Part shown: positions 1 to 64,000 of the stretch, in pieces
Numbering within the stretch: the stretch's first letter is position 1
Layout of the letters: every line of letters begins with the position of its first letter
IMG/VR virus record: IMGVR_UViG_3300017763_004709
Location: 1 to 64,000 of that record
Direction: 5' to 3' (one strand)
Source of the DNA: a virus
DNA length: 64,000 nt
Program-made: the position numbers and the translations under genes
The notes under the pieces: generated by a model
Seen by the model: the letters and a program-made list of their open reading frames with translations, nothing else
Told to the model about the DNA's origin: nothing
Databases searched by the model: none

Positions 1-1729
1 AAATTCTGTGCTAGGAGTTTCTTCTAATGCTTTTGGTCAAGTAATAGCTAAGGATAGTAGTAATCTAAAAGTAAAAGTAGCCAATTCTAAACATTACTTT
101 ATTTCTTCAGAAAATATAATTTCTAATGTAACAGTAAATACATCTGCTACCTACCAACAATCTTTTACTTCTACTCCTATAGTAATAGATAGTAACTCAT
201 ACTCTATAAATGGCACAAGTAACACTTTTGCTCTACCGCATGTTCCCTCGCATAAAGCAGAAATTGAAATATATGCTGACAATGTATTTATAGAATCTGA
301 AAAATATGTATGGCCTAGTACAGTTTTAGATGGTGTAGGAGTAGATTTTAAAGATATAGAAATAGTAACCTTTCCAGCCGCTAATGATAGGGCTATAGTA
401 ACTAGTGCTAATTTTCCTACTACGGGTACTACTAGTTTAACTCTGAAAATATCTACGGGAGATAAAGATTCTTTGTCTTTTTTAGGATCTAATACTCCTA
501 CTACTCAAATACAAACAGGATCTAGTACTATAACTACTATATATCCTTCTAACTTTGTGTTAAATAGAAATGCTTTTGAAGAAGAACCTATTGTAAGATT
601 ATACTCTATCTACTATCCAGGAGAGTGGTACCCTGCTAATGATAAGGGCAATCCTACAGGAGAAGGAGCAGGAAGGCCTTGGCCTTACGGTTTCCCTATT
701 AGATATGCAGAAATAATAGGAGAAGACTTTTCTATTGAGGACTATACAATAACTCATCAAAGTAATAACTACGTATCTTTTCCTATTAACTATCCTGGAA
801 TCTCTATTAGCTCTGATGGATCTATAGGAGAGATAGACTTAGAAATAAGTAGTATTGATTTAGCTCTACCCACCTTAGTAGAAGATCCTTTCCTAGTAGG
901 GTACAATAATACTTCTGCAATATCTAGTACTGTTAACGGGGAGGTACTAACTAACATTGATCCAAGAACTGTACTTTCTAACCCTTCTTATGACTCAGAT
1001 ATAGCAGATTCTAGAGGACAAAATCAACCTTATGATTATAATACTACTAGCTCTTTAGGAGAAGAATGGATTTCTTTGATGCCGGATAGTAGAGACTTGT
1101 TAGGGGCGGTAGTAGAAGTAAGAAGCTATTATGCATCTTCACTAGAGTATTGGCCTGAGTTTTCTATCATAAGTGGAGTATCTGGAGATTCTATACGCTT
1201 AGAATCTACAGCCCCTTATAGAGTAGGAGACACCGTAAATAGTAATGTAAGTACTAGTACTGCTACTATTACAAATGTTTATAGTAATAACTATATAAAA
1301 TTAGATCAATCTATTACTGGCGCTGTAATAGGAGATAAACTTTTAATAAATAATAGCAATTATGATCCTGATGCTTATGTAGAAAGAAAGTTTACAATTA
1401 ATAAACTTAACTCATATAATGATTCTTCTATTAGTTTTAACTTAGGAAGTAGAACAACTAATTTATTAAAAGAAGTGCCAAGAAGAAAATTTTATAAAAA
1501 CACTTGCCCTTGGAAATATAAAGGAGTAGAGTGTAAGTATCCTAGTGGAGGTACAGGGGTAATTAGCAATAGTGTGCTGCCTAAAACTGCTAATGGTATG
1601 TTCACTATAAATAATGTGGCGACTTCTGACCCTAACTTAGATAAATGTTCTAAAAGTATATCTGCTTGTAAATTACGAAATAATTTATTAAATTGGGGAG
1701 GGTTTCCCGGTGTTAGAAACAAAGTTTAA
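1..1729 (+). CDS. Minor tail tip protein, lambda gpL-like (5' end probably outside window)
   Basis: C-terminal CPWKYKGVEC...DKCSKSISACKLR...WGGFPG 4-Cys motif typical of gpL; lies upstream of K/I/J-like genes. Confidence 0.8.
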   Translation, partial: NSVLGVSSNAFGQVIAKDSSNLKVKVANSKHYFISSENIISNVTVNTSATYQQSFTSTPIVIDSNSYSINGTSNTFALPHVPSHKAEIEIYADNVFIESEKYVWPSTVLDGVGVDFKDIEIVTFPAANDRAIVTSANFPTTGTTSLTLKISTGDKDSLSFLGSNTPTTQIQTGSSTITTIYPSNFVLNRNAFEEEPIVRLYSIYYPGEWYPANDKGNPTGEGAGRPWPYGFPIRYAEIIGEDFSIEDYTITHQSNNYVSFPINYPGISISSDGSIGEIDLEISSIDLALPTLVEDPFLVGYNNTSAISSTVNGEVLTNIDPRTVLSNPSYDSDIADSRGQNQPYDYNTTSSLGEEWISLMPDSRDLLGAVVEVRSYYASSLEYWPEFSIISGVSGDSIRLESTAPYRVGDTVNSNVSTSTATITNVYSNNYIKLDQSITGAVIGDKLLINNSNYDPDAYVERKFTINKLNSYNDSSISFNLGSRTTNLLKEVPRRKFYKNTCPWKYKGVECKYPSGGTGVISNSVLPKTANGMFTINNVATSDPNLDKCSKSISACKLRNNLLNWGGFPGVRNKV

Positions 1730-2087
1730 TTTACTTTTAGATACAATAGGCAAATATTCTCAGTCTCAGTACCCTTTAGAGGCTTGTGGTATAATTACTT
1801 TAGATTTTGAATTTATACCCAGCAGTAACTTAAGTAATAATCCTAGACACAGTTTTATAATTGATCCTATTGTTGTTAATAGGTATGACGAAAATATATG
1901 GGGTATTTTTCATTCTCATACAGATGAAAAGTTTGAAACCCCCTCAGAATTAGATATGTCTTTAACCGTATATCCAGATATAAAATTTATATTATTTAAT
2001 AATAAAAATTTTTACATATATTGGTATGACACAGATAAAAATATTAAAAGGTACGAAAAGTTTAATGAAGATCACTGTAAATATTAA
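1710..2087 (+). CDS. Tail assembly protein K-like, JAB/MPN domain
   Basis: EACG...FHSH...PS..D JAB motif; position between L and I. Confidence 0.8.
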   Translation: MLETKFNLLLDTIGKYSQSQYPLEACGIITLDFEFIPSSNLSNNPRHSFIIDPIVVNRYDENIWGIFHSHTDEKFETPSELDMSLTVYPDIKFILFNNKNFYIYWYDTDKNIKRYEKFNEDHCKY

Positions 2088-2682
2088 TAAGCCTCTTAGA
2101 ACTTTCTTTGATGATAGGTCTGATGTAATACTAGATGCTTCAGATTACTTTGATATATACTCTGGTCTTAAAAATATGTTTCCTAAATTTGAGAAGTTAT
2201 TAAACTCTATGAAGAATACAGAGTCTAAATTTCAAGATGTAGTGTTTATTCAAGACAACAAAATTATAGACGTATCTAAATTTAAATTAATAATTAAAGA
2301 AAACTTAGAAGTATCGTTAACGCCTGTATTTTTTGGAGCAGCCCCTTCTTATACTTTTTCTAATTTATATAGTGATATAAAATCTAGTTTTATGTATCCT
2401 TTATTTGGTTTATCTACTGCTAGTACAGAGTCTTCTGACTTCGAAGGATTAGATAAAAGAATACTAGACTCATCTTTATTTGGGAGAGCAGAAGAAGTAT
2501 ACGCAGCAGGTATGAGAACAGAAAATGATGTATTCGGGGACTTACAAATCAATACTAATGCAAAACTGCCTATAGGACTTCATTACGGTCTTGTAAGAGT
2601 ATCAGGTACTTTAATAAATAATTATACTAAAACATATAGATGTGATCCTGATGTGTTTAGAGTAAAGGATGTAATACCTTAA
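2065..2682 (+). CDS. Tail assembly protein I-like
   Basis: Ubiquitin-like N-terminus ending LTPVFFGA and C-terminal PIGLHYGLVRVSG; synteny; start moved to ATG 2065. Confidence 0.7.
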   Translation: MKITVNINKPLRTFFDDRSDVILDASDYFDIYSGLKNMFPKFEKLLNSMKNTESKFQDVVFIQDNKIIDVSKFKLIIKENLEVSLTPVFFGAAPSYTFSNLYSDIKSSFMYPLFGLSTASTESSDFEGLDKRILDSSLFGRAEEVYAAGMRTENDVFGDLQINTNAKLPIGLHYGLVRVSGTLINNYTKTYRCDPDVFRVKDVIP

Positions 2683-5171
2683 TGGCTATTTCACCACTGA
2701 CCTTATCTGTAGGGCAAAATCAAACATTTCAAAAGCAGTTAACTAAACTAAATACAGATATTCAGTTTAGTCATGTCGCTATTGGTGAAGGGCCTATATA
2801 CAGAATAAATCCAAACGGTGTTCAAGATATTAGAGTAGATGGTAAGTTTATTGATGATTTAATAACTGTTAATAATGAGCCAGATCCTTATGTTTTTCAA
2901 TACAAAAGTACTACTGGTAGTATTAATCAGCAGGTACTCACTCCTTTCAGCGATGAAGTGACAAATAATTTAAGATTCTCCTCTCCTGTGGTTCTTAAGT
3001 CGGGACAGATAAAAGGTGTTGTAACGGGAGTACCTGAAGCTAATGTAATCTTTTTTCCGACTTCTGCTTCTGTAGGAGATAATCCTATAGACACTTTAGT
3101 ATTTAAATTTTCTGTCGAAGAGTTATACAAACAAGATACTAATAATAATTCTACTACAGGGCCACAGAATCAAAGATTAGATTTAAGAATAATAGTACAT
3201 GATAGAAATGAAACATCAAACATAAATAACTATATTGCTTTAGTACAACACTCTTTTACTGAGACTATTACCTTTGATACTATATTAGAAGTACCTATAA
3301 GTATACCTTCAGCTAACCAAAGTGATAATGGGTATAGAGTATCAGTACTAAAAGGTTCAGATGACACTTTGGACTCTGAGATTAGTTCTGAAGTTTCTTT
3401 TTTAGGTTTTAATGAAATATCTCACGAACCTTTCTCGTACCCTAGAACAGCTAGTATAGGCTATGCTTTAAAAGCTACTGGGCTAAGATCAGATGCTGTT
3501 CTAAACTACTCTAGTTTAGTAAAAGGTCTTATAGTTAAAGTCCCTTCTAATTATGATCAACCTATACTAACTAATGGGGAAGTAGACTGGAGAGAAGTAG
3601 AAGTTGATGACATAACTTCTACAGGATACGAACTTCAGTCCTCTCCAGGAATTGTTAGTTTTGATGCTAATCCTATAGTTTATAAAGGTATTTGGGATGG
3701 TACTTTTAAATATGACTGGACTCAGAATCCTGCATGGATTATATATGATTTATTAACTAATACTTCTTATGGATATGGAATACCCGAGTCTTACATAGAT
3801 AAGTATAACTTTTATAAAGCGTCACAAATATTTGATGCAGTAGAGCCTGAAACAGGAAAATTTATAGGTGTTGAAACATACGCTGATGGTAGTATACGTC
3901 ATAAGCCTAGAGGACAATTTACGTCTATACTAGAAGATCAAATAGGTTTATCCTCTTCTAAAGTCATAAAAGAAAGAAGGATAGTATGTGATCTTAGTGT
4001 GACAGACTCTATAGAAACTTATGAGCTTATAAATAAAATAGTTGCGTCTGCCAAAGGTTATTTAGAAATTAGTAATGATAAGATAGGATTAGTTTTAGAC
4101 TATCCTAACTCCCTTCCAGAGCAAATGTTCAACGAAGTTAATTTAACAGCGATCAAATATTCAGGAAATAGAGCAGAAGACTATATAACTGCAGTAGAAG
4201 TATCTTTTAATGACGGGGCTAATAACTATAATAAAGACTTAATAAAGATATACGACCCTGATTCTGATATGCTAGAGGAAAGAGTAGCTAGTATAGATTT
4301 AATAGGCTGCTCTAGAAGAAGTGAAGCTATTAGATTTGCTCAATATATATTAGCTTCTAAAAAATATGTAAAAAGAAAAGTAGAATTTTCTACTTTTGTA
4401 ACTACTTCAGATTTAACCCCTGGTACTATTGTTTCTTTATCAACTCAGACAGTAGGCTCTATATATGGGTATAATGGTATTATTCAAGATAATTCTTCGG
4501 CTAGTAGCGCTACAACAAATGTAAAACTACAACATATTTCTTATCCTCCAATTTCTAATGCTGTATTTGAGAGTAACACGCAACCCCTAGCCTTACGTCA
4601 CTATAGCCAAGAAAGCGGTAAATCTGAGCTTTATATTATAAGCAATACTCAAGTTTCTTATGCCACTACGGGTAATGTACAAGGAGCATTATCTGGTTAT
4701 GACTTTATAGAAGTTAAAGCTTTAAGTAAGTGGGATCCTTTAGTAAACACTTTTGTAGGAATTAGCACTTTCGATCCTTTTAATACTCCTAAAGAAAAAG
4801 ACTTATGGGCCCTTGGAGAAATAGATCCTAATAACTACTACTCTACTAACGCTGCAAAATTATTTAGGATAGATTCTATATCTATGCCCTCTGGTGCAGA
4901 AACTAGTATTTCTGCTAGTGAATATGTACCAAAAGTGTATATAGATAGTGAAAATATTATAAACTTTGAGCCTATACCTATTAAAACAATAGCTAACCCT
5001 CTTATAAAACCTGCCCCTCCTATATTTTCTATTAGCCCTGTGTACACCAATACAGGTGCTGGTAATCCAATTTTAAACTTTTTATTTAACGTACAAAGCA
5101 GTTCTAATATTCAAATAGCTCAAGCTTTTATACCTAGCTCAAGCTTTGTACCTGTACTGGGGGCTATATAA
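2682..5171 (+). CDS. Tail tip/hub protein, gpJ N-terminal part
   Basis: GEGPI, YPRTA, WDGTFK..WTQNPAWIIYDLLTN..YG.G and GC..RSEAIR motifs of gpJ. Confidence 0.85.
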   Translation: MAISPLTLSVGQNQTFQKQLTKLNTDIQFSHVAIGEGPIYRINPNGVQDIRVDGKFIDDLITVNNEPDPYVFQYKSTTGSINQQVLTPFSDEVTNNLRFSSPVVLKSGQIKGVVTGVPEANVIFFPTSASVGDNPIDTLVFKFSVEELYKQDTNNNSTTGPQNQRLDLRIIVHDRNETSNINNYIALVQHSFTETITFDTILEVPISIPSANQSDNGYRVSVLKGSDDTLDSEISSEVSFLGFNEISHEPFSYPRTASIGYALKATGLRSDAVLNYSSLVKGLIVKVPSNYDQPILTNGEVDWREVEVDDITSTGYELQSSPGIVSFDANPIVYKGIWDGTFKYDWTQNPAWIIYDLLTNTSYGYGIPESYIDKYNFYKASQIFDAVEPETGKFIGVETYADGSIRHKPRGQFTSILEDQIGLSSSKVIKERRIVCDLSVTDSIETYELINKIVASAKGYLEISNDKIGLVLDYPNSLPEQMFNEVNLTAIKYSGNRAEDYITAVEVSFNDGANNYNKDLIKIYDPDSDMLEERVASIDLIGCSRRSEAIRFAQYILASKKYVKRKVEFSTFVTTSDLTPGTIVSLSTQTVGSIYGYNGIIQDNSSASSATTNVKLQHISYPPISNAVFESNTQPLALRHYSQESGKSELYIISNTQVSYATTGNVQGALSGYDFIEVKALSKWDPLVNTFVGISTFDPFNTPKEKDLWALGEIDPNNYYSTNAAKLFRIDSISMPSGAETSISASEYVPKVYIDSENIINFEPIPIKTIANPLIKPAPPIFSISPVYTNTGAGNPILNFLFNVQSSSNIQIAQAFIPSSSFVPVLGAI

Positions 5172-8100
5172 TGGCTAATTTAAATTTCTTAGTATCTAAC
5201 ACTACACCTTTTGTGGGTCAGCCTTCTGCAGCCTTATTTGGGAAGAACGGAGCTAAGTCATCTTTAGGTACTGTAAAACCTTTAGTTTTAAACACTGAAT
5301 TACTTGATACTAGTATTACTTTTTCTGTGTCTAATTTACACTTAATGTATGATGATAATTTTGACTCTCACTTATTAGAGGCTAGAAATAATACACAGTT
5401 GGTAACTCTTAAAGGTCAAGCACCAGATAACCTACTTAGATACAATTTAAATATAAAATCAGCATCTAATACTGCTGGAGCTGCAGAAAATACTGTAGGT
5501 CATGACTCTACTTTAGTAGCACTAAGCTCTAATATAACTTCTTTTAATATAAGTGCTAATACCTTAACTATAGATTATAATACTGCAGAAGTAGCAGCAG
5601 TAGTTAAAAATGCTTTATTGCCTTCTCCTTTTTATGTAGAACTTCAGCAAATAATAGAGCCTACAATATCTACTTCTAATACTTTTTTTGTGTCGGGGGC
5701 TCTTAGTATACTGTCTAATACTCATAATGTTGCTGAGCAGGCAGGCGTTTTATCCTTACCTTTAGGAGTAGTGCCTCCTGCTAAAGGATTAATAAGCACT
5801 TTTGTAAACGGTAGCTTAATTGAAGAAGAAGCCACTGAGTTTTCTTGGTCTACAGGAGACGACTATATAGAGCATAATATTGCTTCAAGTGACTTACAGA
5901 TAATTACTTCAGTAGAAAACTATTCTTCTCCTGCATTTGAAAGTAAAGACAGCATATTTATAGTTGATAACGAACAATTAAATACAATAAATTCAGTATC
6001 GTATATAGCTTCTTCTCCTACTTATAATTCTGCTCTAACTTCTTCCGACTTTTTTAAGGTAAAACTTACAGATAATATTGCTTCTTCTGTAGGTAAGACT
6101 GCTATAATGAATACGTCAGAAGACTTAATTGCAGATATTACTTCTATTGATAATATAAATAATAAAATAACTATTACTTATGACGATCTTAAATATGATA
6201 AAGGATATGAACTAGCAAATAATGGTATTTATATACTGGCTCCTTTTAGTTATAATGATTTTAACTCTGTAACTTTGGTAGATAGTAAGATACAAACTCC
6301 AGCTACAGCAGGTGTATTTGTATTTCAGGTATCTGCTATAAATGAGTTTAATAGATCTAGTGTTCCTATTACTCAAAGTGTGGCTACATCTTATCCTCCA
6401 TTAGGACAAGTACCTGAAGACCAAGTAGTCTTATCTGAAAATTTATTTAGAGATAGAACTAAAGGTATTATGTCAAGAGTAATAGGTCAGTTTCCTCATA
6501 TTATAAATAGAAATGTAAAAACTTATGATATTAGCTACAAGATAGTACAGTTATCAGGATCAGATCCTCATCCTAGTGGAATGACTAATTTTACTAGTTT
6601 TATAGTAGATGCCAATGAAGCTGGTGAAGATGGTAATATTCATTTTAATATAAACAACTTAGATTTAGGACAGGCAGGAAATGTTTACTCTCTTCAAGTA
6701 AAAATTCTTCCTATAAACGGATTAATATCTGGTATTCCTGTATATAAGTCAATTACTTTATCTGGTAAATCTGCTAGACCCTTACCATTAAATAGTTTTA
6801 ATCTTAATCAGACTAACGACTCTATAGTTTTTGATATTGAATATCCCGTTGATTCACAAAATAATTTAGATGAATTAGATATTTTACATACAGAAATTAG
6901 ATCTTTAAAACCAGTAGTAAGTGTTAATTCTCAAAATAGTATTAATGATGCTTTCTTAAGGGGCGATAAAGTAATGCTTTTACCTCATCCTCTAAGTAGA
7001 GCAGAAATATCTTTAGATAGGTTTGTTTCTGGCTCTTATACTTTCTCAGCAAAAACTGTAGATACTAGTGGTAATTATTCTTTAAACGCTTTGGCTAGAA
7101 ATTTACAAGTAGAAATATCTACACAAACAGATACTCTAGCTATATGGAATGAAGCGGCTCCTAATACTAATATATCCTCTTCAGTAGGTAATTACAATTA
7201 TGGGGATAATGTATTTGTAGGGGCTACAGAAGTAGATAATGGAGGTTTTGTTTATCACGTAGACCCTGTAACTTCTGTAGTGCTAGGAGTAGATACTCCT
7301 TCTAGTTTAGCAGAAGATGCAAACGCATCCTCTAATGGTTTTTCATGGGCGCAAGGTCAATATCAAGGAGTAGATAAAACAGACTTGCTTATTACTTCTG
7401 CTAACTCTGTATATATAAGCCCTGTTAGAGATTTAGGTTCTGTAGTACGAGGAAACATTGTTATTTCTAGCCTAGTAAACTCTTCTTTATTAGAAAAGTT
7501 TTTAGATGTGTCTCAAGACTTAATAGTAGGAGTAGCTGAGGGGCACACATCAGAGGCTAATGTTTTATTTGACTCAGACTTTGCTATAGGAACAGTAGTA
7601 GGATATAATAATGCAGAATCTTCTTTTTCTTTCAGTAATACTCATAATACTATAACTGATGGTTCTGCTAATAATAAGGTGTTTGTAGTTGTAAACCCTG
7701 GACAAGAAGTTGTAGGCTCTATGGATGCTGCCGATGACGTTTCTAATATACATAGTTATGCTCTTATCGCAGGCGCTATAAATACTAATGCTATAGAATT
7801 AAGTGCTGTATACTACGCTAATGGAAAACCTGTACCTACAGGAAATGCTACAAATAGTACTGCTCTTTCCAATATAACTCAGTCTGGAAGCAGCTATAAA
7901 TTAGTAGATATGAATCAGTTTATAGACGCCTTCGGAACTAGAGATTTTTCTCCTGATGTAGAAGTATCTAAGAATGTTTATGTAAGATTCTCATCTTCGA
8001 ATGTTTTTGAGGCTTCTGATAATGTTTCTTCTAAACCTCATGGAAATGTGAATGTTTCTCTATTTGATGAGGGGGATGATGAAGAAAACTGGCAATCAAA

Positions 8101-8470
8101 CTATTTTGGTTTAAGACGTTTTAGGTATTTTCAAGTTAAAACGGAGTTTGATATAAATGATTATGGAGACTCAGCAAATACTTTTATAGACGAATTAAAC
8201 TATGAAGTCAGGGGCATAAAAAAAGAATTTACAACAGTTGTAAGCTCTACTAACAAAATTCAAGGAAACTTAGTAGTGGACTATAGCAGTGCAGAATTTT
8301 TTAGAATACCTACAGTATTTACTCAAGTACTATCTGCTAATACCAGCCTTATATCTAGAACTAGCGATTTGACAAATGAAAGTTGCAATGTTACTATATT
8401 TAATACCCAAAACGGGAATATTGTTGACGATCCCAATATTGAAATAACAATTTCTGCTACAGGAGCATAA
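5171..8470 (+). CDS. Large tail protein with FN3-like segments (gpJ C-terminal/central fibre equivalent)
   Basis: YTFSAKTVDTSGNYS and FRYFQVK motifs; S/T/N/V-rich; TAATG-coupled to preceding gene. Confidence 0.65.
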   Translation: MANLNFLVSNTTPFVGQPSAALFGKNGAKSSLGTVKPLVLNTELLDTSITFSVSNLHLMYDDNFDSHLLEARNNTQLVTLKGQAPDNLLRYNLNIKSASNTAGAAENTVGHDSTLVALSSNITSFNISANTLTIDYNTAEVAAVVKNALLPSPFYVELQQIIEPTISTSNTFFVSGALSILSNTHNVAEQAGVLSLPLGVVPPAKGLISTFVNGSLIEEEATEFSWSTGDDYIEHNIASSDLQIITSVENYSSPAFESKDSIFIVDNEQLNTINSVSYIASSPTYNSALTSSDFFKVKLTDNIASSVGKTAIMNTSEDLIADITSIDNINNKITITYDDLKYDKGYELANNGIYILAPFSYNDFNSVTLVDSKIQTPATAGVFVFQVSAINEFNRSSVPITQSVATSYPPLGQVPEDQVVLSENLFRDRTKGIMSRVIGQFPHIINRNVKTYDISYKIVQLSGSDPHPSGMTNFTSFIVDANEAGEDGNIHFNINNLDLGQAGNVYSLQVKILPINGLISGIPVYKSITLSGKSARPLPLNSFNLNQTNDSIVFDIEYPVDSQNNLDELDILHTEIRSLKPVVSVNSQNSINDAFLRGDKVMLLPHPLSRAEISLDRFVSGSYTFSAKTVDTSGNYSLNALARNLQVEISTQTDTLAIWNEAAPNTNISSSVGNYNYGDNVFVGATEVDNGGFVYHVDPVTSVVLGVDTPSSLAEDANASSNGFSWAQGQYQGVDKTDLLITSANSVYISPVRDLGSVVRGNIVISSLVNSSLLEKFLDVSQDLIVGVAEGHTSEANVLFDSDFAIGTVVGYNNAESSFSFSNTHNTITDGSANNKVFVVVNPGQEVVGSMDAADDVSNIHSYALIAGAINTNAIELSAVYYANGKPVPTGNATNSTALSNITQSGSSYKLVDMNQFIDAFGTRDFSPDVEVSKNVYVRFSSSNVFEASDNVSSKPHGNVNVSLFDEGDDEENWQSNYFGLRRFRYFQVKTEFDINDYGDSANTFIDELNYEVRGIKKEFTTVVSSTNKIQGNLVVDYSSAEFFRIPTVFTQVLSANTSLISRTSDLTNESCNVTIFNTQNGNIVDDPNIEITISATGA

Positions 8471-8471
8471 A

Positions 8472-9098
8472 ATGGCCATAACTACTTCAAATACTTTTCA
8501 TACAGCTGCTATCTCTGACACTATATCGAGTGCTAGAGGTTACTGGAATTCCAGTTTTCAAGCTCTGTTAAGAAATTTTAATAGCGCCAATGCTACTCCT
8601 AATGCTAATAACTTAAACTTTGAAGGGGCACTTACTACTGAGCCTGAGGGTATGTTATATTATAACAATACTACGGGAGGTATGTACTTACACACTACTA
8701 AGTTTGGTCAAGGTCCTTATGGAAATTTTAGAAGAGCAGGACTAGGTACTAGACCTTATGCTACTGTAGCTGCCGCTGTTTTAGATAGTGCGGTGTTAGA
8801 TCCAGGAGAGTTAATAGTAGTAATTAATGATACAGGAGGTACTGCTGCAAATAACAGAGTTTACTTAGTATCTGATGATAACAAACATTTAATAGATGTA
8901 GGAATACCTACAACTGATGGGGTTATATCTAATAATACTATAGTTTCTAAAAGTATTACTGGAAACGAAATAGCTGATAATGCTATCACATCTGATCATA
9001 TAGCTCCTGGAACGGTAATAGAAACAGATTTTGCAGATGAATCAGTTACCGACAGTAAATTAGATTCTTCCTTAGTTATGCTAAGCATGGTGTTGTAA
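8472..9098 (+). CDS. Tail-associated structural protein
   Basis: Position; C-terminal ITGNEIADNAITSDHIA-type short repeats seen in fibre proteins. Confidence 0.5.
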   Translation: MAITTSNTFHTAAISDTISSARGYWNSSFQALLRNFNSANATPNANNLNFEGALTTEPEGMLYYNNTTGGMYLHTTKFGQGPYGNFRRAGLGTRPYATVAAAVLDSAVLDPGELIVVINDTGGTAANNRVYLVSDDNKHLIDVGIPTTDGVISNNTIVSKSITGNEIADNAITSDHIAPGTVIETDFADESVTDSKLDSSLVMLSMVL

Positions 9099-9451
9099 TG
9101 TTTTCAAAAGTTTTATTTGGATTTTTGTTAGCTAGTCTTAGTGCTTCAGGTTTTTTATTTTGGCAAAATAACGTCTTAAAAGAGAATCTAGTGAAGATAG
9201 AAGCAGTTTATGAACGTCAAAAAACGACCATATTAGAAATGGAAAAAAGTTTTTCAACTTCTGTGGAAGAAAATTCAAAGTTACAAAAAGCTTTAACAGC
9301 ACAAGAAACTGCTATAGATAGTTTACGAAAGACACTTACTAAACATGATCTTACTAAGATAGCAAAGTCTAAACCAGAAATATTAGAAAAGAAGATAAAT
9401 GATGCGACTAATGAATTGCTCAATGATATTACCTCTTTTACTAGTGACTAG
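9098..9451 (+). CDS. i-spanin (Rz-like)
   Basis: N-terminal TM helix plus coiled coil; overlaps a lipoprotein gene. Confidence 0.75.
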   Translation: MFSKVLFGFLLASLSASGFLFWQNNVLKENLVKIEAVYERQKTTILEMEKSFSTSVEENSKLQKALTAQETAIDSLRKTLTKHDLTKIAKSKPEILEKKINDATNELLNDITSFTSD

Positions 9452-9749
9452 TTGTGGTATAATACCTAGAGAAATAGAAGTAATTGAGACAGAGATAAAA
9501 ACTCCAATTATTTTTCAAGAGGCTCCTAAAGCAGTGGAGACCTATCCTATAAACTTTAGAGTTATAAATGAAAATAATTTAGAACAGTTTTTAGCAGAAA
9601 TGAGATCTTTAGAGGGAGAAGTAGTTTTTATAGCTCTAGATGTTAGAGATTATGAAAAGTTAGCTCTGAATACTCAAGATCTTGTTAGATATATAAAACA
9701 ACAAAAAGAAATAATAATTTATTATGAAACACTATTAGAAGGGGATTAA
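9399..9749 (+). CDS. o-spanin (Rz1-like lipoprotein)
   Basis: Lipobox LLLVTSC; overlaps i-spanin 3' end. Confidence 0.75.
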   Translation: MMRLMNCSMILPLLLVTSCGIIPREIEVIETEIKTPIIFQEAPKAVETYPINFRVINENNLEQFLAEMRSLEGEVVFIALDVRDYEKLALNTQDLVRYIKQQKEIIIYYETLLEGD

Positions 9750-9813
9750 GGTGTTAATTTAATATACTACTTTAAATAATATCTATTATTTAAGTAATAC
9801 GGAGGCAGTTTAA

Positions 9814-10296
9814 ATGATAGATCCAATAACGGCTATTACTGCGGCTACGGCTGCATTTAATGGGGTAAAAAAACTCGTAGCTGCTGGTCGAGATATAGAA
9901 GATGTAGTAGGTCAGCTTGGTAAATGGTATGGAGCTGCTGCAGACTTAAATCGAGCAGAAGCCCAACGAAAAAATCCACCAATGTTTAGTAAACTATTCA
10001 ATAGTGGGTCAATAGAAGAAGAAGCTTTAGGAATAATAGTACAAAAGAAAAAACTAGAAGAGCAAGAGAAACAACTTCAAGACTTGTTAAATATACGATT
10101 TGGTTTTGGTACTTGGAAAGAGATGGTAGAGCTTCGTAGAAAAATTAAAAAGGAAAGAGAAGAAACTCTTTATAAGCAGCAAGAAAGAAAAGCTGCTTTT
10201 TTTGAAGGGCTTCTTTTAATAGGGTTAATAGCTCTAGGAGCGGGTATAGTAGGTATAACTACTTTTTTAGTGGGTACTGGCGCTGGTTGGTGGTAA
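9814..10296 (+). CDS. Hypothetical coiled-coil protein with C-terminal TM helix
   Basis: GGAGG RBS; hydrophobic C-terminus. Confidence 0.6.
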   Translation: MIDPITAITAATAAFNGVKKLVAAGRDIEDVVGQLGKWYGAAADLNRAEAQRKNPPMFSKLFNSGSIEEEALGIIVQKKKLEEQEKQLQDLLNIRFGFGTWKEMVELRRKIKKEREETLYKQQERKAAFFEGLLLIGLIALGAGIVGITTFLVGTGAGWW

Positions 10297-10466
10297 TATG
10301 GCCACTGGTCTACACTACTCTAACTATGATTTTTATAGATAATCAACCCCCTTCAACCTTAGTAAGAGTATGTAGATATCAACATCCAGAATTAGTATGG
10401 AACACAAGACAATACTGGATATGGGAGTGGCAAACTTGTCCTCTCGGAATTATTAGAAATAAATAA
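10290..10466 (+). CDS. Small hypothetical protein (58 aa, GTG start; not in ORF track)
   Basis: Manual translation MVIWPLVYTTLTMIF...VCRY...QTCPLGIIRNK fills the gap. Confidence 0.45.
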   Translation: MVIWPLVYTTLTMIFIDNQPPSTLVRVCRYQHPELVWNTRQYWIWEWQTCPLGIIRNK

Positions 10467-10485
10467 TTTCAAAGGAGAACTACAT

Positions 10486-10854
10486 ATGGCAGCTGCAAAA
10501 ACACTGCAACCTGATTCTATTTTTGCGGAACTAGACGCAGATGGAGATGGTATAATCACAGACGAAGAAATGTCTCGTGCAAAAGAAATAGCAGAATTTG
10601 AACATAAACGTAATATGCAAGAAAACGAAGATAAAAAAGAAGATCAAATAAGGGCTATGGCATGGTTTGCTCTTTGGGGTATGTTACTGTATCCTATTTT
10701 AATATTAGCTACTTCTTTTTTAGGAGTAAAGGATGCCGCACAGTTAATAGGAGATATAGCTCCTACTTATTTTGTAGCTATTGCCGGACTAGTTGCTGCA
10801 TTCTTTGGTGCTCAGGCATACTCAAAATCAAAAACTAGTACAGATAAAAAATAA
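10486..10854 (+). CDS. EF-hand-containing two-TM holin-like protein
   Basis: DADGDGIITDEE EF-hand loop; two TM helices; lysis-region context. Confidence 0.55.
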   Translation: MAAAKTLQPDSIFAELDADGDGIITDEEMSRAKEIAEFEHKRNMQENEDKKEDQIRAMAWFALWGMLLYPILILATSFLGVKDAAQLIGDIAPTYFVAIAGLVAAFFGAQAYSKSKTSTDKK

Positions 10855-10868
10855 AAAGGAGACAACAA

Positions 10869-11096
10869 TTGGAAAATAAATATCAAAAATGGATAGATAT
10901 GGCTACTGCTGTAGATTCTTGGAGAATATTTCCTAGACTATTTATTACTACTTATATTTACTTATTATATAAAGTGGTTGTATGGTACATGGGAATAGAA
11001 GATCCTACTATGGAGCAATCAGGTTTAGTAAGTATAGTAGTAGGTGCGGGTGCTGCATGGTTTGGCCTATATACCGGATCGGGAAAAAGTAAATAA
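10869..11096 (+). CDS. Small two-TM holin-like protein (TTG start)
   Basis: AAGGAG RBS; two hydrophobic segments. Confidence 0.5.
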   Translation: MENKYQKWIDMATAVDSWRIFPRLFITTYIYLLYKVVVWYMGIEDPTMEQSGLVSIVVGAGAAWFGLYTGSGKSK

Positions 11097-11260
11097 AAAA
11101 AGTAAATATTACTGTAGCAGACTTAGTATTGTTTATGGTAATTTTTATTGTATGGTTAGATACTTCTTGGTTAGATATAACCTACTCAAAGTATGTGCTT
11201 AAAATACAAGACTTTGTTGAAAGTATTTTTCCTTTTCTATCATTTTTATTATATTAAACT

Positions 11261-11287
11261 AAAAAGAGGGCATAAGCCCTCTTTTTT
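11261..11287. terminator. Bidirectional intrinsic terminator
   Basis: AAAAAGAGGGC-ATAA-GCCCTCTTTTTT at the convergent junction. Confidence 0.85.
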
Positions 11288-11671
11288 TTATACTGCTTCT
11301 CGTATCATTGAGAAATAGTTTCGTGAGTAATAACCTTCTAACTCTTTATAACTTCCTAATAGTTTTCCATTCATATAAATACAAGGAGAATAATTCAACC
11401 CTTTTGATATAGCTTCTTGAGCAGTAGACTCACTATGAGTTTGATGGTGTATATGCTCTTCTCCATGTTCTTTTAGCAATTGTAGTGCTTTTTGTGACCA
11501 ATCACAGTTAGGTATAGATACCATACTCCAAACTACTTTTTTTGAGTTATCTTTCAGCCAGCTTGCTGGCTTAGGCGGAGACGGGATAGTCTCTTCTTTT
11601 TTTACAGGTATAGGCTTCTTAACGGGGTTAGGTTTATTAGTAGCTTTAGCTGTAGTAGATTTTTCTGTCAT
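11288..11671 (-). CDS. Glutaredoxin-fold protein with Pro/Lys-rich N-terminal extension
   Basis: PNCDWSQKA and SPCIYMNGKLLGSYKEL (Grx P.I...G..IGG motif). Confidence 0.6.
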   Translation of the reverse strand: MTEKSTTAKATNKPNPVKKPIPVKKEETIPSPPKPASWLKDNSKKVVWSMVSIPNCDWSQKALQLLKEHGEEHIHHQTHSESTAQEAISKGLNYSPCIYMNGKLLGSYKELEGYYSRNYFSMIREAV

Positions 11672-11682
11672 AATTAACTCCT

Positions 11683-11970
11683 TTAATGTAATATACCTAG
11701 AATATCAGACTCTTTTACTATTAGAAGATCTTCTCCATCAATAGTTACTTCTGTGCCTGACCACTTACCAAACAAAATAGTATCTCCCGTAGATACAGAT
11801 AAGGGTACTAATTCCCCATTATCTTTTCTTATTCCTTTGCCACAAGCTACTACTGAACCTTCTGCAGGTTTTTCTTTAGCACTTTCAGGAATTATAATAC
11901 CTCCTGAAGTAGTTTCTTCTGTTTCTGTTCGTCTAACAAGCACCCGATCTTGAAGAGGTGTTAATGCCAT
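11683..11970 (-). CDS. groES: Co-chaperonin GroES
   Basis: [31 protein letters not shown]. Confidence 0.97.
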
Positions 11971-11982
11971 AATATTTTCTCC

Positions 11983-12648
11983 TTATGTTAATTTATTTAC
12001 TATAGGGAATATAGATGCAATAACATCAGCGCATGCATGTGCTATATCCATGTGTTCTTTTTGTGTGCCGTTAGCACTTCTTAGCTCAATATAGTGTACC
12101 CAGCTACGTATAGACCCATTCATATATAGCTTAGTTTTAGTATTACCCTCTGGCAGTACCGCTCGTGCTTGTTCTTTTGCTATACCATTATCTATAGCCC
12201 ACTCATAAGCCGTAATAGCAGAATGCCAAACATTACGCTGATGTTGTTCCCATACTGTGTGTAAATTTACATCATCAGTAATAACGCTATTCTGTCTATT
12301 TTTAGTATCCTGTAGTCTAGCTTTTCTAGGAACAAAAACATCTCCCATTTCTGAAGGATTTGCGTACCTCTGAGAAAACTCTTGAAAAGCAAAAGACCTG
12401 TGCCTAACTATTTGATGAGCAATATCTCTAGTAGTTTCGATCTCCATTACTACATTTGCCATCTCTAAAGGCGACCAATGTTGATGTTTAATTAAATACT
12501 TAATAAGTCTTTCACTTGTTTCTGTGTTTATCTGTGCCGCAGGGTTTGATACTTTTGCACAAAAAGCAATTAGCTCTTGTAAGTCAGTTAACCCTTCTTC
12601 TTCAAATACTTCTGTAGCTTTACTATAGCTTACTAATTTTACTTTCAT
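11983..12648 (-). CDS. thyX: FAD-dependent thymidylate synthase
   Basis: HWSPLE, RHRSFAFQEFSQRY, AKEQARAVLP. Confidence 0.95.
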   Translation of the reverse strand: MKVKLVSYSKATEVFEEEGLTDLQELIAFCAKVSNPAAQINTETSERLIKYLIKHQHWSPLEMANVVMEIETTRDIAHQIVRHRSFAFQEFSQRYANPSEMGDVFVPRKARLQDTKNRQNSVITDDVNLHTVWEQHQRNVWHSAITAYEWAIDNGIAKEQARAVLPEGNTKTKLYMNGSIRSWVHYIELRSANGTQKEHMDIAHACADVIASIFPIVNKLT

Positions 12649-12650
12649 TA

Positions 12651-13502
12651 TTATACCTTTGTTAGGGCTTCACCCATAATTGTTTTTATAACTTCAGGAT
12701 TTTCTGACATATTAATAGCTTCTTCTAAATAAGTATTTAGATCCATTAGTTGTTTATTAAGTAATAGTATTTCTTTACCACTATTTAAGTTTTGTATGTA
12801 TTTAGCCTTACCTGCTATAGGTAGATTGTTAATCAGATTATCTAAATTTTTGTATTCTTTTACTAAAGATTGACTACGTTTTTTACCTATACCATCAATA
12901 CCCATAATCCCATCACTTTTATCTCCTTCAATAATTCTAGAGAATAAAAACTCTTGAGGAGTAAACTGCCAATCTTCATGTAAAGAGTCTAGAGTTATTT
13001 CTTTTCTAGAGAATAGATTGAATATATTAACATTATGATCTAGTAGTTGATATAAATCTCTATCGCTAGATACAATCCATACATTGTCATACTGTTCTTT
13101 TAGATTATTTGCTAGGTACGTTATTAGATCATCAGCTTCAATACCTTTAAATTTGTAATGTTCAAAAGGTAATAACTCTGTGGTATCTTTTAAACAGTTG
13201 AAAAAACCTGTGAATCTAATTTTTTCTTCTTCTGTTCTCTCTACTTTTCTATTTTGTTTATACCCAGGATAAATAGCTTTTCTATAAGAAGAAGCGCCTA
13301 CATCAAAGCAACAAACTATTCGTTTCGCAGAATAGCTTTTTCCTAGACTACTAATAGTTTTAATGTACTCTTGAGAGTAATCATCAAAGTTAGGTCTATG
13401 TAAGTATCTAAAAGCTACATTATTCGCATCAATCAAAAGAAGGTTGTTTTCTTCATATTTATCTTGTTCTAGCTCGGCTAGATCATTCCAACTTGCACTC
13501 AT
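12651..13502 (-). CDS. 5'-3' exonuclease/flap endonuclease (T5 D15-like)
   Basis: LLIDANN, YKQNR, EADD, SSDRDL, GDKSDGIMGIDGIG. Confidence 0.9.
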   Translation of the reverse strand: MSASWNDLAELEQDKYEENNLLLIDANNVAFRYLHRPNFDDYSQEYIKTISSLGKSYSAKRIVCCFDVGASSYRKAIYPGYKQNRKVERTEEEKIRFTGFFNCLKDTTELLPFEHYKFKGIEADDLITYLANNLKEQYDNVWIVSSDRDLYQLLDHNVNIFNLFSRKEITLDSLHEDWQFTPQEFLFSRIIEGDKSDGIMGIDGIGKKRSQSLVKEYKNLDNLINNLPIAGKAKYIQNLNSGKEILLLNKQLMDLNTYLEEAINMSENPEVIKTIMGEALTKV

Positions 13503-13527
13503 TAAATTTTCTCCATATTTATACTTT

Positions 13528-13556
13528 ATAATATAATATATTTAATCACTAAGCAA
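13528..13556 (-). promoter_or_regulatory. Sigma70-type T5-like promoter
   Basis: TTGCTT-N17-TATTAT upstream of D15. Confidence 0.7.
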
Positions 13557-13568
13557 GTTAAATCTAAC

Positions 13569-14015
13569 TTAAGTAGGTTCTAATTTTACAGCCTCTAACA
13601 CCCACTCATCAAATAAACCCATTTTAAAGTATAAGTCATCTACTCTAACAGTTATTTGATTAGACACCTCAACTTCATTAGCCCAACAACAGTATACTTT
13701 ACCTCTATCCCACTTATATATTAATAGTGGTTCTTTTTTCATAGTATCTGCTTCTCTTATAGTTTGTTTCCAAAAGTCTAATAGTAAAGCAGATTTTTTA
13801 GCTGTTAATAAATTATTCCAATTTATTTCTTTGTGATGTTTAGCCTCTATACAATATGTAAAATTTGGAAGCCAAGGACAGTATACGTCTCCTTTGAGAT
13901 ACTCTAATGCGCCTGATAAGGGCACTCTTTCAAACTTATTATTAAAATGTTTAGAAAAAAGATCTCTAACTACGTACTCAAAACTTCTTCCTTTAGTTTT
14001 ACTTTTACTACTCAT
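13569..14015 (-). CDS. T5 D14-like Holliday junction resolvase-type nuclease
   Basis: SKTKGRSFE, RVPLSGA, KGDV, IEAK; start at ATG 14015 with AAGGAG RBS. Confidence 0.8.
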   Translation of the reverse strand: MSSKSKTKGRSFEYVVRDLFSKHFNNKFERVPLSGALEYLKGDVYCPWLPNFTYCIEAKHHKEINWNNLLTAKKSALLLDFWKQTIREADTMKKEPLLIYKWDRGKVYCCWANEVEVSNQITVRVDDLYFKMGLFDEWVLEAVKLEPT

Positions 14016-14071
14016 AATATCTCCTTTGTACAATACTAATATAAAAAAGAACCATAAGTCTAATATAATAT

Positions 14072-14100
14072 AAAAAAAGAGCCCTTATTGGACTCTTTTT
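14072..14100 (-). terminator. Putative terminator after the accessory cassette
   Basis: AAAAAGAG(T)CC...GG(C)TCTTTTTTT imperfect hairpin with T-run. Confidence 0.55.
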
Positions 14101-14109
14101 ACTTTTATA

Positions 14110-14283
14110 CTACAAGTATTTACCATCAGGAGTATGAGTACTTGAGTTATACCAAGCCCATATAATACAATTAAACTTACTGTAACGACTATACCAAGGG
14201 CCTATATCCGTTACACCAAGACACCAACCTTGATGTCTTAAGTGATAATACCAGTCAACAATTCTTTTATATCGTTGGATCAT
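14110..14283 (-). CDS. Small Trp/Tyr-rich hypothetical protein
   Basis: MIQRYKRIVDWYYH... start with GGAG RBS. Confidence 0.5.
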   Translation of the reverse strand: MIQRYKRIVDWYYHLRHQGWCLGVTDIGPWYSRYSKFNCIIWAWYNSSTHTPDGKYL

Positions 14284-14455
14284 ACTGCTCTCCATTATAG
14301 CCTGGATATGTATCTTTATCTTGAACACCAGAGTTGCAGCCCACAACTACGATTAATAAAAATACTATAGACCATAAGGTTACTCTTTTACTCCACATAA
14401 TAAACAAGTTAAAAGTTTTCTCTGCTTCTATTTGTGCTTGCTCTCTTGGTGTCAT
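14267..14455 (-). CDS. aa3-type cytochrome c oxidase subunit IV-like small membrane protein
   Basis: EKTFNLFIMWSKRVTLWSIVFLLIVVVGCNS resembles the alphaproteobacterial CtaH pattern (QxTFxxFI...TM...NS). Confidence 0.5.
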   Translation of the reverse strand: MTPREQAQIEAEKTFNLFIMWSKRVTLWSIVFLLIVVVGCNSGVQDKDTYPGYNGEQYDPTI

Positions 14456-14853
14456 ATTCTATTACCTTTTAGTGCAAAATACATTCCACCTACCCATAGT
14501 AAGACATGGAAATGATCATACAATATTACGTCCCAAAAACTTTCTGGTTGGCTTGTCCATATAACTCCAGTCAATATACTTGCAATAGTAATACCTGAGA
14601 AACGTGTAATTAGATCGCCTATCTCTTTAAAATACTTTTGATGGATGATCAAACCTCCTACTAACAATCCTAACCCTGCTCCTAGTTCACCTAGTACAAC
14701 AAAAGCCCAGACAAGTAATGTTAGTTCTACAGGGGAGTCTTCTACATTAATTGGCCACTTGTCAAGACCTTGCTGTAGAAAAACTACAACAAGGGGGATT
14801 CTTAACAACCAATGAGTCATACAAAACTCTGGAATACGGCTTACCCAACTCAT
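14452..14853 (-). CDS. DoxX family membrane protein
   Basis: LLRIPL.VVF..QG..K and GELGAGLGLLVG; 4 TM helices. Confidence 0.75.
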   Translation of the reverse strand: MSWVSRIPEFCMTHWLLRIPLVVVFLQQGLDKWPINVEDSPVELTLLVWAFVVLGELGAGLGLLVGGLIIHQKYFKEIGDLITRFSGITIASILTGVIWTSQPESFWDVILYDHFHVLLWVGGMYFALKGNRI

Positions 14854-15269
14854 AGCTCAGCCAATAGTTCTTTTAGTTTCTTCTTTGACTTGCCACGAAC
14901 TTTGGCACCTGAGATATCATTGTCTCCGTCACCTACAACAACAATAGCAATCATGCCCATTGTTTTGTGTGGAGTACACTGATACAAATACACACCCGGT
15001 GTATCAAATGTAATAGAAACTTCTTTGCTAAGTTTTGATTTTTTTGGTGCTTTCCATCCATCTGGGCCCGCAATAAATTCTACATTGTGACCTTTTTGTG
15101 TTGGTAGCCAAGTAATTGTATCGCCTACATCAATACGTGCGATATCTTCACTGTACACCATTTTAGCGCCATCATCACGCTTGTTTAACATTTCGATAGT
15201 CATGTCTTCTGCAAATGCTGGTGTCGCTAATGATGCCATTATAGCAACTGTATATAGTAATTTTTTCAT
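14850..15269 (-). CDS. Pseudoazurin (type-1 copper protein) with signal peptide
   Basis: Signal MKKLL...PAFA; IEMLNK; Cu ligands in GHNV and CTPHKTMGM; start ATG 15269 with RBS. Confidence 0.9.
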   Translation of the reverse strand: MKKLLYTVAIMASLATPAFAEDMTIEMLNKRDDGAKMVYSEDIARIDVGDTITWLPTQKGHNVEFIAGPDGWKAPKKSKLSKEVSITFDTPGVYLYQCTPHKTMGMIAIVVVGDGDNDISGAKVRGKSKKKLKELLAEL

Positions 15270-15270
15270 T

Positions 15271-15453
15271 TTATTTCCTTTTGTTATGCATTTCTTGAAT
15301 CTGCAATATACAACGTTTGGCTTCCTCGTGGTAACCCATTCTTGCGAGCTCCGCTGCTGCTCTGGAGTACCCAATCGTCTGTGTAAACCGATCTAAGGAA
15401 GACCACAAACCCGACAAGGGTGAGAAGATATAGTTTGTTACTAAAGCTGTCAT
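15271..15453 (-). CDS. Small hypothetical protein
   Basis: TAATG-coupled; GYSRAAAELARMGY. Confidence 0.6.
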   Translation of the reverse strand: MTALVTNYIFSPLSGLWSSLDRFTQTIGYSRAAAELARMGYHEEAKRCILQIQEMHNKRK

Positions 15454-15686
15454 TATAGCCACCCCCTATTTTCAATTTTAGAGCCTGAACGAGCTACATG
15501 GTAAATGTCGCCTCGGGTAAGACCTATATCTTCTAAGTCATAGTCTGATAATCTAGATAGCTCTTTTATAGTTTGTTTAGTTATGCGCTTTTGTTTATAA
15601 TACTGTGCAAAAGTTCGTAAAGAATCTATTAAGTTTTCAATTATTTTAGTAGAGAAATTATGTGCTATTAATATATGCTGTGTCAT
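15453..15686 (-). CDS. DUF1127 (YjiS-like) small protein
   Basis: TIKELSRLSDYDLEDIGLTRGDI signature. Confidence 0.9.
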   Translation of the reverse strand: MTQHILIAHNFSTKIIENLIDSLRTFAQYYKQKRITKQTIKELSRLSDYDLEDIGLTRGDIYHVARSGSKIENRGWL

Positions 15687-15847
15687 TATACCCATCCTCT
15701 TAAGTTAGGATTCATGTTCCCGTATATTAATTTCTTTTGTCTTCTCTCTAGGTCTACTAGGTCAGTAGATTGAGCTAGGTACTCATTAATTCTTTCTTGC
15801 TCTGTTTTTGGTTTTAATTTACTAAATAGTCTTTTTAAAAGTTTCAT
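15686..15847 (-). CDS. DUF3563-like small protein (53 aa; not in ORF track)
   Basis: MKLLKRLF...EYLAQSTDLVDLERRQKKL; AGGAG RBS; TAATG-coupled to DUF1127. Confidence 0.7.
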   Translation of the reverse strand: MKLLKRLFSKLKPKTEQERINEYLAQSTDLVDLERRQKKLIYGNMNPNLRGWV

Positions 15848-15919
15848 GTTTTTCTCCTTCTATACTTATAGTATATAATAAAAAGGCTCAAAAAACAACT
15901 ATAATTATGTCAAACCCGG

Positions 15920-15936
15920 TATGCACAGTTTGCATA
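15920..15936. promoter_or_regulatory. Inverted repeat, possible LysR-type operator
   Basis: TATGCA-cagtt-TGCATA about 75 bp upstream of the cassette. Confidence 0.45.
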
Positions 15937-15964
15937 GCTTAGAGGTACAAAATGCTAAAATAAA

Positions 15965-15990
15965 ATAACCAGAGATTGCTCTCTGGTTAT
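15965..15990 (-). terminator. Hairpin/terminator after tRNA-Thr
   Basis: ATAACCAGAGA-TTGC-TCTCTGGTTAT followed by T-run on minus strand. Confidence 0.7.
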
Positions 15991-15996
15991 AATTAA

Positions 15997-16072
15997 TGGT
16001 GCTCCCACACGGACTCGAACCGCGGACCTATTGATTACAAATCAATTGCTCTACCAGCTGAGCTATAGGAGC
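15997..16072 (-). tRNA. tRNA-Thr(UGU)
   Basis: Cloverleaf GCTCCTA...TTTGTAA...GTTCGAG...TGGGAGCACCA. Confidence 0.95.
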
Positions 16073-16073
16073 T

Positions 16074-17204
16074 TTATAAACTAAATCCTTCGAATGATTT
16101 ATCACTAACATCTTTTTTTGTGCCACCGATAACATAACTAGAAATTTCAGTTTCTTGAGGGGCTACTTGTACTTCTGCCCCACTTATCCATTTTTGAGTC
16201 CAAGGAAGAGGGTTAGCTCTAGGAACACTAAAATCAGGCTTTACTCCTGCAGCTACTAGTCTTTTATGAGTTATCCACTCTACGTAGTCACTTAGTAATT
16301 GAGCATTCAAACCAATCATTGAACCATCTTTAAATAAGTATTCTGCCCATTGTTTTTCCTGCTCCATAGCTTCTGTAAACATACTTCTAACAGTATCCTC
16401 ACACTCAGGAATAATAGTAGCATAATCAGGATCATCTTTAGGTAATAATTTAATCATTTGCTGTGTGGAGGCAAGATGTAAGTTTTCATCGCGGGCAATT
16501 AATTTAATAATCTTAGCGTTGCCTTCCATCTTCTTTAGTTCGGCAAATGCCCAACTACATGCAAAGCTTACATAGAAACGAACACCTTCTAAGATATTAA
16601 CACTAGCTATGCAAAGATACAATAATTTTTTAAGCTCATACATATCAACTACGTACTTTTCACCATTAATTGTGTGGGTTCCCTCACCAAATAATTGATA
16701 TAGTTTGCTTAATCTTAGAAGCTCATCATAGTACTTAGTAATATCAGAGGCGCAGTCTGTGATCTCAGTAACATTCATCATCTCATCAAATATAATACTA
16801 GGATTAGTATAAATATTTCTAATAATATGAGTGTAGCTACGAGAGTGAATAGATTCACTAAAAGTCCAAGTTAAAATCCAATTTTCTAACTCTGGAAGAC
16901 CTACTATTCCTCCAAAAGCTTCTACAGGAGCTCTTCCTTGAACAGAATCTAGTAAGATTTGCCGTTTTAAGTTTGCAGTAAAAATATGCTGCTCATGCTC
17001 TGTTAAACCTCTAAAATCTTTACTATCTTTAGTTACATCTATCTCTTCTGGGCGCCAAAAGAAACCTAACTGCTTATCTGTAAGTTTATCAAATTGTTTA
17101 TACTTTAAAGTATCATACCTCTGAATGTCTACTCCTCCTTCGGGATCTAAAAACATTAGGGAGGTTAAGTGTTTATTTCTGCTGTTTTCATTTAATACTG
17201 ACAT
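16074..17204 (-). CDS. nrdB: Class Ia ribonucleotide reductase beta subunit
   Basis: FFWRPEE, LLDSVQGR, EGVRFYVSF, DENLH, QVAPQE. Confidence 0.97.
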   Translation of the reverse strand: MSVLNENSRNKHLTSLMFLDPEGGVDIQRYDTLKYKQFDKLTDKQLGFFWRPEEIDVTKDSKDFRGLTEHEQHIFTANLKRQILLDSVQGRAPVEAFGGIVGLPELENWILTWTFSESIHSRSYTHIIRNIYTNPSIIFDEMMNVTEITDCASDITKYYDELLRLSKLYQLFGEGTHTINGEKYVVDMYELKKLLYLCIASVNILEGVRFYVSFACSWAFAELKKMEGNAKIIKLIARDENLHLASTQQMIKLLPKDDPDYATIIPECEDTVRSMFTEAMEQEKQWAEYLFKDGSMIGLNAQLLSDYVEWITHKRLVAAGVKPDFSVPRANPLPWTQKWISGAEVQVAPQETEISSYVIGGTKKDVSDKSFEGFSL

Positions 17205-17215
17205 AATTTTTTCCT

Positions 17216-19531
17216 TTATAATACACAACTTTCACAATAGTCATCATACTCTTCGTCTGAGTCAAAACTATCTCTGTCTAATTCTTCTTTATCTTCTAAG
17301 CTACTTAAGTCTAATTCCCCTTGTCCATCATAGGTATTAAAGTAGTATAGTTGTTTACCGCCATACTTATAAAACATTAATAGATGCTGTAACATTAAAC
17401 TCATAGGTATTTTTTCTTCTTCAAAGTATTGAGGATTGTAACTTGTATTAACACTAATTCCTTGATCAATATACTTCTGCAGTACGGCCATAATCTTAAT
17501 ATACCCTTCTGGAGAACGTTGATCCCATAATAAATCATATTTATTCTTTAGTTTATGTATACCAGGAACTACTTGTTTTAATACTCCATGTTTAGACTGT
17601 TTAATACTTACTAAACTTCTGGGAGGTTCAATACCGTTAGTACTATTACTTATCTGTGCGCTAGTTTCTGCAGGCATAAGAGCCATTAGTGTTGAATTAC
17701 GAATACCTGTTGTTTTTAACTGCTCACGTAGCCCTTCCCAATCCATACGCTCTACATGAGGAACTAGTTCATCTACGTCTTTCTTATATGTTTGATTAGG
17801 TGTAAGGCCGTGTCCATATTTTGTTTCCATAACTCCTGGGCAGGCACCCTTATCAACAGCTAAATCTGCGCTTGCTTTAATTAAGTAATAACTCCATGCT
17901 TCTGCCCATTCATCTATCAGAGACAATCCTTGCTCATCTATATCTTGATAATTAAGATTATTTTTAGCTAACCAGTATGCAAAATTAATAATACCAACGC
18001 CTAAAGGCCTTCTTTTTTCTGTAGATAGCTGTGCTGCACGTAAAGGATAATCTTGATAACTTAATAGAGCATCTAGTCCTCTTACGGCTAAAGCCCCTAC
18101 TCTCTCAAAATCCTCTTTACATTTTACATTGCCCCAATTAACAGCGCTCAAAGTACATAGACTTATTTCACCTTCTTCATCAAATATGTCTTTTAAAGGC
18201 TTAGTAGGTAAGTCTATCTCTGCACATAGATTAGACTGATGAATAGGAGCTATCTTTTCATCAAAACTAGAATGTGTATTAGCATGATCTACATTTTGTA
18301 AATAGATACGTCCTGTATTTTTACGTTCTTCCATAAAGGAAGAAAATAGATCAATAGCACTTACAGTTTTCTTTCTTAGCTTTGTGTTTTTTTCTGCGCC
18401 CTCGTACATAATTTTAAAAGTATCAGGGTCATTAAAGAATGAATCGTACAATCCTGGAACATCACTAGGAGAGAATAAGGTTATATCTCCTCCAGTAATT
18501 AAGCGCTCATAAAATAACTTATTGAATTGTACTCCATAGTCCATATGTCTTACACGGTTTTCTTCTGTGCCTTTATTATTCTTTAATACTAATAAGTCTT
18601 CTACTTCAAGATGCCATATAGGGTAATATAAAGTAGCCGCCCCGTTTCTAACACCTCCTTGAGAGCAACTTCTTGTAGCTGCTTGAAACATCTTATAAAA
18701 AGGGATTACCCCTGTATGATAGGCGTCTCCTTTACGTATGGGAGAACCGATAGACCTAATTCTTCCTGCTCCAATACCAATACCGGCTTTTTGACTGACG
18801 TATTTAACGATACTAGAACTAGTAGCATTAATACTGTCAAGACTGTCATCAGCTTCAATAAGTACGCAAGAAGAGAATTGTCGTTGTGGCGTACGCAGAC
18901 CCGCCATGATAGGAGTAGGCAGGCTAAGCTCATGCAAACTAATAGCGTCATAATAATCTTTTACCCATTTTAATCTAGTTTCTTTAGGATAGTTAGCGAA
19001 CAGTGTCATAGATATTAACATATAGGCTACTTGAGGTGTTTCGTATATAATCTCTTCAACTCTATTTTGTACTAAATATTTACCTCTAAATTGCTCCATA
19101 GCAACATAAGTTAATTTATCATCTCGTACATGCTTTATATACTTATTAATAGTTGAAAATTCTTTTCTAGAGTAGTTTTCTATAAGTTCAGGATCATAAA
19201 ATCCTAATTTTACATTTTTATCTACTATAGAATAAAGATCAGGAGGGTCAAATTGACCGTATACTTCTTTACGAAGATTATAGTTTATTAGTCTTCCTGC
19301 TACCCATTGATAATTAGGAGTTTGCTCGGATATTAAATCTGCGGCACTTTTTATAAGTGTTTCTTGTACGTCTGAAGTTTTAATACCGTCAAAAAACTGT
19401 ATTTGACTTTTAATCTCTACTTCACTAGGACTTACTCCTGCTATACCCTCACAAGCTAAAAAAACTACCTTATGTAGTTTTTCAATGTTTAGATCTTCTT
19501 TTTTACCTGTTCTCTTTATAACCTGTATCAT
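17216..19531 (-). CDS. nrdA: Class Ia ribonucleotide reductase alpha subunit with ATP cone
   Basis: VIKRTG, QFSSCVL, SNLCAEI, KQLYY, C-terminal CESC. Confidence 0.97.
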   Translation of the reverse strand: MIQVIKRTGKKEDLNIEKLHKVVFLACEGIAGVSPSEVEIKSQIQFFDGIKTSDVQETLIKSAADLISEQTPNYQWVAGRLINYNLRKEVYGQFDPPDLYSIVDKNVKLGFYDPELIENYSRKEFSTINKYIKHVRDDKLTYVAMEQFRGKYLVQNRVEEIIYETPQVAYMLISMTLFANYPKETRLKWVKDYYDAISLHELSLPTPIMAGLRTPQRQFSSCVLIEADDSLDSINATSSSIVKYVSQKAGIGIGAGRIRSIGSPIRKGDAYHTGVIPFYKMFQAATRSCSQGGVRNGAATLYYPIWHLEVEDLLVLKNNKGTEENRVRHMDYGVQFNKLFYERLITGGDITLFSPSDVPGLYDSFFNDPDTFKIMYEGAEKNTKLRKKTVSAIDLFSSFMEERKNTGRIYLQNVDHANTHSSFDEKIAPIHQSNLCAEIDLPTKPLKDIFDEEGEISLCTLSAVNWGNVKCKEDFERVGALAVRGLDALLSYQDYPLRAAQLSTEKRRPLGVGIINFAYWLAKNNLNYQDIDEQGLSLIDEWAEAWSYYLIKASADLAVDKGACPGVMETKYGHGLTPNQTYKKDVDELVPHVERMDWEGLREQLKTTGIRNSTLMALMPAETSAQISNSTNGIEPPRSLVSIKQSKHGVLKQVVPGIHKLKNKYDLLWDQRSPEGYIKIMAVLQKYIDQGISVNTSYNPQYFEEEKIPMSLMLQHLLMFYKYGGKQLYYFNTYDGQGELDLSSLEDKEELDRDSFDSDEEYDDYCESCVL

Positions 19532-19540
19532 GGCACTCCT

Positions 19541-21364
19541 TTATACTATCCTACTCATATTATTTTCTTTTACTATCTCTATCTTAGGTATTAGAGGGTG
19601 ATTATAGTCGTGACTAATAAGAAAAACATTCAATCCTTCTTCTACAGATAGAACTTCAAATAGCTTTTCTTTTCCTGCCTCATCTAATACCCCTGTTATC
19701 TCATCTAAAAATAATAGATTTAAACTATTGCCGCCTATTTTAGAAAGAGTAGACCTTACTGCAAGTAATACGCTTGTTTGTACTCTACTAAACTCTCCGC
19801 CTGATAAAGACTCAATAGTTACTTCTTTACCTTCATTAATAACAATTACATTTAGTTTTTCTCCTGTTAACCTAAATAATACTGAAAATTGACCATCAGA
19901 TAGTATAGATAGATATTTATTAATAGTTTGTTCTAAATCTTTTGCTACATTTTCTAGTTTAAAGGCTACAATACCTGATGAAGAAAATGCTTTTTTAAGT
20001 ATTTGAATATTGTTAACCTTATCTTGAAGATTTAGTATATCATTTCTTAATACTAGCTGTCTAGATAAAAATTTTTCCTTTTCCTCTGAAAATAGATCTA
20101 CTTTTGTGTTATGCACCCTAATATCTTCGTTTATTTTTTCTGTATAATTTTTTTCTGTTCTTTGATTTTTTAAGGTCTTTTTTAAACTACTTAATTCTGT
20201 TTGTATTTCTCTTTTATCAGGAACGTCAGTAGGAAGAGTCTTATCAATTAAGTTAGAAATAGTCTCAAATTTTTCTATGTTTTTTTGATTTATCTCATAT
20301 TTTCTAAGTAAAGATTTATACATATCATTTTTAGCCGTTAAAGAAATAAACTTATCTTTATAGTTATTATAAATAGTCTTACTATCTTCTATTTGTTGTT
20401 CAAATTTATTTTTTTGTATTATAGATTGAGATATGTCTAACTCTTGCCCACAGGCATAACATTTATCTTCTAAATCTAGTCCTTTTAACTTTTTACTAGT
20501 ATCTTCAACAACTCTTTTAGCATTATTAGCCGTTTCTCTAGCTTCTTGTATTTCTTTATCTAAGTTTGGATCTTCTGGTTTTTCTAAAGACACATCAAAA
20601 GAAATAGCTTCTAACTCTTTAATATTTATATTATTCTTATCTATCTGTCTAGTATCTTTTTCTAGGTTAGCCAGAGAAGCTTCTAGTTTAATAATTTCTT
20701 CCTCTAAGGACGGGTCTATATCTATTATCTCTACAAACTCTTTTTTACTTCCTATATTTATATTTGAGATACTAGTTTCTATTGCTTTCTGTTCGCCTTT
20801 CAAAGAAACTAATTTACGTTCTTCTTCTGTGCCTGTTTTTTTTATCTCTTCTCCAATAGTTAAATATTTTTCTAAACTAAATAGGTTTATTAAGAATTTT
20901 TTTCTATTAGAGTCTGTAGCTTTTAAAAAGTCTAGTAAATCTGTCGAGCTTTGATAGGATAATTGAGAAAACACTTCAAAAGTCATGCCAAACAGAGAGT
21001 GTAATTTTTTATAAGTATCTAGAACTTTATGTTCTGATATATCTTCTTTTCCTTTATATAAAACTACTTTAGTTTGTGCTCCTGATCTTTTAACGTCTAA
21101 GGTGTATTCTATAGAGTCTACAGAAAAAATTAAATTAGCAGACCAGTTTTTTGAGTTGGAGTATTTGTTTAGTATGTCTCCCTTTTTAATTCCTTTAATA
21201 TTTTTATTAAATAGTATTTCTTGTAGTATAAAAGCAATAGAGCTTTTACCGCTACCATTAGGAGCAGATAACTGAGTTATCTTTTCTTTATCTAGTTGTA
21301 TAGATATATTTTCTCCATAACTATACATATTACTAAATTTTAAAGTTTTTAGAATAATAGACAT
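19541..21364 (-). CDS. Rad50/SbcC-like ATPase (T5 D13)
   Basis: NGSGKSS, CYAC zinc hook, LSGGE, LFLDE. Confidence 0.92.
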   Translation of the reverse strand: MSIILKTLKFSNMYSYGENISIQLDKEKITQLSAPNGSGKSSIAFILQEILFNKNIKGIKKGDILNKYSNSKNWSANLIFSVDSIEYTLDVKRSGAQTKVVLYKGKEDISEHKVLDTYKKLHSLFGMTFEVFSQLSYQSSTDLLDFLKATDSNRKKFLINLFSLEKYLTIGEEIKKTGTEEERKLVSLKGEQKAIETSISNINIGSKKEFVEIIDIDPSLEEEIIKLEASLANLEKDTRQIDKNNINIKELEAISFDVSLEKPEDPNLDKEIQEARETANNAKRVVEDTSKKLKGLDLEDKCYACGQELDISQSIIQKNKFEQQIEDSKTIYNNYKDKFISLTAKNDMYKSLLRKYEINQKNIEKFETISNLIDKTLPTDVPDKREIQTELSSLKKTLKNQRTEKNYTEKINEDIRVHNTKVDLFSEEKEKFLSRQLVLRNDILNLQDKVNNIQILKKAFSSSGIVAFKLENVAKDLEQTINKYLSILSDGQFSVLFRLTGEKLNVIVINEGKEVTIESLSGGEFSRVQTSVLLAVRSTLSKIGGNSLNLLFLDEITGVLDEAGKEKLFEVLSVEEGLNVFLISHDYNHPLIPKIEIVKENNMSRIV

Positions 21365-21367
21365 AAT

Positions 21368-22333
21368 TTATTTTATACCTAACTCTTTAAATTGATTTAT
21401 AATAGGTTGTTTATCTTCTATTTTTATATAAGATAAGTACTCTTCTAATTCCTCTACTAAGCTTTTATTTCTAAGATCCAGTTTAGAATCTTCTGTGGGT
21501 TGTATAGCTATTTTTTTATCTATTAAGTCTGAGTTCTCTATTTTAGATACTTCATCTATAGACCCTGTAATTTCATATATTACATGGTCATACTCATGAG
21601 GAATTATGTCTTTTTGTTTAGATACTGTTTTTCTAATTAATTTAGGAAGCTTTAAATCTACAAACTCTCGTGAATAGTTTTGAGAGTCTATACAGTTAAA
21701 TATATCTATACCATACTGTCGTTTAAAATCTCTATCGAAGTGAGTATTTAAAGGGCTGCCAGGATAGTAAGCACTATAATCTTTGTACTTATGATTAAAA
21801 TGCAAGTCTCCTAGTAGTATTAAAGGCCATTCTCTTAATTGTTCAAAATCAAACTCTTCACTTACATGAGGAGGGACTTCTCCTCTTATATGTGTTACTA
21901 AAATATCATCCTTTACATACTTAGGTATATTACCTATTTGCATCTCCCCGTAAGGAAAAAACTGAAACCATTTGTTATGGGAAGAGTATCTAGCATTTTT
22001 TGTTACTATTTTTACTTTGGTGTTAGTTATAGCATTATCTTGATTAAAGTACTCTAAAAAGGTCTCTCCTTTTTTAGTGGCTTCATGGTTTCCAGGTATT
22101 ATAAAAGTATCTATAGTTACTGAGTTAATATAACTAAGAAATAAACAAATCTCATCAGGTTCCGGTTTTTTATCAAAAACATCTCCTGCTATAATATGAA
22201 CGTCACAAGAAGATTCAAGCTCACGTAACTTTTGAAACATGAGCTTAAATCTATTTTCTTGCCAAGCATATGGCACTTTCTTTTTTCTTAATAGTATATG
22301 CCAGTCTGCGCTGGAAAGAATTTTAACCGCCAT
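21368..22333 (-). CDS. Mre11/SbcD-like nuclease (T5 D12)
   Basis: ADWH, AGDVFD, PGNHE, GDLH. Confidence 0.92.
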   Translation of the reverse strand: MAVKILSSADWHILLRKKKVPYAWQENRFKLMFQKLRELESSCDVHIIAGDVFDKKPEPDEICLFLSYINSVTIDTFIIPGNHEATKKGETFLEYFNQDNAITNTKVKIVTKNARYSSHNKWFQFFPYGEMQIGNIPKYVKDDILVTHIRGEVPPHVSEEFDFEQLREWPLILLGDLHFNHKYKDYSAYYPGSPLNTHFDRDFKRQYGIDIFNCIDSQNYSREFVDLKLPKLIRKTVSKQKDIIPHEYDHVIYEITGSIDEVSKIENSDLIDKKIAIQPTEDSKLDLRNKSLVEELEEYLSYIKIEDKQPIINQFKELGIK

Positions 22334-23336
22334 AATTAAATATTTTGTTTAAGTTTCCTTGAAAAGTAAAAGAACCAACATGATTAAGCTTAGTATTGGG
22401 GTCTACCCATATCTTACCCCCTAAAGCTTGCCATCTCCTACAAAAAGTATAGTCCTCAGATAAATACCTATTATCTTTAGGATCATGTATTGTATCAAAT
22501 AGAGAATAACAGTACTTATTAAACTTTGGATCTATAGAGCTATCGTTCTTATAAAATAAATCTGGATAGGCTTCAAACATAGCTTTAACTACTTCTTTTT
22601 TTATAATAAAAAATCCTGTAGAAGCATCTAACACTTCTACGGCGCCATCTGAACTAGCTACTTTTTTAGTTTCTCTGTTTTCAAACTTTAAATTTATAGC
22701 ATACTCAGCCCCAAAAGTTGCAGGATCTTCTTCTTTTCTTTCTACTGCTCTACTAACTCCTGCCCAGTCTACTGTTTTCTTTGGGTAAGCTGCAGCAGTT
22801 ATATTCTTATTCATAGCTAACATTCTTAATACTGAATCCGCCTCGAATTCTATATCAGCATCAATAAACATTAAATGAGTAGCTGACTCATCTGCCATAA
22901 ACATAGCTGTTAATATATTTCTAGCTCTAGTTACTAAGCTTTCATTTCTTAAGGTTGTAATTCTAAAATTAATACCGTTTTGAATCATAGCTTGAGACAG
23001 CTTAAACATACTTAAAAAATATTGATCTGTAACCATTCCTCCATAACAAGGGGTAGCAAAGAATATATTCATTTTTTTAAGCTCTTCAGAGTCTAACTTT
23101 ACTTGTTGAGGCCCTACCTGATTAAAATATGCTTTTCCGTCTTCAGGTATTTTTACCCCTTCTAAAGAGGGATTACCTATTCCCTTAGGAGTAGATAGCT
23201 CTTTAAAAGCTTTAGCATCGATAGATGTTTCTGATTGAGATTCTTTAGGTTTGTTATTAGCCTCAGAAGAAGTTTTAGGGGAGCTGGAAGGCTCCCCTTT
23301 ACTACCTGAGTACTCAGATAATTTTCTTTTAGTCAT
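22323..23336 (-). CDS. GT-A-fold glycosyltransferase-like protein with low-complexity N-terminus
   Basis: FATPCYGG, SLVTRARN, LMFIDADI (DxD), YLSEDYTFCRRW. Confidence 0.65.
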   Translation of the reverse strand: MTKRKLSEYSGSKGEPSSSPKTSSEANNKPKESQSETSIDAKAFKELSTPKGIGNPSLEGVKIPEDGKAYFNQVGPQQVKLDSEELKKMNIFFATPCYGGMVTDQYFLSMFKLSQAMIQNGINFRITTLRNESLVTRARNILTAMFMADESATHLMFIDADIEFEADSVLRMLAMNKNITAAAYPKKTVDWAGVSRAVERKEEDPATFGAEYAINLKFENRETKKVASSDGAVEVLDASTGFFIIKKEVVKAMFEAYPDLFYKNDSSIDPKFNKYCYSLFDTIHDPKDNRYLSEDYTFCRRWQALGGKIWVDPNTKLNHVGSFTFQGNLNKIFNYGG

Positions 23337-24004
23337 TAAATATCTTCCATTCTTTCATCATCGTCTACTCTTAAATCAGCAGCTACTGCTTCTGAAAAAT
23401 AGGCGGTATTACGAAGTAAAAATTCTTTTTGAGCTTCATAGGTTGGACGTTTGAAGATTTTCTCTAGCTCAAAAAGTTCAGCATTTTTTTCTTCTTCTGT
23501 AAGAGGTACAGTTCTTCTAGAAGGGATACAAGTATATTTTACATTCATAACTTGTGGTCCAGTTTTTTCTTTCTTGATAGTAATGTCATATCCTTCTTCT
23601 GTGTCTGAAGGATTACCGTACTCTGGGTTCATAGCATAATCTAAGATTTGTCTATAAATAGTAGGTTTAAGATCGAATAGCTTAATAGTACCATCTTTTC
23701 TATCTACTGCATTACATACATAAGAGAATACAGGTTTATCTTGATAAATATCAGGATCAATTTCTTTTACAGGATCAATGCCTTCCTGCTCTTGAAAGGT
23801 TTCATTTTCTCTTACGAAACTTAGACACTCGATAGGAGTTCTTTTACCTTCGTTATTGGTTACCCAATAAACAAAACGAGGCATCACGTCTCCAATTAAT
23901 CTAAGTTTATTTTCTCCTTCTGTGAGCTTAATACGCTCAATATTTCTATTCCCCCCGCTATTATTTGCAGGTTGTACTTTTAAGTTTGTCCATTGTAAGG
24001 CCAT
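23336..24004 (-). CDS. T5 D11-like single-stranded DNA-binding protein
   Basis: Synteny; acidic C-tail; YGNPSD...GYDITIKK. Confidence 0.75.
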   Translation of the reverse strand: MALQWTNLKVQPANNSGGNRNIERIKLTEGENKLRLIGDVMPRFVYWVTNNEGKRTPIECLSFVRENETFQEQEGIDPVKEIDPDIYQDKPVFSYVCNAVDRKDGTIKLFDLKPTIYRQILDYAMNPEYGNPSDTEEGYDITIKKEKTGPQVMNVKYTCIPSRRTVPLTEEEKNAELFELEKIFKRPTYEAQKEFLLRNTAYFSEAVAADLRVDDDERMEDI

Positions 24005-24005
24005 A

Positions 24006-24458
24006 TTATTTCTCCAATATAAGTTTTATTTTCCGATCAGAATGGTTTATAAGAGGATTTTTATGATATTTTGTATCTACAAAATAATCAGGCAAAAATC
24101 TATTTTTATTATCTAAACTTCTCTGACCAAGGATATGTAGGTAATCGCTTTTGATATTACTAGGAAGAGAATAGTGTAACCATGAACCGTTTGTCATATA
24201 ACACTGAGGCTCTTCTATTGTAAATCTAGAGACGATTTTATCAGGATATTTATCAAAATATCCTTTAGTAATAAGAAATTGTGGAAAGTTATCTATTTTT
24301 AACTTTTCTTTTAAGTTATAAAAGTTATTAGATATTATTTTATTAGGTCCTATAGCTACGGCAAAGGTTAATAAAACTTCTGCATCTTTAATATTTTTAG
24401 CAGCTTTTTTTATTTCTAATATATTTAATAGTATACGCTTCATGAGACCTGCTGTCAA
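24006..24458 (-). CDS. Hypothetical protein
   Basis: ORF between D10 and D11. Confidence 0.6.
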   Translation of the reverse strand: MTAGLMKRILLNILEIKKAAKNIKDAEVLLTFAVAIGPNKIISNNFYNLKEKLKIDNFPQFLITKGYFDKYPDKIVSRFTIEEPQCYMTNGSWLHYSLPSNIKSDYLHILGQRSLDNKNRFLPDYFVDTKYHKNPLINHSDRKIKLILEK

Positions 24459-24460
24459 TA

Positions 24461-25768
24461 TTAATTTGAATTTATATGAAATTGTTGCTTATCATACCAT
24501 TGTAATCTTTTTTCTTGCATGTTTTTTACTATAGGTCCTCGTAGCCAAAAGTCTACAATGAGAGGAAATTTCTTTTCCTCGTGTTCTCTTACTATCCTAC
24601 CTATTCTCTGTTCTAGTTTAGCATAGTTATTTTGAGGACAGGTAAAGAATATAGTATCTAATCTATGACAAGATATTCCTTCATCAAATATTTTTGTACT
24701 TAGTATAGCACTAATAGACTTACCAGCATTTTCTAATATATATTCTCTATCCGAATTTTTAGTTGCGCCTACTAAAAGCCTAGACCCTTCTAACTTTTCA
24801 TGTATACCGTTGAGCATATCAATTCGTTCACTTACTATTAATATACATCTACCTAGTGCTATTTTTCTTCTAGCTGTATCGCATATTAAATCTATATAGT
24901 TGTCGTTTCTTGCTAAAGTATTTAGAGCTAATGCCCAGTCTCTAGCAGGATTTCTTATTCTAAAATTAATATCTGTACGTACAACCTCTACGGAGGGGGT
25001 AAGACGTGCTTTATCTATTGCAGTTATTCTGTTAGGACCAAAGTAGTCAGATAATACTATATGCATACCATCTTTTCTAGTTGGGGTAGCAGATAAGGCT
25101 ATTTTAGTTCTGGCACTTAACCCGTTGACTACTTTGCTAAACATTTCAGCAGGGCATAAATGTGCTTCATCTACTAACACTACTTCAAAATTATTTTTTA
25201 GCGTGTCTAGATGATTTATAAGAGTTTTATATATAGCTACTGTAATATCTTTTACCTGTAGTTTACCATCGCCAATAAACCCTATATCTTCTCCAGGTAT
25301 TAATTCTTTTAAAGAGTCATACCACTGATATGCTAATAGTTTAGTATGTACTATAATAACGGTAGGTTTAGAATTATTAGCTATCAAATAACAACCAAGA
25401 AAAGTTTTACCCCAACCACAAGGAGCTTTTATAAGACCGTTATACAGTCTTTCATTTTTATATATTTTATTAGCTACTTGTTGCTGTTCTGTTTTTAGCC
25501 TGCCTTTAAATTTCCAGTTTCTTCTATTAAAAAGAGGTCTATTATCTACCACATTTTTAAAGTCTATTTTATAAAAAGACCCTGAAGGTATAGAATGAGT
25601 ATATTCTCCTTCTTCAGGAAATTGAAAAGTAGTAGCAAATTCATCACCTATTTTATAGTGAAAATGATCATAAAATATATCATCTACTTCTTGTTCTAAA
25701 TCTTCTTTTTTGAAATAGATTTTATCTGAGATTGTAGCATTTTTTAAAACAAATTTAGTATAGCTCAT
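24461..25768 (-). CDS. SF2 helicase (T5 D10-like)
   Basis: APCGWGKT, DEAH, SAT, QRIGR. Confidence 0.92.
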   Translation of the reverse strand: MSYTKFVLKNATISDKIYFKKEDLEQEVDDIFYDHFHYKIGDEFATTFQFPEEGEYTHSIPSGSFYKIDFKNVVDNRPLFNRRNWKFKGRLKTEQQQVANKIYKNERLYNGLIKAPCGWGKTFLGCYLIANNSKPTVIIVHTKLLAYQWYDSLKELIPGEDIGFIGDGKLQVKDITVAIYKTLINHLDTLKNNFEVVLVDEAHLCPAEMFSKVVNGLSARTKIALSATPTRKDGMHIVLSDYFGPNRITAIDKARLTPSVEVVRTDINFRIRNPARDWALALNTLARNDNYIDLICDTARRKIALGRCILIVSERIDMLNGIHEKLEGSRLLVGATKNSDREYILENAGKSISAILSTKIFDEGISCHRLDTIFFTCPQNNYAKLEQRIGRIVREHEEKKFPLIVDFWLRGPIVKNMQEKRLQWYDKQQFHINSN

Positions 25769-26289
25769 AATCTTATTCTATCCTTTTTATTATAGAAAGC
25801 GCTAAATTCATAAATATGCCAACAAAAATCTATGTAGACTAATCCTGCCCATAAGTTTTTTAAATTTTCAATATTAAGTAAAAATTTAGGTAGCTCAAAA
25901 GGGTGACTTATATCTTCTACCCAAAAAGCAGTTTCTTTTACTTTTATTATTTTTCTATAACTCATTTTATAGTGCTTATAGTAGTTATCGAAGTAGTGGG
26001 TATTTAAATTACTATCATAACCCCATTTACTTTTACTAAGAAGTAGCGCACTTAAATTTGTACAAGTATAATCGTATTTTATAGTATAGTTATTAATACT
26101 ATTTAAGTACTCTAACCTCTTTAAGTAGTTATTATTAGACATATTATCCCAGCTATCTACTAATAGTAAACTATCAGAAGAGATAAAATCCTTTTTAATA
26201 AATAACTTTTTATCTCTAAATATCTCATCTACAGGAGAATTTTTTAAAGTAAATATAGGATATTTTATATTATAAAACTTACTTCTCAT
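25765..26289 (-). CDS. Hypothetical protein (T5-like position between pol and D10)
   Basis: Coupled ORF; synteny. Confidence 0.6.
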   Translation of the reverse strand: MRSKFYNIKYPIFTLKNSPVDEIFRDKKLFIKKDFISSDSLLLVDSWDNMSNNNYLKRLEYLNSINNYTIKYDYTCTNLSALLLSKSKWGYDSNLNTHYFDNYYKHYKMSYRKIIKVKETAFWVEDISHPFELPKFLLNIENLKNLWAGLVYIDFCWHIYEFSAFYNKKDRIRL

Positions 26290-26920
26290 AGCCTCTTAGT
26301 CTTAACCAATTATTTAGTCTGCTGTTATGCTTATAGTTTTTTTCAGATATATAGTTTTTAAAGTTTGTGTGCTCTAGATTAATATGATTATGATGATACA
26401 TAGTAATAGGATCTTGCTCACCGATAGTTAACTTATTTGATATTAGTATATTCTTTTGTATACTATTACTATCAGATAGCTCATCTAATATATACTTAGG
26501 CAGTAGTAAATTTAAATATCTAACTATTTTGTAAATCGCTCTATCTATATTTAATATATCATACTCATACCTAAGACTGAGTACTTTTAAATCTTCTTTT
26601 ATAGCTTTATCAAATACTAAGTGATCATAGTCTAGTAAAAAGTCAAACCAATCTTTAAAGGTATTTACATTAAATTGCTTATAGGACCACTCGCAGAATT
26701 CTTCTTCCGTTAAGTTTCTTTTTCTCATAATAGAAGCAGTTATAGATCTTAAATCTCTATAGGAATATATATTAAAGTCTGTAGAGCATACAGGATATGT
26801 TATCCATTTCTCATGACACTTTTTTACATTTGTAACTATAAATCTCTTATTGATTAACTGTTTACAGATATTAAAAGAAACAGTAGTGCCGCTTCTATAA
26901 AGCCCGTTTACATATATCAT
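26279..26920 (-). CDS. Sulfotransferase-fold P-loop protein
   Basis: GLYRSGTT, KCH, YRDLRSITAS and LRYE match the PAPS-binding motifs. Confidence 0.65.
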   Translation of the reverse strand: MIYVNGLYRSGTTVSFNICKQLINKRFIVTNVKKCHEKWITYPVCSTDFNIYSYRDLRSITASIMRKRNLTEEEFCEWSYKQFNVNTFKDWFDFLLDYDHLVFDKAIKEDLKVLSLRYEYDILNIDRAIYKIVRYLNLLLPKYILDELSDSNSIQKNILISNKLTIGEQDPITMYHHNHINLEHTNFKNYISEKNYKHNSRLNNWLRLRGYEK

Positions 26921-29160
26921 CGATAGTCTTTAAGCTCCCCCCAACTAGGACCTACTTCAATATCTACTTTAATAGGCTTGCCCTCAATAAACACGCCTCT
27001 ATCTTTTTGTAAGTTCAAAGCTAAGTTATCTGCGTAAATATCTATATAGTCTTCTCTAACCTCTGCGATAGTAGAATCATGTACTGTAGCAAAAATTCTA
27101 ATATTATCTTGGTGCTGATTATCTTGTACCCATTTAACAGTGTCTACAATACCCAGTAAGTTAATATCTGACGCAACACTTTGAATTAAAAAGTTCAGGC
27201 CGGACCGCTCTGCATGAGCAGCTACCCCTCTAGAATCAGCTCCTGCTTCTGGAAGACGTCTTTTACGTCCGAATGCACTATAAGTAAAATGATTTTCTTT
27301 AATAAAAGAAATATTACCATCAATCCATCTTTTTAAATCTTTTGCTTGAGTAAAATACAACTTGATAAAGCGCTTAGCTTCTTCAATAGATACATTAGCA
27401 GTTTCTGCAATTTTAGAAGGGCCAGCACCATATAAAATACCAAAGGTAATAGCTTTTGCATTTTGTCTTTCAGCAGCATATAAATTTTTTACTTCGTCAA
27501 TCTCACAAGGAAGTTTAAACATGCTGTGAGCTACGTAAGAGTGAAAATCTAATTCTTCTACAAAAGCTCGCTGTAAAAAAGAGTCTTCAGCTAGCGCAGC
27601 AGCTACATATACTTCTGCTGTTCCTAAATCCGCTTGTACTATTTTAAATCCTGGAGAGGCTTTAAAAAACTTTTTAATACCTGAGTCTTTATCTCTAGGA
27701 AGATTTTGGTAATTAAGAACTCCAGAAGACGATAGACGCCCTGCAGCAGTTCCAATAATGTTAAAGCTAGAACGAAGTCTATTATCTGCGTCTACTCCGT
27801 TCTTAATATTTTTAATATAAGTTGTAGAAAGTTTTACTTTCTTACGGAGATCAAGGATAGCATCTGCAAGAGGATTATTCATTTCAGAAAGTACTTCTGC
27901 ATCTGTAGATTTAGCACCTGTTGCAGTCTTCTTAGTAGAAGGAAGCTTTAATATGTTAAATAGCACCTCTCGTAGATGAAAAGTACTGTTAGGATTAAAA
28001 GTCTTTTTTTCTTGTTCCTCAAAAATTTTAATAGCAGGGTGCATAGATATTTCAGCCATACACTCTTCAATATCAATTTTAAAATCTTCTTCAATATCAG
28101 TTAGTACTTGAAGCTCAATAGGGCCTCCAGTATCTTCTAAATACATAAGAGCCTCAGTAGCAGGTTTTAATAATTCTTTGTATACATAAGAAAATTTAGA
28201 GTTCTTATCTATTAAAGGTTTAAACTTATCATAAAGCTGAAAAGTAGCATCAGCGTCTTTACAAGCATAAGGAGATAAAATATCTAAAGGTAGCATACCA
28301 TAATTAAAATCTGCCAGTAAGATTTTATTTTTTCTACAAAACTCTTTCTTATAGTCATGTAAATCTTTGTCATAATCTCCTAAGTCAGTGAATTTCATAG
28401 CTAGTTGTTTTAGACCATGAGAGCCTACCGTTTCATCTAAACAATAGTGCATAAGAATAGTATCTTCAAACTTTGGAAACTCAAACTTTAATGCTTGATA
28501 CATAAATTGTACATCAAACTTAGCATTATGTAGTACAATAGTTTTATCTATAAACATTTGTTTTACTTCGTCATAGAACTCTTCTACCACATCACAAGCT
28601 ACAAAAATACCTTGATGAGAACGGGCAGACATAGCTATACCAATAATAGAACCTTTTCTAGCAGATAGCGCAGTAGTTTCAATATCTACAACTAAAGTAT
28701 CGGCTTTTTTAAACTGCTCTAGGTAAGGCAAAAACTCTTCTGAAGTACTAATATAAGCGTAGTCTTTTTCGTATACTAAAGGCTGCTCTCCTGCTAGAAC
28801 ACTTCTTACTTTGTCAAAACATTTTTGCAGCTCTAATCTGTACTGAGGTTTAATAGATAGCATATTAGGATCAATAATAGGTATATACTTCTCTTCTACT
28901 ATCTGACCTGCATACTTAAGTATGCCTGTAAGTCCTGAAGTATATTTTAAAGATTCTGCACCTACAGGACAGATAATATCATACTCATCTAGCGTAGTTA
29001 AATCTAGATCTACATTTTTCTTTAGAATTTTTTCTAAAGGTTCAGAGGATAGGTATTTTACTTCAAAATCAATTCCTTTAGAGAAAGATTTTAATTTTGA
29101 TACTGTATCTGCTTTTAAAGGGCTACTAATAACTAACGCTACTTTTAAATCTTTACTCAT
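26917..29160 (-). CDS. polA: Family A DNA polymerase with 3'-5' exonuclease
   Basis: DIET, HNAKFD, GRLSS, RQNAKAITFGILYG (F762 type), VHDS. Confidence 0.95.
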   Translation of the reverse strand: MSKDLKVALVISSPLKADTVSKLKSFSKGIDFEVKYLSSEPLEKILKKNVDLDLTTLDEYDIICPVGAESLKYTSGLTGILKYAGQIVEEKYIPIIDPNMLSIKPQYRLELQKCFDKVRSVLAGEQPLVYEKDYAYISTSEEFLPYLEQFKKADTLVVDIETTALSARKGSIIGIAMSARSHQGIFVACDVVEEFYDEVKQMFIDKTIVLHNAKFDVQFMYQALKFEFPKFEDTILMHYCLDETVGSHGLKQLAMKFTDLGDYDKDLHDYKKEFCRKNKILLADFNYGMLPLDILSPYACKDADATFQLYDKFKPLIDKNSKFSYVYKELLKPATEALMYLEDTGGPIELQVLTDIEEDFKIDIEECMAEISMHPAIKIFEEQEKKTFNPNSTFHLREVLFNILKLPSTKKTATGAKSTDAEVLSEMNNPLADAILDLRKKVKLSTTYIKNIKNGVDADNRLRSSFNIIGTAAGRLSSSGVLNYQNLPRDKDSGIKKFFKASPGFKIVQADLGTAEVYVAAALAEDSFLQRAFVEELDFHSYVAHSMFKLPCEIDEVKNLYAAERQNAKAITFGILYGAGPSKIAETANVSIEEAKRFIKLYFTQAKDLKRWIDGNISFIKENHFTYSAFGRKRRLPEAGADSRGVAAHAERSGLNFLIQSVASDINLLGIVDTVKWVQDNQHQDNIRIFATVHDSTIAEVREDYIDIYADNLALNLQKDRGVFIEGKPIKVDIEVGPSWGELKDYR

Positions 29161-30034
29161 ACTCTTCTCCAAATAATTTCATTAATTCTGATTTACTTAA
29201 GTCTCCAGCATCTCTACCTTCAGGGGGTTGAACAATAATAGTTTCTATGTCCCTAGCTTCTAGCAGTGCAGTAATATTTTCTGCAGCTTTATTGCCGCTT
29301 ATATCATTATCCATAAATATAGTAACCCTGGTACACCCTAAGTTATCTATCATAGATGCTTTTTCCTTACGAAAATTGTTTGTTCCAAAAATACAAACTG
29401 TATTTTTATATCCGTGTTGCCATAAGTTTAACATATCAAATAACCCTTCAACAAGTATTAAGTGACTTTTATCTGTTATTTTGTCTATAGGAAATAATAA
29501 ATCACTAGTAGAAGCGTTTGAGGGTTTTCTCATATATCTTGGACTCTGTGTTTTTACATTTAATATTTTATACCTTCCTTCTATAAACCTAAGCTTTCCT
29601 TGTTGATAGACAGGAAAACATAAATAGTCTACTAATCCTAGTTGTCCAGTAGTAAAACTTTCAAACTCTTTCATTACAGAGCCGCTTACGCCTTTAAAGT
29701 CTAGAGTAAAGTTTATCTTATCTGAAGGCAATATTATGTCCATTCCAAAAAACTTAGAATGAAGTTTATTTTTTAGTTTTTTAATCTTATAAGTCTGTTT
29801 AGTTTCTATCTCTACAGAAGAATCTTCTCCAATAGCTTTTAGCAGTTTTTTATAGCTTCCTCCAAACCCACAAGAAAAACAATTAAATACGTTTTTATCT
29901 AAGTTAAATCTCATACTAGGGTTAGAGTCTTCGTGCAGACCACTAACACATTTAATAAGAATTTCTTCACTATGGTTAGGATTATTTGCGTACTCAATTT
30001 GTTTCTTATCTAATATAGAGTATATATCATGCAT
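29153..30034 (-). CDS. DNA primase (Zn ribbon + TOPRIM)
   Basis: C...H...CFSC, LVEGLFD, MDND. Confidence 0.92.
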   Translation of the reverse strand: MHDIYSILDKKQIEYANNPNHSEEILIKCVSGLHEDSNPSMRFNLDKNVFNCFSCGFGGSYKKLLKAIGEDSSVEIETKQTYKIKKLKNKLHSKFFGMDIILPSDKINFTLDFKGVSGSVMKEFESFTTGQLGLVDYLCFPVYQQGKLRFIEGRYKILNVKTQSPRYMRKPSNASTSDLLFPIDKITDKSHLILVEGLFDMLNLWQHGYKNTVCIFGTNNFRKEKASMIDNLGCTRVTIFMDNDISGNKAAENITALLEARDIETIIVQPPEGRDAGDLSKSELMKLFGEEYE

Positions 30035-31410
30035 TAACCTAAATCCCTGCCTTGCTCTTTACTATCGTCTCCGTACTTGTTTAGTATTCTTCCACCAATA
30101 GCTTTAGACTTATTGGAGTCTATTCGTAGACAGTCCCAATCCATGTGCACATTAAACTTTATAGCTTTACCGTTTCTAATCTTAGCTACTTCAAAAGGCA
30201 AAGCAGTAGGATCTTCCGATAAATCACTAGGCATAAATCTAAAACTTTTATCAGCACTATCAAGAACGCCTTTAGCAAATCTAGCTTCTCCTGATGCATC
30301 AATTTGATATGGAGATATCATAATAACTTTATACTTTCTTGCAAGAGTTTTTAGAGAGTCAGATATATTAATTTGACTTTTCCAATCCATACGGTCTTCA
30401 ACTTTTACAATATTTAAGTAGTCAATAACACACATTTTAATATCATGCTTAGTAGTCATCATATTTAGATAGTGATCTATTCTAGCCAGACTTAATTGTA
30501 CGTCATCAATAATATGGAAACGATTATCTTTAAAAGGGACAACACCTCTTTTAAGTTCTTGATCAAAATTATTAAAGCTACCAGAGGTTAATAAATTACT
30601 GTATATAGAGTCAGATGCCTCACCTGGTTTATAAAAAGTATCTAATTTACTTTTAGCTATAGAAAACTTTTGATCTTTAGTTAAATTATTAAGCATAAAG
30701 TCACTAAAAGGTACTCCACTAATCATACTCATAAGACGATAGTATACTTCTACGTATCGCATCTCAATACTCATGAACATTACAGAATTATTAAGTAGGA
30801 AGTTATTTAAAGCCATATTTAGAGTAATAATAGATTTACCTGAGCCTCTTCTACCTCCAAAAAGTACTAGTTCTTCTAAGCCGAAACCTCCATTTGCAGC
30901 ATCAAAGTCTGTACTTAGACCACTAGGAAACATAACAAAATTATCTTCTTGAGGTACTGTTTCAATAGTTGCTACATCAAACAGTTCTTCTCCTTCTGGA
31001 ATAAATTTTTGTACAGACAGTACATGTTCTTGTATTTTGTCTATGATCTCAGTTTGTTCTAAATTCTCTAAGTCATCTATAAATTTATCAATAAAACCAA
31101 TAGTCTCTTCTCTTATATAATAATCTTGTAATTGAGAAGAAATGAAGTTAGAGTCAATAGAAGTTTCACCTTCTAAAGTAATATCTATCAATTCTGAACG
31201 TAAGTAAGCTTTTGAGCTTTCTTGCTTTTGTATTTCATAGAACTCCTGCATAGAAGGAATTCTTAAGTTTTTAGTATAGAAATTGTTAATTTTTCTAAAC
31301 AGCACAAGATTATTACCTGTGAAATATTTATTCACAAGTTTATTGAAAAAATCAGGGCTCTGAGTTGTTAATAGCCTTTTCAAGGCCAACTTTTGTAAAT
31401 CTACTGACAT
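30034..31410 (-). CDS. DnaB-like replicative helicase
   Basis: GGRRGSGKS, SIEM, IDYL. Confidence 0.92.
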   Translation of the reverse strand: MSVDLQKLALKRLLTTQSPDFFNKLVNKYFTGNNLVLFRKINNFYTKNLRIPSMQEFYEIQKQESSKAYLRSELIDITLEGETSIDSNFISSQLQDYYIREETIGFIDKFIDDLENLEQTEIIDKIQEHVLSVQKFIPEGEELFDVATIETVPQEDNFVMFPSGLSTDFDAANGGFGLEELVLFGGRRGSGKSIITLNMALNNFLLNNSVMFMSIEMRYVEVYYRLMSMISGVPFSDFMLNNLTKDQKFSIAKSKLDTFYKPGEASDSIYSNLLTSGSFNNFDQELKRGVVPFKDNRFHIIDDVQLSLARIDHYLNMMTTKHDIKMCVIDYLNIVKVEDRMDWKSQINISDSLKTLARKYKVIMISPYQIDASGEARFAKGVLDSADKSFRFMPSDLSEDPTALPFEVAKIRNGKAIKFNVHMDWDCLRIDSNKSKAIGGRILNKYGDDSKEQGRDLG

Positions 31411-32166
31411 CTATTTTTTAATTACCGGAAATAATTCATGACGAGGAACAAACATTCTTTGGTGAGAGTAATCACCTTCTATCCATAAAAGATAGCTTTC
31501 TCTTCCATAGTCCTCAATGTGTTTTAATACAGATTTAATATGATTTTTTAAAGAAGGAAGTTTCCAAGTTACTCCGTCTTCTAAAATCCAATAAATATTA
31601 AAGTGTACGTCTTCTACAGGTTCTTTGTGCTTCTTATAATCAAAAGGAGTAAGCTCTACATATTTCTGTACTCCTTGCTGTAAATATTCTATGTATTCTT
31701 CATCCATAGTTTTTTCTATGACAGCAAAACAATTAGTAGGAGCATGAAATACTTTATCCCCCTTAGAAAATCTAATATCTAAGTCTTGAATAACATGATC
31801 TGTTTGAGCTGGAGCACTCTTTTTTCTAGAACGAATAGGCACTCCTAGTTCTAGTAAAAAAGATTTTACTTTTTGAGAAGATATATAATTTCTCTTTGCT
31901 ATGCCGCTTACGCTATCTCCATCTTGATAGTCTTTAGCCATAGTAGTTTTTTCTGCATTAGTAAACTCTTTAGTTTTAGCAGCTTTTTTAAGTCGAAGAG
32001 TTCTCTCTTCTTTTTCTAAAAAGTCATTAATAATATTATCTAATCTTTTAGTGTTATATGCGATACCTAAATGTTCACAAATAGCCTTCTTAGTTTTTTT
32101 ACTTTTAATCATCCAAAGAGCTTGACGTATTTTTGCTTCTGGAATTTCTATATTTTTAATAACCAT
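31411..32166 (-). CDS. T5 D5-like DNA-binding protein
   Basis: TKKAICEHLGI HTH-like segment; position before helicase. Confidence 0.7.
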   Translation of the reverse strand: MVIKNIEIPEAKIRQALWMIKSKKTKKAICEHLGIAYNTKRLDNIINDFLEKEERTLRLKKAAKTKEFTNAEKTTMAKDYQDGDSVSGIAKRNYISSQKVKSFLLELGVPIRSRKKSAPAQTDHVIQDLDIRFSKGDKVFHAPTNCFAVIEKTMDEEYIEYLQQGVQKYVELTPFDYKKHKEPVEDVHFNIYWILEDGVTWKLPSLKNHIKSVLKHIEDYGRESYLLWIEGDYSHQRMFVPRHELFPVIKK

Positions 32167-32192
32167 TTAAGCCTCCATATTAACTTAATACC

Positions 32193-32222
32193 AGTATATA
32201 GTATAGAAGGCCTAAGTGTCAA
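32193..32222 (-). promoter_or_regulatory. Sigma70-type promoter
   Basis: TTGACA-N18-TATACT. Confidence 0.65.
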
Positions 32223-32230
32223 TATATAAT

Positions 32231-32551
32231 TTAATTAATCTGATACTTATACTCTTCCATCATAAAATATAAGTCATTACTTAACTCTCTAACTAGTCCT
32301 GTTTTTGTGTACACACAGGTAAAAGAGTCTGCTATTTCTTCGTCTTGTCTAAACACATATTCTAATGCAAAACTAGCATTATATGCTTTAATTAGCCCTT
32401 CAAACTCTTCCGCTGATTCTACATCTGGATAAAATCTCTTTATTAAGTTGGTAAAGTACATTATCTTATCTTCTCCAGACATATTTAAAATATCTTGAAG
32501 TACTTTGTCAGGTAGATTATGTAAAAATAAAGAACTGTCACTATTACTCAT
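32231..32551 (-). CDS. Hypothetical protein
   Basis: ORF; start moved past terminator. Confidence 0.55.
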   Translation of the reverse strand: MSNSDSSLFLHNLPDKVLQDILNMSGEDKIMYFTNLIKRFYPDVESAEEFEGLIKAYNASFALEYVFRQDEEIADSFTCVYTKTGLVRELSNDLYFMMEEYKYQIN

Positions 32552-32564
32552 TTCGTTATCCCAT

Positions 32565-32595
32565 AAAAAAGGGCACGACAATTGCTTGCCGTGCC
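32565..32595 (-). terminator. Intrinsic terminator after D2
   Basis: GGCACGG...TCGTGCC-CTTTTTT. Confidence 0.75.
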
Positions 32596-32621
32596 AGTTA
32601 TTGCAGTTAGTAATATAACTC

Positions 32622-33317
32622 TTAGGCTTCTAAAGCTTTTGGAGTATAATCTGTTGCAGAAATTCCGCGACGAGTTAACACAGTTTTAACACCGCGCTCA
32701 CTTTTGCCAAATTGATCTGCTAACTCTGCAACACTCATACTGGTTGCCATATCTTCAATTCCTTCATAGGAATCGCTCTTAGCTGCTTTTTTATCACGCT
32801 GAGGTGCTTTAAGCTGCATAGAAAGAAGCTTTCCGCGAACGGAGTTTACAGATTTGCCAAGGGCATCTGCAATATCTTCTAAGAAAGCGCCCGAACCTGC
32901 CATATCAGAAATCTGAGCTTCTTCCGCCTCTGAATAGGTGCGTGGAGCTACTTTTTTCTCAGCTGGTTTAATATGAGCTGTCATTTCTAATGAAAGAGCC
33001 TTGCCGTTAACTTGACGAGAAGTTACTTCACGACCCCACTCACCAGTAAAGTGAGCTGCAATTTCTTCCGCAGTGTGTACACCGCTATTGCCTTCTAGAA
33101 ATGAGGTTAAAGCGGCTGTTTCGTCTGCATCAAATGCAGGAGCTGCTTTAGGTTTTGTTGGAACGTCGTAACCAAGTTTACGAAGTTTTGCCGTTACAGA
33201 ACGACGAGGAAAGTCAAACTCATCGCAAAGAGCGATAATAGTATCTTCCGTAATGCCGCCTGCGCATACTTGCTCCATACGAGCAACCATGTCTTCAGTA
33301 TATTCAAATTTTGCCAT
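32622..33317 (-). CDS. T5 D2-like DNA-binding protein
   Basis: RSVTAKLRKLG, GKALSLEMT and GKSERGVKTVLTRRG repeats as in T5 D2. Confidence 0.85.
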   Translation of the reverse strand: MAKFEYTEDMVARMEQVCAGGITEDTIIALCDEFDFPRRSVTAKLRKLGYDVPTKPKAAPAFDADETAALTSFLEGNSGVHTAEEIAAHFTGEWGREVTSRQVNGKALSLEMTAHIKPAEKKVAPRTYSEAEEAQISDMAGSGAFLEDIADALGKSVNSVRGKLLSMQLKAPQRDKKAAKSDSYEGIEDMATSMSVAELADQFGKSERGVKTVLTRRGISATDYTPKALEA

Positions 33318-33387
33318 TTTTATTCCCCTCTGGTTTCAAATGTTTTGTGTTATTAATAAATGTGAAACTTTTTGTTTCGATAAGATG

Positions 33388-33416
33388 ATATTATCAAATA
33401 TCAGTATACTTAGCAA
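33388..33416 (-). promoter_or_regulatory. Sigma70-type promoter
   Basis: TTGCTA-N17-TAATAT with extended TG. Confidence 0.65.
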
Positions 33417-33491
33417 GAAAAATATGAAAGTGTTTTTGTTTTTTGGTTGTTATTTTATAAATTGCTAAATTCATATATTTGTAATTTTATC

Positions 33492-33806
33492 TTATATTAC
33501 TATCTTACCTTTTAAAGCATCAACAAGCAACTCTAAATTTGCTTTTTTTGTCAGGTTTAGACCTTCTATTTCAATTTCTAACATTTCTTCTATGTCTCTA
33601 ATCATAGTTTTTACGCTACGCTTATCTTCTTTTTCTTCTTCTGGTTTTCTGTATATCTTCATTTGAACCAGTTTACTTATTACACTTCTGTGTCCTTTTT
33701 TAAAGTGATCTGCTACGTCATATACGTCTAGTCCTTGATCTACATATAATCTTGTTAGAATCTCTTCTTCTTCATCACTCCAGGCTTTATTAGATTTAGT
33801 AGCCAT
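33492..33806 (-). CDS. T5 D3-like DNA-binding protein
   Basis: WSDEEE...RSVISKL..MKIY HTH; next to D2. Confidence 0.65.
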   Translation of the reverse strand: MATKSNKAWSDEEEEILTRLYVDQGLDVYDVADHFKKGHRSVISKLVQMKIYRKPEEEKEDKRSVKTMIRDIEEMLEIEIEGLNLTKKANLELLVDALKGKIVI

Positions 33807-34090
33807 TAAGATTCTCCTTCATCTTCAAATAATTCTAGTTGTTTACTTTTAATCTTACTTAAATAAGTTTTGGTAAGTATATCTCCCGCCTTGTCTAGAA
33901 GGTGAGCAGCCATATCTACAAATTCGGGTCTTAAAGCTAATCCCTTTTTAGTAGGGAACCAGTTACCCGTATCTCCGTCTCTCATATACTCTCTTATATG
34001 AATATACTCTTGACCTCTAAATTCGTTTATAGTTATTTTTATAGCTTTATCTTCTGTTATATAACCTACAAAACCTAAATCAATTTCCAT
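33806..34090 (-). CDS. PC4/p15-like ssDNA-binding protein
   Basis: EFRGQEYIHIREY...WFPTKKG. Confidence 0.88.
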   Translation of the reverse strand: MEIDLGFVGYITEDKAIKITINEFRGQEYIHIREYMRDGDTGNWFPTKKGLALRPEFVDMAAHLLDKAGDILTKTYLSKIKSKQLELFEDEGES

Positions 34091-35213
34091 GAACTCTTTT
34101 TATCCTTGGATAATCATGTATCTTTTTAAGAGCATGATTATACATAATTCCTGCTTCTTCCCAGTTTTTTATTTTACTACTTTTAGGAATAGCACGTTTC
34201 TTCGTATCGTATAACATTTTCATTTTAGATATCAAGTCTTGAACTTCTGGTTCTACTAACCAAGTATGAGAGCCCATTAAGTTAAAGCTATCTCCTGGTT
34301 TCCCTGCAAAAATATTATTAATGTCTACGATTTTTTGAGAAGACTTTATTTTATAATCTGTAACAAATTCATCAGTACAGCCTCCTCCAGTAACTAAAGG
34401 AATAGTCCCACAAGCTATTGCTTCTTGAACAGGCATTCCAAAACCCTCTCCTCTATAAGGATGAACTAGTACGTCCACACTTCTATATAAATCTGCCATA
34501 TCTTTTTCTGAATAAGGATCATCTATATAAGTTATTTTAGCTAAGCTATTAGTGTACTGTAGTTTAATTAATTGTTCTTGTAAGGCTGTTTTTCCATAAA
34601 CTTGAGGGGTGTCTTTTACTATAAGCTCTACATTATCTTCTTTTTTAAATGTATTAGCCCATGCTTGTAGTAATATATCAAAACCTTTTCTATATTGATC
34701 ACATCCTACAAATAAGAAAGTATATTTATCTCTTTTAGGAGTATCTCTGTCTACATAAAAGATACTTGGATCATATCCTATAGGTATACAAAAAAGCCTT
34801 TCTGGGTTAATACCGCCTTCTTGATATACTGCACCTGTCCAGCGAGTAAAAGTAATAAGAGCATCTGCAAAAGTTTCAAATTTGTATTGCCACTCAAAAG
34901 GCACTTTTGTAAACTCCCAAGGCTGTATATATACTACTTTTGTATCATTAGAATGAGGCCATCTCCATATAGGAGGATAACTATGCCTTATTTGTATATC
35001 AGGAACTACAGCAGTCTCCTCTTTAGGAAGTAAATTTTCTAAGTTTTGTAATGTTTCTTGGCTAAGTTTAGCCTCTGAAGTAAAACTATCTATAGGAGAA
35101 ATAACTACATTGTTATACTTAGATAATTCAATAGCTAAGTACCTATTTACAATAGACAAAGAGTGGTTATCATAAAATTTACCTATAATTTCTAAATTCA
35201 TATTATTTTGCAT
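34080..35213 (-). CDS. GT4 (GT-B) glycosyltransferase
   Basis: RKGFDILL, PYRGEGFGMPVQEAIACG. Confidence 0.9.
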   Translation of the reverse strand: MQNNMNLEIIGKFYDNHSLSIVNRYLAIELSKYNNVVISPIDSFTSEAKLSQETLQNLENLLPKEETAVVPDIQIRHSYPPIWRWPHSNDTKVVYIQPWEFTKVPFEWQYKFETFADALITFTRWTGAVYQEGGINPERLFCIPIGYDPSIFYVDRDTPKRDKYTFLFVGCDQYRKGFDILLQAWANTFKKEDNVELIVKDTPQVYGKTALQEQLIKLQYTNSLAKITYIDDPYSEKDMADLYRSVDVLVHPYRGEGFGMPVQEAIACGTIPLVTGGGCTDEFVTDYKIKSSQKIVDINNIFAGKPGDSFNLMGSHTWLVEPEVQDLISKMKMLYDTKKRAIPKSSKIKNWEEAGIMYNHALKKIHDYPRIKRVHGN

Positions 35214-36030
35214 ACATAATCACCGCTTGTTCTTTACAATAGTTTAGTAGGTCTTTTTCTTTAATTTTTAATAGAGACTCCCATTGAGGGCCCATATTGC
35301 TAGTTTTAAAGTTTTTTAACTGTGTGTAGTTGTTAATATCTACTTTAGCTTGTATATCATAAAACGGGTCTTGTTTACTCTCAATACTGTGTCCAAAGTT
35401 ATTAATTTTTAAATCTAATTCATTTTCTGGTCTACAGAAGCTCCAATGTAATATAGCCAAAGGAGATTGAATTCTCTTTTGATTATTAGTCCATCTACAA
35501 TAATTAAATGTATTATGTTTTAAAGTAGTAAAACCTTGAACTTCATTATTAGGAATACTCTTTCTATCCTCTTTTGATATCACTAGTATTTCACCGTCTC
35601 CAACTCTTTTATAAGGCAAAACCCAATAAAACATTAAGTCTACATCATAATTCTCTACTATAGGACAAAACTTATTAAAAAAGTCATCTGCATTTATTAG
35701 TATTTCATCAGCATCAAAAGAAAAAATCCAATCGTTAGAACATTGCTCTTTTAAAAAGTTTCTTTCATAGTTATCATTTTCAATAGGTACAGCGCTTCTA
35801 TGAAAGTTTCCTTCTACTACTTCTATTTTATTATCGCCATCAATACTACTTAGCTCTTTCCATAACTTATCTTCATCAAAAGAAAACTTATTACCGCTCC
35901 AAGATATTCTATCTTTATCTAATCCTAATATTATTTCATCTACATAGTTATAATAACTTTTTATAGAACTTACTAAATAACTAGCATCGTAAGATATTAG
36001 ACTGATTACACTTTTTTTACGCATTTTCAA
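35203..36030 (-). CDS. GT2-like glycosyltransferase
   Basis: YVDEII, DWIFSFDADE. Confidence 0.75.
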   Translation of the reverse strand: MKMRKKSVISLISYDASYLVSSIKSYYNYVDEIILGLDKDRISWSGNKFSFDEDKLWKELSSIDGDNKIEVVEGNFHRSAVPIENDNYERNFLKEQCSNDWIFSFDADEILINADDFFNKFCPIVENYDVDLMFYWVLPYKRVGDGEILVISKEDRKSIPNNEVQGFTTLKHNTFNYCRWTNNQKRIQSPLAILHWSFCRPENELDLKINNFGHSIESKQDPFYDIQAKVDINNYTQLKNFKTSNMGPQWESLLKIKEKDLLNYCKEQAVIMYAK

Positions 36031-36787
36031 CTACTCTGTCTACTGTTTCAAATTCTTTTTTGCCTATCCATTTATCCATGAATATTGATCTATTTATAGA
36101 CCATTTTTCTTGAAGATTCGGATTTTGAGCTAATAGTCTTTTGTTATCTTTTCCTTCAAAATGAAGTAACGGAATACCCGTTTGATAAATTTTATGGCCA
36201 GCGCGGCGGGCAGAAAGACACCAATCCACATCACGATAGTAAGTCCAATAGAACTCAGGATCAAAATTACCAACGGAATTCCTAACAGAAGCTTTGAGGT
36301 AAACTCCGCCCATAGTAACCCAGGCAACTTCTCTGACTTTGTCGTATTGGCCCTCATCGATTTCCAATTCTTGATTTGCTTTTCCATCATAGAGGTTAAG
36401 TCCTCCTCCGAAATGTACTGCTTCACCATTTTTACTAAATCTCCCACCAGCGTGCTGAATTATATATTTATTTTCCTCAGTTTTTTGAGGATATAAAAGT
36501 TTCATTCCAAATATATCAGCTTCTGGATATTTAACTACAGTATTTATTAATTCTGTATACCATTTATTTTCTGTATCCTCTTGAAGAGGCAACATATCTG
36601 CATGTAATATAATTACATCTCTATGCTTATGTTTATTCCATAGATACTGATAAGCCATATCACTGCCTATCTGACCTGTATCTTGCCAAAACTCATATTC
36701 AAGCTTCCATCCAAGGGCGGCTTTTAATTGTTGTATCTCTTGTTCAAATAAATAAGGAACTATAATAATAGGATTAGGAGTTGTCAT
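36017..36787 (-). CDS. GT2-like glycosyltransferase
   Basis: IQHAGG, VGNFDPEF..YYRDVDWC. Confidence 0.8.
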   Translation of the reverse strand: MTTPNPIIIVPYLFEQEIQQLKAALGWKLEYEFWQDTGQIGSDMAYQYLWNKHKHRDVIILHADMLPLQEDTENKWYTELINTVVKYPEADIFGMKLLYPQKTEENKYIIQHAGGRFSKNGEAVHFGGGLNLYDGKANQELEIDEGQYDKVREVAWVTMGGVYLKASVRNSVGNFDPEFYWTYYRDVDWCLSARRAGHKIYQTGIPLLHFEGKDNKRLLAQNPNLQEKWSINRSIFMDKWIGKKEFETVDRVVENA

Positions 36788-37763
36788 TATAAATATCTAA
36801 CCAATTTTTAAATTCGTCTAATACGCTCTCAGCGCTATGAGTTTTAGTACAAGCAAAACTAGTACTAGTATGGGGGCAATGTCTGGGCCAAAAAGTAAAG
36901 TTAGCTGTGGGATTGCCAGGCTCTGTGTTAGTATCGGCATCTTTACTTAGTTTAGGAACTACACACTTAAAATCTCCACAATGATTATTAGTAGACGGTT
37001 TTATAGTTTTATGATATCCATCAGAATAAAACTCAGGACTATCGTACTCTGTAGGAAACACACTAGGAATACTAATAGTATTTACGTCCATAGCTGCCGA
37101 AGCATGCACTAAAGATCCTAAAGGAGATATAAATAAGTTTTGACGCTTTAATATCTGTAAAGATTGATATAAATTAAAATTTCCACACTCTATGCCTAAA
37201 AAAGATAGCTCATGTTCTATATTTTTATTAGTCAGTATCTCTCTTATGCCTTGTATTATATCTAATCTCATTGTTTCTGACTGTAATTTTCTATTCCAGT
37301 CTAAAGGGCCTGACATACCTATTCTTAATATTTTATCATCAGGCTTAACAGAGTCTATGTTTAGTATGGTGTTACCGTCTAAAAACTGATCTTCGGTAAT
37401 GTATTCTTTTATAGGTAAATTAGCACTCTTAGAAATTCCTAAATCTGAAAACCACCGCCAGTGTAAAAACATTTTATCTACTTTTTTAAACTGATCTTCG
37501 CTTTTATTTAAGTTTACGTTTTTTACTTGACCTCTATTATCAAATTCTATTAATCCTATAGAATCTAACCAAGGCTGTTTACTAATAACTTCTAAAACTT
37601 CTGATATACCACTAGGTTGTTCATGAGTAGTAAGCATAAAATTACTTCTTAAACAATAACTTACTAAATGATCAGGGTTATTTTCTTTATATCTTCTAGC
37701 AGCATTTATGCCTAGAATTACGTCTCCGAATGCTTGTGTGTTTGCAAATAGTACATGAGTCAT
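36774..37763 (-). CDS. GT9 (heptosyltransferase-like) protein
   Basis: AFGDVIL N-terminal motif; LFISP..S.VHASAA C-terminal motif. Confidence 0.6.
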   Translation of the reverse strand: MTHVLFANTQAFGDVILGINAARRYKENNPDHLVSYCLRSNFMLTTHEQPSGISEVLEVISKQPWLDSIGLIEFDNRGQVKNVNLNKSEDQFKKVDKMFLHWRWFSDLGISKSANLPIKEYITEDQFLDGNTILNIDSVKPDDKILRIGMSGPLDWNRKLQSETMRLDIIQGIREILTNKNIEHELSFLGIECGNFNLYQSLQILKRQNLFISPLGSLVHASAAMDVNTISIPSVFPTEYDSPEFYSDGYHKTIKPSTNNHCGDFKCVVPKLSKDADTNTEPGNPTANFTFWPRHCPHTSTSFACTKTHSAESVLDEFKNWLDIYNDNS

Positions 37764-38791
37764 TTATTAAATAGCCTATCTGTCCATGTTTTAGGTGTTT
37801 TATCATTTATTATTTCTAAATCTATATGATAATCAAAGTCTCTAGTAGTTTGGTCTCTCATCCACACCACAGTATCTCTTATAGTTTCTTCAATATCTGT
37901 GTCTGCTTTATAGTTTAGTACGTCCTCTGCCTTATCAGTAGATACCCAAGCATTTTTTACTTCTCTAGGTCTTTCAGGAACAAAGTTTATTTCTGCAGTT
38001 TTGTTAAAATATTTAGCTACTTTATTTGCTAGTGCTGCTATAGAAGTTTCGGTTCCATGGCTAGGACCTATATTAAATACTTCTTTGCTTTCTATTTTAT
38101 CTCTTTTATTATAAACTGTTACAAAAGCTTCTACACAATCTTTTACATGAGAAAAAGATCTTTTTTGTGTTCCGTCACCATAAATATATACAGGTTTATC
38201 TTTAGATATTAGATTTGCAAAAATACTCATAACGTTTCTAAAAGGATCACTATAGCACTGATGAGGGCCGCACACATTATGAGGAACCATATGAAATACT
38301 TTTATTCCATGAATGTCACTCATTAAATTTAAATGCTGCTCTGCGTGTAATTTAGCTAAGCCATAAGGATCTACAGGATTAGGAGTATGATCTTCTTGAA
38401 AAGGAGGATTTCCTTCGCCATATCTTGCCATAGAAGTGGTATTTATAAACATAGGTACATTATTACTTACAGAAGCACTACACACAGAAGCTGTTCCTGC
38501 ATATATGTTCTCAACTATTTTTTTAGGAGAAAAAACACTTAATCCTTCGTGGGCTAAAGCAGCACAGTGTATTACAAGCACAGGAGAGTAAATACCCATT
38601 ACATTAGACAGCTCTTTAGTATCTAGTATGTCTTGCTCATAATAAAAAAAGTTTTTATTATCAGGCATGTTGGTTATATAGCCACCTATTAAAGAGTCTA
38701 TACCTATTACTCTGTACCCTAACTCTAAATACTTATAACATAGATGACTACCTATTAATCCTGCAGATCCTGTAATTACAACTGATTCCAT
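37760..38791 (-). CDS. NAD-dependent nucleotide-sugar epimerase/dehydratase
   Basis: ITGSAGLIGSH, YGLAK, YGDGTQKRSF. Confidence 0.92.
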   Translation of the reverse strand: MESVVITGSAGLIGSHLCYKYLELGYRVIGIDSLIGGYITNMPDNKNFFYYEQDILDTKELSNVMGIYSPVLVIHCAALAHEGLSVFSPKKIVENIYAGTASVCSASVSNNVPMFINTTSMARYGEGNPPFQEDHTPNPVDPYGLAKLHAEQHLNLMSDIHGIKVFHMVPHNVCGPHQCYSDPFRNVMSIFANLISKDKPVYIYGDGTQKRSFSHVKDCVEAFVTVYNKRDKIESKEVFNIGPSHGTETSIAALANKVAKYFNKTAEINFVPERPREVKNAWVSTDKAEDVLNYKADTDIEETIRDTVVWMRDQTTRDFDYHIDLEIINDKTPKTWTDRLFNK

Positions 38792-39549
38792 ACGTCATTC
38801 CAATCTACTAAGGGGGTTACACAATTATCTTGTAGGTGTGTAGCAGTTCCAGGTAAAGGACAAACAGCTACATTCTGTCTAAAAGCTTTCCAGGTCCAAG
38901 AGTCGTCTGAAAACAAACCTGCTTGAAGTATAGAAAACTTAAAAGGTAAGAATGTTTTTCCTTTTGCGGCTAAAGTTAAAGTAGCACTGCTAACTGTTTT
39001 TAAGTGACAGTCAGGTCCTACTAATACTTCTACTGTTCTGTCTTTATCAAAATACCTATCTGGATAGTCATAAGGCAAATAAAAACCTTCATACCCTGCT
39101 TTAAAAACATTTTTCATAGTTTTTATGGCAGTTTTAGTATGAAGGTAATCGTCTTCGCATAAATATATTAGCTCTTCAGTATTTGCTTCTGCTATTTCTA
39201 TTAAATTTTCCATTAACGGAATACAAGTATTTATTGTAACAGGATGATACTGAGGATAAGGATGCTCCCCAAATGGGGGTACTTCAGTTCTGTTAGGTAT
39301 ATCTTTTATTTCTAATTTAGTAGGTATAGAGCAGGTTTCTCGCATCCAAGATTTAGTTTCTTCAGTAACTGTATCTGCTAATACTATAATCTTATCGTCC
39401 CAGCCTTCTAAATCTTGTTGTAAAGAAAGCCAACATTTTCTAAAGATTTCATCTTTCTTTTTTCCATTCCATCTAGCTTTATCTTGTGAGCCGTCTGATA
39501 TACTTCCTGGAGACTTATTAGCTTCTGAAGCTCTATATATTATTATCAT
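38776..39549 (-). CDS. GT-A-like protein
   Basis: IYLCEDDYLH, YDYPDRY. Confidence 0.6.
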   Translation of the reverse strand: MIIIYRASEANKSPGSISDGSQDKARWNGKKKDEIFRKCWLSLQQDLEGWDDKIIVLADTVTEETKSWMRETCSIPTKLEIKDIPNRTEVPPFGEHPYPQYHPVTINTCIPLMENLIEIAEANTEELIYLCEDDYLHTKTAIKTMKNVFKAGYEGFYLPYDYPDRYFDKDRTVEVLVGPDCHLKTVSSATLTLAAKGKTFLPFKFSILQAGLFSDDSWTWKAFRQNVAVCPLPGTATHLQDNCVTPLVDWNDVWNQL

Positions 39550-40142
39550 TTTGTTACTTTTTTTCTTGAGAAATTTCTATATTCATCAATAATACTTATA
39601 ATATAAGGATCTAAAGGTTCTATACCTTCTCTTACAAATTTTTCTATTTCGTCTTTTTGATTATTATTAAAGTTACTTTTATAAATAGAAGAACGATATA
39701 CTCCTCTTGTTTTAGAAGGATTACCAAACACTTTAGAGAAAGGTTTTACATCTTTTATTATGGGCGAAAATGTTCCTATAAAAGAATGACTACCTACTGT
39801 AGAGTAATTTTGTATATGAGCATTATACTCTATATAAACATTATTTTGAATAACACTATGAAAACCTAAGTAACAACAACCTGTTATAGTATTATTATTG
39901 CCTATCAAAGTATCACTATTAATAGTAGTACTTGGGCCTATATAATTGCCACTTCCTATAACAGTATTCTCTCTGTAACCAGTTGCGCAGTTAATAACAC
40001 ATGCTGAAAGTATGGTATTGTTTTTACCTAGAGATATTCCATATTTATCATCTTTTACTAAAAACACCACTGAAGGGTCAATAGTATTAGAAGAATCTAT
40101 AGAAAATTCTATAATAGCTTTGGAGGCAGAGTATACTTTCAT
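39546..40142 (-). CDS. LpxA-like hexapeptide-repeat acyltransferase
   Basis: Hexapeptide repeats; KDVKPFSKVFGNP resembles LpxA DVPP...GN. Confidence 0.65.
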   Translation of the reverse strand: MKVYSASKAIIEFSIDSSNTIDPSVVFLVKDDKYGISLGKNNTILSACVINCATGYRENTVIGSGNYIGPSTTINSDTLIGNNNTITGCCYLGFHSVIQNNVYIEYNAHIQNYSTVGSHSFIGTFSPIIKDVKPFSKVFGNPSKTRGVYRSSIYKSNFNNNQKDEIEKFVREGIEPLDPYIISIIDEYRNFSRKKVTK

Positions 40143-40164
40143 AGTGCTATTCAAAATAATGAGT

Positions 40165-40428
40165 GTCACTTTTTCTGTTGCTAGGCAAGTGACCAGCCCC
40201 CTTAATCATGCAGCTAGTGCGTAATTAGATGGTGCAAAGTTATCGTTTGCGTTTGTAGTTTTTGGCTGAATATCGTAGGCCAACACGGTAATCTACTCTC
40301 ATCTCTACACACCTGTCGATCCTAGTTCAGCCCCATAAGAAACACACTTATCTTAATGTGTTTATGGTGGAGCTGTCGGGTACTGCCCCCGAGTCCAGTA
40401 TGTATGTTGAATTGTATCAACGATTACA
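40165..40428 (-). ncRNA. ssrA: Two-piece (circularly permuted) tmRNA
   Basis: Acceptor piece ending GGCAGTACCCGACAGCTCCACCA (3' end 40365), 30-nt spacer, coding piece starting GGGGCTGAA (40334); tag ANDNFAPSNYALAA* at 40250-40206; outer ends approximate. Confidence 0.93.
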
Positions 40429-40461
40429 AAAAAGAGGTTTAAAACGATAGATGTATCGAAG

Positions 40462-40581
40462 TTAGTGACCCCTTAATTCCTTATTTATTTTTTGTCTTGT
40501 TTTCTTATTAGATAGTTGTTTTAGTTTCTTTTTCCATGCCCTAGATAGTGCATGAGGTATTACGCCGTTTTTAGGATTCAT
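40462..40581 (-). CDS. Basic micro-protein (39 aa; not in ORF track)
   Basis: AGGAG RBS; MNPKNGVIPHALSRAWKKKLKQLSNKKTRQKINKELRGH. Confidence 0.6.
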   Translation of the reverse strand: MNPKNGVIPHALSRAWKKKLKQLSNKKTRQKINKELRGH

Positions 40582-40591
40582 TTTTATACTC

Positions 40592-40759
40592 CTATAAAGA
40601 AACTATGCTAGTACTTCCTTTTTCCTTATTAATAATCTTACTATTATACTTTCTAAGCCTATTAAACTGGCTAGGCCGTCTATAGGGTGCAAACTTTAAA
40701 GGATTATTATGGAGTTTTTCTACAGCTTCATTGATAATTTTATCTTTTTCAGTATTCAT
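40592..40759 (-). CDS. Basic micro-protein (55 aa; not in ORF track)
   Basis: MNTEKDKIINEAVEKLHNNPLKFAPYRRPSQFNRLRKY...; downstream of a promoter. Confidence 0.55.
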   Translation of the reverse strand: MNTEKDKIINEAVEKLHNNPLKFAPYRRPSQFNRLRKYNSKIINKEKGSTSIVSL

Positions 40760-40788
40760 GCGTTACTCTCTTTTTTATTATATAGTTA

Positions 40789-40817
40789 ATATTAACACTA
40801 AAAATAGTAGTTAGCAA
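40789..40817 (-). promoter_or_regulatory. Sigma70-type promoter for micro-ORFs/tmRNA/GT cluster
   Basis: TTGCTA-N17-TAATAT with extended TG. Confidence 0.65.
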
Positions 40818-40830
40818 CAAAAATTTAAAT

Positions 40831-41097
40831 TTAAGATTTGGAGTTTGGTGTATTTTTTTGCTTCTTTGTGTAGCCTGCTTTTCTTTCTAACTTTTGCATA
40901 AGAGCTTGTCTTTTAGCTTCTGCTTTTCTGTACCTAGCTTTACCAGCTTTTTTAGCTTCTCTAAGTTTTTCAGATTTAGAAACATAGTAACTTTGTCTTT
41001 TAGCATCTGTATAGAACCCATCGGCATTTAGTTTTCTCATCATAATTTTATATGCTTTAGAGACATCATTATTATATTTTTTTATACTTATTTTCAT
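40831..41097 (-). CDS. rpsU: Ribosomal protein bS21
   Basis: NNDVSKAYKIMMRKLNADG...KRQSYYVSKSEKLR matches the bS21 pattern; TAATG-coupled start 41097. Confidence 0.85.
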   Translation of the reverse strand: MKISIKKYNNDVSKAYKIMMRKLNADGFYTDAKRQSYYVSKSEKLREAKKAGKARYRKAEAKRQALMQKLERKAGYTKKQKNTPNSKS

Positions 41098-41405
41098 TAA
41101 TTTACCTTTATATAGTTTTGTATCCAAGAAGATAAGTGTCCTGCAGAATATTTACCTATAAGTTTGGATATAACTCCATTATTTTTAGTTACCACAAACA
41201 TAGGTGTTGTAATATTTTTTGAGAGGTCTGCACTGTTTACACTTTCTGTATTAATTCCTAGATCTTGCAGGGTGAGCAGTTCTCGTTGCACATAGGTTTT
41301 ATTAAATTTGTTAAAATATCCTGTAACCTTCTTCAACTTATTTCTCCTATTAGTCTGACACTTTTTAAGAGTAGACATATTTTGATTTAATTTTATTCTT
41401 GCCAT
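41097..41405 (-). CDS. Hypothetical protein (possible degenerate thioredoxin fold)
   Basis: NITTPMFVV.KN....KLIG; no CxxC. Confidence 0.45.
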   Translation of the reverse strand: MARIKLNQNMSTLKKCQTNRRNKLKKVTGYFNKFNKTYVQRELLTLQDLGINTESVNSADLSKNITTPMFVVTKNNGVISKLIGKYSAGHLSSWIQNYIKVN

Positions 41406-41456
41406 TTATAATTTTTCATGCTAATATTAATTTATAACAACAGGTAAGCAAATAAT

Positions 41457-41696
41457 ATGAAAGACTATCAGAATGAATTGAGCCGTTGTCTATCCGTAGT
41501 AAAGTGGAATCCTAATGAAGCACTCTCTGAGATGAACCTCTTAAGAGACGAAGCATTAAGTTCTCCTTTAAAAGAAAAACTTTGGAAGCGTAAGGCTCGT
41601 GAAATAAATAACTTTTTAGACTCTTTAGAAAACACACGTTACTATAAAGAATCTGAATTCTGGAAAAACTCAAAACCAAGTAGGTTAATAATATAA
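41457..41696 (+). CDS. Hypothetical protein
   Basis: First ORF of the divergent block. Confidence 0.6.
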   Translation: MKDYQNELSRCLSVVKWNPNEALSEMNLLRDEALSSPLKEKLWKRKAREINNFLDSLENTRYYKESEFWKNSKPSRLII

Positions 41697-42031
41697 TGAA
41701 TAAGTATCAACAAGACTTTAACTCTTTGAAAACACTACTAGCTAACTCTTTTAACTCTGTAGAAGATGTTGTAAAGTTAGTTAAACCACTTTTATTAAAG
41801 ATGAATAATCCAACCTTTTATAAAAAGTATTTATACACTAAGCCCGAAGAGGCTTACGGGGGAGTAGGGAGTTATTCCAACAATATGTTTACCATATTTA
41901 CTAACGAGTGTATCAAAATTATTAATGAATGTCAAGACTTAAATGAAATGCTCAGGAAGCTACAAGTAGAATACTCATGGACAAATCGACACTCCGAGCC
42001 CTACTGGTTTAAAAATACAAAAAATACTTAG
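41696..42031 (+). CDS. Hypothetical protein
   Basis: TAATG-coupled. Confidence 0.6.
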   Translation: MNKYQQDFNSLKTLLANSFNSVEDVVKLVKPLLLKMNNPTFYKKYLYTKPEEAYGGVGSYSNNMFTIFTNECIKIINECQDLNEMLRKLQVEYSWTNRHSEPYWFKNTKNT

Positions 42032-42049
42032 TATAAGTTCAAATAAAAT

Positions 42050-42082
42050 CAGCTGCAGACTACTCTTGCGGCTGTTTTTTAT
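42050..42082 (+). terminator. Intrinsic terminator
   Basis: CAGCTGCAG...TTGCGGCTG-TTTTTT. Confidence 0.65.
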
Positions 42083-42102
42083 TAACATAAGGGGAGTAGT
42101 GT

Positions 42103-42576
42103 ATGATAAAATCAATAACTATTTTTTTATTATTACTTAGTGCAAAGACAGTGCTGGCAGATACGAGTAAAGAAATAGAGTGCTTAGCAAAGAATATTTA
42201 TTTTGAAGCACGCAATCAGTCAGTAAGAGGTCAAATAGCTGTAGGAAACGTAACCATAAATAGGGTAAAAGATAGTAGATTTCCAAACTCAGTATGTAAG
42301 GTCGTAACTCAAGCCAAAAAAGACAAAAATAATAATATAATACTTAACAAATGCCAATTTAGCTGGTATTGTGATGGAATAAAAGATACTATGTTAAATA
42401 AAGAGGTAAAAGAATTTTCTTTTAAACTTGCTAAAGCGTTAATTTTAGGGCAAATATCAGACGTAACACACAACTCAACGCACTATCATAGTAAAAAAGT
42501 CAAACCTTATTGGAGTAGCCATCTATCAAAAACGGTTACTATAGAGGATCACCATTTTTATAGGTGGGAAAAATAA
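42103..42576 (+). CDS. SleB/Hydrolase_2 cell wall hydrolase with signal peptide
   Basis: CLAKNIYFEARNQ, VTINRV, CQFSWYCDG, HHFY. Confidence 0.92.
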   Translation: MIKSITIFLLLLSAKTVLADTSKEIECLAKNIYFEARNQSVRGQIAVGNVTINRVKDSRFPNSVCKVVTQAKKDKNNNIILNKCQFSWYCDGIKDTMLNKEVKEFSFKLAKALILGQISDVTHNSTHYHSKKVKPYWSSHLSKTVTIEDHHFYRWEK

Positions 42577-42586
42577 AAATTTAAGA

Positions 42587-42616
42587 TTGACTAACATAAT
42601 AAGCGTTTGGTACAAT
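42587..42616 (+). promoter_or_regulatory. Promoter, probably for a leaderless transcript
   Basis: TTGACT-N18-TACAAT (extended TG), 5 nt before ATG 42622. Confidence 0.6.
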
Positions 42617-42621
42617 AAAAA

Positions 42622-42933
42622 ATGATAGAAGAAAGTAGTTTAAGCGATGATGTTAAAAAGAATATAAACTGGCTGCACGAAAGGTCGCAAAAAACAAAAA
42701 GTGATCTAGAAACACATGAAGCTGTGTGCGCAGAACGTTATATTCACATTAGTCAATCTTTATCGGCTCTAAGTGAAAGTATAGAGCAAAGTAATAAAAG
42801 AATACAAGAACTTCATGATACTGTGTCTGCTAGTAAAGTAAGTTTAAAAACTCTAATGTTCATAGGTTCTTTCATATTAGCAATTTCAGGATTTATTTAT
42901 ACTATTATAGGAATAATTAATCAAGCACAATGA
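42622..42933 (+). CDS. Coiled-coil protein with C-terminal TM helix
   Basis: HEAVCAERY motif; TM helix. Confidence 0.6.
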   Translation: MIEESSLSDDVKKNINWLHERSQKTKSDLETHEAVCAERYIHISQSLSALSESIEQSNKRIQELHDTVSASKVSLKTLMFIGSFILAISGFIYTIIGIINQAQ

Positions 42934-43274
42934 CTAAAGAAAAAGAATTATTAAAATATCTATTATCTAGTCCTCCTATGGATGTTTACAATGAGGATAA
43001 CATGGATATTCAAGAAAGTAATTTAGAGTTAGTAGAGCCCAGACCTATTAAAGCTAACGAAGAAGAACTAGAATCTAGAGAAATAGGTTCGGCTAACTTA
43101 TTTTTGGCTTCTGCATTTTTGAGCACTATAAACGACATAGATTTACCGGCTAAATCAGACGAAGACGTAACTAAAGCTCAAAAACTATGGCAACAATGGA
43201 TGACAGAGCTTAAAGAAGATAACTTCTTACGAGAAAAACCTAATACGTTACGAGAAAGTTTTAAAATTGTTTAA
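42930..43274 (+). CDS. Hypothetical protein
   Basis: ATGA-coupled ORF. Confidence 0.6.
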   Translation: MTKEKELLKYLLSSPPMDVYNEDNMDIQESNLELVEPRPIKANEEELESREIGSANLFLASAFLSTINDIDLPAKSDEDVTKAQKLWQQWMTELKEDNFLREKPNTLRESFKIV

Positions 43275-43953
43275 CTATGAAAAGTGTTTAGAAGCGTATA
43301 ACATAGATAGAGAGTCTGGAAGAGTATACAAAACTCCCGATGGCGAGTACCCTAGTATAACTACTATTTTAGGAGCGACTTCGAATAATTCTTTTTTACA
43401 TAAGTGGAGAGAAAGAGTAGGCGAAGAAGAAGCTAATAGAATATCTAAAGAAGCTACTGATAGAGGTACTGCAGTACACGACTATATAGAGCAGTACTAC
43501 TTACAAGAAGATAGAGTTTTTAGCGACTGGTTTGTATCTTCTGGACTTTCCAAAGAGCCAAGAAAAATTAAACAACCTGCTAGAGACATTATAAAAGAAT
43601 GTGATAGAAATAACTTTACTCCCTATGCTCAAGAAATACCTTTATGGCATCCCAAACTAAAATTTGCCGGAAGAGTAGATGGCATTGGGTTATGGAATGG
43701 TGTACTATCTATAATAGATTTTAAAACTTCAAAAAAGAAAAAATACACCTCTCAAATAAAAAACTACTATATACAAGCTACTGCATATGCTGTTGCCCAT
43801 AATTATTTATTTAATACTGCTATAAATAATTTTTCAATAGTTATTGGAGTAGACGAAAAAGAATCTCAATGTTTTACAGGTAAAGTAGTAAATTTTATAC
43901 CTGAGCTTAAATATAGGGTTAGATCTTTTTATAGTCAACAGAAAGGAAGTTAA
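43267..43953 (+). CDS. PD-(D/E)xK exonuclease
   Basis: YPSITTIL, RGTAVH, AGRVD...IIDFKT, QATAY. Confidence 0.88.
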   Translation: MFNYEKCLEAYNIDRESGRVYKTPDGEYPSITTILGATSNNSFLHKWRERVGEEEANRISKEATDRGTAVHDYIEQYYLQEDRVFSDWFVSSGLSKEPRKIKQPARDIIKECDRNNFTPYAQEIPLWHPKLKFAGRVDGIGLWNGVLSIIDFKTSKKKKYTSQIKNYYIQATAYAVAHNYLFNTAINNFSIVIGVDEKESQCFTGKVVNFIPELKYRVRSFYSQQKGS

Positions 43954-43954
43954 T

Positions 43955-44644
43955 ATTAAGAACTCTTTAAAACAACAAGAATACTATCGTCTAATAGAAA
44001 AATATGACTTACTATTTTTAACAGGCGCAGCGGGTACTGGAAAAACCTATGTAGCATGTAACTCAGCTTTAAATTTTTTAGAAAGAGGTCTTATTGAAAA
44101 AATTATTATAACAAGACCTGTTGTAGCTACAGAAGATATAGGTTTTTTACCTGGAACTTTAGAAGAAAAAATAAATCCTTTTATGGACCCTATACTAGGA
44201 GTATTATCAGAGATTTATAATCCTAAAGAAATAAAAAGGATGGTTGCTAATAATGTTATAGAGGCAGTTCCGTTAGCTTATATGAGAGGAAGAACTTTTT
44301 CTAACTCTTTTATAATACTTGATGAAGCTCAGAATACTACTCAAAAACAGATGAGTATGTTTTTAACTAGATTTGGCAGAAATATTAAGTGTTGCGTAAC
44401 AGGAGACTTACTACAATCAGATTTACCTACTAGAGAAAATGGATTAAACTGGGCGTCATCAAAACTAAGCCCCTCAGAGTTAGTAGCTTTTCTTACTTTT
44501 ACTAGTGATCACGTTGTAAGAAGTCCTTTAGTCAAAGAAATTATGAGATATTTATATGCAGAAGAAACGTCGTATCCCATTAAAAAAACTTTTAGAGCTG
44601 GAAGCCTTGAGTCTATTGCCCCGAGAGAGGTCGTTAATAGTTAG
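43955..44644 (+). CDS. phoH: PhoH-like ATPase; probable ATT start
   Basis: Walker A GAAGTGKT, ITRP and GFLPG lie in frame upstream of the first ATG; MRGRTF, DEAQN, GD..QSD. Confidence 0.9.
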   Translation: MKNSLKQQEYYRLIEKYDLLFLTGAAGTGKTYVACNSALNFLERGLIEKIIITRPVVATEDIGFLPGTLEEKINPFMDPILGVLSEIYNPKEIKRMVANNVIEAVPLAYMRGRTFSNSFIILDEAQNTTQKQMSMFLTRFGRNIKCCVTGDLLQSDLPTRENGLNWASSKLSPSELVAFLTFTSDHVVRSPLVKEIMRYLYAEETSYPIKKTFRAGSLESIAPREVVNS

Positions 44645-44747
44645 TATTAAAAAGGCTCAAAGGGATTATCCTCAAATAACTCCCAAAATGTATGCTGCAT
44701 TTAATGGTATATACGATAGCTATTTTTATACAGGAGAAGAGCAATGA
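44556..44747 (+). CDS. Hypothetical protein
   Basis: Overlaps phoH 3' end; coupled to next ORF. Confidence 0.5.
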   Translation: MQKKRRIPLKKLLELEALSLLPRERSLIVSIKKAQRDYPQITPKMYAAFNGIYDSYFYTGEEQ

Positions 44748-44905
44748 TAAGTAAAGAAAGATATTGTAAGTCTTGCGGTCATAGATGCCACTGTTATTCT
44801 CCTGATTGTTCTGAGTGTAAAAATGATGTATGCATAAGTTGTAAATGTTCTTCTAGTGAGAAGAGCTTTTGGCCTGATAATCCAGGAGAAGCATACTCTA
44901 TTTAA
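44744..44905 (+). CDS. Cys-rich metallothionein-like peptide (53 aa; not in ORF track)
   Basis: AGGAG RBS; CKSCGHRCHCYSPDCSECKNDVCISCKC (9 Cys, 2 His). Confidence 0.65.
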   Translation: MISKERYCKSCGHRCHCYSPDCSECKNDVCISCKCSSSEKSFWPDNPGEAYSI

Positions 44906-44915
44906 GGAGATTTTT

Positions 44916-45050
44916 ATGCCCGTAAAAAAAGTAAAAGGCGGTTATAAGTGGGGAACCACTGGAAAAGTTTACAAAACTAAAAAAGCTGCAACTAAGCAAG
45001 CTAGAGCCGCTTATGCAAACGGTTATAAAGGTAAAAAAAGGAGAAAGTAA
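44916..45050 (+). CDS. Small basic protein (44 aa)
   Basis: AAGGAG RBS; MPVKKVKGGYKWG...KGKKRRK. Confidence 0.75.
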   Translation: MPVKKVKGGYKWGTTGKVYKTKKAATKQARAAYANGYKGKKRRK

Positions 45051-45051
45051 T

Positions 45052-45093
45052 ATGCCACATTACGGTAGAAAAGGTAAAGGAAGAAAGAAGTAA
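45052..45093 (+). CDS. 13-aa basic micropeptide MPHYGRKGKGRKK
   Basis: AGGAG RBS upstream; fills the gap. Confidence 0.55.
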   Translation: MPHYGRKGKGRKK

Positions 45094-45117
45094 TTATACT
45101 TATAAAGGAGATATAAT

Positions 45118-45270
45118 ATGCCTAAAATGAAAACAAAAGCCCCTAAATATACAGTAGGTAAAAAACCAGCTAAAAAGGCTGCAGCGAAAAAAGGACTTAC
45201 TGCTGCTCAAAAAAAACTGCCCCCAGCACTTCAAAAAGCTATACTTAAAAAAATGAAAGGCAAGAAGTAA
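45118..45270 (+). CDS. Histone H1-like K/A/P-rich protein (50 aa; not in ORF track)
   Basis: AAGGAG RBS; KKPAKKAAAKKG...LKKMKGKK. Confidence 0.7.
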   Translation: MPKMKTKAPKYTVGKKPAKKAAAKKGLTAAQKKLPPALQKAILKKMKGKK

Positions 45271-45273
45271 CTA

Positions 45274-45450
45274 ATGGCTGCAACACCTACCAATCCTAGT
45301 CTTTGGTCTAGAGCTAAGACTCAGGCAAAAAAGAAGTTTAACGTTTATCCTTCTGCATATGCTAATGCATGGGCAGCTAAATGGTATAAGTCTAAAGGCG
45401 GTAAATGGAAAGGTGCTCCTACCAATAAAGTGAGAAAAAAACGTGGCTAA
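45274..45450 (+). CDS. Small basic protein with YPSAYAN motif (58 aa; not in ORF track)
   Basis: MAATPTNPSLWSRAK...VYPSAYANAWAAKWYKSKGGKW. Confidence 0.75.
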   Translation: MAATPTNPSLWSRAKTQAKKKFNVYPSAYANAWAAKWYKSKGGKWKGAPTNKVRKKRG

Positions 45451-45670
45451 AGGCGGGTTAGGTAAATGGTTTTCTGAACAATGGGTTGATGTTAAAACAG
45501 GCAAACCTTGTGGAAGATCAGGCAAAAAAGATAAAAGAAAATATCCCGCCTGTAGACCTAAAGCAGTTGCTTCTAGAATAACTAAACAAGAAGCAGCTAA
45601 GAAAAAAGGCCGTAAAAAAGTTAAATGGTCTGTGACCTCTTCCGGTAAAAAGAGAAAGTCAAAAAAATAA
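45443..45670 (+). CDS. Small basic protein (WFxEQWVD...CGR...YPACRP; DUF5872-like)
   Basis: GTG start overlapping previous gene; motif recognition. Confidence 0.7.
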   Translation: MAKGGLGKWFSEQWVDVKTGKPCGRSGKKDKRKYPACRPKAVASRITKQEAAKKKGRKKVKWSVTSSGKKRKSKK

Positions 45671-45681
45671 GGAGAGTTTAT

Positions 45682-45849
45682 ATGATTAGTAAAATATTAT
45701 CTTGGACTAAATCAAAACTTAAAGAAAGAACTTCATGGGACGGAATAGCCTTAGTTGGAACTGGCGTAGTAATGATTATGATGCCTATAGATCTAGTAGC
45801 TTATGCAGCTATAGCATGGGGACTGTGGACTATTTGGAAAAGTGAATAG
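45682..45849 (+). CDS. Small membrane protein (55 aa; not in ORF track)
   Basis: AAGGAG RBS; KERTSWDG followed by hydrophobic hairpin. Confidence 0.65.
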   Translation: MISKILSWTKSKLKERTSWDGIALVGTGVVMIMMPIDLVAYAAIAWGLWTIWKSE

Positions 45850-45855
45850 TATACT

Positions 45856-46134
45856 ATGTTAGAAATTATACAACAGATGGCCTCAGATAGACTATGGATT
45901 TATACTGCTTTAGCAGGTAGTCTGTTTGGGGCTATATTTGTAGCCTATGTTAGCACTACTAAATTAGGTCTTTGGACATATGCTAAGATAGATAAAATGT
46001 TAGATCTACTAATAGATAGATTAGGATGGACTTGGTTAGAGCAACCAAAAGACGCTTGGAAGCAAAAGCTACCAAAAGGTCTTATCAAAAAAATAGACGA
46101 TATAGATAACAGATTAAAATACCTAGAAAAGTAA
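45856..46134 (+). CDS. Small membrane protein
   Basis: N-terminal TM helix. Confidence 0.6.
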   Translation: MLEIIQQMASDRLWIYTALAGSLFGAIFVAYVSTTKLGLWTYAKIDKMLDLLIDRLGWTWLEQPKDAWKQKLPKGLIKKIDDIDNRLKYLEK

Positions 46135-46183
46135 CTATTATTTTGGTATATATGTTAATATATGATAAAATAAGGAGATAATT

Positions 46184-46543
46184 ATGGCAAAAGCTAAAAA
46201 TGCTAGACGGTTACCTAGCGGCAAGTTAGAATACAGAGGAGAAACCTATCCTGGATTCAACAAGCCTAAAAGAAATACTTCATCCTCTAAGCATAAACAA
46301 GTTGTTTTAGCTAAAAAAGGAGAAGACATAAAAGTAGTTAGGTTTGGTCATAAAGATTATGGGCATAATTATTCTGAAGATGCAAGAAAAAATTATTTAC
46401 AAAGAAGCGCAGGAATAAGAGATAAATCAGGAAGACTAACTAAAGATGACAAGTTTTCTGCTAATTATTGGGCTAGAAAAGAGCTATGGGCAGGATCTGG
46501 AGGCTCTAAGAAGTCTCCTAAAAAAGGTGGACCTAGAAAATGA
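46184..46543 (+). CDS. Basic protein (KVVRFG...SANYWA family)
   Basis: AAGGAG RBS; K/R-rich. Confidence 0.7.
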   Translation: MAKAKNARRLPSGKLEYRGETYPGFNKPKRNTSSSKHKQVVLAKKGEDIKVVRFGHKDYGHNYSEDARKNYLQRSAGIRDKSGRLTKDDKFSANYWARKELWAGSGGSKKSPKKGGPRK

Positions 46544-46857
46544 TTATTAAAGATAGTGAAGGCCAAGAAGCCAGAATGATTAAAGCTAAAGTAAGAAAAA
46601 TGATAGCACAGAATCAAGAATTACTAAGTATGATAAAAGAAAATATGGACGTAGAAGAGTGGGTTCAGAATAAAATAGTTTTAGCGTCTCACAATATAGA
46701 TGCTATATATGATTATATGAAATACTCCTCTGACCCTGTAGAGACGCAACTAGAAGAAGACTCAGATAGTGTAACTATAACACTAGCATTAGAAGAAGAG
46801 ATAGACTCTTCTGATGTAATAGAAATATCTTTAACAGATAATTCTTTAGATGCCTAA
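46540..46857 (+). CDS. Protein with EEWVQNKI motif and acidic C-terminal tail
   Basis: ATGA-coupled; D/E-rich tail. Confidence 0.65.
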   Translation: MIIKDSEGQEARMIKAKVRKMIAQNQELLSMIKENMDVEEWVQNKIVLASHNIDAIYDYMKYSSDPVETQLEEDSDSVTITLALEEEIDSSDVIEISLTDNSLDA

Positions 46858-47263
46858 AGAGTATTTAATATCAGAGGCATTTAATAATGTTTTTTGTACC
46901 TTAGCACCTTCACCAATACATGGTGTAGGTGTTTTTGCGCTAAAAGACATACCCAAAAATATAATTGTATTTTCTTCTATATCATGGGATACCTTAGACA
47001 ACTCTATTCTAAAAAAGCTAGATGAAAGTGTACTACTTGAGTATGCTAAAAAATTTAAAACATCTTATGAAGGATTAAAGATCCCTGCTAGAGGGTATAA
47101 TTCAATTGACTTTAGATTTTACTTAAACCACGCTACTTCTTGTAATCTTAATTATGATTCAGAGAATGATTTAATCATAAGTAAAGATACTATTTATAAA
47201 AATACTGAATTAACAATAAACTATAAAGCTTACGGACTTAGCATTGATAACAGTTTTCACTAA
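46850..47263 (+). CDS. SET-domain lysine methyltransferase
   Basis: SPIHGVGVFA.KDIP, YLNHA, ELTINY. Confidence 0.88.
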   Translation: MPKEYLISEAFNNVFCTLAPSPIHGVGVFALKDIPKNIIVFSSISWDTLDNSILKKLDESVLLEYAKKFKTSYEGLKIPARGYNSIDFRFYLNHATSCNLNYDSENDLIISKDTIYKNTELTINYKAYGLSIDNSFH

Positions 47264-47642
47264 CGGATGTTATGATATCTTACATCCTGGACATATAGAT
47301 TTGTTTAACTATGCCTCTACATTAGGTGATAGACTAATAGTATGTCTAGACAGTGACGATAGGGTAAGAAGAAATAAAGGTTTTTGTAGACCTATAAACA
47401 CTTTAGGTATTAGATCTAAAATTATAGGAGCTTTAAAACCTGTAACGTCGGTAATATCTTTTGATTCTGATGATGATTTATGTTCTATATTTGATACTTA
47501 TAACGCTGACTTATTAGTCATTGGAGAAGAATATAAATACAAAAATATTGTAGGCGAAGATTTTGTAAAGAAAGTTATATTTTATGAACGAGACAATAGA
47601 TACTCAACAACTAACATCATTAAGAGTATTAATAATAGGTGA
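47244..47642 (+). CDS. HldE domain II / HldC heptose-1-P adenylyltransferase
   Basis: VFTNGCYDILHPGH, KG..RPIN, YSTT. Confidence 0.85.
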   Translation: MITVFTNGCYDILHPGHIDLFNYASTLGDRLIVCLDSDDRVRRNKGFCRPINTLGIRSKIIGALKPVTSVISFDSDDDLCSIFDTYNADLLVIGEEYKYKNIVGEDFVKKVIFYERDNRYSTTNIIKSINNR

Positions 47643-48378
47643 GTCATGTCTGGATGAGTACAGGCTAGGTTCTGTAACTAGAATATCTCCAGAGGCTCCT
47701 GTACCTGTTATACAGTTTAAAGAGTTAAATACTGTAGAAGGTATGGCTGCTAATGTTAAAAATAATGTTCAAGCTTTTAATGTAGGTAACATAGATTTAA
47801 TAACTAATAGATCTAAAATTATTAAAAGAAGATTTATAGATATAAAATCTAATCAACAATTACTACGAGAAGACATAGGCGACTCTGTATCCTCGTTAAT
47901 AGACTATAATATAAAAGTAATGAGTTCTAATGATTATGATGTAGTCATAATTTCTGACTACTGTAAAGGGCTATTAACACCTGATACGGCCAAACTAGTA
48001 TGTGAAAAATTTAAACATAAGGTGTATGTAGACACTAAAAAAGAAGACTTAAGTTGTTTTCCATATTCTATTATAAAAATAAATGAATATGAGGATAATA
48101 GTAGTTATAACTTACCTCTATCTTCTACTAAAATAGTAACTTTAGGGTCTAAAGGTTCGGTATGCGAAGGTGTATTCTCTAGGCCTTCTCCTGTAAAAGT
48201 TCATGATGTTACGGGGGCTGGAGACGTATTTTTATCTTCTCTTGCAGTATTAAATAGTTTTAACTCTATTCATGACTCTATAGACTTAGCAAATAAACTT
48301 GCGTCTTATTCAGTAGAACACTTTGGAACATATGTTATAAATCAACTAGATATAGAAAGGGCTTTTAATGAGACTTGA
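47584..48378 (+). CDS. HldE domain I / HldA heptose-7-P kinase (PfkB)
   Basis: RISPEAPVPV, ISDYCKG, DVTGAGD. Confidence 0.88.
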   Translation: MNETIDTQQLTSLRVLIIGESCLDEYRLGSVTRISPEAPVPVIQFKELNTVEGMAANVKNNVQAFNVGNIDLITNRSKIIKRRFIDIKSNQQLLREDIGDSVSSLIDYNIKVMSSNDYDVVIISDYCKGLLTPDTAKLVCEKFKHKVYVDTKKEDLSCFPYSIIKINEYEDNSSYNLPLSSTKIVTLGSKGSVCEGVFSRPSPVKVHDVTGAGDVFLSSLAVLNSFNSIHDSIDLANKLASYSVEHFGTYVINQLDIERAFNET

Positions 48379-48721
48379 AGGTTTTGTAAAAAAAGGATGG
48401 GGTCACGAACTTATTTGGGCAACAAATGATAAATATTGTGGCAAACTGATGAAGTTTAATGAAGGTGCTAAGTTTTCTATGCATTTTCATAAAGATAAAG
48501 AAGAGACTTGGTATGTATTAGGCGGCGAGTTTATAGTTCATTGGATTAATACTTTTGATGCCTCTAAGATAAGTACAAAAATTAAAGAGGGAGATACTTG
48601 GCATAATGAACCTTGTAGCCCTCATCAATTAGAATGTTTAAAAGAGGGTACTATATTAGAAGTTAGTACTCCAGACAGCGTAGAAGATAATTATAGAGTG
48701 TCTCCTGGGGATTCTCAATGA
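48368..48721 (+). CDS. Cupin (sugar isomerase-like)
   Basis: KGWGHE, SMHFH..KEETW, EVSTPD..EDNYR. Confidence 0.8.
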   Translation: MRLEGFVKKGWGHELIWATNDKYCGKLMKFNEGAKFSMHFHKDKEETWYVLGGEFIVHWINTFDASKISTKIKEGDTWHNEPCSPHQLECLKEGTILEVSTPDSVEDNYRVSPGDSQ

Positions 48722-48731
48722 TACAATTAGT

Positions 48732-48760
48732 TTGACACTTACTTTTTTATTAAGTATTAT
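48732..48760 (+). promoter_or_regulatory. Sigma70-type promoter
   Basis: TTGACA-N17-TATTAT. Confidence 0.75.
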
Positions 48761-48785
48761 ATAGTATAACCATATAGGATCTACA

Positions 48786-49853
48786 ATGGAATATTTCAAT
48801 AAAACTAGTGAAGACTGGCGTATTTCTCAATGCTGTCAGTTCCATGATAAAGCAAAAGCTAAATCTTACAATTTTGGAACTACTACTAAAACTTATGCTC
48901 TAAAAGAGGGCGGAAAAGAAAGAGTGCAACAAAAAGCTTTACATAATTGTAATCAGCTTTTATCTGTGCTAAAAAATCATTTCCCTACACAACCTAAAAA
49001 TCTAAGAGCTTGGAGAATATCTTCAGAGCTTTTTCCTTGCTACACTTTAGATTTTACTAAGCCTTGGTACGAAGAAATTTGGGATGACATTTGTGCTATA
49101 CTAGAAGAATGCGGTAGACTAGCAAAAAAACATGAAGTAAGACTCAGTGTGCATCCTGGACAGTATACTGTTCTAGCGTCTAACAAAGCTGAGGTAGTAG
49201 AAAACTCTATTAAAGATTTAGAGTATCATGCTCTATATGGTAGTTTGATGGGATTACCCGCTAAAGACTTTGTAATGAATATTCATCTTCAGGGTCTATA
49301 TGGAGGAAAGCACGAAGACGGCATAAAGCGTTTTGCTACTAATTTTCATTACCTATCTGACTACGCCCAACAGTGTCTTACTGTAGAAAATGAAGATAAA
49401 CCTAATGGTTATGATATAAGACATACTATAGAGCTATCTAAGCGTGTACCTATTCGCTGTTGTTTAGACACTCACCATTATGCATGCCATAGAATGAGAG
49501 AGTCGGAAAAAGTTGTACTAGAAGGCAAAACTGTTAATAGGAAGATTAGGGATGTAGAACATATTACTTATACCCATGAGTACTTTGCAGAGGCTGTAGT
49601 ATCTTGGAAAGGGGTTAGACCTTTATTTCACGTGTCTCAATCTTTCCCTCCAGAAAATTCTGCCTATTGGATGAAGCCTAATGCTCACTCAGAAGTATTC
49701 TGGGATGAAGAACTTATGGCAAATCATGTGCCTATGTTACAGTATGCAGACTTTGATATAGAAGCTAAACATAAAGAAGTAGCCGTACTAGGTTTTTACA
49801 ATTTTATAAAAGAAGAAGAAGAGCTAGCAGGAGAGCCCTTAGTAGCAATATGA
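48786..49853 (+). CDS. uvsE: UV damage endonuclease UvdE/UvsE
   Basis: RISSELFP, RLSVHPGQYTVL, VENED, LDTHH, DIEAKHKE. Confidence 0.92.
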   Translation: MEYFNKTSEDWRISQCCQFHDKAKAKSYNFGTTTKTYALKEGGKERVQQKALHNCNQLLSVLKNHFPTQPKNLRAWRISSELFPCYTLDFTKPWYEEIWDDICAILEECGRLAKKHEVRLSVHPGQYTVLASNKAEVVENSIKDLEYHALYGSLMGLPAKDFVMNIHLQGLYGGKHEDGIKRFATNFHYLSDYAQQCLTVENEDKPNGYDIRHTIELSKRVPIRCCLDTHHYACHRMRESEKVVLEGKTVNRKIRDVEHITYTHEYFAEAVVSWKGVRPLFHVSQSFPPENSAYWMKPNAHSEVFWDEELMANHVPMLQYADFDIEAKHKEVAVLGFYNFIKEEEELAGEPLVAI

Positions 49854-50122
49854 TAGATTATAAATTTAATGAAGATCAATATATAAAAGAATTTAAAAAG
49901 TATGTTGATTCCACTTATAACCAACACTATTCTAATAATAAATTTCAATCTACTGAAGTAATTATTGATAGAGGTCATGGAACAGGTTTCTGTATGGGAA
50001 GTATAGATAAATACTCTAATAGGTATGGTAAGAAGGGCACTGTAGAAGATGCTCGTAAAGATTTAATGAAGATATTACACTATACTCTACTTCAGCTGTA
50101 TATACACGATAGTAACTATTAG
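49850..50122 (+). CDS. DUF3310-like protein
   Basis: TYNQHY, GFCMG..KY..RYGKK...DLMK..HY. Confidence 0.7.
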   Translation: MIDYKFNEDQYIKEFKKYVDSTYNQHYSNNKFQSTEVIIDRGHGTGFCMGSIDKYSNRYGKKGTVEDARKDLMKILHYTLLQLYIHDSNY

Positions 50123-50133
50123 AGGAGTTATTA

Positions 50134-50529
50134 ATGACTAAATATTTATTTAGGAACCCAGAAGTTCCTGGGCAAATTGAACGAGAAATAATTGCTAGAA
50201 ATCTAGTAAGAAATTTAGAGAAACTAGGTAAGTTTCAAATAGAGCAATTATCTGGGGAAAGCTGGACACATTTAAAAATACATGCCCCTGATAATTTACT
50301 TAAAATATTTAAAGGAATAAAAAGTACTAAATATAAACCTATTATAAAAGGTAAACACGTATTTATGTATATAGATAGTAATGTTACGTCATTAGACGTG
50401 AGAATGTTTATAGGAGAGTTAATAGCGTGTATAAATACTAAGAATAATAAATTATCTCATAGAATTAGAAGAAAAATAGGAATTTTTCTATTTAATTTAG
50501 CAAAACTAATATATAAACCTAAAAAATAA
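50134..50529 (+). CDS. Hypothetical protein
   Basis: GAGGAG RBS. Confidence 0.6.
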   Translation: MTKYLFRNPEVPGQIEREIIARNLVRNLEKLGKFQIEQLSGESWTHLKIHAPDNLLKIFKGIKSTKYKPIIKGKHVFMYIDSNVTSLDVRMFIGELIACINTKNNKLSHRIRRKIGIFLFNLAKLIYKPKK

Positions 50530-50538
50530 GGAATAACT

Positions 50539-50808
50539 ATGTCAGAAGATAAAGATGTCAAAAAACCTATAAAAGCTATTAACCCAGAAGATGTAGCAGA
50601 ACAGTTAGATATTATTGTATCTTTCTTAGGCGCAATAGAAAGCTCCAGAGACGAAATTAATAAAAGAGTAAAGCATTTAAAAGAAGAATACGGATTACAA
50701 TCCACAGCTGTTAGAGCTGCTGCGACTGTTCTACATAAGCAAAATCAAGAACAGTTAGATGAAAAAGAGTCTCAAATTAGAAACATTTTAGATATTTGTA
50801 AAGGTTAG
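50539..50808 (+). CDS. T4 DsbA/GapR-like dsDNA-binding protein
   Basis: IE..RDEI...VK.LKEEYGL...HKQN helical pattern. Confidence 0.55.
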   Translation: MSEDKDVKKPIKAINPEDVAEQLDIIVSFLGAIESSRDEINKRVKHLKEEYGLQSTAVRAAATVLHKQNQEQLDEKESQIRNILDICKG

Positions 50809-50811
50809 AAT

Positions 50812-51621
50812 ATGTCTAGCATAGTACTGGTTACTGGAGGTTTTGACCCTCTTCATTCTGGCCATATAGCTTACTTTAAAGAAGCTAAAAGGTTAGGACA
50901 AAAATTAGTGGTCGGACTAAATAGTGATGATTGGCTAACAAGAAAAAAAGGTAGACCCTTTATGAGCTGGTCTGAAAGAGCTGAGATACTTGAAAATATA
51001 AGCTGTATTGACAGAGTTATTAAATTTAATGACTTAGACGATACTGCTAATGACGCTATATATAAAACTTTAAAAATGTCTCCTGATAGTAGAATAATTT
51101 TTGCTAATGGAGGAGATAGATCTATAGGTAATACTCCTGAAGAAAAAACTTATGGAGGAGTACCTTGGGTTAGGTTTGAATGGGGAATAGGAGGAGAGAA
51201 TAAAGTAAATAGTTCTTCTTGGATTCTAGACAAATGGAAAACTCAAAAAACAGAAAGAGATTGGGGGTACTGGAGAGTTTTAGATGATAAACAACCAGCA
51301 TTACCTCAAAAGATAAAAGAGCTAGTTATTTATCCTAATTGTAGCTTATCTGATCAAAAACATTTAGATCGCTCAGAACATTGGTATGTATTAGAGGGAG
51401 ATTTACAAATAGAACTAGAATATCCAGATGCTACTTGGAAAACAATGATTCTTAGCCCTCATACTACTTTTGTTATACCTACTAATACTTGGCATAAAAC
51501 TACCAATATTGGTAGTTTTAACGCTCATGTTCTTGAAGTACAATACGGAACTAAATGTATTGAGTCAGACATTGAGCGAAGGCAGATACTTAATGAAAAG
51601 AATAAACGAGACGACATATAA
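50812..51621 (+). CDS. Cytidylyltransferase-like domain fused to a cupin
   Basis: TGGFDPLHSGH, FANGGDR, NSSSWIL; WGYWRVL..RSEHW..EVQYG. Confidence 0.85.
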   Translation: MSSIVLVTGGFDPLHSGHIAYFKEAKRLGQKLVVGLNSDDWLTRKKGRPFMSWSERAEILENISCIDRVIKFNDLDDTANDAIYKTLKMSPDSRIIFANGGDRSIGNTPEEKTYGGVPWVRFEWGIGGENKVNSSSWILDKWKTQKTERDWGYWRVLDDKQPALPQKIKELVIYPNCSLSDQKHLDRSEHWYVLEGDLQIELEYPDATWKTMILSPHTTFVIPTNTWHKTTNIGSFNAHVLEVQYGTKCIESDIERRQILNEKNKRDDI

Positions 51622-52087
51622 TCAGTCTACCTATCCTACAGAGGTAGAAAACTTAATAATAGAACATCTAGATAAGACAGATAAATTAATATTCAGCTGG
51701 GGAAGAGATAGTTCTACTTTTTGGCTAGCTAGACGATGTACTTCTATGTGTGTAGTAGAACATGATCTTGCATCCTTTAATGCAACAAAAGACTTTTTAT
51801 CTTTCAAAAACATTAATAATATAAAGACTAAGTATTCAAAAGAAAACTATGTAGATAGTATCAAAGAGTATCCAAGTAATATATTTGATACTATCATTAT
51901 AGATGAGCATGAAAAAGAAAAGTGTTTTGTGTCTGCAATATCAGAAGCTAGATCAGGAGGTATTATAATAGCTCCTTATCTCAATATAGATTTATTAGAA
52001 GAATACTCTAACAGAGTTAAAAGCTACTCATCTTTCTCAGGAAAAGGGTATATAAATGAAGAAACGGTTATTATCCGGAAAAAATAA
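51593..52087 (+). CDS. Degenerate SAM-methyltransferase-like protein
   Basis: WG..SSTFWLA, VEHD, FDTIIID, GGII; start moved to ATG 51593. Confidence 0.55.
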   Translation: MKRINETTYNQSTYPTEVENLIIEHLDKTDKLIFSWGRDSSTFWLARRCTSMCVVEHDLASFNATKDFLSFKNINNIKTKYSKENYVDSIKEYPSNIFDTIIIDEHEKEKCFVSAISEARSGGIIIAPYLNIDLLEEYSNRVKSYSSFSGKGYINEETVIIRKK

Positions 52088-52463
52088 AACTATTCCTTTT
52101 ATACCTTTTTATATAAGAAGAGCAGGAGGATGGGTAATACCTACTGCTTATGATATATTTACAGATAAAAAAAGTTTAATCATTTTTTTAAAAGGTGCAT
52201 ATATAGATAGTAAATTATTAGTTCATTATGATGATTCTGATTTAATATCAAATTATAATAATACTTATTGTTGTTGTCCTAATGACTCTTATGTAATGAA
52301 TCAATGGGCTACCGACTTAAATATTAAAAATATAGATATGTTACCTGACGGTAATAAAGAGTTTTTTGACTATTTAGACTTACTAGAAAAAGAAACTCCT
52401 ATACGCCAAAAGGTAGAAATAAGTAATTCAGAAATAAAATATTTAGGAGATGTACGTGTCTAA
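52056..52463 (+). CDS. Degenerate peroxiredoxin (Prx5)-like protein
   Basis: NDSYVMNQW...LPDGNKEF; lacks the PGAFTPTC active site. Confidence 0.55.
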   Translation: MKKRLLSGKNKTIPFIPFYIRRAGGWVIPTAYDIFTDKKSLIIFLKGAYIDSKLLVHYDDSDLISNYNNTYCCCPNDSYVMNQWATDLNIKNIDMLPDGNKEFFDYLDLLEKETPIRQKVEISNSEIKYLGDVRV

Positions 52464-52716
52464 AGTTATAGTTTATTCTTTACCTAGCTGTATAGCATCT
52501 AATGATTTTATTATATACTGTAAGAGTAAGGTACGTGACTTAGAAACCTATGTAGTAAAAGACTCTTCGTGGCCTCAGATTAGGCATGATGTAACTATAG
52601 ACTCTTTAGAAAGTAAGTATAATAGAAAATTTTTTAGTTATCCTATTATATATATAAACAATCAATATGTAAATTCAATACAAGAAGCAAAGAAGATTAT
52701 AACAAAAGGACTATAA
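52450..52716 (+). CDS. Glutaredoxin-fold protein
   Basis: VYSLPSCIAS, SYPIIYINNQYV. Confidence 0.55.
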   Translation: MYVSKVIVYSLPSCIASNDFIIYCKSKVRDLETYVVKDSSWPQIRHDVTIDSLESKYNRKFFSYPIIYINNQYVNSIQEAKKIITKGL

Positions 52717-52717
52717 T

Positions 52718-52945
52718 ATGGATATACTTATATACTCTAAAACAAATTGTAACTTTTGTGTGAAGGCAAAAAATTTATTAAATGTAAAAAATCTAGAATT
52801 CACTGAGAAGGTACTAGATAAAGACTTCACTAAAGAACAATTATTAGAGATACTACCTAATGTAAAAACCTTGCCACAAATACAAATAAATGGCAAGCAT
52901 ATAGGCGGTTATAGAGAATTAGAAAGCTATTTAAATACTAATTAA
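52718..52945 (+). CDS. Glutaredoxin
   Basis: CNFC, TLPQI, HIGGY. Confidence 0.92.
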   Translation: MDILIYSKTNCNFCVKAKNLLNVKNLEFTEKVLDKDFTKEQLLEILPNVKTLPQIQINGKHIGGYRELESYLNTN

Positions 52946-52958
52946 TGTAACTTATTAG

Positions 52959-52987
52959 TTGCTTAATAGTTTATATTTAATTATTAT
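52959..52987 (+). promoter_or_regulatory. Promoter, probably for a leaderless transcript
   Basis: TTGCTT-N17-TATTAT, 6 nt before ATG 52994. Confidence 0.65.
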
Positions 52988-52993
52988 TGTATA

Positions 52994-53344
52994 ATGGAAA
53001 ATTTATTTAGCGCTTTTATACTATTGTTTTTTGTTATACTTCCTTTGGTAGCTATATTCAGCTTTACATCAAAGGTAACAAGTGGTATATATTACTGGGC
53101 AGATTCTCAGCACCCACAAGAAACCTACGATTACACAGAACAGCGGGCATTCCCAAAAACTACTACACCCCTTATTAAGGATTCTCCTCTAGTATTGAAA
53201 TACCCATTAGCAAAATCAGATAAAAATAAAATGGAAGATTATTTAGGGTACTCACTAGAATATGAAGATTCTAGTGAATTCAAAAACTTTTTAGATAATA
53301 ATGACTTTGATGTTAGGGAGCATTTAAAAGTTAAAAAAGGATGA
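52994..53344 (+). CDS. Hypothetical membrane-anchored protein
   Basis: N-terminal TM helix. Confidence 0.6.
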   Translation: MENLFSAFILLFFVILPLVAIFSFTSKVTSGIYYWADSQHPQETYDYTEQRAFPKTTTPLIKDSPLVLKYPLAKSDKNKMEDYLGYSLEYEDSSEFKNFLDNNDFDVREHLKVKKG

Positions 53345-53348
53345 TTTT

Positions 53349-53558
53349 ATGTACAATAAAGAATTTAAACTAGATATAAGAGACATAGAAATAATTGAAC
53401 AAGCTCTAGAAGCTAAAGTAGCTCGTAGGGCTGCTTCTTTATTGATCGACTCCGACTCAAAAAAACAGTTAGAACTAAGAGAGATAAGAGAGTTATTAGG
53501 AAGAATTTCTTATCAAAAGAACTGGTACAGACCTAAAAAAGGATATATAAGTGGATGA
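53349..53558 (+). CDS. Hypothetical protein
   Basis: AAGGA RBS; QKNWYRPK C-terminus. Confidence 0.6.
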   Translation: MYNKEFKLDIRDIEIIEQALEAKVARRAASLLIDSDSKKQLELREIRELLGRISYQKNWYRPKKGYISG

Positions 53559-53695
53559 GTATATATGTTAAAACAGGTTTCTATATTATATGTCTTACCT
53601 TTTCTATTATAGCTACTCAGCAGATGCTAACTTTTAGCGGAGAGGCTTTTAACGTCTTAACCTCTATAGGGCAAGAACTAGATAAATTACCTTGA
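53555..53695 (+). CDS. Small hydrophobic protein (46 aa; not in ORF track)
   Basis: ATGA-coupled; MSIYVKTGFYIICLTF... Confidence 0.45.
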   Translation: MSIYVKTGFYIICLTFSIIATQQMLTFSGEAFNVLTSIGQELDKLP

Positions 53696-53720
53696 CAATT
53701 ATTAATAATTAAGATATAGT
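53692..53720 (+). promoter_or_regulatory. Sigma70-type promoter
   Basis: TTGACA-N17-TATAGT. Confidence 0.75.
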
Positions 53721-53743
53721 AAGTATATACAAGAAAGGTTACT

Positions 53744-55483
53744 ATGAAACAAGATTATAATTCTCTGCTAAATACAGTTAAGCATCATTCTAAACTGTAT
53801 TATGACGATAACGCCCCTATATTATCTGACTATGAATATGATCAGCTATATGACAGACTGAGTTCTATAGAGCTTAGACAAGGATGGGCAGACTCGTCTA
53901 GCCCTACAGTAAGAGTAGGAAACTCTAAAGGTAAAATTAAGCACCCTTTCCCTTTATACTCTTTAAAAAAAGTATATGAACAAGATGAAATAGATCCCGA
54001 ATTTATAATTGAGACTATAAAAATCGATGGAACTAACCTGTCTGTAACTTACGATGAAAAAGGTAATTTACTTCATGCACTTACTAGAGGTGATGGAGAG
54101 TTTGGTGAAAATGTAACTCATCTAGTAGATTATATTGCTTCTATACCTCTTACTGTTCCTGCACAAAACAAAATAATTACTGTTATAGGAGAAGTAGTAA
54201 CTGATAAAGAAAACGTACAAAACTTTAGAAACTTTGTAAGCGGTTCTCTCGGTATAAAAAACGCTGAGGAGATTATAGATAGATCTTTACGTTTTATAGT
54301 TCATGACGTTGCAGGTATAGAAGAAGATTATTCTATAAGAGTTAAGAGTCTTCACAGTTTCGGGTTTGTATCTACTTTCAATTGGGATTGCTCTTCTTAT
54401 CCTAGTGATGGTATTGTTTATCGAGTAGACTCCTATAAAAGAGAAAAATTATTAGGAACAACCTCTAAATATCCTAGATATGCTGTAGCCTTAAAAACTA
54501 GAGGGGCTATGACAGCAGTAACTACCATTCAAGATATTTTTTGGAGTATTGGTAGAACAGGAGTTGTTACTCCTGTAGCAGTAGTAGATCCTGTAAATAT
54601 TGACGATGCTACTATATCTAGAGTAATACTTCATAATATTGACTTCATAGAACAACACGAGCTTGGACTGGGAGATGAAATACTTATTGAAAGACAAATT
54701 ACTCCACAATTCGTAAAGGTGCTATCTAAATCTAAATTTGCTAGATTCTGTGTAGCAGATGCAGAAAAAAAACTAGGGCTAAAACTATATAGAGAAGGTC
54801 CTAAACTTTTTACTTCTGCTAAAGACGGTAACAAATCTGTAGAGTATTTTGTTAAACAGCTAGGCATTAAAGGCTTAGGCCCTGCATGGATTCAAAAATT
54901 AGATTTAACTCATCCTAATGACTTATTTAAGGAAGAAGTTCCTTGGGAACATATGGGTAAAAACGGTGAAAAAGTATTAGAAGAGCTATCTAGACCTAAA
55001 GAGTACTACTCTGTATTAGGAGCTTTAGGCATACCTGGAGTGGGCAAAAATACTGCTAAGCGTATTACTCAAAAAATACCTTCCTTTGATAGATTAAGAG
55101 AAATAGAGTATGAAGATATTAACGGAATAGGGCCTAAAACAGTTGATAGCATACTGGCCTGGTTAGATGTTAATGAGTCCTGGGTTAAGAGCTTACCTTA
55201 TTCTCTAACGGCTTCTACTTTTGTAGAAGAGGCTACTAATAACTTAACAGTAGCTGTATCAGGTAAGCTAGACATGACAAAGCAAGATTTATCAGATCAT
55301 TTACAAGATCTTAATATAGTGCTCAAAGATAGAGTAACTAAAGATATAGATTATTTAATTAGCTCTGGAGAAGAAACTTCTAAAGTAGCTAAAGCTAGAC
55401 AGTATAATATTCCTATTATAAATTACTGGCAGAATAAAAAATACATCTTAAGAGGAGAGCTAACTCATGGCGGAAGTTATTGA
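53744..55483 (+). CDS. ligA: NAD-dependent DNA ligase
   Basis: SDYEYD, KIDG, TRGDG..GENVT, IGRTGVVTPVA, HhH and BRCT regions. Confidence 0.95.
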   Translation: MKQDYNSLLNTVKHHSKLYYDDNAPILSDYEYDQLYDRLSSIELRQGWADSSSPTVRVGNSKGKIKHPFPLYSLKKVYEQDEIDPEFIIETIKIDGTNLSVTYDEKGNLLHALTRGDGEFGENVTHLVDYIASIPLTVPAQNKIITVIGEVVTDKENVQNFRNFVSGSLGIKNAEEIIDRSLRFIVHDVAGIEEDYSIRVKSLHSFGFVSTFNWDCSSYPSDGIVYRVDSYKREKLLGTTSKYPRYAVALKTRGAMTAVTTIQDIFWSIGRTGVVTPVAVVDPVNIDDATISRVILHNIDFIEQHELGLGDEILIERQITPQFVKVLSKSKFARFCVADAEKKLGLKLYREGPKLFTSAKDGNKSVEYFVKQLGIKGLGPAWIQKLDLTHPNDLFKEEVPWEHMGKNGEKVLEELSRPKEYYSVLGALGIPGVGKNTAKRITQKIPSFDRLREIEYEDINGIGPKTVDSILAWLDVNESWVKSLPYSLTASTFVEEATNNLTVAVSGKLDMTKQDLSDHLQDLNIVLKDRVTKDIDYLISSGEETSKVAKARQYNIPIINYWQNKKYILRGELTHGGSY

Positions 55484-55805
55484 TTTTTTACAGAGATCTA
55501 AACAAATAAAGCAATCTTATATAGACGAAGATATAGATATAGAAGATGCTAAGGTAATAAGTAAAGACATATTTTATGAAACCTTAATGACTTTAGAGGA
55601 GTTAGGCTATTCTCCTAACCAAAATTCTCAGTTATTAAAAGATTTAGAAGCTTTATGTTTTATATCTTGTGCTATGATATTTAGAGCGCATAACAATAAA
55701 CATCCTGCTAATAGACTACTAGATGCAGCTTTTAAAGACTTAGAAAATACTATAGAAGTTGTGGGAGAATCTTTACATGCCGAAAATGATAATAAGATTC
55801 AGTGA
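55467..55805 (+). CDS. Hypothetical protein
   Basis: GAGGAG RBS. Confidence 0.6.
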   Translation: MAEVIDFLQRSKQIKQSYIDEDIDIEDAKVISKDIFYETLMTLEELGYSPNQNSQLLKDLEALCFISCAMIFRAHNNKHPANRLLDAAFKDLENTIEVVGESLHAENDNKIQ

Positions 55806-56046
55806 TTCTGGATTAACTAAGCAAGAAGCTAAAGAATTTGCGACTGAGCATAATGCAGATCTATCTGCGTATCGTAATGATAGTAAATCTAAACAATCTT
55901 TTCTTGACTTAACACTAGAAGACCATTATTATGGTAACGAAGTTTTAGAAATGTATAGTGATCAGGCGCAAGGTTATCTTCAGTTTGATGACGGTACCGT
56001 TAGTAGACACTTTATAAGACGAGAAAGAAATTTTACTGAAGATTAG
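55777..56046 (+). CDS. Hypothetical protein
   Basis: GGGAG RBS before ATG 55777. Confidence 0.55.
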   Translation: MPKMIIRFSDSGLTKQEAKEFATEHNADLSAYRNDSKSKQSFLDLTLEDHYYGNEVLEMYSDQAQGYLQFDDGTVSRHFIRRERNFTED

Positions 56047-56055
56047 TACAAAAGG

Positions 56056-56334
56056 ATGAACAATATGTATAATTTAATTAAAAACTTAACTACTAAAGAA
56101 GAAGTTAAAAAAGTATTAAGAGCAAATGATGCTGGAGCCTCTTTAGAAAAAAGCTTAACTGATAGGTGGTTAGCAGAAAAAGAAGCAGCAGATATTGCAG
56201 CAGAGCAAAAAACTATTGCCCCCACACAGAATGTAGTAAAAAAAGCTACATTAGCTGCAGATAAATTGGTAACTACTAAGGTTTCTGAGAGTATTACAGA
56301 GTATAAAATGCCTAAAGAAACTGACCCCGAATAA
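56056..56334 (+). CDS. Hypothetical protein
   Basis: ORF. Confidence 0.55.
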   Translation: MNNMYNLIKNLTTKEEVKKVLRANDAGASLEKSLTDRWLAEKEAADIAAEQKTIAPTQNVVKKATLAADKLVTTKVSESITEYKMPKETDPE

Positions 56335-56389
56335 CTTACTAATTTAACTTTTTTATTTACATAAACTTATTTATTTGATATATTTATTA

Positions 56390-56508
56390 TAGTTTCTTTT
56401 AGTGTTGTCTTCGGAGACCTAAAACAAACTACTAGCCCTATAGGGCAACAAGCAGTAATAAACAAGAATACTGCTATTATAATCTTGCTTATTAAAAGGA
56501 GAAAATTA
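56390..56508 (+). promoter_or_regulatory. Structured 5' leader of the hsp20 operon
   Basis: Three hairpins plus loop pairing near the RBS; upstream TTTACA-N17-TATATT. Confidence 0.45.
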
Positions 56509-56730
56509 ATGATGAGTTCGTATATAACAGATTGGGGAATTGATTCCCTTCAAAATACAAAAAAATACTATGTAGATGCATTAGTAAAGGAAGAGTCTTT
56601 ATCAAAACCTTTACACTCATTTATAGACGCCCAAACAGAGTTTACTAAATCTGCATTTAAGTCTGTAGACTTATTTGTTCAAGCTTTAGGAGAGTCAGCA
56701 CAAAGTTTTGCTAAAGGAGGTCTAAAATGA
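56509..56730 (+). CDS. Small helical protein (phasin-like pattern)
   Basis: AAGGAG RBS; IDSLQNTKK...FIDAQTEFTK. Confidence 0.55.
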   Translation: MMSSYITDWGIDSLQNTKKYYVDALVKEESLSKPLHSFIDAQTEFTKSAFKSVDLFVQALGESAQSFAKGGLK

Positions 56731-57161
56731 ATATGAGAAATGCTTCTTTATTAGATATCAATAAATTTACCCCCTATGCGGTAGGATTTGATCGTCTTTT
56801 CGATCAGATGAATAAGTATTTAGACAACCAGGCACAAAGTACTGGGTATCCTCCGTATAATATAACTAATGTCAATAATCAATATACTATTGAGATAGCC
56901 TTAGCGGGAGTATCTAAAGAAGATATTGATATGGTAGTCACTGATAATGTACTATCTATTTCGTATAAACCTGATCAAAGTGATAATAACGCCGATTCGT
57001 GGGTGTACAGAGGTATAGCTAATAGAGGATTTACCCGTAAGTTTACTATTGCAGACGACATAGAAGTAAAAGACGCTCGTATGAGTAATGGATTACTTAG
57101 CGTGGTACTAGAAAGAATAGTTCCAGACACTAAAAAACCAAAAAAAATTGATATTTCGTAA
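56727..57161 (+). CDS. Small heat shock protein Hsp20 (IbpA-like)
   Basis: VGFDRLF, YPPYNI, RGIA.R.F.R.F, NGLL. Confidence 0.95.
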   Translation: MNMRNASLLDINKFTPYAVGFDRLFDQMNKYLDNQAQSTGYPPYNITNVNNQYTIEIALAGVSKEDIDMVVTDNVLSISYKPDQSDNNADSWVYRGIANRGFTRKFTIADDIEVKDARMSNGLLSVVLERIVPDTKKPKKIDIS

Positions 57162-57175
57162 AAATAAATAACAAG

Positions 57176-57201
57176 TAAGGGTCCCTATTAGGGGGCCCTT
57201 A
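57176..57201 (+). terminator. Hairpin/terminator after hsp20
   Basis: TAAGGGTCCC...GGGCCCTTA. Confidence 0.6.
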
Positions 57202-57225
57202 TCTATAACTTATAATGAGTATTCT

Positions 57226-57552
57226 ATGATAAAAAAACACTTTTCAGACTTAGACAGATTAATGTTCACTAGAGAGAATAAGTATACTAAATCTTTTAAT
57301 AAAGATAAAACTTCTTCTCCTATAATGTATCAAGTACTTAAATTTATAGACTTAGAACATCCTAATATTAAAAAAATATTAAATTGGTGCTCAGAGAACT
57401 GTAAATTTAGATATGATATATGTCAGTGGCATTTAGGATATGATAATAATATATTTTTAAGATTCCACTCTAAGGAAGACTATAACAACTTTTATACTTT
57501 TTATGATTCTAACTTTTTTTCTAGAATAGACGTTAGAATAGGAGACAGATAA
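57226..57552 (+). CDS. Hypothetical protein
   Basis: ORF. Confidence 0.55.
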   Translation: MIKKHFSDLDRLMFTRENKYTKSFNKDKTSSPIMYQVLKFIDLEHPNIKKILNWCSENCKFRYDICQWHLGYDNNIFLRFHSKEDYNNFYTFYDSNFFSRIDVRIGDR

Positions 57553-57553
57553 A

Positions 57554-57901
57554 TTGGAAACTAATATTGTTAACTCACAGCAAATGCTTCAAGGAAACTC
57601 TAGTATGCCTATGAATGAAGGTGATAAGTCTGTACAAGGTAATTCAAAAAACATGCCTTTTAATCCTAATACTTTTCCTAATGCAGAAAATATCAGACCC
57701 CCAAATACAGAAGAAAGAAGAGTAGTAGAACCCTCTACTCGAGCAGCTGTTATATTGAAAAAGTTTCAAGAGCTGCAATATATGTGGAAAGATTATAACA
57801 GTAAACTAAACGATAGGAGTTACGCAGAAAAAGCCTATCTAAGAGAAGAGTATGCTTTAAAATTAAGCGGTCGAGAATCAACAGTAGATATTAGTGTGTA
57901 A
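57554..57901 (+). CDS. Hypothetical protein (TTG start)
   Basis: AGGAG RBS; short internal QGNSxxMP repeat. Confidence 0.55.
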   Translation: METNIVNSQQMLQGNSSMPMNEGDKSVQGNSKNMPFNPNTFPNAENIRPPNTEERRVVEPSTRAAVILKKFQELQYMWKDYNSKLNDRSYAEKAYLREEYALKLSGRESTVDISV

Positions 57902-58408
57902 ATGAAAATAATAAATTTTGAAAATAAACAGTATCCTGCTTTTCAAGCTACTGGAAATGCAGCTAGATTTGCTATTCCTTTTGCTAAAGAGCTTATAGGA
58001 TTAGACAAAGTAGGTTATGATATAGGGTGTATGAAAAAAGAATGGTCTTATCCAGGGTCTATAAATATAGACATAGATATAGACGACCCTTGGGACGCCT
58101 ATAATTTACCTGATTTAGAAGTAGATTATATATTTTCTTCTCACTGCTTAGAGCACTTGCCTGATTGGGTAGGAGCTTTAGACTATTGGAATTCTAAACT
58201 AAAAATAGGAGGAATTTTATTTTTGTATCTACCTCATAAGAGTCAGAAATACTGGAATCCTTGGAACAATAGAAAACATTATCACATGTTTTCTTCTTCA
58301 CAGTTTAATAAATATTTTAAAAGTAAAAGTAAAAACTGGACTAATACATTTGTAACAAAAGGTCATGATTTAAATAACAGCTTCTACTGTGTAGCAAAAA
58401 AATACTGA
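57902..58408 (+). CDS. Class I SAM-dependent methyltransferase
   Basis: GYDIGC, DYIFSSHCLEH, LKIGGILFLYLP. Confidence 0.85.
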   Translation: MKIINFENKQYPAFQATGNAARFAIPFAKELIGLDKVGYDIGCMKKEWSYPGSINIDIDIDDPWDAYNLPDLEVDYIFSSHCLEHLPDWVGALDYWNSKLKIGGILFLYLPHKSQKYWNPWNNRKHYHMFSSSQFNKYFKSKSKNWTNTFVTKGHDLNNSFYCVAKKY

Positions 58409-58414
58409 TAGTAT

Positions 58415-58443
58415 TTGCATAGATACTTATTAAATGTTAATAT
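58415..58443 (+). promoter_or_regulatory. Sigma70-type promoter
   Basis: TTGCAT-N17-TAATAT with extended TG. Confidence 0.6.
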
Positions 58444-58470
58444 ATAATATAGCATTTAATGAGGTAACTA

Positions 58471-58767
58471 ATGTACGCAGTGAAAAAACTAAATAAAAGC
58501 AATTTTGAAGTTGTTAATATATTAGAAGAGCCTAAAACTTACAAAGTTAGTAAAAATACACAAGGACACTATCAGTGTGATTGTATGGGTTTTGCTAGAC
58601 AAAAAAATAAATTAGAACACAAGCATTGTTTAATGGTACAAGTTCTAGAAGATTTAGACTATGATAGCTTTGTGCTTGATACAGATAGAGAATGGAAAAT
58701 TGTATCAGCACATACTATGCAAGATGCTATAGACAGTATAGAATCTTTTATTGATAGCTTAATGTGA
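58471..58767 (+). CDS. SWIM-like zinc-finger protein
   Basis: YKV...CDCMGF...HKH. Confidence 0.65.
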   Translation: MYAVKKLNKSNFEVVNILEEPKTYKVSKNTQGHYQCDCMGFARQKNKLEHKHCLMVQVLEDLDYDSFVLDTDREWKIVSAHTMQDAIDSIESFIDSLM

Positions 58768-58777
58768 AGAGGAAAAT

Positions 58778-59110
58778 ATGCTAGCTAATATTACTAATCT
58801 AAACACAGAATATTCTGATTGCACTATTTTAATAGATCCAAGCGATTCTTGGACTACAGATAAGACTATATCTGTTCTATTGTCAAGACTTTTAGCTAAC
58901 TACTCAGAGTATTGCGAAGAATATCCTAGCGATTTTTCTTCTTTAGAAGAGTGGAAAATGGAAGTTAACTATCATTCAGATTGTTTAAGTGAGTATTTTT
59001 ATTGTCAAGAATCAGATAATGCTGAGTTTGAAGCAATTCTTAAAGACACTAAAAAGTCTTTTAAATTTATCTCTGAATATTTAGAAGATTTATGGATAGT
59101 TAACGAATGA
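58778..59110 (+). CDS. Acidic hypothetical protein
   Basis: GAGG RBS. Confidence 0.55.
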   Translation: MLANITNLNTEYSDCTILIDPSDSWTTDKTISVLLSRLLANYSEYCEEYPSDFSSLEEWKMEVNYHSDCLSEYFYCQESDNAEFEAILKDTKKSFKFISEYLEDLWIVNE

Positions 59111-59823
59111 CTGCTATAATATTTGATGTAGACGGTACTCTTACAGACCCTAGAGAAAAAATAGATCCTTTCTTTTTACAAGAACTTGTAGGATTATCTA
59201 TGTCTTATAGTATTTATTTAGCTACAGGAAGCGACTACGTTAAAACAGAAGAACAACTAGATACGTGGTTTTTAGAGAACATAATTTCCTATAGTTTTAA
59301 TTGCTCAGGAAACTCTGTATGGCAAAAAGGACAAGAAGTATATAGAGAAGACTGGATTACTCCTACCGAAGTATTAGATTGGCTTAACAGTGAACTAACT
59401 GAAAGTACTTTTGAACACAAGACAGGGTTTCATTTTGACAAAAGACCTGGTATGCTAAACTTTAGTATAGTTGGAAGAAATGCTACACCTCTACAAAGAG
59501 TATTATATTCTGAGTTTGACAAAAACACTAAAGAAAGGTTAAACTTATCTATAAAGTTTAATAATGCTTTTAAAGATAAATATAATATTACAGCACAGAT
59601 TGCCGGAAGAACTGGTTTTGACATATATAGAGACGGTAAGGATAAGAGTCAAATATTAGATTACTTTGAAAATATTCCTATATTATTTTTTGGCGATGAC
59701 ACTCAAGAGGGCGGTAATGATCATACGTTAGCTAAAGCTATCGAAGAAAGAAACAATAAAGAAGATAAAGTATTTAAAGTATCTTCTCCTTCTGAAACAA
59801 GATATTTAGTTTCTCTTCTTTAA
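59107..59823 (+). CDS. Eukaryotic-type phosphomannomutase (HAD IIB)
   Basis: FDVDGTLT.PR, TGSD, R.GMLNFS.VGRNA, FFGD...GGND. Confidence 0.88.
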   Translation: MTAIIFDVDGTLTDPREKIDPFFLQELVGLSMSYSIYLATGSDYVKTEEQLDTWFLENIISYSFNCSGNSVWQKGQEVYREDWITPTEVLDWLNSELTESTFEHKTGFHFDKRPGMLNFSIVGRNATPLQRVLYSEFDKNTKERLNLSIKFNNAFKDKYNITAQIAGRTGFDIYRDGKDKSQILDYFENIPILFFGDDTQEGGNDHTLAKAIEERNNKEDKVFKVSSPSETRYLVSLL

Positions 59824-59840
59824 ACACTTGTTTAAGATGA

Positions 59841-59974
59841 GGGGCTGGTCAAGTGATGCCAGTAAACCATAAAAATCACTATGGGTTATGTTAAACTATC
59901 CTATCCGAAAAAAATTGTTTAACCACTATTCTGCTAGTGTAACTAAGTCCGTTATTTCGGAAACGGCAGCAGAT
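59841..59974 (+). ncRNA. Candidate structured RNA (kissing loops + pseudoknot)
   Basis: Multiple helices in a non-coding gap ending in a terminator. Confidence 0.5.
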
Positions 59975-60011
59975 AAAAAGGCGTTCTAACTTATAGTAAG
60001 AGCGCCTTTTT
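59975..60011 (+). terminator. Intrinsic terminator
   Basis: AAAAAGGCGTTCT...AGAGCGCCTTTTT. Confidence 0.8.
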
Positions 60012-60038
60012 ACTTTTTTAATTATAAGGAAAATATAA

Positions 60039-60617
60039 ATGTCTACCGTACATAAGATATTAAAAAATGCGTTAAAAAACATGAACTATGTAGGCTCCGG
60101 GTGTTATGCTGCTGCTTTTGATAGTAATAAAGAAATAGTTAAAATAGGAGCAGATATATTTGACCCTTATTTATATTATCTAAGAGAAATAAAATCATTA
60201 AAAAATACACATTTTCCTAAATTTCATAGTTTATATGTAGATAACTATAATGAGTTTTATACTGTAAAGCTAGAGAAACTATATCCTTTAAATGATAAAC
60301 AACTTAAAGATTACGAACAACTATACGACTGGGCAGTAAAAGGAGAAGATAAACCTTGTTGGGCTAGTGAAGAGCTAGAAGAAGCTGTTAATAAGATAGT
60401 AGATTTAGCAGATGTAATATCTTTACAACCTTCAGAGGATTTAGAGTATGAAGGGCAGACAGGAGATTGTAGATTAGACCTTCATGAAGCCAATGTAATG
60501 AGTCGATCTGATGGGACATTAGTATTTACAGATCCTCTTTCAGATGCCCAAATGTTTGATGCCCCTGCTATAGAAGAGTGGATAGATGACTATCTTTATT
60601 ATACCAATAAAAAGTAG
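60039..60617 (+). CDS. Protein kinase-like (T7 gp0.7-type fold)
   Basis: GSGCYAAAF, IVKI, DLHEANVM, FTDP. Confidence 0.75.
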   Translation: MSTVHKILKNALKNMNYVGSGCYAAAFDSNKEIVKIGADIFDPYLYYLREIKSLKNTHFPKFHSLYVDNYNEFYTVKLEKLYPLNDKQLKDYEQLYDWAVKGEDKPCWASEELEEAVNKIVDLADVISLQPSEDLEYEGQTGDCRLDLHEANVMSRSDGTLVFTDPLSDAQMFDAPAIEEWIDDYLYYTNKK

Positions 60618-60625
60618 TTTTATTC

Positions 60626-60654
60626 TTGCTTATTACTTATTTTAATAGTATTAT
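60626..60654 (+). promoter_or_regulatory. Promoter of the tRNA cluster (leaderless first ORF)
   Basis: TTGCTT-N17-TATTAT, 6 nt before ATG 60661. Confidence 0.7.
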
Positions 60655-60660
60655 GATTAT

Positions 60661-60813
60661 ATGATGAAAAAACAAATAAAATTTAATATAAAATCTGTAG
60701 AAGATTTACATAAACAAATGAATGAGTGGGTAGATGCAAATCTACCTATAGAAGAGATAAATAATACTAACTTAGCGGCTACAATGCTAAAAAGTATAGG
60801 AATAAAAGTATAG
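60661..60813 (+). CDS. Small protein (50 aa; not in ORF track); stop codon overlaps tRNA-Arg G1
   Basis: MMKKQIKF...LKSIGIKV-TAG. Confidence 0.55.
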   Translation: MMKKQIKFNIKSVEDLHKQMNEWVDANLPIEEINNTNLAATMLKSIGIKV

Positions 60814-60889
60814 GTCTCTTAGCTCAGCTGGATAGAGCAAGTGCCTTCTAAGCACTAGGTCTCAGGTTCGAATCCTGAAGAGATCACCA
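60813..60889 (+). tRNA. tRNA-Arg(UCU)
   Basis: Cloverleaf; loop CTTCTAA; encoded CCA. Confidence 0.95.
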
Positions 60890-60890
60890 A

Positions 60891-61068
60891 GATAGGCAAA
60901 GGGGAAAGCCTAGCGATTTCGCTAAACGTACCCAACAAAGGTCCTAGACATGGAAGAGTGGCCCTCTAGTCTAGTCCGGTATAAGCACTGGTACCGCATA
61001 ACCCAGTCGGTTGCTGCATACGTCAAATGCAGATACGTGGGGAGGCACTGCAGAAAGCCTCCCCACCG
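60891..61068 (+). ncRNA. Candidate pseudoknot-rich RNA directly after tRNA-Arg
   Basis: GC-rich with six stems, including a 10-bp terminal helix. Confidence 0.6.
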
Positions 61069-61106
61069 ATTCTATAGAGTTATATCTATGTAACAAAGGA
61101 TACACT

Positions 61107-61265
61107 ATGAGAAGAGGTACTAAGCCTAACCCCATAGATTATATTAAAGTAAGAATAGATCTACTACGTGAAGAAAAGAAAAAAAACGAAGATAATACTG
61201 CTCACTTAGTATTAGATAAAGCAATTTATGAGTTAAGTGTTGTTTTAGATCTTCTAATAAGATAG
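61107..61265 (+). CDS. Small hypothetical protein
   Basis: AAGGA RBS before ATG 61107. Confidence 0.6.
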   Translation: MRRGTKPNPIDYIKVRIDLLREEKKKNEDNTAHLVLDKAIYELSVVLDLLIR

Positions 61266-61277
61266 TAGTTATACTAT

Positions 61278-61352
61278 TCCGGCGTAGCTCAGTGGTAGAG
61301 CAGTTGACTGTTAATCAATTGGTCGTAGGTTCGACCCCTACCGCCGGAGCCA
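61278..61352 (+). tRNA. tRNA-Asn(GUU)
   Basis: Cloverleaf; loop CTGTTAA; GCCA end. Confidence 0.95.
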
Positions 61353-61357
61353 AATTA

Positions 61358-61433
61358 GGGTCTGTAGCTTAGTGGTTAAAGCTGCCCGCTCATAACGGGT
61401 AGATCGTAGGTTCGAATCCTACCGGACCCACCA
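61358..61433 (+). tRNA. tRNA with CAU anticodon, probably Ile2
   Basis: GGGTCTG acceptor and CCGCTCATAACGG arm resemble proteobacterial Ile2; no initiator C1:A72 mismatch. Confidence 0.85.
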
Positions 61434-61436
61434 TAT

Positions 61437-61508
61437 ATGGGTGAAGTGTTAATGGTTGCACATCGGATTCCAAATCCGAAAGACAGAGTTCGATTCTTTG
61501 CACCTATG
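61437..61508 (+). tRNA. tRNA-Trp(CCA)
   Basis: ATGGGTG/CACCTAT acceptor; loop TTCCAAA; no encoded CCA. Confidence 0.85.
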
Positions 61509-61525
61509 CCCAAAGGAATATTAGT

Positions 61526-61750
61526 ATGTATACAGTAGAATTTGATCATGATGAAGTAATTATAACTATATTAGACGACTCAGGAAGTTTACCAGATCTA
61601 ATAATAAATAGTTATGACGATGGAGTATACATTACTCAAATGGATGAAGATGGTGATTATGATGATATACTTAACATAACTCCAGAAATGTGGCAAGAGT
61701 TGATTTTAGCTATAAACAGCTCAGAAGGAGCTTATGTTATAAAGAGATAA
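61526..61750 (+). CDS. Acidic hypothetical protein
   Basis: AAGGA RBS; MYTVEFDHDE. Confidence 0.65.
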   Translation: MYTVEFDHDEVIITILDDSGSLPDLIINSYDDGVYITQMDEDGDYDDILNITPEMWQELILAINSSEGAYVIKR

Positions 61751-61834
61751 GCCCGCGTGATGGAATGGTAGACATAACAGACTTAAAATCTGTGGCCGCA
61801 AGGCGTGCCGGTTCGAGTCCGGCCGCGGGTACCA
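61751..61834 (+). tRNA. tRNA-Leu(UAA)
   Basis: Long variable arm; loop CTTAAAA; CCA. Confidence 0.95.
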
Positions 61835-61839
61835 ACCAG

Positions 61840-61974
61840 CGTGACAACTACGCACTCAAATATACTCCGGACTCTGTATTGGTTGAGAAATAGTTGTACT
61901 TGTAAGTCGTACTTTGTAGAGTATTTACTTATTATCTGAGGGGGTTATATAAGTAAACATTCCAAAGAGCGACC
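61840..61974 (+). ncRNA. Candidate two-domain structured RNA after tRNA-Leu
   Basis: Two interrupted hairpins with a possible loop-loop contact, then a terminator. Confidence 0.5.
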
Positions 61975-62012
61975 ACAGCCCTCCTAGTTTTTTATACTAG
62001 GAGGGCTGTTTT
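61975..62012 (+). terminator. Intrinsic terminator of the tRNA cluster
   Basis: ACAGCCCTCCTAGT/ACTAGGAGGGCTGT 14-bp stem + TTT. Confidence 0.85.
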
Positions 62013-62078
62013 ACATCTAAACTTAATAAAATAAAATTTAACATTAGTCATAAATAATGATACTATAGAGTATATAAA

Positions 62079-62567
62079 ATGTTTACAAAACAACAAATTG
62101 AAGAATTAGTAGAATTACTAGTGACGCTGGATTCTAATACAAAAATATATCTAGGCTGCGATTCTGTAACTTACTTTAAAAATAATAGAAAAAAAGCAAA
62201 ATATGCTACGGTACTTATAGTACATAAAAATAGTAAAAATGGTTGTAAATTATTCTCTAATACCTCTTATGAAGTAGATTATGATTTAAAAAAAGACAGA
62301 CCTAAAATGAGAATGATTTATGAGGCTAGAAAAGTTTGTGAATTATATATACAAGTAGCGCCTTTTATAGATGAGTTTGATATAGAAATACATTTAGATA
62401 TAAACACAAATCCTAAGTTCGGATCTAATTGTGCTGCATCGGAAGCCGCTGGATATATTTTAGGTATGACAGGCATCACACCAAAATTAAAACCTTTTGG
62501 TTTTGCAGCGAGCTACGGTGCAGATAGTGTAGCCAAAGGTAGAGGAGTAGTTATTGTACCACACTAG
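62079..62567 (+). CDS. RNase H-like (YkuK/DUF458-type) protein
   Basis: IYLGCDS, EIHLDIN, AASYGAD. Confidence 0.8.
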   Translation: MFTKQQIEELVELLVTLDSNTKIYLGCDSVTYFKNNRKKAKYATVLIVHKNSKNGCKLFSNTSYEVDYDLKKDRPKMRMIYEARKVCELYIQVAPFIDEFDIEIHLDINTNPKFGSNCAASEAAGYILGMTGITPKLKPFGFAASYGADSVAKGRGVVIVPH

Positions 62568-62802
62568 AATTAAAAATCTAGAAATCTTTAATAAGAGACT
62601 TCTAACTATGATGAAGGATTATTCTATCTCTCTTAGAGAAGCTCTAATGTGGGATCACGAAGGTTTTGGTTTCTTAACTCTTGATGATTATCTGATAGTA
62701 AACGGAGTTACTTATACAAATGACAAAGAGTTCTATATTAGAATACTTATTAAAAAAACTCCTGATATAACTTTATCTGAGCTAACAGAGGATGACAAAT
62801 GA
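62554..62802 (+). CDS. Hypothetical protein
   Basis: GAGGAG RBS, TTG start. Confidence 0.55.
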   Translation: MYHTRIKNLEIFNKRLLTMMKDYSISLREALMWDHEGFGFLTLDDYLIVNGVTYTNDKEFYIRILIKKTPDITLSELTEDDK

Positions 62803-63131
62803 AAATAAATACTCACGGTTTTGAAAAAGAAGAAAACGAGCATGATGTCATTGATAAAGGAGATAACTATGTACGATGGGGTATTACTCCTCGCGCTGTT
62901 CAAAGTGAGTGGGTAAAAAAACTAAAAAATAAAGCAGGAGAAGAGTGGAAATCTAGATGCACAGAACATTATGCGTGGAAAGCTGCAGAATACATTGAGT
63001 TTTTAGAAAATAAAGTACAACAGCAATTACTTAAGTCTGATGCCTTTATTGGTACTGATTACCCTCTTCAAGAAAGATATCATGAATATCTACTAAGAAA
63101 AACTAAAGAACAAAAAAATATATTTGACTAA
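62799..63131 (+). CDS. Hypothetical protein
   Basis: ATGA-coupled. Confidence 0.55.
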   Translation: MKINTHGFEKEENEHDVIDKGDNYVRWGITPRAVQSEWVKKLKNKAGEEWKSRCTEHYAWKAAEYIEFLENKVQQQLLKSDAFIGTDYPLQERYHEYLLRKTKEQKNIFD

Positions 63132-63165
63132 TGCCTAAGAAGAGTATATTATAAAGAATACAAAA

Positions 63166-63687
63166 ATGACATCTTACTATATTGATATATTAGTACCTTC
63201 TGTTTCTTTAAAAGAAGTTTCCAGCACGACTATCGAAGACACAACGAGTAACTGCCTTTTTGAAGATAAAAAAGTGGTTATTTTTTCCGTGCCAGGAGCT
63301 TTTACTCCTACTTGCTCCTCTAAACAAGTACCTGATTTTGATAAAGAGTATGAACAATTCATTAAATTAGGTATTTCAAATATATATTGTATATCTGTAA
63401 ATGACCCTTTTGTAATGAGTAATTGGTACTCTCATCTAGACATTAATAGTATAAAATTTATATCTGATTATAGTAGTTCTTTTACTAAAGAATTAGGTAT
63501 GTTAGTAGACAAGAGTCATCTAGGTATGGGAATGAGATCTTGGCGATATGCCGCCCTCATAGACAATATGTTAGTAAAAGCTTGGTTTGAAGAACCAGGT
63601 CGTAACATATTAGGATCTTACAAAGATCCTTATGGAGAAACTTCTCCAAAGAAAATACTAGAATATTTAAAAATAAATATGAAATAA
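63166..63687 (+). CDS. Peroxiredoxin (Prx5 type)
   Basis: PGAFTPTCS, SVNDPFVM, RSWRYA. Confidence 0.93.
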   Translation: MTSYYIDILVPSVSLKEVSSTTIEDTTSNCLFEDKKVVIFSVPGAFTPTCSSKQVPDFDKEYEQFIKLGISNIYCISVNDPFVMSNWYSHLDINSIKFISDYSSSFTKELGMLVDKSHLGMGMRSWRYAALIDNMLVKAWFEEPGRNILGSYKDPYGETSPKKILEYLKINMK

Positions 63688-63720
63688 CAGGAATCAAACC
63701 TGTATATAAGGAAAATTATT

Positions 63721-64000
63721 ATGAATCGTTTATCACAAACTTTATTAACTACTACAGCTATTAGCTGTATGGCTTTTTCTGCTTTAGCTAATCCTATTAC
63801 AGGTAGTGTAGAAGTAGAATTAAAAGAAAATTCGTCAGACAAATGGGCGTCAACTACTACTTTAGGAGCTTCTATGTCCTCAGAAGGTTCAGCTTTTGGA
63901 GGCTTTAATATAGAGTCTGTAGACGGTGCTACTTTTGCTTTAGACGAGTGGAATCTAGGAACTACCGTGGGTGAAGTAAGTGTGTCTTTAGGAAACCAAG
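63721..64000 (+). CDS. Porin-like outer-membrane protein (truncated by window end)
   Basis: AAGGA RBS; signal peptide ...AFSALA; alternating beta-strands (ITGSVEVEL, LDEWNLG, VSVSLG). Confidence 0.6.
   Translation, partial: MNRLSQTLLTTTAISCMAFSALANPITGSVEVELKENSSDKWASTTTLGASMSSEGSAFGGFNIESVDGATFALDEWNLGTTVGEVSVSLGNQ

Follow-up and report, generated by a model that had tools for sequence, protein, structure and literature searches.

The tmRNA locus and its neighborhood

A circularly permuted, two-piece tmRNA gene lies on the minus strand of the window (the whole 64,000-nucleotide stretch of DNA analyzed here), and all of the elements that the preliminary description had assigned to such a phage-encoded gene are present, correct to the base: an acceptor piece with the T-loop GGCAGUA that ends at 40365, a 30-nt hairpin-forming spacer (40364-40335), a coding piece that starts at 40334 with the letters GGGGCUGAA, the tag peptide, and a hairpin 3' of the tag (40193-40165). 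The computational checks that it had named were run and agree: ARAGORN calls a permuted tmRNA (tmRNA*) spanning 40115-40458 with the identical tag, ANDNFAPSNYALAA, and Rfam returns 118.5 bits for RF01849 (alpha_tmRNA; E 1.1e-31), far above the gathering score of 50, and 127 bits for RF04321 (tmRNA_permuted; gathering score 47, E 1.8e-24). The order is that of a permuted gene, in which the half with the T-arm and CCA (CCA end 40365) stands upstream of the half starting with GGGG (GGGG start 40334), with the spacer between them. Agreement of this kind goes far past what chance would give. The features of the gene are as follows.

40365..40427, minus strand: acceptor piece, about 63 nt (sequence, ARAGORN, Rfam, and covariation)
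40427-40423, minus strand: P2 3'-side strand GUAAU, which together with AUACAU-A-CUG lies within the acceptor piece
40392-40376, minus strand: T-arm UCGGG / GGCAGUA / CCCGA, a 5-bp stem with an alpha-type GGCRGUA loop
40375-40369, minus strand: acceptor 3' strand CAGCUCC (sequence)
40368, minus strand: discriminator A (sequence)
40367-40365, minus strand: encoded CCA (sequence)
40335..40364, minus strand: intervening spacer, 30 nt, expected to be removed from the precursor
40363-40357 with 40346-40340, minus strand: spacer base stem, 7 bp, AAACACA with UGUGUUU, stacking on the acceptor stem
40153..40334, minus strand: coding piece, about 182 nt, with a predicted 3' end at 40153
40334-40328, minus strand: acceptor 5' strand GGGGCUG, pairing with CAGCUCC
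40262..40287, minus strand: pseudoknot PK1 (comparative structure)
40287-40284 with 40277-40274, minus strand: PK1 stem 1, CGUG with UACG
40283-40279 with 40266-40262, minus strand: PK1 stem 2, UUGGC with GCCAA
40206..40250, minus strand: tag reading frame (ARAGORN and Rfam)
40165..40193, minus strand: terminal hairpin, 7 bp, GUCACUU...AAGUGAC (aligned to the alpha_tmRNA 3' consensus)

The 7-bp acceptor stem, with its discriminator A, has at its third pair the wobble G40332.U40371 (G3.U70), the alanine (AlaRS) identity element. Following the acceptor 5' strand, the coding piece contains the P2 5'-side strands, PK1, the tag frame, the terminal hairpin, and a U-tract; the tag frame opens at the resume codon GCA (40250-40248), runs for 14 codons to 40209, and is closed by TGA (40208-40206), while the loop of the terminal hairpin holds the alpha-tmRNA motif GCAACAGAA and is followed by ACUCAUUAUUUU to 40153. 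There are two copies of the heptamer GGGGCUG, one opening the coding piece (40328-40334) and the other just past the tag stop (40191-40200), and in the MFE fold of the single sequence the acceptor 3' strand pairs with the second copy. We set this fold aside, the comparative fold alone yielding the canonical acceptor stem; pairing with the second copy may represent an alternative conformation of the precursor, or just helix 5. A candidate helix around the tag, CAGCC/GGCUG, overlaps PK1 stem 2.

The window belongs to a 75,828-bp IMG/VR virus record of an uncultured marine phage, about 67% complete by CheckV. The tmRNA gene is located in the middle of the record rather than at an end, and the coding strand switches a short way to its right, near 41.4-41.7 kb. 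Open reading frames of the record match a lambda-J-like central tail fiber, minor tail proteins, a family A DNA polymerase (nearest to those of T5-like phages, at 38-40% identity), ribonucleotide reductase, an SbcC-like nuclease, DnaB-like and other helicases, an NAD-dependent ligase, and a lysin, and no integrase domain was found in the 75.8 kb; the carrier thus combines a T5-like replication module with a tail of siphovirus type. A nucleotide search with positions 39000-42000 gave no match among 50,697 phage records. At least 0.90 of the words sampled from the stretch turn up in each of 14 public runs, which derive from no fewer than 10 studies and are nearly all seawater or viral metagenomes. 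The genes and signals next to the tmRNA are these.

40831..41127, minus strand: bS21 ribosomal protein gene (Pfam PF01165, 30.1 bits, cut-off 27)
40817-40789, minus strand: candidate sigma-70-type promoter TTGCTA-17-TAATAT, proposed from its resemblance to the consensus
40592-40759, minus strand: Lys/Arg-rich micro-ORF of 55 aa, between bS21 and the tmRNA
40462-40581, minus strand: Lys/Arg-rich micro-ORF of 39 aa, between bS21 and the tmRNA
39546..40142, minus strand: hexapeptide-repeat (LbH) acyltransferase, the next gene downstream (PF00132, E 1.5e-11)

The bS21 gene is co-oriented with the tmRNA about 370 nt upstream of it, is conserved in 8 of 8 IMG/VR relatives, and recurs in four more remote loci (L024, L107, L043, and L035), where it precedes the tmRNA by 0.4-2 kb. 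The two micro-ORFs are conserved, the 39-aa one in relatives, and neither has a match in Pfam. The candidate promoter, which has a TG upstream of the -10 hexamer and scores below the threshold of the promoter scan, could drive the micro-ORFs together with the tmRNA. On the other side, the acyltransferase is the first gene of a glycan cluster, and most likely starts at ATG 40142 rather than at GTG 40169, which would overlap the tmRNA.

Homologs of four other genes in the window (42103-42576, 43267-43953, 11983-12648, and 49850-50122) recur beside tmRNAs in viral loci that are otherwise unrelated, dozens of them in all. Their counterparts in the annotation of phage Mosig are a GH108-type lysin, a PD-(D/E)XK protein, and ThyX, the fourth being a 90-aa ORF; the recurrence of these neighbors suggests a module shared between T4-like pelagimyophages and the T5-like phage described here.

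Conservation and covariation among related phages

Thirteen collinear relatives keep the tmRNA gene at the matching place, 8 of them in IMG/VR (L001-L006, L106, and L114) and 5 in metagenome contigs (L132-L136, the parent contigs of L134 and L135 being 100.9 and 90.6 kb long). In comparisons of these sequences, i) the fold that RNAalifold derives from 7 relatives, given no hints, contains the acceptor stem, the T-arm, P2, and the base stem of the spacer, with 12 compensatory pairs, and all 7 of the acceptor pairs are invariant across these relatives, including the G.U at the third pair; ii) in a curated structure that includes PK1, 97.9% of cells are paired (33-46% in slid controls), 9 pairs have changed on both sides, and the covariation score of 0.214 compares with 0.095 for shuffles, none of 500 shuffles reaching it; iii) within this structure 3 of the 5 T-stem pairs have changes on both sides, and the versions found among near-identical phages (UCGGG/CCCGA, CUGGG/CCCAG, UGCGG/CCGCA, and CGCGG/CCGCG) are all fully complementary; iv) in P2, helix 1 is 100% and helix 2 is 92% paired, and 3 pairs have changed in both strands, the two stems of PK1 (helices 6 and 7) are both 100% paired with few variable positions, one compensatory change in PK1 stem 2 being seen in L006 (UUGAC with GUCAA), and the terminal hairpin (helix 8) is 95.7% paired; and v) the tag peptide is identical in the 13 relatives, the frame in L006 having three synonymous changes and a TAA stop instead of TGA. 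A long-range helix proposed by RNAalifold (271-281 with 412-423) was left out of the curated structure, several of its cells being broken in L006.

The spacer behaves differently from the rest of the gene. At the same place where the phage described here has 30 nt, relatives have 74, 80, 94, or 111 nt; the base stem is kept through compensatory changes, and the remainder of the spacer is hypervariable. Taken together, the compensatory changes, the confinement of tag changes to synonymous ones, and the variable spacer indicate that the RNA is functional and not a relic. The relatives, with spacers of 30-111 nt, amount to a natural experiment on which parts of the precursor are dispensable. For the relative with the 111-nt spacer (L003) ARAGORN makes no call, and Rfam scores 117.9 bits.

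The spacers of L001-L006 (at about 3740-3860) differ in length among phages that are otherwise near-identical. Those of L001 and L002 contain a 12-bp inverted repeat, and in that of L003 what looks, by eye, like a short hydrophobic ORF runs into the coding piece; both could be due to chance, or could be small inserted elements.

Tag distribution, host factors, and possible transcripts

The exact tag ANDNFAPSNYALAA has no match among the species-representative bacterial genomes scanned, and in metagenomes it is found in this phage lineage only. Relaxing the tag to ANDNFAPxxYALAA yields a single contig among 185,579 bacterial species genomes, NYWG01000240.1 (L127), a 6,096-bp contig of a 'Verrucomicrobiales' MAG. 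This contig carries an alpha-type permuted tmRNA with the geometry of that in phage Melnitz (453 nt, tag at 318-362), along with homologs of phage genes in the window, and is probably, from its content, a phage contig mis-binned into the MAG; we accordingly rejected it as a pointer to the host. The relaxed tag family is abundant in viral contigs, and a 17-mer encoding ANDNFA matched at least 120 contigs in IMG/VR.

The preliminary description had reported no smpB in the window, and this extends to the whole 75.8-kb record, from which the SmpB domain (PF01668) is absent, as it is from five related records that are 11-73% complete. Phage tmRNAs depend on the host, and an absent smpB is what one would expect of them. 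Its suggestion that host SmpB would be used is a reasonable one given the absence of smpB from these six records; reliance of the phage tmRNA on host SmpB is likely yet unproven, because all of the searched records are incomplete. Its appeal to alphaproteobacterial hallmarks stands for the RNA itself, whose layout and GGCRGUA loop match the alpha type, but not as a safe indication of an alphaproteobacterial host: an alpha-type gene does not settle the host, because Melnitz carries one yet infects a gammaproteobacterium (PMC9004378).

A weak hint of expression of the locus comes from metatranscriptome X18, in which a 151-nt contig with a depth of about 100 matches 40153-40303 exactly and stops at the final U downstream of the terminal hairpin; the match is to an assembled contig from one study, which can neither show RNA ends nor exclude DNA carry-over. 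A 1,648-nt contig of X18 comes from a relative whose spacer is longer; it could be precursor RNA or DNA. Three other RNA runs (X15-X17) cover part of the downstream ORF (39865-40136), the piece in X15 being flanked by adapter sequence.

Proposed function and comparison with known systems

We think it highly probable that this virulent-looking marine tailed phage carries a working ssrA gene, permuted in the alphaproteobacterial manner. tmRNA frees stalled ribosomes, and an ALAA end is a classic degradation signal for ClpXP-type proteases. The two-piece tmRNA of Caulobacter, reportedly described by Keiler, Shapiro and Williams in 2000, serves as the model for processing. In the mechanism we propose, leftward transcription would take in the gene together with bS21 and the two small basic ORFs, or directly after them; the precursor folds, as sequence and covariation show, with CAGCUCC-ACCA and GGGGCUG forming the 7-bp acceptor stem stacked on the T-arm, and with P2 joining the acceptor and coding halves; host tRNA-processing enzymes would then excise the 30-nt spacer, by analogy with Caulobacter, to leave pieces of about 63 and 182 nt. 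The CCA end would be alanylated by host AlaRS and the RNA brought to stalled ribosomes by host SmpB, whereupon translation would resume at GCA 40250 and add ANDNFAPSNYALAA, presumably marking the product for degradation of the ClpXP type; compatibility with the SmpB, AlaRS, and proteases of the host is assumed throughout. The purpose is the least certain part of this scheme. We favor maintenance of rescue, the most likely benefit being that ribosome rescue would be kept up during infection as host transcription and the supply of host tmRNA fail and broken messages abound.

The near-absence of the tag family from bacterial genomes suggests a tmRNA lineage resident in phages. It is possible, although we hold it as a tentative and rather doubtful extension, that the gene belongs to such a long-term lineage and is not a recent capture from a host; the tmRNA may then move among unrelated marine backbones (T4-like myophages and a T5-like siphophage) with a small group of neighbor genes, the tmRNA, bS21, and two basic micro-ORFs may form a phage translation island, and the micro-ORFs and bS21 might act with the tmRNA, for instance as ribosome-rescue helpers specific to the phage.

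Strict conservation of the tag at the peptide level, and the restriction of ANDNFAPxxYALAA among the 185,579 bacterial species genomes to one probably phage-derived contig, could also be accommodated by a real tmRNA in an offensive role, tagging host or incomplete proteins for amino-acid recycling, or swapping the host tag for a phage-specific one. We regard this as quite unlikely, since tmRNA acts, to our knowledge, only on stalled ribosomes and we know of no means by which it could choose host proteins; the standard ANDN start and ALAA end are retained, suggesting an ordinary fate for the tagged protein; and nothing here separates such a role from plain maintenance of rescue. Buchholz et al. 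have proposed an offensive role for Melnitz (PMC9004378).

Very improbable, in our judgment, is a decoy RNA that titrates host SmpB or ribosomes and so blocks host trans-translation, in the manner of the tRNA-like-domain-only (TLD-only) molecule of mycobacteriophage DS6A, an RNA that inhibits tmRNA (PMC4131195) and is the precedent for such a reading; the lack of smpB in the phage records searched would suit a decoy, but a decoy would not need PK1, a resume codon, or a complete tag that stays in frame and varies at synonymous sites alone, all of which have been kept. Least credible is a gene that does not work, be it host DNA picked up where a phage attaches at ssrA, a chimeric assembly, or the remains of a decaying gene: ssrA is a common site of prophage integration and phages often carry ssrA fragments (PMC9004378, PMC4131195), but this reading is largely refuted by a gene that is full length, in mid-genome, unaccompanied by an integrase in the 75.8-kb record, collinear in 13 independent contigs with compensatory evolution, well covered in the 14 runs mentioned above, and equipped with an exact tag found in no scanned bacterial genome.

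The remark in the preliminary description that phage tmRNAs are mostly one-piece fits the 2014 census (PMC4131195) but not the current one, and the rarity it implied was overstated. Buchholz et al. (2022) found tmRNA genes in 402 of 18,146 phage genomes, and among 133 unique structures 53 are two-piece, 50 of these 53 coming from marine or aquatic phages, in which the permuted form is the usual one (PMC9004378). Permuted tmRNAs in their Table S1 include those of HTVC008M, Mosig, cyanomyophages, the Caulobacter phiCbK group, Sphingobium phage Lacusarx, and Roseobacter phage DSS3_MAL1 (PMC9004378). Among the viral loci that we fetched, ARAGORN reports 63 permuted tmRNAs; a motif scan finds at least 79 viral loci with one, the T-stem being 5/5 complementary in all 79 and spacer lengths lying between 8 and 247 nt. 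In a BLAST search of isolate phages the gene has hits in Mosig, Melnitz, DSS3P8, V10, RcXuper, and Phosso, and Rfam confirmed full permuted tmRNAs in those of them that were fetched.

Phage two-piece tmRNAs are thus already well documented; the gene described here is one more example, and leaves the understanding of trans-translation and of phage biology unchanged. What it adds to the marine phages with a ribosome-rescue RNA of their own is a well-supported case with clean comparative evidence, and it places the alpha-type two-piece tmRNA also in a T5-like siphophage lineage common in seawater metagenomes, beyond the T4-like pelagimyophages. Slightly new are a tag exclusive to the lineage, the lack of an adjoining riboswitch-type element, and the bS21 gene and micro-ORFs upstream.

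The nearest comparison is with Melnitz (a phage of Methylophilales) and the Pelagibacter phages Mosig and HTVC008M, which are likewise marine, carry an alpha-type permuted tmRNA, and have no smpB (PMC9004378). RF04321 scores are similar (113 bits for Melnitz, 94 for Mosig, and 127 for the phage described here), the Melnitz tag ANDNYVPVDYALAA has the same 14-residue build, and neighborhoods of the Mosig/Melnitz type share with this phage the homologs of the GH108-type lysin, the PD-(D/E)XK protein, and ThyX. The three are T4-like myophages (Kyanoviridae), a backbone that the phage described here does not share: its family A polymerase is T5-like and its tail is of the lambda-J type. Melnitz has a glutamine riboswitch (RF01739) directly after ssrA (L130, 1856-1904, 52.8 bits), whereas none was found around the gene described here even at E values up to 5, nor did Rfam give a weak match to any other meaningful family around it; such riboswitches beside phage ssrA genes are common, not defining (PMC9004378). 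The spacer is 30 nt here and 142 nt in Melnitz, and the bS21 gene and two micro-ORFs upstream are a further difference.

A second group, comprising large siphophages of Alphaproteobacteria, also has the alpha-type two-piece tmRNA, as in the Caulobacter phiCbK group, Lacusarx, and the Roseobacter phages DSS3_MAL1 and DSS3P8 (PMC9004378). The DSS3P8 tmRNA scores 109 bits with RF01849 and has a T-arm 92% identical to that of the phage described here over 39 nt, but its tag, ANINNAPMEMAIAA, differs; siphophages of the phiCbK, Lacusarx, and DSS3 types have larger genomes (146-322 kb) and GC-rich hosts. In DSS3P8 (L129, 845-1278) the tmRNA is unannotated and adjoins, on its upstream side, a GOLLD RNA (150.7 bits) that is also unannotated; and in the probably mis-binned 'Verrucomicrobiales' contig a manA RNA (2536-2743, 63.2 bits) is found downstream of the tmRNA. 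The jumbo phage Phosso of Sinorhizobium (469 kb) carries an alpha-type permuted tmRNA that is not annotated (L131, 1451-2140, 108-113 bits); it spans about 690 nt, with a very long intervening segment, and receives no call from ARAGORN.

Compared with the cellular two-piece tmRNA of Alphaproteobacteria (Caulobacter; RF01849), the gene described here is phage-borne, lacks a linked smpB, has an exact tag that occurs in no species-representative bacterial genome, and is more compact, with about 40 model positions missing after the tag; yet the two have in common the gene order, the GGCRGUA T-loop, G3.U70, P2, PK1, an ANDN...AA tag, and the 3' motif GCAACAGAA.

Follow-up and report, generated by a model that had tools for sequence, protein, structure and literature searches.

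A cluster of small basic genes followed by a SET-domain gene in a marine T4-like phage

Genes of the cluster

The window analysed here is a stretch of 64,000 nucleotides from the genome of a marine, T4-like phage (positions 1 to 64,000 of IMG/VR record IMGVR_UViG_3300017763_004709; G+C 32%). It carries a run of short genes for very basic proteins, interrupted by tm55 and tm92 and closed by genes for an acidic protein and a SET-domain protein (Table 1). All of the reading frames listed in an earlier sequence-only reading of this DNA were found on the plus strand at the positions it gave. Acidic residues are absent from b44, b50 and b58, and the net charges of b44, b50, b58, b75 and b119 are +16, +18, +15, +23 and +21, respectively, with pI values of 10.4–11.0. 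The acid105 product has a net charge of -15 and a pI of 4.1. AAGGAG-type Shine-Dalgarno sites lie upstream of b44, b13, b50, tm55 and b119; neither b58 nor b75 is preceded by such a site, and their coupling is by overlap or close spacing. The order of tm92 and tm55 is reversed in one relative (L012). Neighbouring genes in this phage encode a PD-(D/E)XK nuclease, PhoH, sugar-nucleotide enzymes and UvdE, and no further copy of any module was found on the 75.8-kb single-contig assembly.

Table 1. Positions and properties of the cluster genes within the window
Gene	Position	Strand	Properties
b44	44916-45050	+	44-aa basic protein; 13 K, 3 R, no D/E; pI 10.8; phrog_31267 member
b13	45052-45093	+	13-aa ORF with Shine-Dalgarno site
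b50	45118-45270	+	50-aa basic protein; 18 K, no D/E
b58	45274-45450	+	N-terminal half of DUF5872 as its own gene; YPSAYA motif; phrog_27331
b75	45443-45670	+	C-terminal half of DUF5872 plus basic tail; GTG start; 8-nt overlap with b58 stop
tm55	45682-45849	+	Small hydrophobic protein, GRAVY +0.55; kept in relatives
tm92	45856-46134	+	Single N-terminal hydrophobic segment, helical C-terminus; conserved
b119	46184-46543	+	119-aa basic protein; cluster anchor
acid105	46540-46857	+	N-terminal helical module and D/E-rich tail; ATGA overlap with b119
SET	46850-47263	+	Minimal SET-domain protein, 137 aa; 8-nt overlap with acid105

Five of the basic reading frames are real genes under strong purifying selection. 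Compared with relatives at dS 0.6–2, dN/dS is 0.07–0.25 for b44, 0.12–0.25 for b50, 0.03–0.06 for b58, 0.04–0.07 for b75 and 0.03–0.10 for b119. Short lysine-rich frames could arise by chance from AAA codons in DNA as AT-rich as this window, and the 13-aa frame has indeed no support as a gene. For the other five such an origin is refuted, and overall it has next to no probability given these dN/dS values, homologues in the hundreds, matches to Pfam and PHROG families and a confident structural model of b119 (pLDDT 85). The sequence-only reading had counted six basic genes, a figure from which b13 has to be removed. It is restricted to contigs with at least 96% identity across the shared proteins of the region and sits within a 66-nt indel that resembles a partial duplication of the b50 start region. 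This segment is missing from L005, L008 and L019 and is skipped by contigs from two marine RNA libraries, which join 45046/7 to 45113/4; b13 is probably not a conserved gene. RNA-library contigs from four marine studies span b44 to tm55 and b119 to acid105, which is consistent with expression, DNA carry-over being possible. Positions 46978-47211 within SET are uncovered by the RNA-library contigs of four runs, which is not a sign of silence. For the T4 late-promoter motif TATAAATA, 29 occurrences were counted in the window where 21 are expected; none is immediately 5' of the basic genes. Scans for sigma-70 promoters and terminators stayed close to background.

The b58 and b75 products correspond to the two halves of one Pfam family, DUF5872 (PF19197). 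A match to model positions 1-44 is obtained with b58 at 26.9 bits, slightly below the cut-off of 27.5, and one to positions 53-108 with b75 at 28.3 bits; both halves are present, but as two overlapping genes in different frames. The family of the C-terminal half, which in b75 carries the motif KWFxExWVDxKTGKxCGR...YPACRP, has 463 representatives. Two frames that match two halves of one model and overlap at a AGAAAAAAAC stretch might be taken for a single DUF5872 gene, split by a sequencing error or by a programmed frameshift at the A7 run, and a naturally fused form does exist (P0098). We consider this very unlikely. All relatives retain the 169-nt spacing and the change of frame, and L019 and L093 have an interrupted A-run (AAATAAAA) but keep a start codon (ATG for GTG) and the TAA stop. 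The halves are also separate in other relative frames elsewhere, in C72C1 (with a TAATG overlap) and in CRP-7. With the split conserved and b75 keeping its own start codon, a broken or frameshifted gene was rejected.

The b50 gene was found at 36 loci, and the conserved part of its product is the C-terminal LTAAQKKLPxALQxAILKK. The sequence-only reading had called this protein H1-like on account of a KKPAKKAAAKK tract, a comparison that does not hold. In a check for histone H1 or protamine likeness, which looks for conserved K/A/P-rich repeats or for a globular domain of histone or winged-helix type, the protein gave no Pfam match and the tract varied between close relatives: it is changed in L005 and L019, and one natural variant carries a 15-nt in-frame deletion. 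The tract is an unconserved low-complexity linker.

Recurrence of the modules in large phage proteins

The sequence-only reading described motifs of the cluster as modules of long phage proteins, and such fusions were found. The b44 protein is fused with the b75 module in P0085, the b50 motif stands at the N-terminus of P0005 and P0009 ahead of the acid105 module and b119, and P0034 joins b119 to b58. In P0171, P0211 and P0234 the order b75-b58-acid-b119 forms a single chain of about 1000 aa, and P0228 contains b75-b58-acid. Genes matching PHROG 'virion structural protein' families are directly followed by rows of giant ORFs, and the large fusion proteins are encoded in these rows. The modules also keep other company, with the C-terminal half of DUF5872 fused to an ADP-ribosyltransferase (P0174) and to an SLT lytic transglycosylase (P0160), and b119 fused to NUDIX, InPase and PolyA_pol domains. 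As separate genes they occur in the order b119-b58-b75 upstream of terS/terL in Roseobacter phage CRP-2 and between terS and the portal gene in phage C72C1, and a b75 homologue of CRP-7 lies in a row of basic genes adjoining terL. The basic genes belong together, since several unrelated phages have them side by side and since single polypeptides combine them. The proteins b44, b50, the two DUF5872 halves and the b119 domain with its acidic partner are a recurrent module set, in other tailed phages concatenated in large virion-associated 'polyvalent' proteins or attached to head-assembly proteins.

The b119 domain aligns with positions 517-609 of phrog_220 (E 4e-17) and was found in 124 of 50,697 deposited phage records. 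Its predicted fold, composed of two beta-hairpins and two helices, is virus-only. Neither Foldseek against the PDB (best E 0.49) nor a wide search with VIA-align (best Z 2.9) returned a meaningful match, and a protein atlas search returned only 'viral, hypothetical' entries. On its own b119 has no match to DUF5754 (PF19058) at E<=1; the b119-homologous stretch of P0060, P0171, P0211 and P0234 scores 28–42 bits against this family (cut-off 27.4). Conserved positions in the b119 domain and in the DUF5872 modules are only aromatic, glycine or basic, and none looks catalytic.

Two head-assembly proteins contain the b119 domain. Gp125 of Vibrio phage ICP1, a putative capsid maturation protease encoded in the capsid operon (PMC8096241), combines an XkdF-type protease with a C-terminal b119 domain (39% identity, E 7e-17; Foldseek E 1e-7). 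In gp012 of Aphanizomenon phage CL131 the domain is combined with portal, InPase and MuF domains.

As the sequence-only reading had it, the gene of the acidic protein is translationally coupled to b119; natural fusions tie the two together as well. The D/E-rich tail to which that reading drew attention is present but variable; what is conserved is the N-terminal helical module (..ELLxMI..WxQxKI..YDYxKY, including W41 and K45), and it is this module that sits between b58 and b119 in the fused proteins of about 1000 aa.

A SET-domain protein and its link to the cluster

The last gene of the cluster encodes a genuine minimal SET-domain protein-lysine methyltransferase, active-looking by its motifs and predicted fold. 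The protein matches PF00856 over model positions 1-105 with 28.3 bits (cut-off 22.4; E 2.5e-6), and the GxG, NH and ELxxxY motifs that the sequence-only reading described as intact are invariant in 17 homologues (GVGVFA with G25 and G27, N93-H94, E120...Y125). Its AF2 model (pLDDT 79) gave 285 Foldseek matches in the PDB at E<=1e-3, and every match listed is a SET or related PR domain, including MLL1/3/4, vSET (3kma), SETD8 and SET7/9. By sequence the best PDB match, to KMT2D, is weak (E 0.0095). With a dN/dS of 0.22-0.76, SET evolves faster than the basic genes. Longer SET relatives comprise FRG-SET and membrane-SET fusions, several of them on megabase-size bacterial contigs.

The sequence-only reading proposed that SET and the basic genes work as one system, and this link holds within one clade of phages. 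There SET directly follows the acidic gene in 14 of 14 distinct contigs, overlapping or abutting it at SET identities down to 37%; this adjacency amounts to one evolutionary event. Outside the clade it fails, ten related contigs keeping b50-b119-acid without SET; in contigs such as L022-25, L032-33 and L036-39 the order b119-acid-uvdE leaves no space for it. More distantly related SET genes of phages have other surroundings, in which the basic genes of this cluster are absent. That reading had itself named separation of SET from the cluster in relatives as evidence against it, and since this is what is found, the 'writer' part of the proposal is weakened. Methylation of the basic proteins by SET is possible, as suggested by gene neighbourhood; a 'chromatin writer' is not yet earned.

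Alternatively, SET may be unconnected with the basic genes. It would then be an accessory gene of its own, or would belong to a cassette shared with the genes for cytidylyltransferase, PfkB kinase and cupin, inserted between the acidic gene and uvdE, and would methylate a host protein or another phage protein. We regard this as a serious contender, of nearly even probability. SET co-varies exactly with these three downstream genes in presence and absence (19 loci each), and a distant SET in L103 is again found near a cytidylyltransferase and a class-I methyltransferase. No fusion of SET to any basic module was found, including among the longer SET relatives, and no SET was found in the 50,697 deposited phage records, as against 124 with b119. 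An independent role sits less easily with the contact between SET and the b119-coupled acidic gene, retained in every contig of the SET clade, and with the adjoining proteins, which offer 85 lysines in 346 residues. A second phage lineage also speaks against it, as an upstream gene for a basic 101-aa protein overlaps a distant SET just after terL. Neither Pfam nor PHROGs confirmed a portal identity for the 606-aa ORF downstream of the distant SET genes. We found no mention in the literature of a SET gene in pelagimyophages.

Possible role in the phage head and comparison with known systems

The suggestion in the sequence-only reading that the basic proteins are packaged or injected is a reasonable inference, since the modules are also found in components of the phage head interior, namely a capsid protease, a portal-MuF fusion and large proteins encoded beside virion structural genes. 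Our tentative reading, held at somewhat less than an even chance, is that the cluster consists of stand-alone versions of head-internal, DNA-associated modules. The basic proteins would be loaded into the procapsid, held against the packaged DNA by their positive charge, and probably exit with the DNA at infection. The acidic protein would serve as the binding partner of b119 during assembly, and SET, to judge from its position, may methylate the lysine-rich proteins of the cluster or other virion proteins. The cluster does not lie in a recognisable structural module of this phage, which counts against a head-internal location, as does the possibility that solo copies of effector domains acting in the host cytoplasm are expressed after infection and left unpackaged. 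Our literature search found no virion proteomics for any stand-alone member.

The alternative is that the basic proteins stay out of the virion and are produced inside the infected cell, as small factors that bind nucleic acids or help to take over the host. They would be the same effector modules that other phages inject pre-made within polyvalent proteins. This we consider rather unlikely, although several observations fit it. The cluster lies among auxiliary non-structural genes (for the PD-(D/E)XK nuclease, PhoH, UvdE and sugar-nucleotide enzymes), fusions to NUDIX, PolyA_pol, InPase and ADP-ribosyltransferase domains are effector-like company, and passages of the survey of polyvalent proteins describe their domains as thought to work in the host after injection (PMC5512222). 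Nor was a T4-type capsid-targeting or (L/I)xE cleavage motif seen at the N-termini of b75 and b119, and b44, b50 and b58 are free of Glu. The same reading has to accommodate the fusion of the b119 domain with two proteins that function within the capsid (a prohead protease and a portal protein), the solo genes beside terminase or portal genes in CRP-2, CRP-7 and C72C1, and the b119 and DUF5872 modules being devoid of catalytic-looking conservation.

The head-internal reading can be extended to several lineages of tailed phages and to some giant viruses, which would share a dedicated set of small basic capsid-internal proteins (the b119 fold, the DUF5872 halves, b44 and b50, with the WxQxK acidic partner) coating or organising the packaged genome, with a phage SET methylating the lysines of these proteins in one pelagimyophage clade. 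In this full form the proposal is improbable. If it is true, a bacterial virus would have a protein-DNA core together with a covalent 'writer'. Packaged DNA of tailed phages is usually treated as protein-free, a few ejection proteins aside, and tiny basic head proteins, if widely shared, would alter models of what the heads of abundant marine phages contain and of how their infections begin. A first context is also offered for DUF5872, DUF5754 and a virus-only fold, and their link to the well-studied ICP1 capsid protease makes the idea testable in a tractable system.

Both Pfam families involved are uncharacterised virus families. DUF5872, of which a literature search returned one passing mention, is a single model there and two genes here, and DUF5754 is matched by b119-like regions of long proteins, b119 being about twice the length of the model. 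For SET the closest comparison is vSET (A612L) of Paramecium bursaria chlorella virus 1 (PDB 3kma), which is of similar size and likewise lacks pre-SET and post-SET domains. The SET model superposes on it with a TM score of 0.71 on the target (E 4e-6), at only 18% sequence identity. The bacterial host of the present phage has no histones, and SET is here a rare phage-borne enzyme in a histone-less host.

Solo versions are known for other domains of polyvalent proteins. According to passages of the survey that concern them (Iyer, Burroughs, Anand, de Souza, Aravind 2017, PMC5512222), polyvalent proteins of phages and conjugative elements have two to fifteen domains per polypeptide and include MuF- or portal-linked multidomain proteins for which packaging into the virion and injection are predicted. 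The same modules occur there as in our cluster, beside InPase, NUDIX, ADP-ribosyltransferase, SLT, MuF and portal domains, but here each module is a separate ORF of 44–119 aa and the cluster is not beside portal or MuF genes. Keyword-matched passages of that survey do not mention the modules, which Pfam knows only as DUF5872 and DUF5754. Gp125 of ICP1 carries its b119 homologue as the C-terminal ~95 residues, joined to a serine protease of XkdF type, whereas in the present phage b119 is free and is followed by its acidic partner.

The internal proteins IPI, IPII and IPIII of T4 are small basic head proteins that are packaged with the DNA and injected. Like them, the proteins of the cluster are small and basic and are encoded by a T4-like phage outside its main structural block; they share no sequence similarity with IPI-III, and the capsid-targeting sequence with an (L/I)xE site found in the T4 proteins is not seen in them. 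That the proteins described here likewise ride with the DNA is our proposal.

Gene order and coding status

At 32% G+C and with genes for a class Ia ribonucleotide reductase, PhoH, a PD-(D/E)XK nuclease and UvdE, the window appears to come from a T4-like marine phage of pelagimyophage type. Among its relatives there are only uncultured marine viral contigs, and the phage's own assembly is a 75.8-kb fragment. The basic cluster lies between phoH and uvdE. Its five larger basic proteins carry net charges of +15 to +23 (pI 10.4-11.0), with no acidic residue in three of the five, and acid105 has a net charge of -15. The reading frame of PhoH continues, open and with homology, 5' of its first ATG, GTG or TTG (43942-44183) and its Walker A motif is located before 44183, so that a non-canonical codon must serve as the start.

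Features of the basic-gene row and the genes that follow it (window positions)
Feature	Position	Strand	Remark
Cys-rich 53-aa gene		+	first in row, before b44
b44	44916-45050	+	
b13	45052-45093	+	13-aa ORF
b50	45118-45270	+	
b58	45274-45450	+	
b75	45443-45670	+	
tm55, then tm92	within 45682-46134	+	small hydrophobic proteins
b119	46184-46543	+	
acid105	46540-46857	+	acidic, 105 aa
SET	46850-47263	+	137 aa
Cytidylyltransferase-like, PfkB-type kinase and cupin genes		+	after SET, in this order

All window proteins were mapped onto 86 related viral loci retrieved with b119 as probe. Between relatives at a synonymous divergence of 0.6-2, dN/dS is 0.03-0.10 for b119, 0.03-0.07 for b58 and b75, and 0.07-0.25 for b44 and b50. 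These ratios mark all five as genuine genes under constraint. The sequence-only reading had counted a sixth, the 13-aa ORF, which is here treated as an indel by-product. It is confined to contigs with at least 96% identity of shared proteins in the region, the 66-nt segment that holds it is missing in three related loci (L005, L008 and L019), and in contigs from two marine RNA libraries 45046/7 runs straight on to 45113/4. This presence/absence polymorphism (45047-45113), which creates the ORF, distinguishes the contig from natural variants in the RNA libraries; in another natural variant the K/A tract of b50 is shortened in frame by 15 nt at 45167. That tract (KKPAKKAAAKK), earlier read as histone H1-like, is unstable among relatives, and conservation in b50 resides instead in the C-terminal LTAAQKKLPxALQxAILKK. 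RNA-library contigs from four marine studies cover b44 to tm55 and b119-acid105 at 90-100% identity, consistent with transcription in the sea, with DNA carry-over as an alternative source.

Both tm55 and tm92 are conserved within the row. In Roseobacter phage CRP-2 a gene encoding a TM plus coiled-coil protein (gp72) has a similar position ahead of the b119 homologue, homology not being implied. The row is also a hot spot in relatives (L012 3330-4037 and 4860-5922; L005 3452-4132), where a class-3 lipase gene, a 139-aa gene and a ~225-aa gene are inserted and further basic families occur (70-aa MPLKKGSSQKT.., ..GQWSARKAQ..GGGY and 83-aa ..RGRYLPKKAW..).

A shared set of modules

Pfam DUF5872 is matched at positions 1-44 by b58 and at 53-108 by b75. 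Their 8-nt overlap coincides with an A7 run, at which a frameshift might join them. However, the split recurs at identical spacing in all relatives, the A-run is broken in L019 and L093 with ATG in place of the GTG start and the TAA stop retained, and in other phages the halves are separate genes in other relative frames. A frameshift reading is thereby rejected, and b58 and b75 are two coupled genes. Natural single-chain forms exist, such as the 132-aa P0098. In CRP-2 (L091, MK613344.1) the annotated frame of gp69 (2363-2548) looks wrong; the region 2288-2548, directly after the b58 homologue gp70, encodes a DUF5872-C homologue (..GGLGKWFGEEWTDVKTGKECGR..) in another frame of the same DNA.

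Sequence comparison indicates that b44, b50, b58, b75, the b119 domain and the helical module of acid105 belong together, because two independent kinds of evidence, neighbourhood and fusion, agree. CRP-2 has b119-b58-b75 homologues in order upstream of terS and terL, phage C72C1 has the same three between terS and the portal gene, and in CRP-7 a b75 homologue lies within a row of basic genes adjoining terL. Fusions join b44 to b75 (P0085), b119 to b58 (P0034), and a b50-like motif to the helical acid105 module and b119 (P0005, P0009). A single chain holds b75, b58 and the acid module in P0228, and these plus b119 in P0171, P0211 and P0234, proteins of ~1000 aa, so that the earlier statement of these motifs as modules of long phage proteins was correct. 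In Synechococcus phage Sf-CH5 (L002, 2534-3139) a 201-aa acidic protein, encoded directly after a cytidyltransferase-like gene, ends in the b58 (YPSAYA) module, which again lies beside a nucleotidyltransferase.

A confident AlphaFold2 model of b119 from a 32-sequence alignment (pLDDT 85, pTM 0.76) has two beta-hairpins and two helices. Against solved structures it gave no significant match by Foldseek (best E 0.49) or by VIA-align over 48,161 chains (best Z 2.9). Predicted structures that match come from phages (ICP1 ORF125, XkdF fusions and a ChaB fusion), from giant viruses and from a virophage.

The SET gene and its neighbours

The SET protein scores above the Pfam cut-off, and its GxG, NH and E..Y motifs, previously noted as intact, are invariant across 17 homologues. 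Its model (pLDDT 79) matched 285 PDB chains at E<=1e-3, every one of the matches listed being a SET or PR domain, vSET included. By sequence and model it is a genuine minimal SET enzyme. The family is rare, since no homologue was found in 50,697 deposited phage records, no PHROG family matched, and a word-based protein search gave only 22 near-length homologues among 35 candidates scored. Its dN/dS indicates faster evolution than that of the basic genes. The longer relatives are fusions, FRG-SET or membrane-SET, and several of them lie on bacterial contigs of megabase size. A fusion search of the family found none with a basic module; the nearest (P0250, P0302, P0330 and others) combine SET with an FRG domain, for example in Acidobacteria, or with a multi-pass membrane domain.

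Evidence on the proposed linkage of SET to the basic cluster points both ways. Throughout the SET-bearing clade (14 distinct contigs) SET lies directly 3' of the acidic gene that is coupled to b119, an adjacency that persists at SET identities of 37-45% and with different C-terminal domains of the acidic protein. Ten related contigs nevertheless have b50-b119-acid-uvdE without SET, and no basic module is present at the distant SET loci L099, L100, L103, L104 and L106. SET and the three downstream sugar-nucleotide genes are present together at exactly the same loci (19 each); one insertion or deletion accounts for this pattern, which therefore says little either way. At L099 (888-5550), L100, L104 and L106 SET lies shortly after terL and is overlapped by a preceding basic 101-aa zinc-ribbon-like gene. 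The conserved order in this second phage lineage is terL, a ~100-aa basic HKHK..CxxC protein, SET, an 80-aa CxxC protein, a ~95-aa protein and a ~600-aa protein without family match. At L103 SET adjoins a class-I methyltransferase and a cytidylyltransferase. Methylation of the basic proteins by SET, suggested by adjacency, is possible but clearly less likely than not, and an accessory role unconnected with them is no less probable.

Virion context and known systems

The b119 protein matches phrog_220 ('minor head protein and DNA pilot') at positions 517-609. In Aphanizomenon phage CL131, gp012 combines portal, b119, InPase and MuF domains, and a b119 module makes up the C-terminal third of Gp125 of Vibrio phage ICP1, a protease of XkdF type encoded within the capsid operon (PMC8096241). 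Further partners are NUDIX, InPase, PolyA_pol and P-loop kinase-like (AAA) domains for b119, and ADP-ribosyltransferase and SLT lytic transglycosylase for DUF5872-C. Iyer et al. named such architectures polyvalent proteins and predicted that they are packaged inside the head and then injected (PMC5512222). The ~1000-aa all-module proteins are encoded on 90-127-kb viral contigs within rows of giant ORFs, directly preceded by genes matching PHROG 'virion structural protein' families. Two such co-oriented rows (L116 43-19313 and L123 3298-17867, on contigs of 97 and 115 kb; ORFs of 1847, 1302, 1066, 786 aa and others) include one ORF that concatenates DUF5872, acid and b119 modules, two neighbours with 'virion structural protein' matches and others without family.

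The sequence-only reading had proposed a chromatin-like system, and a DNA-condensing role drew support from nothing tested. The main rival, in our judgement unlikely but to be taken seriously, holds that the products of the solo genes are simply nucleic-acid-binding or takeover factors made in the cell. The best supported reading, held tentatively and at slightly under even chances, is that the cluster is a 'disassembled' set of the modules found in other phages' head-internal polyvalent proteins. The small basic proteins would be loaded into the head, associate with DNA there and probably be co-ejected with it, and acid105 would act as the partner of b119.

What the first reader, a model, noticed from the sequence alone, without database searches (positions are those of the whole stretch)
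60661..61751. Stop codons abut or overlap tRNA 5' ends, so tRNA maturation would create non-stop or zero-UTR mRNAs
Seen: the TAG of ORF 60661-60813 shares its G with tRNA-Arg nucleotide 1. ORF 61526-61750 ends immediately before tRNA-Leu G1 (61751). The nrdB stop (16074) is 1 nt from tRNA-Thr (16072). Established: RNase P cuts just 5' of tRNA position 1, and tmRNA acts on ribosomes at mRNA 3' ends. Inference: processing removes the stop of the first ORF and leaves almost no 3' UTR on the others. This would couple tRNA maturation to tagging and degradation, and could be a job for the phage tmRNA.
Basis: partly seen in the sequence, partly recalled or inferred. Interest (0 to 1): 0.7.

Follow-up and report, generated by a model that had tools for sequence, protein, structure and literature searches.

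The report
Phage genes ending at tRNA starts
In this compact marine phage three genes end exactly at, or one base into, the start of a tRNA gene, so cutting out the tRNA should leave messages with no stop codon or no tail; this is real and shared by relatives, but it is a known kind of overlap that most likely comes from tight gene packing, and no evidence ties it to the phage's own ribosome-rescue RNA.

Summary
The TAG of ORF 60661-60813 shares its G with tRNA-Arg G1. The TAA of ORF 61526-61750 abuts tRNA-Leu G1. The nrdB TAA lies 1 nt from tRNA-Thr.

Both small ORFs are real genes. ORF50 has omega 0.18-0.33 in frame (permutation P=1.5e-4). ORF74 belongs to a family found in marine phages.

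In all 7 ORF50 alleles found, the stop is never independent of the tRNA. It either shares G1 or is the tRNA's own U8-A9-G10 (10-nt overlap). In the sister clade ORF74 reads 18 nt into tRNA-Leu.

So canonical RNase P cleavage must give non-stop or UTR-less mRNAs.

The adaptive part, a job for the phage tmRNA, is unsupported:
- About 48% of ORF-ORF spacings in this genome are also 1 nt or less.
- The nrdB junction is lineage-specific: 79 other NrdB loci have no tRNA there.
- One other ORF-tRNA junction in related phages shows spacers from -1 to +85 nt.
- tmRNA co-occurrence is clade inheritance.

The concept is published (Hudson, Lau & Williams 2014; E. coli secG-leuU), and this scan met it before on other DNA, mostly judged a packing by-product.

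Verdict: a new, unusually well conserved phage instance of a known kind; moderate interest.

The parts
60626..60654 (+). Promoter-like site TTGCTT-N17-TATTAT. The ATG of ORF50 begins 7 nt after the -10 hexamer, so the message is predicted to be leaderless.
   Evidence: The motif TTGCWT-N16-18-TAWWAT occurs 6 times in the window against 1.2 expected, and 0 of 100 shuffles reach 6. Five of the six sit just upstream of co-oriented ORFs. Hexamers and spacing are kept in the L113/L114 relatives. Function is inferred.
60661..60813 (+). ORF50, a 50-aa protein of unknown function. Its TAG shares its last base with tRNA-Arg G1.
   Evidence: Seven alleles at 68-100% aa identity. Omega is 0.18-0.33 in frame against 1.1-1.2 in the other frames. 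Permutation P=1.5e-4. No Pfam match reaches its cut-off and there is no PHROG match.
60813..60889 (+). tRNA-Arg (anticodon UCU), CCA encoded.
   Evidence: Rfam tRNA 68.4 bits.
60890..61070 (+). Conserved GC-rich structured RNA directly after tRNA-Arg. It belongs to the same predicted transcript.
   Evidence: No Rfam family. The 3' part is conserved in relatives, and 10 of 27 predicted pairs show compensatory changes.
61107..61265 (+). ORF52 with an AAAGGA ribosome-binding site. Its stop lies 12 nt before tRNA-Asn.
   Evidence: Absent from the L113/L114 clade. No family match.
61278..61512 (+). tRNA-Asn (61278-61352), tRNA-Met (61358-61433) and tRNA-Trp (61436-61512), separated by 5 and 2 nt.
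61526..61750 (+). ORF74. There is a 13-nt gap after the CCA of tRNA-Trp that holds the AAGGA site. Its TAA directly abuts tRNA-Leu G1.
   Evidence: Homologues occur in roseophages and many marine viral contigs. Omega is 0.18 against L113. The model has five strands plus a helix at pLDDT 82 and no significant PDB match.
61751..61834 (+). tRNA-Leu (anticodon UAA), G1-U72, CCA encoded.
61835..61974 (+). Conserved non-coding RNA after tRNA-Leu.
   Evidence: By eye in the alignment it is better conserved against L113 than the ORFs are (73-77% nt identity). Its own identity was not computed. Four compensatory pairs. No Rfam family.
61975..62013 (+). Terminator-like hairpin (13 bp, 9-nt loop, T run) that closes the mixed tRNA/mRNA unit.
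   Evidence: Sequence. Conserved, with one compensatory pair. The simple scan missed it; its loop limit is 8 nt and this loop is 9 nt.
16074..17204 (-). nrdB (class Ia ribonucleotide reductase small subunit). TAA at 16076-16074, one A, then the tRNA-Thr.
   Evidence: The C-terminus ...SL-stop matches relatives.
15997..16072 (-). tRNA-Thr (anticodon UGU) at the end of the nrdAB unit.
   Evidence: Present only here and in the 99% relative L029. Absent behind nrdB in 79 other loci and in G008.
15957..15988 (-). Terminator-like hairpin plus T run, 8 nt after the tRNA-Thr CCA.
   Evidence: Sequence. Same layout as E. coli secG-leuU-terminator (PMC2241853).
40115..40458 (-). Circularly permuted two-piece tmRNA of alphaproteobacterial type, tag ANDNFAPSNYALAA.
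   Evidence: RF04321 127 bits, RF01849 118.5 bits. Found in 4 of 5 related records. No SmpB, poly(A) polymerase or RF-1 domain in the 75.8-kb record.
40462..40581 (-). 39-aa very basic ORF with an AGGAG site. Its TAA is 3 nt before the ARAGORN start of the tmRNA, and inside the Rfam match, which starts at 40468.
   Evidence: 86-95% aa identity in relatives, with spacers of 3 nt (L124) and 1 nt (L126) and an overlap with the ARAGORN start in L123. No family match.

Best explanation
The region 60626-62013 is one mixed operon. It has a sigma-70-like promoter, a probably leaderless ORF50, tRNA-Arg, a structured RNA and ORF52. Then come tRNA-Asn, tRNA-Met and tRNA-Trp, ORF74, tRNA-Leu, another small RNA and a terminator. 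nrdA-nrdB-tRNA-Thr-terminator is a second such unit.

In this very compact phage (about 88% coding, and about half of neighbouring genes overlap or touch) the spacers between protein genes and the following tRNA have been deleted to nothing. An ORF that loses its own stop simply reads on to the first in-frame stop inside the tRNA. For ORF50 the likely ancestral stop is the tRNA's own U8-A9-G10.

The small proteins are made by ribosomes that translate the unprocessed precursor, following the polymerase. A ribosome at the stop covers the 5' acceptor strand, so translation and tRNA folding exclude each other on one molecule.

Once RNase P cuts 5' of G1 (inferred from the established mechanism), three things follow:
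- The ORF50 message ends in ...UA, or ...AA in relatives, with no stop.
- The ORF74 and nrdB messages end 0-1 nt after their stop, with no protective hairpin.
- These messages are then expected to be short-lived, like E. coli secG mRNA after RNase P separates it from leuU.

Any ribosome still on such a message is released by ordinary ribosome rescue, that is the host and/or phage tmRNA with host SmpB. The arrangement is a tolerated by-product of packing, not a device built around the tmRNA.
For: Exact junctions.

Packing: 48% of same-strand ORF spacings are 1 nt or less, and coding fraction is 0.88. In related phages nrdB usually overlaps the next gene by ATGA.

Real genes.

Junction states in relatives:
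- ORF50 overlaps by 1 nt (2 alleles) or 10 nt (5 alleles, stop = tRNA positions 8-10).
- ORF74 spacer is 0, or an 18-nt overlap.
- ORF50's last residues change with the acceptor stem: VS with GGTCTCT, VT with GGTCACG.

Instability elsewhere:
- nrdB-tRNA-Thr occurs only in the window and a 99% relative.
- 63/64-aa ORFs that precede a tRNA in related phages have spacers of 85, 29, 38 and -1 nt. Their homology was not checked.

Operon limits: promoter class and terminator.

Precedents:
- E. coli secG-leuU has a 14-nt spacer. RNase P cleavage is followed by secG mRNA decay with a half-life under 30 s (PMC2241853).
- T4 segB ends 5 nt before tRNA-Arg, which is followed by the small stable RNAs rnaD and rnaC.
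- Hudson, Lau & Williams 2014 counted 250 same-orientation, CDS-upstream overlaps among 115,660 bacterial t(m)RNA genes and read them as candidate non-stop mRNAs (PMC4131195).
Against: - Zero spacer at ORF50/tRNA-Arg persists in all 7 alleles across dS about 0.66. It also survives an in-frame 6-nt indel right at the junction. That could mean the contact is selected.
- Both phage lineages with a 1-nt TAG/G1 overlap (this clade and G008) carry an alpha-type tmRNA.
- The tmRNA unit and the tRNA unit each lie downstream of a site of the same promoter-like motif.
- No transcript ends, RNase P cleavage or protein products were observed. Every step after the DNA sequence is inference.
Confidence: 0.6

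Rival explanations
1. Programmed non-stop design. ORF50 (and ORF74 in the sister clade) are meant to lose their stop when the tRNA is excised. Only a short co-transcriptional burst of protein would then escape tagging by the phage tmRNA, whose tag ends in the degradation signal ALAA. This would act as a timer, or as an ArfA-like sensor of trans-translation or RNase P capacity.
For: - No ORF50 allele has a stop free of the tRNA.
- The tmRNA is present in the clade and in G008.
- The tmRNA lies in a translation island with bS21 and two basic micro-ORFs, one of which also abuts the tmRNA.
- A site of the same promoter-like motif lies upstream of both units.
- Precedent for the logic: arfA mRNA, as cited in PMC4131195.
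Against: - tmRNA co-occurrence amounts to one or two inheritance events.
- ORF50 and ORF74 show no likeness to ArfA or any rescue factor.
- The window lineage evolved a new stop at the earliest position that spares the tRNA, after a 6-nt duplication. That looks like uncoupling rather than maintenance.
- The spacing matches genome-wide packing.
- Two-piece tmRNAs occur in other marine phages, where different roles have been proposed (PMC9004378).
Confidence: 0.12
2. Translation gates tRNA maturation. A ribosome finishing ORF50 or ORF74 unfolds the acceptor and D stems, so translation rate sets how fast tRNA-Arg and tRNA-Leu are released, or the reverse. The overlap would be a regulatory link between the small proteins and tRNA supply.
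For: A ribosome footprint at a stop placed at -1, 0 or +10 must cover the 5' acceptor strand. This follows from the geometry of the junctions and from established knowledge of ribosome footprints. E. coli shows that nearby structure, such as terminators, can inhibit RNase P processing of secG-leuU (PMC2241853).
Against: No data. The effect would be transient. The junctions are not kept outside the small clade.
Confidence: 0.1
3. Mitochondrion-like stop repair. After RNase P cleavage the ORF50 message ends in UA, and 3' tailing with A completes a UAA stop, as in animal mitochondria.
For: The truncated stop is exactly UA in the window lineage. Non-templated A residues on processed secG-leuU species are noted in PMC2241853.
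Against: - No poly(A) polymerase family gene in the 75.8-kb record.
- Relatives would end in ...AA of an AAG codon, where tailing gives lysine codons and not a stop.
- The host's tailing enzymes are unknown.
Confidence: 0.05
4. Artefact. ORF50 is not a gene but the 5' leader of the tRNA precursor, so there is no stop codon issue at that junction.
For: No Shine-Dalgarno sequence before the ATG. No family match reaches its cut-off. Low-confidence fold, pLDDT 63.5.
Against: - Omega is 0.18-0.33 in frame against about 1.1-1.2 out of frame.
- Permutation P=1.5e-4 for so few amino-acid changes and no stop.
- The indel is in frame.
- The ATG sits at the predicted transcription start, as at 52994.
Confidence: 0.03

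Closest known systems
Same-orientation CDS/t(m)RNA gene overlaps predicted to give non-stop mRNAs (Hudson, Lau & Williams 2014, PMC4131195), for example Carsonella smpB-ssrA and Helicobacter FtsW-family CDS/tRNA-Ile
   Same: A protein gene runs up to or into the 5' end of a co-oriented tRNA or tmRNA gene. Maturation of the RNA is expected to remove the stop and create a trans-translation substrate.
   Different: Those cases are bacterial, rare (250 of 115,660 t(m)RNA genes) and mostly single events in closely related genomes. Here it is a phage, several junctions lie in one genome, the stop is donated by tRNA positions 8-10 in most relatives, and the phage carries its own tmRNA.
E. coli secG-leuU co-transcript (Mohanty & Kushner, PMC2241853)
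   Same: An mRNA followed by a tRNA and a terminator in one transcript. RNase P separates them and the upstream mRNA then decays within seconds. The nrdB-tRNA-Thr-terminator layout is the same.
   Different: E. coli keeps a 14-nt spacer, so the stop codon survives. Here the spacer is +1, 0 or -1 nt.
Mitochondrial tRNA punctuation with incomplete stop codons
   Same: mRNAs are flanked directly by tRNAs. After excision ORF74 would carry a 13-nt 5' UTR and no 3' UTR. The ORF50 stop would be truncated to UA.
   Different: Mitochondria complete the stop by polyadenylation and use this layout genome-wide. No poly(A) polymerase was found here, and only a few genes are affected. No paper in the searchable library links the model to phages.
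Phage T4 tRNA cluster
   Same: tRNA genes interleaved with small ORFs. segB ends 5 nt before tRNA-Arg, and the cluster ends with the small stable RNAs rnaD and rnaC, as this operon ends with a conserved small RNA.
   Different: T4 keeps spacers of 5 nt or more, and no T4 ORF takes its stop from a tRNA. No sequence similarity beyond the tRNAs.
Two-piece tmRNA of marine phages such as Melnitz and the pelagimyophages (PMC9004378)
   Same: A permuted alphaproteobacterial-type ssrA in a marine phage, with no smpB found in the phage record here.
   Different: In Melnitz it is reported behind a glutamine riboswitch. No such riboswitch reached the Rfam threshold here. Here it follows bS21 and two basic micro-ORFs.

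Membership tests
CDS/t(m)RNA same-orientation overlap giving non-stop mRNA (Hudson et al. 2014) | A valid tRNA gene, called by two methods with the same 5' end | tested here: met
   ARAGORN and Infernal RF00005 give the same 5' ends: 60813, 61751, 16072.
CDS/t(m)RNA same-orientation overlap giving non-stop mRNA (Hudson et al. 2014) | A functional protein-coding CDS upstream, on the same strand, whose stop lies in or across the tRNA 5' end | tested here: met
   ORF50 overlaps by 1 nt here and by 10 nt in five alleles, and is under purifying selection. ORF74 and nrdB touch the tRNA but do not overlap it here. ORF74 overlaps by 18 nt in L113/L114/L132.
CDS/t(m)RNA same-orientation overlap giving non-stop mRNA (Hudson et al. 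2014) | tRNA maturation actually yields a stop-less mRNA | not testable with these tools
   Only contigs of RNA libraries were available, and they cannot show ends.
mRNA-tRNA co-transcript separated by RNase P (secG-leuU type) | No promoter or terminator between CDS and tRNA, and a terminator after the tRNA | tested here: met
   There is no room between the genes (0-1 nt). Hairpin plus T run at 15957-15988 on the minus strand and at 61975-62013.
mRNA-tRNA co-transcript separated by RNase P (secG-leuU type) | One transcript spans CDS and tRNA | tested here: inconclusive
   RNA-library contigs bridge 60062-60847 (X16) and 61324-61797 (X15), but DNA carry-over cannot be excluded.
Mitochondrial-type tRNA punctuation | mRNAs directly flanked by tRNAs on both sides | tested here: met
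   ORF74 lies 13 nt after the tRNA-Trp CCA and 0 nt before tRNA-Leu.
Mitochondrial-type tRNA punctuation | A truncated stop completed by polyadenylation | tested here: inconclusive
   A truncated UA is predicted for ORF50. No PolyA_pol domain in the record, which is 67% complete. Relatives would end in AA of a lysine codon.
Trans-translation system | A tmRNA with a tRNA-like domain and a tag reading frame | tested here: met
   RF04321 127 bits, RF01849 118.5 bits, tag ANDNFAPSNYALAA.
Trans-translation system | The SmpB partner | tested here: not met
   No PF01668 match in the 75.8-kb record. The host would have to supply it. The record is incomplete.
ArfA-like rescue factor expressed from a non-stop mRNA | Sequence or fold likeness to ArfA (PF03889) | tested here: not met
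   No Pfam match to ArfA for ORF50, ORF52, ORF74 or the 39-aa and 55-aa ORFs. The ORF74 fold has no significant PDB match.

The most novel reading that the evidence does not exclude
The contact is functional. ORF50 (and ORF74 in the sister clade) can only be finished on the unprocessed precursor. RNase P excision of the tRNA turns every later copy into a non-stop message. Its product is then tagged through the phage's own tmRNA, which sits in a bS21/micro-ORF translation island. That would give a burst-limited protein or an ArfA-like sensor of rescue or RNase P capacity, and would be the first natural substrate assigned to a phage tmRNA.
Probability: 0.1. Interest if true: 0.75.

Novelty: new member of a known kind. 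Interest (0 to 1): 0.38.

Why it matters
What phage-encoded tmRNAs do is an open question. The proposals in PMC9004378 are upkeep of the hijacked translation machinery or selective tagging of host proteins. This clade offers defined candidate substrates encoded by the phage itself. In most relatives ORF50 cannot keep a stop codon once tRNA-Arg is excised. If the phage tag (ANDNFAPSNYALAA) differs from the host's, tagged products could be attributed to the phage RNA.

For annotation, it shows that a conserved, selected phage gene can legitimately end inside a tRNA gene, with its stop at tRNA positions 8-10. Pipelines that forbid CDS/tRNA overlap will truncate or drop such genes.

If, as is more likely, the arrangement is only a tolerated cost of packing, it still marks how far spacer loss can go.

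Tried and rejected
- **RNA evidence.** One run search and one lay gave only Logan contigs of four marine RNA libraries. Contigs bridge both junctions, but even depth over coding and non-coding parts, and the tool's own warning, leave DNA carry-over open. A single 151-nt pair (60508-60658 and 60660-60810) in an oligo-dT library is one fragment and says nothing about ends.
- **Phage isolate database.** DNA search found only tRNA matches. ORF50 has no protein match there. The tmRNA matches only short stretches in two alphaproteobacterial phages.
- **Function of the ORFs.** Pfam and PHROGs gave nothing for ORF50, ORF52 or ORF74. One sub-threshold MXRA7 hit was ignored. The ORF74 model (pLDDT 82) has no PDB match at E of 0.001 or better. 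The ORF50 model is of low confidence and was not searched.
- **Rfam.** At a permissive threshold it gave no family for the two non-tRNA RNAs. The Phe_leader hit (32.6 bits against a gathering score of 55) was rejected.
- **tmRNA association.** Four other related records are small fragments without a tmRNA match and say nothing.
- **Simple promoter/terminator scan.** It missed both the promoter class and the terminator because of its fixed rules.
- **Distant ORF50-like C-terminal motif in L011.** 19 residues, hhalign probability 80%. Too weak to count as a homologue.
Full report
**What the window is.** The window is the first 64 kb of a 75.8-kb IMG/VR viral record, estimated 67% complete. It is 32.7% G+C and about 88% coding.
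- It carries nrdA/nrdB, a circularly permuted alphaproteobacterial-type tmRNA and six tRNAs.
- Public runs that hold the stretch are seawater, marine and viral metagenomes.
- Two-piece tmRNAs are already described in marine phages such as Melnitz and the pelagimyophages (PMC9004378).

**The observation.** ARAGORN and Infernal agree on every tRNA 5' end. Reading the sequence gives the following.
- TAG 60811-60813 of ORF50 ends on G1 of tRNA-Arg.
- TAA 61748-61750 of ORF74 is followed at once by G1 of tRNA-Leu (61751).
- On the minus strand, the nrdB TAA (16076-16074) is followed by one A and then G1 of tRNA-Thr (16072).
- A fourth ORF (61107-61265) stops 12 nt before tRNA-Asn.
- A 39-aa basic ORF stops 3 nt before the ARAGORN start of the tmRNA.

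**Is the spacing unusual?** Not in itself. With rough ORF calls, 48% of same-strand neighbours in this genome lie 1 nt or less apart. Three of four ORF-tRNA junctions at 1 nt or less then has P about 0.28. In 79 related NrdB loci, nrdB most often overlaps the next gene by ATGA. Tight contact is the rule in this phage group.

**Are the ORFs genes?** ORF74 has homologues in roseophages and in 23 marine viral contigs, with omega 0.18 against L113.

ORF50 was found on 7 viral and 6 metagenome contigs, some probably the same DNA, as 7 protein alleles at 68-100% identity.
- Omega is 0.18-0.33 in its frame and 1.1-1.2 in the other two frames.
- 35 random substitutions give as few amino-acid changes, and no stop, in only 1.5e-4 of trials.
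- The one indel is in frame.

It has no Shine-Dalgarno sequence, but its ATG lies 7 nt after the -10 hexamer of a promoter-like motif, TTGCWT-N16-18-TAWWAT.
- The motif occurs six times against 1.2 expected.
- Five of the six sites face ORF starts.
- One other site, at 52994, has the same leaderless geometry.
- The motif and its spacing are kept in the L113/L114 clade.

**Conservation of the junctions.** This is the main new result.
- *ORF50/tRNA-Arg.* No allele of ORF50 has a stop upstream of the tRNA. Two alleles (the window type and L128) use TAG sharing G1. Five alleles (L027/L130, L028/L131, L129, L113, L114/L132) read AAG-GTC-(TCT or ACG)-TAG. They take their last two residues from the acceptor strand and their stop from tRNA positions 8-10. 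Where the acceptor stem differs (GGTCACG instead of GGTCTCT), the last residue changes from S to T.
- *Likely history.* The outgroup state suggests that the 10-nt overlap is ancestral. L028 carries a 6-nt duplication of the junction (...KVKVS). The window lineage then gained TAG at the earliest position that spares the tRNA (inference).
- *ORF74/tRNA-Leu.* The spacer is 0 nt in the window group and an 18-nt overlap in L113/L114/L132.
- *nrdB/tRNA-Thr.* This junction exists only in the window and a 99% relative.
- *Other phages.* In more distant phages ORF74 is followed by another ORF, not a tRNA. There, 63/64-aa ORFs that precede a tRNA have spacers of 85, 29, 38 and -1 nt. The homology of those ORFs was not checked. 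The -1 case (L011) is a second TAG/G1 overlap in a different phage.

**What must follow, and what is only possible.** Bacterial RNase P cuts 5' of nucleotide 1 (established).
- After that cut the ORF50 message cannot contain a stop. It ends in ...UA here and ...AA in relatives.
- The ORF74 and nrdB messages end 0 and 1 nt after their stops, without the terminator hairpin.
- The nearest studied case is E. coli secG-leuU, with a 14-nt spacer. There RNase P makes the separating cut and secG mRNA then disappears with a half-life under 30 s (PMC2241853).
- Hudson, Lau & Williams (PMC4131195) already asked how many mRNAs become non-stop through overlap with t(m)RNA genes. They found 250 CDS-upstream cases among 115,660 bacterial t(m)RNA genes.
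- T4 has segB 5 nt before tRNA-Arg, followed by two small stable RNAs. That layout is echoed here by conserved non-coding RNAs after tRNA-Arg and tRNA-Leu.

**The link to the phage tmRNA.** The tmRNA is genuine.
- In favour of a link:
  - It is present in 4 of the 5 related records searched, and the fifth is a fragment.
  - It is present in G008, the other phage with a 1-nt overlap.
- Against reading much into this:
  - These are one or two inheritance events.
  - The remaining relatives are fragments.
  - No SmpB, RF-1-domain protein or poly(A) polymerase was found in the record.
  - Neither small protein resembles ArfA or any known factor.
  - RNA-library contigs bridge both junctions but cannot show ends or exclude DNA.

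**Verdict.**
- Most likely (about 0.6), this is a tRNA-punctuated mixed operon produced by spacer loss in a very compact genome. The small proteins are made from the precursor, and rescue of the resulting non-stop messages is a tolerated cost.
- A designed non-stop timer or sensor served by the phage tmRNA remains possible (about 0.1) and would be interesting. It needs end mapping and tag detection.
- The same pattern was met earlier in this scan on other DNA (e1-6000563, e1-5687205, e1-5652323, e1-5053484), and three of those four follow-ups judged it mainly a packing by-product. By those notes' own verdicts, which I did not check, two of those phage overlaps were unstable among relatives. 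Here the contact is kept across the whole (small) clade and the ORFs are demonstrably selected.

Noticed in passing
window 13528-13556(-), 41424-41451(-), 52959-52987(+), 58415-58443(+), 60626-60654(+): A promoter-like motif class, TTGCWT-N16-18-TAWWAT (mostly TTGCTTA), occurs 6 times against 1.2 expected. Five sites sit just upstream of co-oriented ORFs. At 52994 and 60661 the ATG starts 7 nt after the -10 hexamer, which predicts leaderless messages. The sixth site (38085) lies inside an opposite-strand ORF and is probably chance.
   Followed up: partly
window 61835-61974 and 60890-61070: Two conserved non-coding RNAs lie inside the tRNA operon, and neither has an Rfam family. The one after tRNA-Leu looks better conserved against L113 than the flanking ORFs (alignment; its identity was not computed) and has four compensatory pairs. 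The 3' half of the one after tRNA-Arg has ten. Their placement recalls T4 rnaD and rnaC behind tRNA-Arg. Other first-stage notes cover them (e1-6078038, e1-6078057, e1-6078040).
   Followed up: partly
window 40462-41127 (-): A translation island precedes the tmRNA: a bS21 homologue (PF01165, 30.1 bits), a 55-aa ORF and a 39-aa very basic ORF with an AGGAG site. The 39-aa ORF's stop lies 3 nt before the ARAGORN start of the tmRNA. The 39-mer is 86-95% conserved in relatives, and in L123 it overlaps the ARAGORN start of the tmRNA. No glutamine riboswitch, as reported before the Melnitz ssrA, reached the Rfam threshold here.
   Followed up: partly
window 60039-60617 (+) and 62079-62567 (+): The tRNA operon is flanked by two notable genes. 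One is a T7 gp0.7-like protein kinase (phrog_15752, E=6e-16; that family is annotated as acting on RNase E and RNase III). The other is a PF04308 RNase H-like protein (56 bits). Either could bear on RNA processing of the operon. This was not tested.
   Followed up: no
L028:3139-3162, L027:3139-3156, compared with window 60799-60822: There is a 6-nt in-frame duplication of the ORF50/tRNA-Arg junction (AAAGTC-AAGGTC, giving ...KVKVS) in one allele. The window allele looks derived from it by two substitutions that create the junction TAG. If so, the ORF's last codons were copied out of the tRNA's 5' end.
   Followed up: partly
L127:911-1148: A contig with an identical ORF50 and tRNA-Arg has tRNA-Met and tRNA-Gly directly behind tRNA-Arg, in place of the structured RNA, ORF52 and tRNA-Asn. 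The cluster is modular and reshuffles between near-identical phages.
   Followed up: no
L011:2648-2737: In a related phage, a tRNA called Ser with the unusual anticodon ACT has its G1 shared with the TAG of a 63-aa ORF. The preceding 61-aa ORF ends in a motif (LASQMLNDIGVKTK) that resembles the ORF50 C-terminus (hhalign probability 80% over 19 residues).
   Followed up: partly
L113:4328-4414: In the sister clade, tRNA-Leu has U at -1 opposite discriminator A73. That could extend the acceptor stem by one pair and shift or blur the RNase P site there.
   Followed up: no
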